NCBI GenBank assembly: GCA_947631185.1
Contig: CANRKJ010000008.1
Location: 514-64,513, forward strand
Direction of reading: 5' to 3'
From: an uncultured Clostridia bacterium
Lineage (GTDB): Bacteria; Bacillota; Clostridia; TANB77; CAG-508
Length of the DNA: 64,000 bases
A program made the translations under genes and the position numbers. Under the pieces are notes generated by a model that worked only from the letters and a program-made list of their open reading frames with translations, had not been told where the DNA came from and did no database searches. Positions 1-64,000 of the stretch are shown here, one piece after another (the first letter of the stretch is position 1; every line of letters starts with the position of its first letter).

Positions 1-256
1 AAAAAAACCAGTTCCAATATCTTTTAAAACTTTGTATAGTGAAAAAGAAATGGAATATAAAGATTTTTTATATACACCAAATATGAAAAGACCTATATCT
101 ATAATAGATCCAGAAACAACTGAAGAAGTTAAGCCAATATTATATTTTGATGAAGATGCAAATAATGGAGAAGGTGCGGTTAGAGGAAAATGCAAACTAA
201 AACCTTACAAAAAATATTTTGCTTTTGAGATTAGAGATGATAGGATAAACAATTAG
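1..256 (+). CDS. hypothetical protein, 5'-partial (conjugative-element remnant)
   Basis: The frame of ORF 32..256 stays open back to nt 2, so the gene probably starts left of the window. It lies directly upstream of the T4SS coupling-protein gene. No recognisable motif. Confidence 0.35.
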   Translation, partial: KKPVPISFKTLYSEKEMEYKDFLYTPNMKRPISIIDPETTEEVKPILYFDEDANNGEGAVRGKCKLKPYKKYFAFEIRDDRINN

Positions 257-284
257 TTTTATGTTTTGGAAAGGGGAATAAACT

Positions 285-725
285 ATGGGAATAGAAACTT
301 CAACTTCAAATGAAGGAAGTAATAACAAAGAAAATAGATTAAATAGATATACTGAAGCAAAGCAAAAAAATGTTTCGTGGGATGAATTAAATAAGATTAT
401 AGATAATAAGGGATTTGCTAATTTTGATATAAATAGTATGGCTGTTTCATTTAATGATAATGTAAAAATTATAGGTGGAGAGGAAAATGACGTTACAGAA
501 GCCACTTCTCATGCAACATATGAATTTGATATGAACAATATGACGACTGTTTTAGCTAATGTTAGAGAAATAAATGATAAAAATATAGCTAAAATTACGG
601 CTAGAAGAGAAAAAGAAAAAGCGAAAAGAAAAGCAAAAAGAAAAGCAGAAGCAGAAGCAGCAAAAAGCAATGTAGTTACTCCAGGATTAGAAGGCAAATT
701 AGAAGAAACAGATAATGAAAAATAA
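285..725 (+). CDS. hypothetical protein with Lys/Glu/Ala-rich C-terminus (conjugative-element remnant)
   Basis: ATG preceded by GGAAAGGGG. 146-aa ORF on the same strand as neighbours. C-terminal EKEKAKRKAKRKAEAEAAK low-complexity tail. Confidence 0.4.
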   Translation: MGIETSTSNEGSNNKENRLNRYTEAKQKNVSWDELNKIIDNKGFANFDINSMAVSFNDNVKIIGGEENDVTEATSHATYEFDMNNMTTVLANVREINDKNIAKITARREKEKAKRKAKRKAEAEAAKSNVVTPGLEGKLEETDNEK

Positions 726-757
726 TTATTTTATTTACTTAAGAAAAGGTGAAGAAT

Positions 758-2774
758 ATGAATTTTAAAGAAAAAATAAAGGCTGCCATATATAAAATTA
801 AAGTAAGACTTATTGTTGGAGCATTTCTACTTTTATCAGTTTTAATTTTTGCTGGAAGTACTTTTAGTGTAGCCATTGGAAATGGAAGATTACAAGCTGA
901 TGAATCAGGATATAACTGGACAGTTTTTTATGAAACAATTTTCAATAATACTCTAAGTCCAATTAAATCATTAAAATTATGTTTTACTCCTGATTATTTT
1001 CCTGATTTTTTAAACTTGACAGGCATATTTATATTAATATACTTTTTAGTAGCTTTGATTGGATTTTTTAAAGCTATACCTAAACATCAATATGATGATA
1101 TTGAACACGGTTCTAGTAGATGGGCTGATGGTGATGAATATGGTATACTTAGTAGAAAAGCTGGAATAATACTAGCTGAAAAACATTATTTACCAGTTGA
1201 TAAAAGAGGAAATGTTAATGTATTAGTTGTTCGGAGGTTCTGGTGCTGGTAAATCTGCATCATATGTTATCCCAAATGCTTTACAATTATTAGGTTCATA
1301 CGTTTTTACTGATCCTAAGGGAGAATTATATGATAAAACTTCAGGATATTTCAGAGCACAAGGATATGATGTTAAAGTTTTGAATTTAGTTAATCCAGAT
1401 AATAGTGATGGATATAATCCATTACACCATATTACAAGTGATGTTGATGTTGATGTTATTGCTAATACAATTGTAAAAGGGCAGGGAGATGGAGCAAAGG
1501 CAGCAGATCCTTTTTGGGATGATATGGCCGAAATGCTTTTAAAATCTCTTATATATTATTTAAAATCTAGTAGACCATTAGAAGAACAAAGCTTGGCTAG
1601 TTGTTCAGAATTAGTTAGAGCAGCTAATAATAATGGAGGAGATAACTTATTAGCAAATTTAATAAATGAATTATCTTTTGATAATCAGGCTAGAAAGAAC
1701 TTTAAAAATATTGAAACATTGCCAGATAAAACATATGGTTCCGTACTTGGAACTCTACAATCAAAATTAGGAAAATTTGATACACCAGCAATTGCAGAAC
1801 TTACATCAACAGATACAATCGATTTTCAAGAAATAGGAAGTAAAAAAACAGCAGTGTATGTTATTTCATCAGATACTCATGCTGCATATGATTTTTTACT
1901 TACAATTTTTTTCTCACAAATGATACAACAATTATATGATTTTGCTGATAAGCAAGGAGGAGCATTGCCTGTTCCAACATATTTTATTTTAGATGAGTTT
2001 GCCAATATAGGAAAGATTCCAGATTTTGATAAAAAGATTTCTACATCAAGAAGTAGAAAGATTTCATTTAGTGTTATTCTTCAAAATTTAGATCAACTAG
2101 AAGCTGTTTACGAGAAAGCACATGAAACTATTATTGGTAACTGTGATACACATTTATTTTTAGGTTCTAACTCTCAAAAAACAGTAGAATATTTTTCTAA
2201 GGCATTAGGTGAGATTACTATAGGAACGGATAATTATAATACTAATAGAGATGTTGCAGGATGGAAAACAGGAGATACTTATAGTATTAATAAATCAGCT
2301 AGAGCTCTTATGACAGCTGATGAACTAAGAAAGATGGATAATGATTTATGTATAATATTTGAAAAAGGTATAAATCCAGTTAAAGCTAAAAAATACTATT
2401 ATTTTAAATATAAGACTGCATCAGTTGTTGATAAATATATTTCTAGTCATAATGATTTACATGTAGATAGGGGTGTTTGGAGAACATTTAATCCATATAA
2501 TCCGTATGAAGAAGGTAGTGAATTATCAGGAGGTGTTTCTCAATCATTAGAATCATTAGATGATTTATTTTCAGATGATAGTTCATCTAATGATGAATCT
2601 AAAAAAGAAAAAGTAGAAATTAATAATTCTAATAATAATATACCAAAAACAATGTCAATGGGAAATAAAGGAAATTCTGAAGAAAAAAGACATGAGGAAT
2701 TGGTAGATATTCAAAAAGAATTAGAGGCAAAATTTGATGAATTATTTGGATCTTTAGATGATGACGATGAATAA
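758..2774 (+). CDS. VirD4/TraG-family type IV secretion coupling protein; reading frame broken at CGG-A (1232-1235), needs a +1 shift. Conventional annotation would call it a frameshifted pseudogene or two ORFs.
   Basis: N-terminal ORF (749..1252) has two TM segments. The second ORF (1227..2774) starts exactly at Walker A: VLVV|GGSGAGKS after removing C1232. Walker B-like YFILDEF and the usual acidic C-terminal tail are present. ATG 758 follows AAGGTGA. Confidence 0.8.
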
Positions 2775-2778
2775 AAAG

Positions 2779-2808
2779 TAGCAATTTTAAAAATTGCTAT
2801 TTTTTTTT
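2779..2808 (+). terminator. rho-independent terminator after the coupling-protein gene
   Basis: TAGCAATTTT-AA-AAATTGCTA stem followed by TTTTTTTT. Confidence 0.75.
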
Positions 2809-2847
2809 GATTAAATAATAATACGCGAACAAATATTCTTTTTCATA

Positions 2848-2876
2848 TTGACTAAAAAAGTGGTGTATGATAAAAT
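2848..2876 (+). promoter_or_regulatory. sigma-A-type promoter for the sbcD/sbcC-like operon
   Basis: TTGACT, 17-nt spacer, TAAAAT; about 35 nt upstream of the TTG start at 2911. Confidence 0.5.
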
Positions 2877-2910
2877 TTACTCAAGATTTTGCAAAAGAAG
2901 GTGAAAAGTA

Positions 2911-3990
2911 TTGAAGTTTGTGCATATTGCAGATTTGCATTTTGATTGTGAATTTTCAGGTTTTAAAAATGATGTACACTTAATTGAAAAAAGAAAATTA
3001 GAGCAAAGAGAAGCTTTTAGAAAAGTAATAGATTATATTAATGATGAATCTGTTGAATATTTATTTATTTCAGGAGATTTATATGAGAATGAACATGTAA
3101 AAAAATCAACTATAGAATTTATAAATAATTTATTTAAAAAAATTCCAAATACAAAAATATTTATATCTCCAGGAAACCATGATCCAAATATAAAAGGAAG
3201 TATTTATGACGAATTTAAATTTAATGATAATGTTAAAATATTTAAAAATTCTAAGATAGAAAAATATGAAGATGATAATATTGAAGTATATGGTGCAGGA
3301 TTTGAAGATTTCTATATGAATAAAAATTTATTAGATGAATTTGAATTAAAAGAAAGCAATAAATCCAAATTTCTTGTTATTCATGCTGATTTAAATGGCG
3401 TTTTAGATATGGGTGGGTGTTCATATAATCCAATAAATGAGCTAAAGCTAAAAACTATGGGATTTGATTATGTCGCTCTTGGACATATACATAAAACTAA
3501 TTTTAATTCGAATAATAGAATTATTTATCCAGGTTCTTTGATTTCATTAGGATTTGACGAATTAGGATGTCATGGTATGGTTGTAGGAAAATTTAGTAAG
3601 AAGAATATTGTAATTGAGTTTCAACCAATTGATGTAAGAGAGTTTGTTGAATATGAAGTTAATGTTGAGGATATGAGTTCACAAAGTGATTTAATAGATT
3701 ATTTAACTACTCTTTATTTTGAGAAAAATAAATTTTGTAAAATTGTATTAAAAGGTAAAAGAAAGTTTTTTATAAATATTAAAGATATAATGTATTTAAT
3801 AGATAATTCTAGTATTTATAGAATTAAGGATGAAACCATATTAGGATATGATTTAGAGAACTTAGCAAAAGAAAAAAATTTAAAAGGAATTTTTGTACGA
3901 AAATTATTAGAAATGAAAAACAATAGTATTTATTCAGAAGAAGAAATAGAAAAAGCTATCGAAATAGGGTTGGAAGCTATGGATAGTTAG
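2911..3990 (+). CDS. SbcD/YhaO-like DNA repair exonuclease (calcineurin-like metallophosphoesterase)
   Basis: MKFVHIADLHFD, SGDLYE, GNHD and GHIH metallophosphoesterase motifs. Paired with a downstream SMC-like ATPase. Confidence 0.8.
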   Translation: MKFVHIADLHFDCEFSGFKNDVHLIEKRKLEQREAFRKVIDYINDESVEYLFISGDLYENEHVKKSTIEFINNLFKKIPNTKIFISPGNHDPNIKGSIYDEFKFNDNVKIFKNSKIEKYEDDNIEVYGAGFEDFYMNKNLLDEFELKESNKSKFLVIHADLNGVLDMGGCSYNPINELKLKTMGFDYVALGHIHKTNFNSNNRIIYPGSLISLGFDELGCHGMVVGKFSKKNIVIEFQPIDVREFVEYEVNVEDMSSQSDLIDYLTTLYFEKNKFCKIVLKGKRKFFINIKDIMYLIDNSSIYRIKDETILGYDLENLAKEKNLKGIFVRKLLEMKNNSIYSEEEIEKAIEIGLEAMDS

Positions 3991-4001
3991 AAGGAGAAAA
4001 A

Positions 4002-5894
4002 TTGAAAATTAGAAAATTAAAAATAAATGGATTTGGAAAATTTGTAAATAAAGATATTAGTCTAAATGATGGAATAAATATAATTTATGGATTAAATGAG
4101 TCTGGAAAGTCTACTATTCAAAGATTTATTCCAGGAGTATTTTTTGGTTTATCAAAATCCAAGAATGGTAAAGAAATATCAAATTTAAACAAATATTTTC
4201 CATGGAACGGACTAGAATATTCAGGGAAAATTTCATATGTTTTAGATAATGGAGATAAATTTGAAGTTTTTAGAGATTTTAATAAAAAAAATCCTATAAT
4301 TTATAATAAAAATAAAATAGATATTTCATCTGATTTTAATATTGATAAAAATAGGGGAATTACATTTTTTGAAGACCAAACAGGTATAGATGAAAAAATA
4401 TTTCTAGAAACTGCTTTAGTAGAACAGCAAAATGTAAAATTAGATAAATTTAGCCAGACTAATATAATTCAGAAGATAACCAATATATTAGCCTCTGGAG
4501 ATGAAGCTATTTCATATAAGAAAACTATTGAAAAGATATCTAAAATGCAGAACGAAAAAGTTGGTACATCGAGAACTACTCATAAACCTATTAATATAAT
4601 AGAAAATAATATATTAAAATTGGAAGAAGAAAAGTCAGAACTTGAAAACTCAGAATTTGAGTTAGATGAAGTTAGTTCGAAAGAAATTGAAATACAAAAT
4701 ACATTAGATGAACTAAACGAAAAATTAAATTTGATAAAAGAAATGAAATTATATTTAGAATCTTCAAAACTTAAATATGCAGAATTAGATTTCAATAAAA
4801 GACTTGAAAATGAATATGATGAAAAAATACAAGATTTGCAAAGTAAAATTGATATAAGAGCTAAGCAGAATGTAAGATTACAAAAGAAAAAATATACTAT
4901 AAATTATGTATTTATATTTTTCTCTTTAATTTTAGGTATATCTTCATATTTATATTTTAATAATTTTTTAGTTACAATACCATTTATAATTTTTATATTA
5001 GTTAATTTATTATATGTATTAATAAGTAAAACAAAAAATAATAAAAAAATAAAAGAAAAATTGTTACAAATAGATGAGTTACAATATATGATTGATAAAG
5101 AAATCGAAATATTTAAGAAAAATAAAGAAAAGAAACAGTTTGAAAATAAAGTAAAAAGTGAAAGATTAAATGTTTCTATTTTAAAAAATGAAGAGAAACT
5201 TAGTGAGAAGTATCATGGAAAAGTTGATGAAACTTATATAGAGAAGATTTTTTCATTAGATGTAGAAGAATTATCAAATTTAGAATTAAACTTAATAAAT
5301 GAAATTGATAATTTAAAAATGAGTTTACATACTTTAAAACTAGAAAAAGAAAATTTAAAAGAAAAAATTAAAAAAATTCAAACTCTAAATTCAGATATAA
5401 ATATCTTGTCAAAAGAAAAAGAAGAATTAGATTCACTAAATAATTCTTTTAAATTAGCTCTTGATATTTTAGAAGAATCATATAAAGAAATGAAAGAAAA
5501 TATAAGCCCAGATTTTGCAAATAGAATGTCAAAAATGGTAAATAAAATATCTAACGGAAAATATAAAAATGTGATTTTTGATGATATAAATGGTTTATGT
5601 GTTGAGTTAGATAGTGGAAAATATTTTCCTTGTGAGCAATTAAGTATAGGTACAATAGATCAAATTTATCTTTCTCTCAGATTATCTGTTTTGGAAGAAA
5701 TAACACCAGAAACTTTACCAATAATTTTAGATGAGACTTTTGCATATTTTGATAATAATAGATTAGAAAATTTGTTAAAATTCTTATTGAGAGAGTATAA
5801 AGATAATCAAATAATAATATTTACTTGTTCTAATAGAGAAGTAGATATTTTATCCAAAATACAATATAATAACTATAATTATATTGAATTATAA
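4002..5894 (+). CDS. SbcC/YhaN-like AAA ATPase with a coiled-coil and an internal TM segment
   Basis: N-terminal IRKLKINGFGKF...NESGKST Walker A. Long K/E-rich coiled-coil. C-terminal LSIGTIDQ signature-like motif and ILDETF Walker B. Translationally coupled to the sbcD-like gene. Confidence 0.75.
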   Translation: MKIRKLKINGFGKFVNKDISLNDGINIIYGLNESGKSTIQRFIPGVFFGLSKSKNGKEISNLNKYFPWNGLEYSGKISYVLDNGDKFEVFRDFNKKNPIIYNKNKIDISSDFNIDKNRGITFFEDQTGIDEKIFLETALVEQQNVKLDKFSQTNIIQKITNILASGDEAISYKKTIEKISKMQNEKVGTSRTTHKPINIIENNILKLEEEKSELENSEFELDEVSSKEIEIQNTLDELNEKLNLIKEMKLYLESSKLKYAELDFNKRLENEYDEKIQDLQSKIDIRAKQNVRLQKKKYTINYVFIFFSLILGISSYLYFNNFLVTIPFIIFILVNLLYVLISKTKNNKKIKEKLLQIDELQYMIDKEIEIFKKNKEKKQFENKVKSERLNVSILKNEEKLSEKYHGKVDETYIEKIFSLDVEELSNLELNLINEIDNLKMSLHTLKLEKENLKEKIKKIQTLNSDINILSKEKEELDSLNNSFKLALDILEESYKEMKENISPDFANRMSKMVNKISNGKYKNVIFDDINGLCVELDSGKYFPCEQLSIGTIDQIYLSLRLSVLEEITPETLPIILDETFAYFDNNRLENLLKFLLREYKDNQIIIFTCSNREVDILSKIQYNNYNYIEL

Positions 5895-5960
5895 ATATTA
5901 ATTGAAAAAAATACAGCACAAATATATAATAAATTATATATTTATGAAAGAGGATAGTTA

Positions 5961-8252
5961 ATGAAAGAAGTATTATATAAATTATTTAGATTTATAATAA
6001 TTATTTTTATGTTGATAAACTTTATTTTTATTGCAATAGATTTCAAAAGTTTTGCGATAGAAGAAAAATCAGACAATGAATTAAATATGGATAATGATTT
6101 TTCAACTCAAAAACTAATAGTAGAAACTGATAATATTGAAGAGATTGAATCTGATGAAAATATTTTAGAAATTAAACCAGTATTTGATGATATGTTTATT
6201 GTTGAATATAAAGATGAAGAAAGTACAAAAGAAGGATATGAAGATTTATCTAATAATAATAATATAAAAGAAGTTGTTACAAATGAGAAAATTGAATTAT
6301 ATGATAATAATTTTTCAACATATTCAGTAAGTCCAAATAATACTTCTTGGGGTGTGGAAGCAACTGGACTAGATTACTATTCTGATTATATAAAATATAA
6401 AACAAATAATGAAGTATTAGTTGCAGTATTAGATACCGGAATTAGAAAAACACATGAAGCTTTTTGTGAAAAAAATATAGGAGACAGAATAGATACATCA
6501 CTATCAAAAAATTATATTACAGGTTCTAGTGATATCACTGATGTAGATGGACATGGTACTATGGTTTCTAGTATTATAGCAGAATCAACACCAAGTAATG
6601 TAAAAATTGTTCCTATAAAAGTAGTTAGTTCAGAAGGTGGATATATAAATGATATAATTGAAGCTTTAAATGATATAAAAGATAAAGTAGATATAATTAA
6701 TATGAGTTTTGGAAGAGCGGAAAATGAATTGAGTAAATCATCTAAAAATATATTTAATAATATTATATCTCAAATATATAATAATGGAAAAGGACCAATG
6801 CTTGTTTGTGCTGCAGGAAATGATAGTACAAAAGTAGCATATCCAGCTTCAAATAGTTATACAATTGCAGTTTCAAGCTTAAAAGAAAATTATGGTAGAT
6901 TAGAGTTTGCTTCAGATTTTTCAAATTATGGAAAAGAAATTGATTTTTCAGCTCCAGGTGAATTTATGAAGCTTGCTGGATATACAGGAGATTCAATATA
7001 TTATTTTGCAAGAGGAACATCTTTTTCAGCTCCTTTTGTATCTTCAGCAGCAGCTTTGATAAAGTCAGAGAATCCTAATTTTGGTTCTGATCAAATCAAA
7101 GAAATTCTTAAACAAAATGTTGATGATTTAGGTACATATGGAAAAGACAATTATTATGGATATGGAAGTATAAATTTTATAAAAAAATTTGAAAAACCTA
7201 ATATTGCCTCTTTAAAATTAATAATAGATAGTTTGAATTCTTGTAATTATGTAGATGCAAGAGCAGTTTGTGCTGATAATATAGTTAAATATGCATGTGT
7301 TTTAGCTGATAAAACTGTAACAGATAAAGATTGGATTACTATAGATAACCCCTCTACAAATGTTGAAGTAAAAGCTAAGATAGATTCTGGAGATAAAAAA
7401 ATATACAAAATATATTTCATGGATTCAGAAGGTGAAGTAAATTATGGACAAATAGATATAACAAAAATAGATTTAGATAAGGAAAATTTAAGTATTTTAG
7501 AAGATAAATCGGAACAATTAAAAGTAACAAATTTATTAAAAGATGAAGTAGATAATAAAGTTATATGGAAGAGTAGTAATTCTAATGTGGCAACAGTCTC
7601 ATCAAGTGGTGTGGTAACAGGAATTTCTGAGGGTACTGCGGTTATTACTGCAGTATATGGAAGTTCAACTGCTAAATGCACAGTAACAGTATATTGGAAT
7701 AATCCATTTAAAGATGTAAAATCTAGTGATTGGGAATATCAAGCAGTTAAATATTGCTATAAGAATGGATATGTAAAAGGATATAATGAAACGACTTTTG
7801 CTCCTAATCAACAATTAACAAGAGCAGAGATTGTAACTATATTATATAGAATAGATGGCAATAAGCCGATTTCTGGAAAGAATAATTTTTCAGATGTATC
7901 AAATAATATGTGGTATACAACCCCTATAAATTGGGCATATAATAAAGGTATTATACATGGTTATGAAGGGCAAAATAAATTCGGACCAAATGATAAGATT
8001 TTAAGGCAGGATTTAGCTGGTATACTTAGAAATTATGCAAGTTATAAAGGAAAGTCGACAAATGCATTTGGTGATTTAACTAAATTTTCTGATTATAAGA
8101 AAGTTTCTAATTATGCATTGGTGTCAATGAAATGGGCTGTAGGCTCAAAAGTAATTACTGGAAATTTAGATGGAACATTAAATCCAAAAGGAAATTCTAC
8201 AAGAGCAGAATCTATTTCTATGATTTATAAATATTTAAAAAATATTAAATGA
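5961..8252 (+). CDS. secreted subtilisin-like (S8) serine protease with a Big_2 domain and three C-terminal SLH repeats (cell-wall anchored)
   Basis: Signal/TM N-terminus. Catalytic motifs VAVLDTGI, DGHGTMV and GTSFSAP. Big_2-like VIWKSSNSNVATVSSSGVVTGISEGTAVITA. SLH-like repeats FKDV...WEYQAVKY, FSDV...WYTTPINWAY and FSDY...YALVSMKWAV. Confidence 0.85.
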   Translation: MKEVLYKLFRFIIIIFMLINFIFIAIDFKSFAIEEKSDNELNMDNDFSTQKLIVETDNIEEIESDENILEIKPVFDDMFIVEYKDEESTKEGYEDLSNNNNIKEVVTNEKIELYDNNFSTYSVSPNNTSWGVEATGLDYYSDYIKYKTNNEVLVAVLDTGIRKTHEAFCEKNIGDRIDTSLSKNYITGSSDITDVDGHGTMVSSIIAESTPSNVKIVPIKVVSSEGGYINDIIEALNDIKDKVDIINMSFGRAENELSKSSKNIFNNIISQIYNNGKGPMLVCAAGNDSTKVAYPASNSYTIAVSSLKENYGRLEFASDFSNYGKEIDFSAPGEFMKLAGYTGDSIYYFARGTSFSAPFVSSAAALIKSENPNFGSDQIKEILKQNVDDLGTYGKDNYYGYGSINFIKKFEKPNIASLKLIIDSLNSCNYVDARAVCADNIVKYACVLADKTVTDKDWITIDNPSTNVEVKAKIDSGDKKIYKIYFMDSEGEVNYGQIDITKIDLDKENLSILEDKSEQLKVTNLLKDEVDNKVIWKSSNSNVATVSSSGVVTGISEGTAVITAVYGSSTAKCTVTVYWNNPFKDVKSSDWEYQAVKYCYKNGYVKGYNETTFAPNQQLTRAEIVTILYRIDGNKPISGKNNFSDVSNNMWYTTPINWAYNKGIIHGYEGQNKFGPNDKILRQDLAGILRNYASYKGKSTNAFGDLTKFSDYKKVSNYALVSMKWAVGSKVITGNLDGTLNPKGNSTRAESISMIYKYLKNIK

Positions 8253-8256
8253 TTTT

Positions 8257-8297
8257 AAACACTTTCTAATTATTTAAATTTAGAAAGTGTTTTTTAC
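8257..8297 (+). terminator. rho-independent terminator after the S8 protease gene
   Basis: AAACACTTTCTAA / TTAGAAAGTGTTT stem followed by a T-run. Confidence 0.75.
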
Positions 8298-8311
8298 AGT
8301 TTTTTTTACAG

Positions 8312-8340
8312 TTGATATTTTTGGAAAAAAGAGGTATAAT
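8312..8340 (+). promoter_or_regulatory. sigma-A-type promoter upstream of prfA
   Basis: TTGATA, 17-nt spacer, TATAAT. Confidence 0.55.
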
Positions 8341-8404
8341 ATTAAACGTGCATAAAATTAATTTATAAAAATAAAATTTACCTTGAGGAAGGAAGGTTAT
8401 TTAT

Positions 8405-9466
8405 ATGTTTCAAAAATTAGAAGGTGTAGAGAAACGTTATGAAGAATTAAATAATTTAATTAGTGATCCTGAAATAATTGCAAAGCAAAGTGAGTGGACA
8501 AAACTAATGAAAGAACATAGTGATATTCAAGATGTGGTATTAAAATATAGAGAGTACAAAAAAGTACTAAAATCAGTAGAAGAAGCTAAAGAGATGATAT
8601 CAGATCCTGAATTAAAAGAACTTGCTGAAGTAGAGTTAGAAGAAGGAAAAGAAAAACTTCCTAAATTAGAAGAAGAATTAAAGATTCTTTTGATACCTAA
8701 AGATCCAAATGATGATAAAAATGTTATTTGTGAAATTAGAGCAGGTGCTGGTGGCGAGGAAGCTGCATTATTTGCTGGTACTTTATTTAGAATGTACTCA
8801 ATGTATGCAGAAAAAAAACATTTTAAAATAGAAGTTGTATATGAAAATGCTACAGAACTAGGTGGATATAAAGAAATTTCTTTTATGATAACAGGAAAAG
8901 GAGCTTATAGTAGATTTAAATTTGAAAGTGGAGTTCATAGAGTACAAAGGGTTCCTGACACAGAGAGTAGTGGTAGAATTCATACATCTACAGCTACTGT
9001 TGCTGTCCTTCCAGAAGTTGATGATGTTGAAATAGAAATAAATCCAGCAGATATAAAAATGGAAGTATTTAGGGCATCTGGTGCTGGTGGTCAACACATT
9101 AATAAAACTTCATCAGCAGTTAGACTTATACATGTTCCAACAGGTCTTGTTGCTGAATGTCAAACAGAAAGGTCTCAGGTTCAAAATAGAGAATATGCAA
9201 TGAGAATGCTTCGTTCTAGATTGTATGAAATAGAAAAAGAAAAACAAGATTCTGCTGTAAAAAATGAAAGAAAAACTCAAGTTGGTTCAGGTGATAGAAG
9301 TGAAAAAATTAGAACTTATAATTATCCTCAAGGTAGAATTACAGATCATAGAATAGGAATGAGTATATTTCAATTTGAAAACTTTCTTAATGGAGATTTA
9401 GATGAACTTATAGATAACTTAATTGCAACAGATAGGGCAGAAAGATTAAAAGGTGATGAGGAATAA
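8405..9466 (+). CDS. prfA: peptide chain release factor 1
   Basis: GGQ motif ([11 protein letters not shown]). RF1-type [14 protein letters not shown] region. 353 aa with a typical N-terminal helical domain. Confidence 0.95.
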
Positions 9467-9475
9467 AAATTCAAG

Positions 9476-9519
9476 AACCTCATATAAATTATTTAGAATA
9501 ATTTATATGAGGTTTTTTG
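9476..9519 (+). terminator. rho-independent terminator of prfA
   Basis: Perfect 17-bp stem AACCTCATATAAATTAT / ATAATTTATATGAGGTT, 5-nt loop, then TTTTTT. Confidence 0.85.
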
Positions 9520-9521
9520 TT

Positions 9522-10253
9522 TTGGAAAATTTATTTAATATAACAGGTTTAGGTATGATTTTTGGAATGATAGGAACAACTTTAGGAGGAATTGTTGGTG
9601 CAAACATAAAATTTAAAACTAATAAAGTTGTGGGATTTGTTTTAGAATTTGCAGCTGGACTTATGACTGCTGTTGTATGTTTTGATTTAATTCCAGAAGC
9701 TTTAATTTTAGGTAGTTTGAATATTGTTTTAATAGGAATATTTTTAGGAATAATAGGCATGATATTTTGTGAAAATGTTGTAAATGATGTTACTGAAAGA
9801 AAGAAAAATTCAAATAGCATAATGAAAACAGGTATAATAATAGGGATTGGACTGGCAATTCATAATTTTCCAGAAGGTCTTGCAATAGGCTCAGGATTTG
9901 AAGTATCTGAAAGGCTTGGATTATCTTTAGCAATAGCAATAGCAATACATGATTTTCCAGAAGGAATTTCTATTGCACTTCCTATGAGAAAAGGAGGTAT
10001 GAAAAAAGAAAAAGCAATTTTTTTAACTGCAATGTCTGGTTTAACAACAGGAATTGGTGCATTTTTTGGAGCGATAATAGGGAGTATATCATCATTTTGG
10101 ATTTCAATATCTTTGGCATTTGCCGCAGGAACAATGCTTTATATTGTATCATGTGAACTTATTCCAGAATCTAATAAACTTTATAAAGGAAAATTTGCTT
10201 CTTTTGGAAATATTGTAGGAATAATAATTGGAATATTAGCAAAAATCATATAA
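9522..10253 (+). CDS. ZIP-family (ZupT-like) divalent metal transporter; start uncertain (TTG 9522 or ATG 9555)
   Basis: Multi-TM protein with HNFPEGLAIG and HDFPEGISIA ZIP motifs. The first 60-70 nt of tracked ORF 9453.. overlap prfA and its terminator, so the true start must lie downstream. Confidence 0.8.
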   Translation: MENLFNITGLGMIFGMIGTTLGGIVGANIKFKTNKVVGFVLEFAAGLMTAVVCFDLIPEALILGSLNIVLIGIFLGIIGMIFCENVVNDVTERKKNSNSIMKTGIIIGIGLAIHNFPEGLAIGSGFEVSERLGLSLAIAIAIHDFPEGISIALPMRKGGMKKEKAIFLTAMSGLTTGIGAFFGAIIGSISSFWISISLAFAAGTMLYIVSCELIPESNKLYKGKFASFGNIVGIIIGILAKII

Positions 10254-10279
10254 AAAAACTAGCTATTTGCTAGTTTTTT
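10254..10279. terminator. bidirectional terminator between convergent genes
   Basis: AAAAACTAGC-tattt-GCTAGTTTTT hairpin with A- and T-runs on both sides. Confidence 0.6.
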
Positions 10280-10874
10280 ATTCGTTATATTTTAAAATCA
10301 TTTTTTTCTGATATTTTATTAAATAAAATAGAGAAAGAATAATTGAAGATTCTAGTATAGAAAGCTTTATTAAATATTTATTCCAATTATCATATATTTC
10401 AGCTGTTCTTTCTTCTGTAATTTTATCAGCCATTGCTATATTAGTGCTTTTAAATGAGTTATAATTATCATATGCAATCTTATCTATATCTTTGTTTATT
10501 ATTTCATGTTTTGCAAATACTGAAACAAAACATGAAATTACTGAAATAATTGCACAGATTATGAAAAATGTAGTTAATTTGTCTGTAACGTTTGTTATTT
10601 TATCTTTATTTATTTTGCATTTTTTAAATACATCTACAGAACTTATTTTGCACAATAATAGGAATAAAAAGTAAATAATAAATCCACTAAGAATTGATGA
10701 AATAATTGTGAAATTTATAGTTTTAGTGGCTGATATATTTTGAGTAGCCCAACTAAAAAATGCCCTAACCATAAATATTATAAAAATAAAAATTATTCCA
10801 TATGTTATAAAACTATTTATTAAAGCTTTTGATGCAGCTTTATCGGTTATTTCTTTTTTTTCTATATTTTTCAT
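10278..10874 (-). CDS. hypothetical integral membrane protein
   Basis: 198-aa ORF with about 4 hydrophobic segments. No recognisable motif. Confidence 0.5.
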   Translation of the reverse strand: MKNIEKKEITDKAASKALINSFITYGIIFIFIIFMVRAFFSWATQNISATKTINFTIISSILSGFIIYFLFLLLCKISSVDVFKKCKINKDKITNVTDKLTTFFIICAIISVISCFVSVFAKHEIINKDIDKIAYDNYNSFKSTNIAMADKITEERTAEIYDNWNKYLIKLSILESSIILSLFYLIKYQKKMILKYNE

Positions 10875-10962
10875 ATTATCATCCTTTGTAAAAAATTCTT
10901 AATAAAATTATATCACTAAATTTTTTTTAAACAAGATATTTTTAATATAAATTTAAAATCTA

Positions 10963-10991
10963 TTGACTAAAAATTATAGTCGTTATATAAT
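10963..10991 (+). promoter_or_regulatory. sigma-A-type promoter upstream of pcrA
   Basis: TTGACT, 17-nt spacer, TATAAT. Confidence 0.55.
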
Positions 10992-11026
10992 AACAAACAT
11001 AAGTTTCGCTAAAAGAGGAGAAAAAA

Positions 11027-13321
11027 ATGGAGTTATTAAATGGATTAAACAACAAACAATATCAAGCTGTAGTTAATACAGAAGGCCCTTGCTTAGTTAT
11101 AGCTGGAGCTGGGAGTGGAAAAACTAAAGTTTTAACACATAAAATTGCATATTTAATTGCAGAAAAAAATGTTAAACCATGGGAAATATTGGCAATAACT
11201 TTTACAAATAAAGCTGCAAATGAAATGAAAGAAAGAGTAGAAAATTTAGTAGGAGATTCTGCTAAAGATATATGGATGGGAACTTTTCACTCTATTTGTG
11301 TTAGAATACTTAGAAGAACTATAGATAGATTAGGATTTGATACATCATTTGTTATATTTGATACATCAGATCAAAAAACAATGATAAAGCAAATTTTAAA
11401 ATCTCAGAATTTAGATGATAAAATATTTACAGATAAATCTATATTGTACGAAATAAGTAATGCGAAAAATGAAATGTTAGAACCAGCTGAATATGCTGTA
11501 AGAGCAAACGGAGATTTTAGAAAAGAAAAAATTGCAGATGTTTATAAAATTTATCAAAAAAAATTAAAAGAGAATAATGCCATAGATTTTGATGATATAA
11601 TAAATTTTACTATAAAAATTTTAATGGATAATCCAGACGTTTTAGAACATTATTCAGATAAATTTAAATATGTTTTAGTAGATGAATATCAAGATACGAA
11701 TAAAGCTCAATTTACTTTGATAACTTTACTTGCATCAAAATATGGAAATATAACCGTTGTTGGTGATAATGATCAAGGTATATATTCATTTAGAGGTGCA
11801 GACATAACAAATATTCTTAATTTTGAGAAGGATTTTCCTGGAACAAATATTATTAAATTAGAGCAAAATTATAGATGTACTCAAAGTATTTTAAATATTG
11901 CAAATGAAGTTATTAAAAATAATGAAACAAAATATGATAAAAAATTATGGACTGATAATGATGAGGGGCCACTTCCATATGTATTTAAGGGTGATGATGA
12001 ATATGGCGAAGCAAATTTTGTTATAGAACAAATAAAACATTTAAAACGTCAAGAGTATTATAAATATTCAGATTTTGCTGTTTTATATAGAATGAATTCT
12101 CAATCACGTAGTTTAGAAGATATTTTAAGAAGAGAAGATATACCATATAAAATAGTAGGTGGACTAAAATTCTATGAAAGAAAAGAAATTAAAGATATTA
12201 TTGCATATATAAGACTTATTCAAAATACAAATGATAATTTAAGTTTATCAAGAATTATTAATGAACCAAAAAGAGGTGTAGGAAAAACTAGTCTTGATAA
12301 GATTGAAGAGTTATCTGCTAATAATGGAGTTTCAATGTACGATATAATTAAAGATTCTGCTAGTTATGGGTTAAATAGGGTTTTTGCAAATACTAGAGAT
12401 TTTATTAGTACAATAGAAGAATTAAGACAAATAAAAGATAAAGTTAAATTATCTGATTTAATCAAACAAACATTAAGTAAAACTGGATATACTCAAGCAC
12501 TAGAATTAGAAAATACAGTAGAAGCAGAGAATAGATTAGAAAACTTGGAAGAGTTTTTGACAGTAGCTATTGAATTTGAGGAAGAATCTGCAGATAATTC
12601 TTTAGCAGAATTTTTAAATGGAATAACATTAAGTTCAGATTTAGATGGTATAGAGGATACAGAAGATTCAGTTACTTTAATGACATTACATAGTGCAAAA
12701 GGATTAGAGTTTCCTGTAGTATTTTTAGTAGGAATGGAAGAGGGAGTGTTCCCAGGATATAAATCTATTGGTGAACCAAAAGAACTTGAAGAAGAAAGAA
12801 GACTTTGTTATGTTGGAATTACTAGAGCACAAGATAGATTATTTTTAACATGTGCAAAACAAAGAACAATTTTTGGTTCAACTTCATATAATAGTCCATC
12901 TAGATTTATAGGAGAGATTCCTTCAAATATGCTAGACGGATTTGAAGATTTTCAAGATAAAAGAAATCAATCATACGAATCAGAAGATAGATATAATTGG
13001 TCTTATGGAAATAATGGTTATTCAAGAAGTGGTGCTAGGTCATATACAGATTATGATGTAACTAGTAAAAGAGAATCTGATTCAGGATTTTCATTTAGAA
13101 GTGCTGATTCATTTTTAGCTAATCTCAATAAACCAAAAGTAAATAAAGTATCTAATATAGAATCTTATACTTCTGGAACTAGAGTTTTTCATAAGAAGTT
13201 TGGAGAAGGAATAATTAGTAAAGTAGAGCCTGAAGGAGATGACTTAAAGGTAGATATAGATTTTGAAAAAGTTGGACATAAAAGATTAATGGCTAAATTT
13301 GCAGGATTAGAAATTTTATAA
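11027..13321 (+). CDS. pcrA: ATP-dependent DNA helicase PcrA (UvrD family)
   Basis: LNNKQYQAV...AGAGSGKTKVLTHK Walker A, VDEYQDTN, TLHSAKGLEF, YVGITRAQ. Length 764 aa. Confidence 0.9.
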   Translation: MELLNGLNNKQYQAVVNTEGPCLVIAGAGSGKTKVLTHKIAYLIAEKNVKPWEILAITFTNKAANEMKERVENLVGDSAKDIWMGTFHSICVRILRRTIDRLGFDTSFVIFDTSDQKTMIKQILKSQNLDDKIFTDKSILYEISNAKNEMLEPAEYAVRANGDFRKEKIADVYKIYQKKLKENNAIDFDDIINFTIKILMDNPDVLEHYSDKFKYVLVDEYQDTNKAQFTLITLLASKYGNITVVGDNDQGIYSFRGADITNILNFEKDFPGTNIIKLEQNYRCTQSILNIANEVIKNNETKYDKKLWTDNDEGPLPYVFKGDDEYGEANFVIEQIKHLKRQEYYKYSDFAVLYRMNSQSRSLEDILRREDIPYKIVGGLKFYERKEIKDIIAYIRLIQNTNDNLSLSRIINEPKRGVGKTSLDKIEELSANNGVSMYDIIKDSASYGLNRVFANTRDFISTIEELRQIKDKVKLSDLIKQTLSKTGYTQALELENTVEAENRLENLEEFLTVAIEFEEESADNSLAEFLNGITLSSDLDGIEDTEDSVTLMTLHSAKGLEFPVVFLVGMEEGVFPGYKSIGEPKELEEERRLCYVGITRAQDRLFLTCAKQRTIFGSTSYNSPSRFIGEIPSNMLDGFEDFQDKRNQSYESEDRYNWSYGNNGYSRSGARSYTDYDVTSKRESDSGFSFRSADSFLANLNKPKVNKVSNIESYTSGTRVFHKKFGEGIISKVEPEGDDLKVDIDFEKVGHKRLMAKFAGLEIL

Positions 13322-13399
13322 AGTTATAGCTAAAATTATGTTTATATTTATATAAAAATAGTATAATTATAGTATTATATAAATATTAAAGAGGAAAGT

Positions 13400-14635
13400 A
13401 TGAGAAAAAATGATGAACAATTTTCAAGGAAAAAAAGATTAAGAATTGATAGAATAATATTAGTTTTAGTTATTTTATATATAATAATTTCAGGAATTTC
13501 AATGCTATTAAGTCAATTTAAACATTCAGAAACAGATAATCATAATGATATAAAACAGTCTTTTTTGAAAATAGATGCTTTATCAGAAGATTATAAAGTT
13601 GAAGTATTACCTGATAAAAAAATTTCTATTGCTGTTATTGGAGATATTATGTGTCATAATACTCAATTTAAAGATGCGTATTCTAATGGACAATATGATT
13701 TCTCATATGTTTTTGATGATATAAAAGAAAAAATAGAATATGCTGATCTTGCAATAGGAAATTTAGAGACGACATTTGCTGGAAGTGAAGTTGGGTATTC
13801 TAGTTATCCTACATTTAATACTCCTGAACACTTGGCAACTGATTTAAAAGAATTAGGTATTGATGTTTTATCTACAGTTAATAATCATTGTTTAGATAAA
13901 GGTTATAAAGGTATTGAAAACACTATAAATGAGCTTGATAAAGTTGGTATAGTTCATACTGGAACTTATTCATCAGAGGAAAAATCAAATGAGATAACAA
14001 TTAAAGAAGTAAAAGATATGAAAATAGCTATTTTAGCTTATACTTATGGAACAAATGGTATACCAATTCCAAGTGACAAAAAATATTGTGTTAATTTAAT
14101 AGACAAAGAAAAAATTGTTGCCGATTTAAAAAAAGCTAAAGAATTAAAACCAGATTTAATAATAGCTATAATGCATTGGGGATCTGAATATCAAACATCT
14201 CCCAATAGTGAGCAACAGGAGTTAGCTGACTTATTATTTAAAAATGGAGTAAATATAATTTTAGGAAGTCATCCTCATGTTTTACAGAAAATGGAGAAGA
14301 GAGAAATTATATTAGAAGATGGAACTAAAAATGAAGGATTTATTATTTATTCACTAGGAAATTTTATGTCTGGTCAGGTTAAATCAGGAACAAAACAGTC
14401 AGTAATTTTAAACATAAATCTAACAAAAAGTGGAAAAAATAATACAATATCAATAGATTCTGTGAATTATACACCAATATACACATTTAAAGGAACTCAT
14501 TATAGATTATTAGATATTCAAAAAACTATAGATAATTATAATAATGGAAATACAACTTATAGTAAAGATACAATTTCTTTATTAAGAAATGAATTAGAGC
14601 AGATTAAAAACAGATTAGGAAATATCACAGAATAA
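13400..14635 (+). CDS. CapA/PGA_cap-family metallophosphatase-like protein, membrane anchored
   Basis: N-terminal TM. GDIMCH, NNHCLD, MHWGSEY and GSHPHV motifs typical of the CapA family. Confidence 0.75.
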   Translation: MRKNDEQFSRKKRLRIDRIILVLVILYIIISGISMLLSQFKHSETDNHNDIKQSFLKIDALSEDYKVEVLPDKKISIAVIGDIMCHNTQFKDAYSNGQYDFSYVFDDIKEKIEYADLAIGNLETTFAGSEVGYSSYPTFNTPEHLATDLKELGIDVLSTVNNHCLDKGYKGIENTINELDKVGIVHTGTYSSEEKSNEITIKEVKDMKIAILAYTYGTNGIPIPSDKKYCVNLIDKEKIVADLKKAKELKPDLIIAIMHWGSEYQTSPNSEQQELADLLFKNGVNIILGSHPHVLQKMEKREIILEDGTKNEGFIIYSLGNFMSGQVKSGTKQSVILNINLTKSGKNNTISIDSVNYTPIYTFKGTHYRLLDIQKTIDNYNNGNTTYSKDTISLLRNELEQIKNRLGNITE

Positions 14636-14680
14636 AAAAATATAATGTTAACTAAGGGAAAATTAGGATTTGTTCCATAC

Positions 14681-14709
14681 TTGATTATTTTATGTAAATA
14701 TGGTATAAT
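14681..14709 (+). promoter_or_regulatory. sigma-A-type promoter for the G+C-rich ORF
   Basis: TTGATT, 17-nt spacer, TATAAT preceded by TGG. Confidence 0.5.
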
Positions 14710-14781
14710 TGTTATATGTTCGACAATTCGGTCGACATAGTTTGAGATTTCTATCGTATATGATAGAGAGGAGTTAATAGC

Positions 14782-15405
14782 ATGAGAAATAAAACAAGAG
14801 AAGAAAACAACTTAATGCCCGGAATTGTGGCGCTGACTGATTTTTCAGTTCCTGAAGCGCAGGAAAAAATCTGCGAAGGCGAACAGAAGGTCAAAAATGC
14901 TGAAAGTGCAAGTGTAGCCTACTATGCTGGTGATTTTGCCAGTAATAACGAGGCGAAAAAGCACAATGAGGCAAAAAAACTCCGGAGTAAGCAGAGAAAA
15001 ACAAATGTCCGCAAGGACAGGCAAAATCGAATTGATGGGCCTAAAAACAGGGATAAACACATGTATCGCGTAACGGATTCGAATTGCCAATCTATCTACG
15101 GGTATGTAACGAATGGTAATGTGATGCACAGTGACAGACGTCGTATGAGTGCAGCTGAGTATAAGCTGAAGGAGTATTGCTACGAGAGCGAAGCTGGTAC
15201 AGATGTGGATAGGGCTGATACAACTACTGAAAAAGAGACTATAGTCCACACTGAGAATATGACGGACCATATTACACAGGTATTTGTGGATGCTCTGATA
15301 AAAGATGGAGTATCACCTGATGTAGCTCATGATCTGGCAATGAATATTTGGCTTGCCTGCGACGATTATAACCTCGCAGAGGTAGCCTACGGTAATGTCA
15401 AGTAA
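14782..15405 (+). CDS. hypothetical protein on a compositionally foreign (G+C-rich) islet
   Basis: 207-aa ORF after GAGAGGAG. G+C content and codon usage (GCG, CGC, CTG, one CGG) are clearly unlike the flanks. No recognisable family. Confidence 0.5.
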   Translation: MRNKTREENNLMPGIVALTDFSVPEAQEKICEGEQKVKNAESASVAYYAGDFASNNEAKKHNEAKKLRSKQRKTNVRKDRQNRIDGPKNRDKHMYRVTDSNCQSIYGYVTNGNVMHSDRRRMSAAEYKLKEYCYESEAGTDVDRADTTTEKETIVHTENMTDHITQVFVDALIKDGVSPDVAHDLAMNIWLACDDYNLAEVAYGNVK

Positions 15406-15468
15406 GTCCTTTGCAATAGCTTACAGGGCTAAGTTTGTAACGACAATAACTCAAAATCAAAACGAAAG

Positions 15469-15501
15469 GGACGCGGTTACTACCGCGTTCTTTTTGTTTT
15501 T
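15469..15501 (+). terminator. rho-independent terminator of the G+C-rich ORF
   Basis: GGACGCGGT-TACT-ACCGCGTTC stem followed by TTTTTGTTTTT. Confidence 0.7.
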
Positions 15502-15857
15502 GCGGGCGCCCATTGGGCGCCCGCAAAAAAATAATCGAAATAATAAAATGATAAACGTCCATATAACATAATATTATATTGTTTCGACGTTTATTTATAT
15601 TATTAATTTGTAGGGGCGCTCATTGGGCGCCCGCAAAAAAATAATCGAAATAATAAAATGATAAACGCCCATATAGCATAATATTATATTGTTTCGGCGT
15701 TTATTTATATTATTAATTTGTAGGGGCGCCCATTGGGCGCCCGCAAAAAAATAATCGAAATAATAAAATGATAAACGCCCATATAGCATAATATTATATT
15801 GTTTCGGCGTTTATTTATATTATTATTAATTTGTAGGGGCGCTCATCGGGCGCCCGC
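15502..15857 (+). repeat. tandem array (3 units of 110-113 bp plus a terminal partial unit), each unit starting with a G+C-rich palindrome
   Basis: (TGTAG)GGGCGCYCATTGGGCGCCCGC at 15502, 15609, 15719 and 15832. The units are near-identical, including an inner hairpin ATAAACGCC...GGCGTTTAT. Confidence 0.9.
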
Positions 15858-15878
15858 ATGTTTTCTTATATAAAAAGC

Positions 15879-15907
15879 TTGAATTTGCAATACATTTATA
15901 ATATAAT
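15879..15907 (+). promoter_or_regulatory. sigma-A-type promoter upstream of the ABC-F gene
   Basis: TTGAAT, 17-nt spacer, TATAAT. Confidence 0.5.
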
Positions 15908-15943
15908 ATGGAACATAAGTGTGAGATTTCAAGGAGGTTTAAA

Positions 15944-17530
15944 ATGTTAAGTTCAAATGGAGTTACTCTTAGATTTGGTAAAAGGGTTTTGTTTGAAGAT
16001 GTAAATATAAAATTTACTAAAGGAAATTGTTATGGTTTAATAGGTGCGAATGGAGCTGGAAAATCAACTTTTTTAAAGATTTTATCAGGAGAAATTGAAC
16101 CAAATAAAGGAGAAGTTATTTTAGATAAAGGTGAAAGATTATCTATTCTTAAACAAGACCACTTTGCTTTTGAGGAATATCCCGTAATAGATACTGTTAT
16201 GATGGGAAATAGTGAATTATATAGTATTATGAAAGAAAAAGATGCTATATATGCTAAACCAGATTTTTCAGAAGAAGATGGAATGAGAGCTGCTAAGCTT
16301 GAAGAAAGGTTTGCAGAACTTGATGGTTGGAATGCAGAATCAGATAGTGCAAAATTATTAAATGATTTAGGAATAGAATCAGATTTACATTACAAATTGA
16401 TGAAAGAAATTGAAGCAAAAGATAAAGTTAAAGTTTTATTAGCTCAAGCTTTATTTGGTAATCCAGATGTTCTTTTATTAGATGAACCTACAAATGATTT
16501 AGATATAAAAGCAATAAATTGGCTTCAAGATTTTTTAATTGATTTTGATAATACAGTTATTGTAGTATCACATGATAGATATTTCTTAAATAAAGTTTGT
16601 ACTCATATAGCTGATGTTGATTTTGGAAAAATAAAAGTTTATCCAGGAAATTATGATTTTTGGTATGAATCTAGTCAACTCGCATTAAAACAAATGAAAG
16701 AAGCAAATAAAAAGAAAGAAGAAAGAATTAAAGAACTTCAAGATTTTATTGCTAGATTTAGTGCAAATGCTTCAAAGTCAAAACAAGCTACATCTAGAAA
16801 AAAATCTTTGGAAAAAATAGAACTTGATGAAATTAAACCTTCAAATAGAAAATATCCATATATAGATTTTAAACCTGATAGGGAATATGGAAAAGAAATT
16901 TTAGAAGTTAAAAATTTAAGTAAAACTATAAATGGAGAAAAAATATTAGATAATATTACATTTACAATTAAAAGAGATGATAAAGTTGCATTACTTTCAG
17001 ATAATGAAATTGCAAAGACAGTTCTATTTCAAATATTAGCTGGTGAAGAAACTGCTGACTCAGGAGAAATTATTTGGGGAACTACAATTACAAAAGATTA
17101 TTTTCCAAAAGATAATAATTATTTATTTGATTTAGATGTTAATATAGTAGATTGGTTAAGACAATATTCTAAAGATCCAGATGAAACTTATGTTAGAGGA
17201 TTTCTTGGAAGAATGTTGTTTTCTGGAGAAGAAGCCTTAAAAAAAGTTAAAGTTTTATCTGGAGGAGAAAAAGTTAGATGTGTTTTATCAAAACTTATGC
17301 TTTCTGGCGCTAATTTCTTAATTTTTGATGAACCTACTAACCATCTAGATATGGAAAGTATAACTGCTTTAAATGAAGGTATGCAAAAATATAAGGGAAT
17401 ATTATTATTTACATCTCACGATCATCAACTTACTCAAACTGTTGCAAATAAAATCATTGATTTGTCTAATAATAATGTTGTTGTACGTGAATGTACTTAT
17501 GATGAATATCTAGAAGAAATAAATAATTAA
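15944..17530 (+). CDS. ABC-F family ATPase (two ABC domains, no TM; translation-factor type)
   Basis: Two Walker A motifs (GANGAGKST and a degenerate second), LSGGEK signature, LLLDEPTNDL / LIFDEPTNHL Walker B, K/E-rich linker. ATG 15944 follows AAGGAGG. Confidence 0.85.
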   Translation: MLSSNGVTLRFGKRVLFEDVNIKFTKGNCYGLIGANGAGKSTFLKILSGEIEPNKGEVILDKGERLSILKQDHFAFEEYPVIDTVMMGNSELYSIMKEKDAIYAKPDFSEEDGMRAAKLEERFAELDGWNAESDSAKLLNDLGIESDLHYKLMKEIEAKDKVKVLLAQALFGNPDVLLLDEPTNDLDIKAINWLQDFLIDFDNTVIVVSHDRYFLNKVCTHIADVDFGKIKVYPGNYDFWYESSQLALKQMKEANKKKEERIKELQDFIARFSANASKSKQATSRKKSLEKIELDEIKPSNRKYPYIDFKPDREYGKEILEVKNLSKTINGEKILDNITFTIKRDDKVALLSDNEIAKTVLFQILAGEETADSGEIIWGTTITKDYFPKDNNYLFDLDVNIVDWLRQYSKDPDETYVRGFLGRMLFSGEEALKKVKVLSGGEKVRCVLSKLMLSGANFLIFDEPTNHLDMESITALNEGMQKYKGILLFTSHDHQLTQTVANKIIDLSNNNVVVRECTYDEYLEEINN

Positions 17531-17560
17531 TTATTAGTTTCTCAATATATGGAGGATATT

Positions 17561-18052
17561 ATGGAAGATAGTTTGGCAACAGAAATATTTGAAAAAACTG
17601 AAGATAGTATTTATAGTTTACTAGAACAACATACAGAATTTAATGGTTTAGAGCAAACTATGGTTTATATGCATATGAGAGCATATTATATTGTTGTTAC
17701 AAAACTTTATATAAAAAAGTTTGAAAAAAAATTAGAGTTTGATAAAATGTTTGCTAAATATAAGTTTAATATATTGAATTACTATAAAGTAAACAATCCA
17801 GGTATACCTGAAGTTTTGCTTAATGATTTAATGCAATCATTTGATGTTTCTTTTGAACTTATCGAAAGTATAGAACTTAATGATGTATTAGATAATGACC
17901 TCTTTACAAAGTTTACCAGACAAGTTTTAGAAAATCTTCATGCTATTATTGAAAGAAGAAGTAAAAGAGTTATTTCTACATCATTTTATAAAAATGAGGG
18001 GATATTTGTGGATACTGCTAATGTAGTAAAAGAATTAGTAAAAAATAATTAA
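17561..18052 (+). CDS. hypothetical protein
   Basis: ORF following GGAGG (ATG 17561). No recognisable motif. Confidence 0.45.
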   Translation: MEDSLATEIFEKTEDSIYSLLEQHTEFNGLEQTMVYMHMRAYYIVVTKLYIKKFEKKLEFDKMFAKYKFNILNYYKVNNPGIPEVLLNDLMQSFDVSFELIESIELNDVLDNDLFTKFTRQVLENLHAIIERRSKRVISTSFYKNEGIFVDTANVVKELVKNN

Positions 18053-18071
18053 ATTGTAGGAAGAGGAAAAA

Positions 18072-20228
18072 ATGGATAAAATTTTTAAAAAAATTGCAGA
18101 TGAATTAAATATTAGAGAATCTCAAGTAGAGGCTACAGTCAAACTTATTGATGATGGAAATACAATTCCTTTTATTGCTCGTTATAGGAAAGAAATAACT
18201 GGTAATTTAAGTGATGAAACTTTGAGAGAGCTTGATGAAAGATTAAAATACTTAAGAAATTTGGAAAATAGAAAAGAGGAAATAATTAGACTTATTGATG
18301 AACAAGGAAAACTTACAGATGAACTTACAATTAAAATTGCTGGAACAATGGTTTTATCTGAATTAGAGGATATATATAGACCTTTTAAGCCAAAAAAGAG
18401 AACTAGAGCAACTATTGCTAAAGAAAAAGGATTAGAACCTTTAAGTAATATTATATATCTACAAAATGAAAAGAAGGATATTTATGAGATTGCAAAAGAA
18501 TATATAGATGAAGAAAAAGAAATAAATACAGTAGAAGATGCAATAGCAGGAGCATGTGATATTATTGCTGAAAATATTGCTGATGATGCTGATTATAGAA
18601 AGAAAATAAAATCACTTTGCTTTAGAGAGGCTGTTATAGAAACTAAAGGTGCAAAAGAAGAAAGTTCTGCTTATGATATGTATTATGATTATAAAGAAGC
18701 AATATTAAAAATTCCTAGTCATAGAATTTTAGCAATAAATAGAGGAGAGAAAGAGGAATTTTTAAAAGTTAAATTGGTTAAACCAGAAGGAAAAATTTTA
18801 GATTATTTAAGAGGAAAAATAATTATAAATAACAAAAGTCAATTCAATGAAATATTATCAAATACTATAGAAGATGCTTTTAAAAGATTAATTGAACCAT
18901 CTATTGAAAGAGAAATAAGAAGCGATTTGACAGAAAAAGCTGAAGAGCAAGCAATAAAAGTATTTGGTAAAAATGCAAAACAACTTTTATTACAGCCACC
19001 AATTAAAAATATGACAGTTATGGGATTTGATCCAGCTTATAGAACTGGTTGTAAAATTGCTGTTATTGATAAAACAGGAAAATTGTTAGATACTACAACT
19101 GTTTATCCAACAGAGCCTCAAAATGATATTGATGGTGCAAAAAATACTTTAAAAGCATTAATTTTAAAATATAATGTAAATATGATTGCAATTGGAAATG
19201 GTACTGCATCAAGAGAGTCAGAAGCTTTTGTATCAGATTTAATAAAAGAAATTTCTGGTGAAATATATTATGCAATAGTTAGTGAAGCTGGTGCATCAGT
19301 ATATTCTGCTTCAAAGCTAGCAACAGAAGAATATCCAGATATAAATGTATCTTTAAGAGGTGCAATTTCAATTGCTAGACGTTTACAAGATCCTTTATCA
19401 GAACTTGTAAAAATTGATCCTAAGGCAATTGGTGTTGGTCAATATCAACATGATGTTAATCAAAAAAGACTAAGTGAAAGTTTGACAGGTGTTGTAGAAG
19501 ACGCGGTTAACTCAGTAGGTGTTGATGTTAATACTGCTACTCCTTCATTATTATCATATGTGTCTGGAATAAATAATACAATAGCTAAAAATATTGTTAA
19601 GTATAGAGATGAAAATGGGGAAATTAAAGAAAGAAAGGAATTATTAAAAGTTCCTAAACTTGGGCAAGTAGCATATAAACAATGTGCTGGTTTTATTAGA
19701 ATAATAGATGGAAAAAATCCACTAGAAGTTACAGGAGTTCATCCTGAAAGTTATGATGCTGCTGAGCAGTTATTAACAGATTTGGGATATTCTGTGGAAA
19801 ACTTATACGATAAAAATAAATTATCTGAAATAAAAGATAAACTTGCAAAAGTTAATGTATCTAAAGAGGCAGAGAAATTAAATATAGGATCTTTAACTTT
19901 AAAAGATATTATAGACGAAATATCTAAACCAGGAAGAGATCCTAGAGAGAATATGCCTAAACCAATTCTTAGAAGTGATGTACTAAAATTTGATGATTTA
20001 CAAGAAGGAATGATATTAACAGGTACAGTTAGAAATGTAATAGATTTTGGTGCTTTTGTAGATGTAGGGGTAAAACATGATGGATTAGTACATATATCAC
20101 AAATGGCAGATAGATATATAAAAAATCCTTCAGATGTTGTTTCAGTAGGTGATATAGTTAAAGTAAAGGTAATTGGAATAGATAAAGATAAACAGAAAGT
20201 TAGTTTATCTATGAAAATAAGTGAATAG
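18072..20228 (+). CDS. tex: Tex-like transcription accessory protein (YqgF/RuvC-like, HhH and C-terminal S1 domains)
   Basis: N-terminal ...IPFIARYRKE..., central YqgF-like MGFDPAYRTGCKIAVID. C-terminal S1 domain GTVRNVIDFGAFVDVGVKHDGLVHISQ. 718 aa. Confidence 0.9.
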   Translation: MDKIFKKIADELNIRESQVEATVKLIDDGNTIPFIARYRKEITGNLSDETLRELDERLKYLRNLENRKEEIIRLIDEQGKLTDELTIKIAGTMVLSELEDIYRPFKPKKRTRATIAKEKGLEPLSNIIYLQNEKKDIYEIAKEYIDEEKEINTVEDAIAGACDIIAENIADDADYRKKIKSLCFREAVIETKGAKEESSAYDMYYDYKEAILKIPSHRILAINRGEKEEFLKVKLVKPEGKILDYLRGKIIINNKSQFNEILSNTIEDAFKRLIEPSIEREIRSDLTEKAEEQAIKVFGKNAKQLLLQPPIKNMTVMGFDPAYRTGCKIAVIDKTGKLLDTTTVYPTEPQNDIDGAKNTLKALILKYNVNMIAIGNGTASRESEAFVSDLIKEISGEIYYAIVSEAGASVYSASKLATEEYPDINVSLRGAISIARRLQDPLSELVKIDPKAIGVGQYQHDVNQKRLSESLTGVVEDAVNSVGVDVNTATPSLLSYVSGINNTIAKNIVKYRDENGEIKERKELLKVPKLGQVAYKQCAGFIRIIDGKNPLEVTGVHPESYDAAEQLLTDLGYSVENLYDKNKLSEIKDKLAKVNVSKEAEKLNIGSLTLKDIIDEISKPGRDPRENMPKPILRSDVLKFDDLQEGMILTGTVRNVIDFGAFVDVGVKHDGLVHISQMADRYIKNPSDVVSVGDIVKVKVIGIDKDKQKVSLSMKISE

Positions 20229-20235
20229 AATACAA

Positions 20236-20266
20236 AAAAGCTACAAAATTAATGTAGCTTTTTGTT
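20236..20266 (+). terminator. rho-independent terminator after tex
   Basis: AAGCTACA-aaattaa-TGTAGCTT stem followed by TTTTG. Confidence 0.7.
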
Positions 20267-20310
20267 ATCTTATATGAAAGTTTTCACGAAATTTTAGTGT
20301 TTGTTGTTCT

Positions 20311-31818: not shown

Positions 31819-32937
31819 ATGTATTATGAAAATAAAAAAGAAAAAAAGATAGGAATAATTATCATTTCAATTTTTTTGGTATTTATAGTTTTGTTGTTGC
31901 TTAATTTAACTATTAAGACTGATGGAAATTTAAATTCTAATTATGAAGCAACTAAAACAGCTATAGAAGTAGAAGAAAATAATGAAATGATTGATATAGA
32001 AAATGTTATAAAAAAAGCAACTTCATGTGTTGTAGGTATTTCAAAATTAGAACAGAATGGAACTTCAATTTTTTTAAACAATAGTACAAGTGCTTTAGGT
32101 TTAGGGAGTGGAGTAATAATATCTGAAAATGGATATATTTTAACAAACGAGCATGTTTCAGGAGAAAAATATAGTAATTGTTATGTTACATTAGAAAATG
32201 GAAAAACATATAATGGATCTGTTGTTTGGTCAGATTCAAATATAGATTTATCAATATTGAAAATTGAAGCATATAAATTGGATTATATGAATTTAAGTGA
32301 TTCAGATAATATTTTTTTAGGACAAGATGTATATGCAATTGGTAATCCTGTAGGATTTGAGTTCCAAAGAACTGTTACCAAAGGTATTGTAAGTGGAATA
32401 GATAGAACTTTAAAAATAGAAGATTCAGAAAATCCAGAGAATAATGTTTATATGGAGGATTTAATACAAACAGATAGTACTATAAATGAAGGAAATAGTG
32501 GAGGCCCACTTATAAATGAAGAAGGAAAGATAATAGGAATAAATTCTGTAAAACTTACATCTGCAGAAGGAATGGGATTTGCAGTTCCAATTAATATAGT
32601 AAAACCAATACTTGAGAAATTCCTTCAAAATGGAGAATATAAAGAAGCTTATTTAGGATTATATGGATATGATAAAGAAGTTATTCCATATTTAGAAGAT
32701 GATATTAATATAGAAACTGGAATATATATTGCAAAAGTTGTGGTAGATGGCCCTTTGTATGGTAATAATATACAAGAAGGAGATATTGTTTGGAAAATAG
32801 ATGATTATGAGTTAAGTAAGATGAGTGAACTGAAAAGATATATATATCAAAAAAGTCCAGGTGATACAGTAAAACTTTATTTAAGAAGGGGAAATAATGA
32901 GTTTAATATAGATGTTAAATTATCTGAAAAAAATTAG
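31819..32937 (+). CDS. HtrA/DegP-like S1C serine protease with a PDZ domain, membrane anchored
   Basis: N-terminal TM. LTNEHV, DLSILKI and GNSGGPL catalytic triad context. C-terminal PDZ-like region. Confidence 0.85.
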   Translation: MYYENKKEKKIGIIIISIFLVFIVLLLLNLTIKTDGNLNSNYEATKTAIEVEENNEMIDIENVIKKATSCVVGISKLEQNGTSIFLNNSTSALGLGSGVIISENGYILTNEHVSGEKYSNCYVTLENGKTYNGSVVWSDSNIDLSILKIEAYKLDYMNLSDSDNIFLGQDVYAIGNPVGFEFQRTVTKGIVSGIDRTLKIEDSENPENNVYMEDLIQTDSTINEGNSGGPLINEEGKIIGINSVKLTSAEGMGFAVPINIVKPILEKFLQNGEYKEAYLGLYGYDKEVIPYLEDDINIETGIYIAKVVVDGPLYGNNIQEGDIVWKIDDYELSKMSELKRYIYQKSPGDTVKLYLRRGNNEFNIDVKLSEKN

Positions 32938-33122
32938 TTAAATTGAATAATTAGTACTTGAAATTGATAGTAATAGATGATATAATCTACTAAAATTAAT
33001 AAGAGTTTACAAAAGATACAATTCCTGATGTGGAACTGTATCTTTTTTCATTATTAATATAAATGCTTCACTAAGATTAATAAATTTAGTTATAAATAAC
33101 AAAAATTTGAGGAGATTTTTTG

Positions 33123-35579
33123 ATGGATGAATTGGATTTAAAAGAAGTTTTTCAAGTCTTTTGGACAAAAAAAATTCAAATATTAATTATTATTGTTGTA
33201 TCTTTGTTAATTGGTGGAATATATACTTATAATTATGTTACACCAATATATAAAGCTTCTACAACTCTTATATTAGGTAGAATTAATTCTTCAGAAGATA
33301 ATAATGATTTACCTAATAATAATCAGGATAAAGAGATTACACAATCTGATATTTCAATAAATTCAAGTTTAGTTTCTACTTATAGCGAACTTATTAAGAG
33401 CGAATCATTAATAAAAGAAGTAAAAAGCAATTTAAATATAGAAATGTCTGAACTTGAACTTAGGAAAAGTATTTCAGTAAGTAGAGTATCAGATACAGAA
33501 CTTATTGAAATTACTGTTGTAAATAAAGATTCAAAAATTGTTAGTGAAGTTGCTAATGAAATAGCTAAAGTATTTGGAAATAAGGTTGAAGAAATTTATA
33601 AAATTAGTAATGTTTATATAATCGATAAAGCCATTCCACAAACATCTCCTTATAATATAAATCATGTTAAAGATTTTATTATATTTGGTTTTATAGGAAT
33701 ATTTATTTCCGCAATATATGTTTTATTATATTATTTTCTAGATACAACAATAAAATCTACAAATGATATAGAAAAAACTACAAATTTAAAAAACTTGATT
33801 AGTATTCCGTATATTAAGTCTAATAAAGCAGAACTTATTACATATCAAGATAGTAAATCTATTGTTTCAGAAGCTTTTAGAACACTTAGAACGAATGTAC
33901 AATTCTCAAGTATAAATGAGAAGAAATCTAAAACAATACTAGTTACAAGTTGTTTTCAATCAGAAGGGAAAAGTTATATTTCAGCAAATTTAGCTATTAC
34001 TTTTGCTCAAGCTGGGAAAAAGGTTATATTGATTGATTCAGATATGAGAAGAGGTAGGCAAGCTAAGATTTTTAATTTCCCAAATGAAATTGGACTTTCA
34101 AATTATATTTCAAATATTGATGTAAATGGAATAGAAATTAATTATGATATAACCAAATATATAAAAGAAACAGGAATAACAAATTTAAATATTATTACAT
34201 CTGGAAATATACCACCAAATCCATCAGAATTGTTAACTTCACCAAAAGTACCAGAACTTATTCGTCAATTACAGGAATTTTATGATATTATTATATTTGA
34301 TGGAGCTCCAGTTTTACCAATTACTGATTCTTTAATTTTAACAAGACTAATAGATTCAACTATTTTAGTAGCCAGATATAATAAAACTAAAAAGAATGAT
34401 ATGGCTAAAGCAAAATTGAATTTGGAAAATGTTGGTGGAAAAATAATTGGAACATGCTTAAATGCTGTAAACATTAATTCAAATTTTGGTGATTTAAATT
34501 ATTATTATAGTGAAAAGAGTAAAATAACTATAAAAGATAGAATAAAACAATGTTTTAAAAATATTAAACAATGTATAAAAAAACTAAGAAAATTGAAAAA
34601 AATCAATAAAAATAGAAAAATCAAAATTATTGAGGAAGTAAATAATATACAAGTTAAACATGATTTAATAAGTAATAATTCTGAGATTAGTAGTAATACA
34701 GAAGATAATAATATTATTGTTGATGAAAGTAAAGAAAAGCATGAAGTAGATTTAAGAAAACATAAAGAGAAAAAGAAGAAAAAAGAAAGAATAGAAGCAG
34801 AGTTAAGAAAACAGGAAGAAGAAAAAAGAGAAAAAGAAAGAATTGAAGCAGAGCTAAGAAAACAGGAAGAAGAAAAAAGAGAAAAAGAAAGAATCGAAGC
34901 AGAGCTAAGAAAGCAGGAAGAAGAAAAAAGAGAAAAAGAAAGAATCGAAGCAGAGCTAAGAAAACAGGAAGAAGAAAAAAGAGAAAAAGAAAGAATCGAA
35001 GCAGAGCTAAGAAAACAGGAAGAAGAAAAAAGAGAAAAAGAAAGAATCGAAGCAGAGCTAAGAAAGCAGGAAGAAGAAAGAAAAGAACAAGAAAGACTTG
35101 AAGCAGAGTTAAGAAAGCAGGAAGAAGAAAAAAGAGAAAAAGAAAAAATTGAAACAGAGTTAAAAAATCAAGAAAAAGGGAAAGAACTTGTAGTAGTAGA
35201 GAGCAAATCAAATAAGAAAAAAAAGTTAAAAAAATTAAATGTAACTAAATTAAAAAGAAAAAATGATTTAACAAACACAGAAAAAAATCTAGATAAAAAA
35301 AGATATGAAAAAGAAATAAGAATAAAAGAAAGAAAACAAAAAATTGCTACAAAGTTTGCTAAATTTAAAGAAAAGGCAGAAAATATAAAAACAAAAATTG
35401 AAAAAAATAAAGAAGAAAAACAGATTAAAAAAGCTGAAAAGAAAATTAAAGTTATGGAAGAGCAAGCTAAACATATAAAACAAAAAAATGAAGAAAATAA
35501 AAGCAAAATGTTTGGTAAAAAAATGTTTGATTTTGAAGAGGATGATTTTGAAGATAATTTATCAAATGAAAAAAGATAA
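33123..35579 (+). CDS. Wzz (chain-length determinant) / BY-type tyrosine kinase fusion with a roughly 330-aa K/E-rich repeat tail
   Basis: Wzz-like N-terminus with 2 TM segments. CpsD/CapB-like P-loop SCFQSEGKSYISANLA and DSDMRRG. Short Tyr cluster DLNYYYSE, then eight 17-aa repeats and a further K/E-rich sequence. Confidence 0.8.
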   Translation: MDELDLKEVFQVFWTKKIQILIIIVVSLLIGGIYTYNYVTPIYKASTTLILGRINSSEDNNDLPNNNQDKEITQSDISINSSLVSTYSELIKSESLIKEVKSNLNIEMSELELRKSISVSRVSDTELIEITVVNKDSKIVSEVANEIAKVFGNKVEEIYKISNVYIIDKAIPQTSPYNINHVKDFIIFGFIGIFISAIYVLLYYFLDTTIKSTNDIEKTTNLKNLISIPYIKSNKAELITYQDSKSIVSEAFRTLRTNVQFSSINEKKSKTILVTSCFQSEGKSYISANLAITFAQAGKKVILIDSDMRRGRQAKIFNFPNEIGLSNYISNIDVNGIEINYDITKYIKETGITNLNIITSGNIPPNPSELLTSPKVPELIRQLQEFYDIIIFDGAPVLPITDSLILTRLIDSTILVARYNKTKKNDMAKAKLNLENVGGKIIGTCLNAVNINSNFGDLNYYYSEKSKITIKDRIKQCFKNIKQCIKKLRKLKKINKNRKIKIIEEVNNIQVKHDLISNNSEISSNTEDNNIIVDESKEKHEVDLRKHKEKKKKKERIEAELRKQEEEKREKERIEAELRKQEEEKREKERIEAELRKQEEEKREKERIEAELRKQEEEKREKERIEAELRKQEEEKREKERIEAELRKQEEERKEQERLEAELRKQEEEKREKEKIETELKNQEKGKELVVVESKSNKKKKLKKLNVTKLKRKNDLTNTEKNLDKKRYEKEIRIKERKQKIATKFAKFKEKAENIKTKIEKNKEEKQIKKAEKKIKVMEEQAKHIKQKNEENKSKMFGKKMFDFEEDDFEDNLSNEKR
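34785..35180 (+). repeat. in-frame 51-bp tandem repeat (7 good copies plus 1 degenerate) encoding ERIEAELRKQEEEKREK
   Basis: Unit starts at 34785, 34836, 34887, 34938, 34989, 35040, 35091 and 35142. Confidence 0.9.
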
Positions 35580-35609
35580 AATTCAAAGATATTTAAAAAT
35601 TTAAATTAT

Positions 35610-35648
35610 AAAATCATAACCACTGGTTTAACCAGTGGTTATGATTTT
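35610..35648. terminator. bidirectional terminator between convergent genes
   Basis: AAAATCATAACCACTGGTT-TA-AACCAGTGGTTATGATTTT long perfect palindrome with A/T runs. Confidence 0.8.
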
Positions 35649-35664
35649 ATAAAAAAATAATTTG

Positions 35665-36831
35665 TTATTCTTTTTCTGGTTCATCTACTAATTTACCACA
35701 AACAAGTAATCTTTGATTATTTAAACCATGGCAAGTATATAATGTAATGATTTTATCTTTATCTGATAATTGTACATTGAAGTCATGATAGCTTAAATCT
35801 CTTAATGTACCTAAATAAACCATAAAATCTTCTTTTGAATTAAAATCAGTTTGCATATAATTAACAGATTCTTCTCCACCACATATGAAAATAGAAAATA
35901 TTTCATATAAATGACTATCTTTTAAGCTAGAATAATTAATATAATAATTTTTTGAATCAGCTAACCATTCATCAGTTAGAGTATTTTCTAGTGTTCCAAA
36001 CATATTATTATTTAATCTATTATGTCCATAAATTATTAAATTTTGATCTGTATCATCACATTTATTTCTATAATCTGCATATATCCAGCCAGCGGCATTA
36101 TAGGATTTATCAAAAGCATGTTTTAAATAAAAGTCATTATCAGTACTTTTTACAACAGAATAATTAATTTCTGTATTTGGTACTGTAACCCAGCCCACAG
36201 TATCTGGATTTTGATTTAATAATTCAGTAAAATCGAATTTCTTCTTTTCAATTTTTAAATTTTCATTTATTTGAACAATTTCTGTTTTTTCAATTGGAGT
36301 ATTATCAGCTACTTCTTCTATAAGTTTTTTATTGTCGATATTATTTTTTTGCCATATGATAATATTAACTGTAGAATAAATAATTGAAATTAAGCAAACT
36401 GCGATGATTAAGTCATATAAAAAATTCGTTTTCTTATGTTTTTTTGGTTTCTCTTTTTTAGTTTTAATAGATTTTTCAGATTCAGGCTTTTTAGTTTTAT
36501 GTATTATAGTATTAATATCAAAATTATCATTTGCTAGGTTTGAAGAGTTTTCTTTAAGTTCATTTAGCCTGTTTTCTAAAGAAGAAATATCAACACCTTG
36601 AATTACAATATTTTTTTCCTTATCAGTAATACTATTAAATTTTAAGTTTGAATTTTTTATATCTTTATTATTTGTTCTACTTGTATTATTTTGTTTTGTT
36701 GATTTTGTATTTGAATTTATTCTTTTATTTCTTTTTTGGGTCTGATTAGAAGAAGTATTTTTTGTATTTGTTTTTTTATTTTGTTCACTATCTATTTTTT
36801 TAGATATAGTTTTTTCATTTGTTTTTCTCAT
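35665..36831 (-). CDS. class B sortase with a long N/K/S/T-rich N-terminal region and a TM anchor
   Basis: DNDFYLKHAFD, IIYGHNRLNNNMFG and ITLYTCHG (TLxTC-type active-site Cys) motifs. ATG 36831 follows GGTGG. Confidence 0.75.
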   Translation of the reverse strand: MRKTNEKTISKKIDSEQNKKTNTKNTSSNQTQKRNKRINSNTKSTKQNNTSRTNNKDIKNSNLKFNSITDKEKNIVIQGVDISSLENRLNELKENSSNLANDNFDINTIIHKTKKPESEKSIKTKKEKPKKHKKTNFLYDLIIAVCLISIIYSTVNIIIWQKNNIDNKKLIEEVADNTPIEKTEIVQINENLKIEKKKFDFTELLNQNPDTVGWVTVPNTEINYSVVKSTDNDFYLKHAFDKSYNAAGWIYADYRNKCDDTDQNLIIYGHNRLNNNMFGTLENTLTDEWLADSKNYYINYSSLKDSHLYEIFSIFICGGEESVNYMQTDFNSKEDFMVYLGTLRDLSYHDFNVQLSDKDKIITLYTCHGLNNQRLLVCGKLVDEPEKE

Positions 36832-37007
36832 AATTACCACCAAATATACTATACTTCAAAATTTATTTTTTATCAACATTATTATAAAAAAATTTTAAAT
36901 TAATAAAATATCATAAAAATAGAATAAATCATTAAATCTAGTTGATATAATTAATATAAGAATATATAATCATAATGTAAAAATTAAATATAGTATGGGA
37001 GGTATTA

Positions 37008-37664
37008 ATGGGAGAGAAAGAAAATGAGAAATCAATAAAAAGTGGTAAAAAAATTATAATAGTATTTATACTAATTGCTATTATATTTGCAAGTTTTGGA
37101 TTTTATTTAGTATATAGATTTGTAACTGATATACCTACTGAAACTAAAGAATATTCTAAAATTGTTGCAACAGATGAAGATAAAACAGGTACATATGTAA
37201 AATTAGATTTAATAAACTATATGGAATTTTCAAAAAAAGATGAAGGTATTGACGGATTTTACTTAGTACAAGATGAAGAAGGATTTTATTATATAGTAAA
37301 ATTATCGTCAAAAACCCAGAAAGCTCTTGAAGATGAATACGAAGTAGAAAAAAATGATTTTAGTTATGAATTAAAAGGCTATCTAATAAACTTACCTGAA
37401 GATGTAAAAAAATTAGCAGTAGATTCATTAAATAAAATTTTTAAAGGATATTCAGAAGAGTCTGATAAAGAAGCAGATGTTGTTTCAACAGAAAATTTAT
37501 ATAGATATGTGGGATATAATTATTTAGATGATTCAGAGCTTCCAAATTCATCTATGTATATTGGAGGTTTTATATTATTATTTATATTATCAATTATATT
37601 TGTAATTTTAGCTATAGTTTATAGAATACAAAATTTATCTACAAAAATGCAAAAAAACAGTTGA
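37008..37664 (+). CDS. hypothetical membrane protein (TM at both termini)
   Basis: ATG after GGAGG. N- and C-terminal hydrophobic helices. No family recognised. Confidence 0.5.
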   Translation: MGEKENEKSIKSGKKIIIVFILIAIIFASFGFYLVYRFVTDIPTETKEYSKIVATDEDKTGTYVKLDLINYMEFSKKDEGIDGFYLVQDEEGFYYIVKLSSKTQKALEDEYEVEKNDFSYELKGYLINLPEDVKKLAVDSLNKIFKGYSEESDKEADVVSTENLYRYVGYNYLDDSELPNSSMYIGGFILLFILSIIFVILAIVYRIQNLSTKMQKNS

Positions 37665-37730
37665 ATTTTAGTAAAAAATAATATAAAATGTAAAAAAAAA
37701 ATACATTAAGATAATTATGGAGGAATAAAA

Positions 37731-38249
37731 ATGGATTTAAAAGATGTATTTGATAAAAGATTCTCTGTTAGAAGATATACTGATGAAAAAGTAGATAGAA
37801 GTTTAATAAATCAGATTTTAGATGCTGGTAGAATATGCCCTACAGCTGCAAATCAACAACCTCAAAGATTTTATGTTTTAGAAAGTGACAGAGCTTTAGA
37901 TAAATTAGACAATGTTACTAGAATGAGATTTGGAGCTCCAGTAGTTATATTAGTTTGTTGTGATATGAATGAAGTTTGGTATAATGGTATGGAAGAAGGA
38001 TATAATACTTCAGAAATGGATTGTTCAATTTCAACAACATATATGATGTTAAAAGCTACAGATTTAGGATTAGGTACAGTTTGGGTTAGAGCTTTTAATA
38101 GTGAAGAAGTACAAAAAGAATTTAGATTACCAAAAAATATAAAACCAGTTTGTATGATGGCATTAGGTTATAAATCAGAACAAAATGATCCACATAATGC
38201 AGCTCATCTTACAAGAAATAAATTAAATAAAATTGCAAAATATTTATAA
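37731..38249 (+). CDS. nitroreductase-family oxidoreductase
   Basis: RFSVRRYTDEKV ... CPTAANQQPQRFYVL ... typical nitroreductase fold signatures. 172 aa. Confidence 0.8.
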   Translation: MDLKDVFDKRFSVRRYTDEKVDRSLINQILDAGRICPTAANQQPQRFYVLESDRALDKLDNVTRMRFGAPVVILVCCDMNEVWYNGMEEGYNTSEMDCSISTTYMMLKATDLGLGTVWVRAFNSEEVQKEFRLPKNIKPVCMMALGYKSEQNDPHNAAHLTRNKLNKIAKYL

Positions 38250-38273
38250 AAATCAATAAAATAGTTTAATAAT

Positions 38274-38307
38274 GAAGAACCTTGTATTTTAATAAGGTTC
38301 TTTTTTT
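38274..38307 (+). terminator. rho-independent terminator after the nitroreductase gene
   Basis: GAACCTT / AAGGTTC stem followed by TTTTTTT. Confidence 0.65.
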
Positions 38308-38309
38308 AA

Positions 38310-38335
38310 TGTAGGGGCGCTCACCGGGCGCCCGC
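38310..38335 (+). repeat. G+C-rich palindromic element (same family as the 15.5-kb array)
   Basis: TGTAGGGGCGCTCACCGGGCGCCCGC. Confidence 0.85.
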
Positions 38336-38423
38336 GTGTGATTTTAACATATATTTCATATATTGATACACAATTTACAATATGAATTCGAAAAACAGGA
38401 TATTTGAAAAAAATTAATTCTTT

Positions 38424-38448
38424 CGGGCGTCCAATGAACGCCCCTACA
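38424..38448 (-). repeat. G+C-rich palindromic element, inverted orientation
   Basis: The reverse complement reads TGTAGGGGCGTTCATTGGACGCCCG. Confidence 0.8.
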
Positions 38449-38570
38449 TTATAAATACATGATAAATTTTATATTGTAAAAAATATGAATATAAGAATAA
38501 TAATGATGTATCAAATAAAAAATATGAAAACATAAAATTGAAAATATCGAATAATTTATTGTTTTATACC

Positions 38571-38596
38571 TGTAGGGGCGCTCATTGGGCGCTCGC
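38571..38596 (+). repeat. G+C-rich palindromic element
   Basis: TGTAGGGGCGCTCATTGGGCGCTCGC followed by AAAAA, as in the array units. Confidence 0.85.
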
Positions 38597-38818
38597 AAAA
38601 ATATTTATCAAATAATTATACGATTTACTTTATTATTAACATGTTGAAATTAATTTGACTTTATGCTAATATTTTACTGTAAAATCAACTATTTTGGTAA
38701 ATTTAAAATCAATTATTAATGAAAAATGTAAAAAATTATTAGTTTTAATATTAATAGTAAAAAATTAAGAATAAAAATAGATTTATAAAATTGATTATAA
38801 ACATATTGGAGGATAATA

Positions 38819-39121
38819 ATGTACTATACATACATGTTAAGATGTGCAGATAATTCAATATATACAGGTATGACAAACAATTTAGAAAAAAGAATTAATG
38901 AACATTCTCTAAAAGGAACCAAAGGAGCAAAATACACAAAATCACATAATGTAATAAAATTAGAAAAAGCATGGAAAAGTAAAGATAAATCCTTAGCATG
39001 CAAATTAGAATATCATATTAAACATCTTACAAAATCTCAAAAGGAAAATTTAATAAATGGCGAGAAACTAAGCAGTTTTTTAAAAGGAAAAGTAGATTGC
39101 AGAAGATATAAAAAAGTTTAG
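38819..39121 (+). CDS. GIY-YIG nuclease superfamily protein (UPF0213-like)
   Basis: YYTYMLRCADNSIYTGMTNNLEKRINEH matches the GIY...YIG...R...E pattern. 100 aa. Confidence 0.75.
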   Translation: MYYTYMLRCADNSIYTGMTNNLEKRINEHSLKGTKGAKYTKSHNVIKLEKAWKSKDKSLACKLEYHIKHLTKSQKENLINGEKLSSFLKGKVDCRRYKKV

Positions 39122-39217
39122 ATGCAATTTTAATTTTTATCAATTAATTAGATAAATACATATATATTTGTTATAGAAAATTTAATATAATTTAAATATT
39201 TGGAAAGGAGGCAGATT

Positions 39218-39910
39218 GTGGTATATAAATTTGAAGTGTATATATTATTATTTTTTATCTATGCTGTTGGAGGCTGGCTAATCGAAGTAGTAGGAAAATT
39301 AATTGAAAAAAGAAAATTCATAAACAGAGGATTTCTTATTGGACCATATTGTCCAATATATGGAACTGGTGCAATATTAATTACGTTATTATTACAAAAA
39401 TATATTAATGACCCAATTGCTTTATTTGTAATGGGTGTAATAATTTGTTCTATATTAGAGTATTTAACAAGTTATTTAATGGAAAAAATATTTCATGCAA
39501 GATGGTGGGATTATAGCAGGTATGCATTTAATATAAATGGAAGAATATGTTTAAATACGATGATTCCATTTGGATTATTAGGACTTTTTATAATGTATAT
39601 ATCAAATCCATTCTTTTTTAGTATAATTGAAAAATTGTCTGCAAATATGTTAAATATAGTATGTATTATATTAATGTTTATTTTTATTACTGATAATATT
39701 ATTTCATTTAGAATAATTAGTAATGTACATATAACAAGTAAAAATATAAAAGACAATACAGAAGAAATTACAGGAGAAATACTTGAAGAGTTAACAGAAA
39801 AAGTAAAAGAAATATTAGAGAAAAAATCTATATTACATAGAAGATTGATTCATGCTTTCCCAGAAATGAAAATGAGAATTAAGAAAAGAATAAAAAACAA
39901 ATTGGCTTAA
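39218..39910 (+). CDS. membrane protein of the 'putative ABC-transporter type IV' (PF06541-like) family
   Basis: GGWLIEV...FINRGFLIGPYCPIYG...EYLTSYLMEKIFHARWWDYS pattern. GTG 39218 lies 6 nt after AAGGAGG. Confidence 0.6.
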   Translation: MVYKFEVYILLFFIYAVGGWLIEVVGKLIEKRKFINRGFLIGPYCPIYGTGAILITLLLQKYINDPIALFVMGVIICSILEYLTSYLMEKIFHARWWDYSRYAFNINGRICLNTMIPFGLLGLFIMYISNPFFFSIIEKLSANMLNIVCIILMFIFITDNIISFRIISNVHITSKNIKDNTEEITGEILEELTEKVKEILEKKSILHRRLIHAFPEMKMRIKKRIKNKLA

Positions 39911-39929
39911 AGTGCCAATTTGTTTTTTA
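39895..39929 (+). terminator. rho-independent terminator overlapping the stop codon
   Basis: AACAAATTGGC / GCCAATTTGTT stem followed by TTTT. Confidence 0.7.
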
Positions 39930-40009
39930 TTAATTAGGAAAACCTACGAACCTTCCTTGTTTAGCCAACATATGCACAGAAAATTTCTTAGAAATTTTAG
40001 CACACGAAT

Positions 40010-40567
40010 TTATAATTTATCTGGTTTATTAAATAAACTAGCGAAAATTGATGTCTTTTTAGTATCAGCATCCATTATTGGATTAAATGATTCTTCAATT
40101 GTACATTTATCATCACTTGTATTACTTGTTGTTAAAATTGTTGAATTTTTATTTATATTATCATCAATTATATTATTAGAATTATTAATTATTGATAACA
40201 TTTTTCTTCTATCCCAATATGTAATATTATAAGAATTCAATAGTTTTATTATATTTGGATTGATTATAGAAGATACAACTAACACAATATTATGATAATG
40301 TAGTTTTGTGGCATTTTCATAAATTGAGGTCACATCAATATTTGAAATTTCTAATGAATTATTTTTTATAACAAATAATATATTTTCTCCTTGGGTATCT
40401 ACACCTCTAAATATATATCCATTAACAAATGAAGGAAATGTTTGAATATTAGAAAATTTCTTTAACATTGATATTTTATTAAATAAATATAGATTATTAC
40501 TATAATTTATATTACTTTTCTTAAATACAAAATATATTATTATAATAAAAATAATTAATTCAAACAT
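40010..40567 (-). CDS. hypothetical membrane-anchored protein (possibly a restriction-endonuclease-like fold; weak)
   Basis: N-terminal TM helix. The remainder has no firm motif. Preferred over the overlapping plus-strand ORF 39912..40232, which is low-complexity. Confidence 0.4.
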   Translation of the reverse strand: MFELIIFIIIIYFVFKKSNINYSNNLYLFNKISMLKKFSNIQTFPSFVNGYIFRGVDTQGENILFVIKNNSLEISNIDVTSIYENATKLHYHNIVLVVSSIINPNIIKLLNSYNITYWDRRKMLSIINNSNNIIDDNINKNSTILTTSNTSDDKCTIEESFNPIMDADTKKTSIFASLFNKPDKL

Positions 40568-40801
40568 ATTTATATTACCTACTTTCTAATTTATTTTTTA
40601 GTTTTATTTCTACTTTAGATTATATCACACTATGAATTTATGTCAAAGTGTGTTTTTTTTTATATAATTCAGTATTAATAAATAATAAAGTTGCTTTTTT
40701 CATGTATATTATAGTATAATATATATGCAGTCTTTTTGTTAATCCTCTTTTTCATCATATGGGTAGACAGAATGATTAGTAAAATTTTGGGAGGAATTGA
40801 G

Positions 40802-41215
40802 ATGAATAGAAATTACAATGAAAAGGCGAATTACTCTATAGTGCAGGATTTGTGGGAGTTATGTGAGATGAATGCAGAGAATGAGAGAAATTTGTTCGAA
40901 GTATTTCATCAAGAAGGAGAGGTATCCGTTTATGATAACCTTGATCCTTTTACAGGGTGCCCAGATGATCTGTCAACTGTTTTGACATTGAAAAGTGAAA
41001 CAGAGGTCAAAGAATATCTGAAGAAAGATTTCCTGACAAGCATAAAAGAGTATTTAGAATACAGAAAGCCGGATGGAGACTATTTGTTGAATGCTTTGAT
41101 TGAATTTATCAAAGAAAATAGGAAATTTCCTGAAAAAGATGTAATGAGGCAATTAGAAGAAAAAGCAGAAGCAAAAAGAATTACCAATTTATCAGCTGAC
41201 ACTAATGCTACTTAG
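40802..41215 (+). CDS. hypothetical protein, paralog A of the duplicated foreign cassette; ends at an in-frame TAG although homology continues to 41314
   Basis: ATG after GGGAGGA. About 60 percent identity by eye to the N-terminal part of ORF 41682..42521 (NERNLFEVFHQ.G.VSVY, TLKSETEVKEYLKKDF). Confidence 0.6.
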   Translation: MNRNYNEKANYSIVQDLWELCEMNAENERNLFEVFHQEGEVSVYDNLDPFTGCPDDLSTVLTLKSETEVKEYLKKDFLTSIKEYLEYRKPDGDYLLNALIEFIKENRKFPEKDVMRQLEEKAEAKRITNLSADTNAT

Positions 41216-41340
41216 AAAGAACTAACGGAGCAGGATGGAGTAAAGGAAATTCTTGAATTGGCTGAAGCAAAAAGTCTTAAATTTACTAATGAATTGATTA
41301 AGGAAAATTTCTAAATTTTGACTAACAGTAATTTCGCGTA

Positions 41341-41366
41341 AAAAGCAGTGTTTTCACTGCTTTTTG
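41341..41366 (+). terminator. rho-independent terminator of cassette copy A
   Basis: AGCAGTG-TTTT-CACTGCT followed by TTTTT. Confidence 0.8.
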
Positions 41367-41681
41367 TGTTTAACTTTAGAGTTCCCAACGGGTATATAAT
41401 GAAATAAAAGTAGAAAATATAAATTCAAAAAAATGAAGAAATACAAAAATTAGGATTTAAAGATTTGCAAGCTCATAATATAATGATTTAATAAATTGCA
41501 ATATAAAAAATTATGATATAAAAAATACGAAGATATTTAAATTTTTACATGTAAAATATAGGAGAAGAGTTTACTAATTATGTAAATTATGATATAATAT
41601 TGATGCAGTCTTTTTGTTCATCCTCTTTTGCATCATATGGGTAGACAGAAAGATTAGTAAAATTTTAGGAGGATTCAAAAA

Positions 41682-64000: not shown

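Follow-up and report, generated by a model that had tools for sequence, protein, structure and literature searches.

We identified the tandem array at positions 15502-15858 of the window as, in the best explanation of it as a whole, a group of REPs from one GTAG-tagged family set head to tail, a reading to which we assign a probability of about 0.85. The window is the whole 64,000-nucleotide stretch that was analysed, and it corresponds to positions 514-64513 of contig C8 in a genome of 2.05 Mb, 78 contigs, and 26% G+C. The element is of a known kind, the REP/RAYT system (RAYT, REP-associated tyrosine transposase), in a host not described before. Its arrangement is unusual, with head-to-tail arrays that have array-specific spacers and a MITE that inserts only into REP loops.

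Tandem Repeats Finder resolved a 110-bp unit at 15504-15858 (95% matches, score 641) in 3.2 copies, a count taken from an assembly of short-read type, which at other sites is broken by REP arrays. A repeat search of the window returned three copies of 109 nt at 110-bp spacing, as well as a 38-nt hairpin segment in four copies spaced by 110, 110, and 113. The array is made up of four G+C hairpins and three near-identical 87-90-bp spacers, which lie among the following features of the window:

14782-15405 (+), orphan ORF of 207 aa, about 44% G+C
15471-15501 (+), terminator-like hairpin and T-tract of the upstream orphan ORF, predicted fold -12.4 kcal/mol, then TCTTTTTGTTTTT
15502-15524 (+), REP copy 1, an atypical perfect palindrome, GCGGGCGCCC-ATT-GGGCGCCCGC, with a 10-bp all-G/C stem
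15525-15608 (+), spacer of unit 1, an A-run and then an AT-rich stretch that includes the second hairpin
15550-15595 (+), second hairpin of unit 1, GATAAACGTC...GACGTTTATT
15609-15634 (+), REP copy 2, canonical, TGTAG-GGGCGCTC-ATT-GGGCGCCC-GC
15660-15705 and 15770-15815 (+), second hairpins of units 2 and 3, with a compensatory change of T-A to C-G
15719-15744 (+), REP copy 3, TGTAG present, stem wobble corrected to C-G (GGGCGCCC)
15832-15857 (+), REP copy 4, canonical, loop ATC, closing the array
15879-15907 (+), ABC-F promoter-like site (TTGAAT, 17 nt, TATAAT), 21 bp past the end of REP copy 4
38310-38596, second REP cluster, with copies at 38310-38335 (+), 38424-38448 (-), and 38571-38596 (+)

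The tandem array described by an earlier sequence-only reading is therefore real, and the anatomy of its unit is largely as that reading gave it, including the fourth palindrome that closes the array and the position between a terminator and the ABC-F promoter. Corrections were needed for the stems. The 10-bp all-G/C stem is found in copy 1, but copies 2-4 consist of TGTAG and an 8-bp stem, with a T.G wobble in copies 2 and 4 (GGGCGCTC/GGGCGCCC), such that an array "nucleated" by the longer stem fits only its atypical first copy. This copy has no TGTAG tag and adjoins the T-tract of the upstream terminator. A two-sided T/C change had likewise been attributed to the G+C stem, where the change affects one arm (G.T to G-C); it does hold for the second hairpin, whose arms read ACGTC...GACGT in unit 1 and ACGCC...GGCGT in units 2 and 3. 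RNA folds of the second hairpin were predicted at -11.3 and -13.1 kcal/mol, with z-scores of about -3. Overall, the units differ by four substitutions in unit 1, the T/C difference within the REP, and ATT inserted in unit 3, while units 2 and 3 are separated by one nucleotide and a 3-nt indel only.

The GGGCGCCCGC core was matched nine times in the window at up to one mismatch, against 0.01 expected from shuffles, and three of these matches fall in the second cluster at 38.3-38.6 kb. No second copy of the array's spacer occurs anywhere in the genome, and a search of JGI metagenome contigs with it gave zero matches. The sequence-only reading had excluded a CRISPR array, and we concur, as spacers are near-identical to one another inside each array. 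Plasmid iterons or an origin were rejected on the grounds that the hairpin is genome-wide and extragenic and that a replication gene is absent nearby. An Rfam scan of 15300-16000 gave chance-level matches only, all far under the gathering scores, and a known RNA family was rejected on that basis.

A genome-wide search with the motif GGGCGCYCATYGGGCGCCCGC at up to two mismatches recovered 206 matches, compared to zero for a reversed-pattern control, and at up to three mismatches we counted about 255 non-redundant copies after merging matches on both strands. These copies are spread over 90 loci on at least 45 contigs. The palindrome is thus dispersed, as had been suspected, rather than confined to the window. 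Its consensus is TGTAG-GGGCGCTC-ATT-GGGCGCCC-GCAAAA, with an 8-bp stem and a 3-nt loop, and beyond it lies unconserved AT-rich DNA. The TGTAG tag is present in 164 of roughly 250 copies, with TGTAT and TGTAC variants in 36 more, and an A occupies each of positions +1 to +4 after the hairpin in 80-88% of copies. The stem pair at positions 5/13 covaries across the 255 copies (C-G in 145, T-A in 84, and not Watson-Crick in 26), and 232 retain the T.G wobble that lies one pair away from the loop; the corrected C-G variant seen in copy 3 of the array is rare (14/255). Because of this wobble, the GTAG-bearing strand has the better predicted RNA fold, at -15.6 kcal/mol compared to -11.9 for its complement. 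As judged from the conserved flanking TGTAG and A-run, the covariation, and the kept wobble, the hairpin appears to be under selection. By crude ORF calls, which place 86% of the genome in coding sequence, 225 of the 255 copies (88%) lie outside ORFs. Since a hairpin, a GTAG tag, covariation, and extragenic copies are the defining features of GTAG REPs (PMC3733652), we assign the family to this class.

An intrinsic terminator was rejected as a reading of the hairpin. An A-run follows the consensus and none precedes it, so the REP is an intrinsic terminator on neither strand, there being no hairpin followed by a T-run in either direction. This agrees with the earlier remark that the hairpins of the array are not canonical terminators, which extends to the genome-wide consensus; in a loose terminator scan, REP copy 4 alone fitted, weakly. 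REPs were also considered as terminator-associated insertions, and the comparison was not convincing, with terminator-like hairpins abutting 8 of 169 REP cluster flanks and 44 of 2000 random intergenic sites. The orientation of REP clusters follows the GC-skew-positive strand in 65 of 90 cases, and clusters flanked by co-directional genes are co-oriented with them by 35 to 11. This bias fits either an action at the replication fork or an effect at the transcript level.

A Pfam Y1_Tnp search of the genome pointed to three places, among them a single-copy, full-length HUH/Y1 gene of the RAYT type (C42:156-605, 149 aa). Its product passes the cut-off of the Pfam Y1_Tnp model (E 1.7e-9), and its best NCBIfam match is NF047646 REP_Tyr_transpos (1.2e-15), at 57.7 bits against an equivalog cut-off of 80; the NCBIfam IS200 model scores the same protein at 27 bits compared to 58 for the RAYT model. 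The best PDB relative is 4ER8, the TnpAREP of Escherichia coli (4e-6), to whose HUH motif H79-I-H81 of the C42 protein aligns, while Tyr135 (EYIQNN) aligns to the position counted as Y115 in 4ER8. On either side of the gene lie copies of precisely the REP of the array, inverted relative to each other, with TGTAGGGGCGCTCATTGGGCGCCCGC at C42:53-77 (+) and its reverse complement at 616-642 (-). As read from sequence, gene and inverted REPs together are the classic REPtron arrangement, which is also found in the strains represented by L152 and L153, metagenome contigs 95-99% identical to the REPtron region. With the genome-wide motif search and the search for a RAYT both positive, the REP/RAYT idea of the sequence-only reading is supported.

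About 500 homologues of the C42 protein, each of roughly 150 aa, are present in public data, and one that is 57% identical was labelled "REP element-mobilizing transposase RayT" by JGI. Homologues from AT-rich gut genomes reach 55-69% identity. The three that we inspected (L124, L127, and L130; 58-67% identical, on contigs of 24-30% G+C) each lie between inverted TGTAGGGGCG...CGCCC hairpins, the distal stems of which differ. The other full-length Y1 protein of the genome, the 256-aa product of C19:209-988, was rejected as a REP partner, as it has a long C-terminal extension and REPs are absent nearby; this Y1/HUH protein may belong to the REP-independent TnpA-Y1 subclasses (PMC6006769). A separate observation concerns the MAG RUG11705 (L115, CACXYD010000010.1), in which a RAYT homologue has a REP-like palindrome, GGCGGGCGGCCAATGACCGCCCCTAC, within its ORF at ~760-790, with the frame open. 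This homologue is 41% identical to the C42 protein by tblastn and 46% in another comparison.

The distribution of the family among relatives is patchy. Across 60 sampled species of the same genus, a partial sample of kin that are not independent, REP-motif matches numbered 81 in G157, 75 in G129, 26 in G168, 20 in G144, and 8 in G171, with two or fewer in each of the other 55 genomes. RAYT homologues (E 1e-15 or better) occur only in G129, G157, and G168, the three most REP-rich of these congeners, where they adjoin REPs; none was detected in the 55 congeners with two or fewer matches. This patchy co-occurrence of RAYT and REPs is the pattern that REP/RAYT systems show. The RAYT-bearing G129 has REPs as singletons and convergent pairs, with two direct pairs only and no head-to-tail arrays, and the presence of a RAYT alone therefore leaves arrays unexplained.

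In addition to the congeners, an identical 25-nt REP core, GTAGGGGCGYTCATYGGRCGCCCGC, was found in distant gut Clostridia of 28-57% G+C (L034-L123), which include Ruminococcus bromii ATCC 27255, Ruminococcoides intestinale, RUG MAGs, and rabbit-gut Clostridia MAGs. In the R. bromii group, REPs occur as singletons and as convergent pairs 140-440 bp apart. A RAYT homologue was not found at E 1e-5 or better in R. bromii ATCC 27255 or R. intestinale, nor was one detected in the congeners G144 and G171 despite their 20 and 8 matches, and REP maintenance therefore does not always depend on the gene. The identical core without a RAYT in R. bromii could reflect transfer between species or gene loss. 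We rejected the R. bromii group as a recent donor of the whole system, given that R. bromii ATCC 27255 and R. intestinale lack a RAYT homologue and that the RUG11705 RAYTs are 46-48% identical to the C42 protein (41% by tblastn), compared to the 55-69% reached in AT-rich gut genomes.

Within the genome, the array at 15502 is not special, as 60 of the 90 REP loci hold at least two copies and 42 hold at least three. Neighbouring REPs form 165 pairs, and 141 of these are direct, 18 are tail-to-tail (- +), and six are convergent (+ -), so that inverted pairs of the REPIN type (24/165) are not the main form. Array periods range from 48 to 177 bp and cluster at ~58-66, 80-86, 100-113, and 120-130 bp. 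The 131 direct spacers fall into 38 families, 11 of which occur at more than one locus; one family is common to C15:28726 and C46:6004, and another to C24:2334 and C40:10182, where the shared segment lacks a clean end at the REP edge. Arrays are always bounded by REPs at both ends. Several repeat blocks of two or three units and alternate two REP alleles, and many are preceded ~100-140 bp upstream by one inverted REP. A GC-tagged palindrome stands first in at least four arrays (the 15502 array, C24:780, C16:39365, and C24:21258) and reads as if an inverted REP had contributed the left arm and a direct REP the right, with the join at the loop; we interpret REP copy 1 of the window as a probable fusion scar of this type.

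Arrays also vary among strains. Downstream of the RAYT, inverted REP units number three in L152, two in L153, and one in this genome. Moreover, L152 joins the end of C35 (C35:19672-19851) to the start of C42 (C42:1-77), indicating that the RAYT gene is preceded in this genome by a direct array of 80-bp period, inside which the assembly was interrupted.

A 190-bp MITE with terminal inverted repeats GGAGGCTGTTGAAAAAGT was found outside the window in 12 genome copies that are 96-100% identical (C24:992-1181, C9:11183-11372, C9:14378-14567, C23:18551-18739, C13:34154-34342, C47:6882-7071, C42:10631-10819, C42:9290-9478, C15:19395-19583, C28:3-192, C43:9789-9977, and C16:26486-26665). Every copy (12/12) sits in a REP loop, with a 7-bp duplication, TCATTGG. 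A transposase for this MITE was not identified. IS1397/ISKpn1 and ISPpu10 are insertion sequences that target REPs. ISPpu9 is likewise stated to be inserted in REPs (PMC8450116). The MITE shares with these insertion sequences the placement of every copy inside a REP, but differs in being a 190-bp non-coding element in 12 copies with a 7-bp duplication of the loop.

At the locus itself, the order of the genes for a UvrD-like helicase, PGA_cap, ABC-F, a 163-aa ORF, and Tex is kept in the nearest relatives available. These have an ABC-F protein 95-96% identical to that of the window, with DNA about 86% identical. In three of them (L156-158), 84 bp separate the PGA_cap stop from the ABC-F start and the array is absent, and in L159-161 an HD-domain gene lies between the two genes. 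Homology to L156 ends after the PGA_cap gene and resumes at 15872, 14 bp past the last REP, which marks 14636-15871 (~1.2 kb) as an insertion that comprises a promoter, the G+C-rich orphan ORF, a terminator, and the REP array. Within this insertion, which is missing from the nearest relatives, the array occupies the edge. The terminator hairpin and T-tract lie directly 5' of REP copy 1; a consensus terminator scan placed the stem at 15471-15488 on the minus strand only, and the plus-strand assignment follows from sequence and fold. L154, a metagenome contig from another strain, has a 56%-identical orphan ORF between near-identical flanks and breaks off within REP copy 1, where it shows the same junction of terminator and then CGCGGGCGCCC. 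Across L154-L161 the slot between PGA_cap and ABC-F is variable, being empty or occupied by an HD-domain gene or an orphan ORF.

The ABC-F promoter-like site is conserved whether or not the array is present. Its -10 box lies at 15902-15907, and an exact match to the ABC-F protein is not on record. The ABC-F start is probably the ATG at 15945, with the RBS AAGGAGG at 15932, and not the listed ATG at 15908; homologues are 526-530 aa in length. Conserved synteny was rejected for the named congeners G081, G129, G131, and G132, whose ABC-F upstream regions differ; the empty site was seen in closer relatives known from metagenomes.

We hypothesize the following course for the formation of the array. 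The REP hairpin would most likely fold in single-stranded DNA, where the single RAYT of the genome, encoded in the C42 REPtron, would recognise REP hairpins and cut or rejoin them. That RAYT would read the GTAG and the wobble on single-stranded DNA is suggested by analogy with E. coli TnpAREP, which requires both GTAG and a stem mismatch (PMC3479197). We infer from homology and co-occurrence that such activity may have spread REPs to about 90 extragenic loci. At the 15502 locus, two direct REPs would have come to flank ~87 bp of local sequence, and the unit of REP plus spacer would then have been reiterated to three spacers and four REPs, most likely by unequal recombination or replication slippage between REP cores. 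This route is favoured because the repeated block begins and ends inside REP cores and because blocks of several units are repeated. The resulting array is probably selfish or neutral DNA in a variable slot upstream of the ABC-F promoter.

Arrays could instead be made directly by RAYT, which would cut at two direct REPs and free a one-unit single-stranded circle; pasted into the same array the circle would produce growth, and pasted into a REP elsewhere it would found a new array. We regard this as possible, if on the unlikely side. It would account for the REPs at both ends of every array, the 11 of 38 spacer families present at more than one locus, and the rarity of convergent pairs (6/165), which are dominant in the congeners and the R. 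bromii group. Arrays that differ in unit number between strains are found in the REPtron itself, and E. coli TnpAREP cleaves REPs and performs strand transfer on them in vitro (PMC8266576). However, the repeats of two- and three-unit blocks resemble ordinary unequal exchange, the shared spacer segment at C40:10182 does not end at a REP edge, and the spacer of the 15502 array is confined to a single locus. By an extension of the same idea, which we consider doubtful, the replicating unit would be not the REPIN but a module of one REP plus spacer, excised by RAYT as a single-stranded circle and re-inserted at another REP.

A role for the host, in which the array is kept to insulate the promoter, stabilise mRNA 3' ends, or bind gyrase or nucleoid proteins, as has been reported for REP/BIME elements of E. 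coli, appears improbable. Its position, with a terminator on one side and a promoter-like site on the other whose -35 box is 21 bp away, would suit such a role, as would the co-orientation of clusters with genes (35 to 11), the stronger RNA hairpin on the sense strand (-15.6 compared to -11.9 kcal/mol), and the pairing of the second hairpin preserved by two-sided change; REP roles in mRNA stability and in gyrase and IHF binding have been reviewed (PMC2817692). Yet the nearest relatives use the same ABC-F promoter without an array, REPs are not clearly enriched beside terminators (8/169 and 44/2000), and the combination of a unique spacer with near-identical units suggests recent amplification rather than long conservation. 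Comparison with relatives thus does not appear to support a host function at this site. It is also very unlikely that the 3.2-unit array is in part a collapse or expansion by the assembler, a concern raised by the 29 of 156 contig ends that fall within 500 bp of a REP, by the end of the related-strain contig L154 within REP copy 1, and by the small difference between units 2 and 3 (1 nt and a 3-nt indel). Against this, the units carry distinguishing differences, both flanks are unique, and the same architecture recurs at about 60 loci. The terminator/REP junction shared with L154 supports the reality of the first REP and marks a point at which assemblers stop, and an artefact would alter the unit count and not the nature of the element. 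A head-to-tail cluster of GTAG-tagged REPs is the reading that we retain for the array.

The REPtrons of Proteobacteria (E. coli REP/BIME, Pseudomonas REPs, and Stenotrophomonas SMAGs; PMC2817692, PMC3733652, PMC3479197) share many properties with the present system. These include the 5' GTAG and short G+C hairpin, a conserved non-Watson-Crick position, compensatory stem variants, hundreds of extragenic copies, a single-copy HUH/Y1 gene between inverted REPs, and a patchy, species-specific distribution. The host here differs in belonging to the uncultured Clostridia of the gut and in its 26% G+C, and the C42 RAYT, which scores under the NCBIfam equivalog cut-off, is no more than a distant relative of E. 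coli TnpAREP (E 4e-6). A literature search for RAYT or REPIN in Clostridia found nothing, and the reports consulted on GTAG REPs and RAYTs list no Firmicutes. The TnpA proteins of IS200/IS605 are similarly HUH/Y1 enzymes with hairpins in single-stranded DNA as substrates, and a short guide-like tetranucleotide sits at the foot of each hairpin. Unlike those elements, the gene here occurs once and does not form a transposing unit bounded by left and right ends, and the hairpins are dispersed independently of it in hundreds of copies.

Head-to-tail REP dimers are reportedly rare in most genomes, although tandem reiteration of REPs with flanking DNA has been documented (PMC3733652), as have ordered tandem REP arrays in Pseudomonas fluorescens SBW25 (PMC3116915). 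The latter resemble ours in that REPs and flanking sequence are ordered and evenly spaced in tandem and that arrays adjoin the RAYT gene. They also share an orientation bias, which in SBW25 is tied to the chromosome arm and here is to the leading or gene-sense strand (65/90 clusters). Inverted doublets, by contrast, known as REPINs, are the main form in SBW25 and contain 61% of its REPs, while convergent pairs are few here (6/165) and direct arrays hold most copies.

Work on REP/RAYT systems has so far been almost entirely in Proteobacteria. For the questions of how REPs are propagated and what leads some genomes to gather them in arrays, this genome is a compact natural case, with one RAYT, ~255 REPs that are mostly arrayed, and differences in unit number between strains. 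The contrasts on hand, namely congeners with REPs but without arrays or without REPs altogether, the R. bromii core without a RAYT, and the REP-loop MITE, allow comparative tests of array formation and of REP movement between gut species. In practical terms, REP arrays interrupt short-read assemblies, as the 29 of 156 contig ends show, and they could be of use as markers for strain typing. If the doubtful module reading is true, circles of REP plus spacer would build arrays and move modules between loci, which would constitute an undescribed mode of REP propagation.
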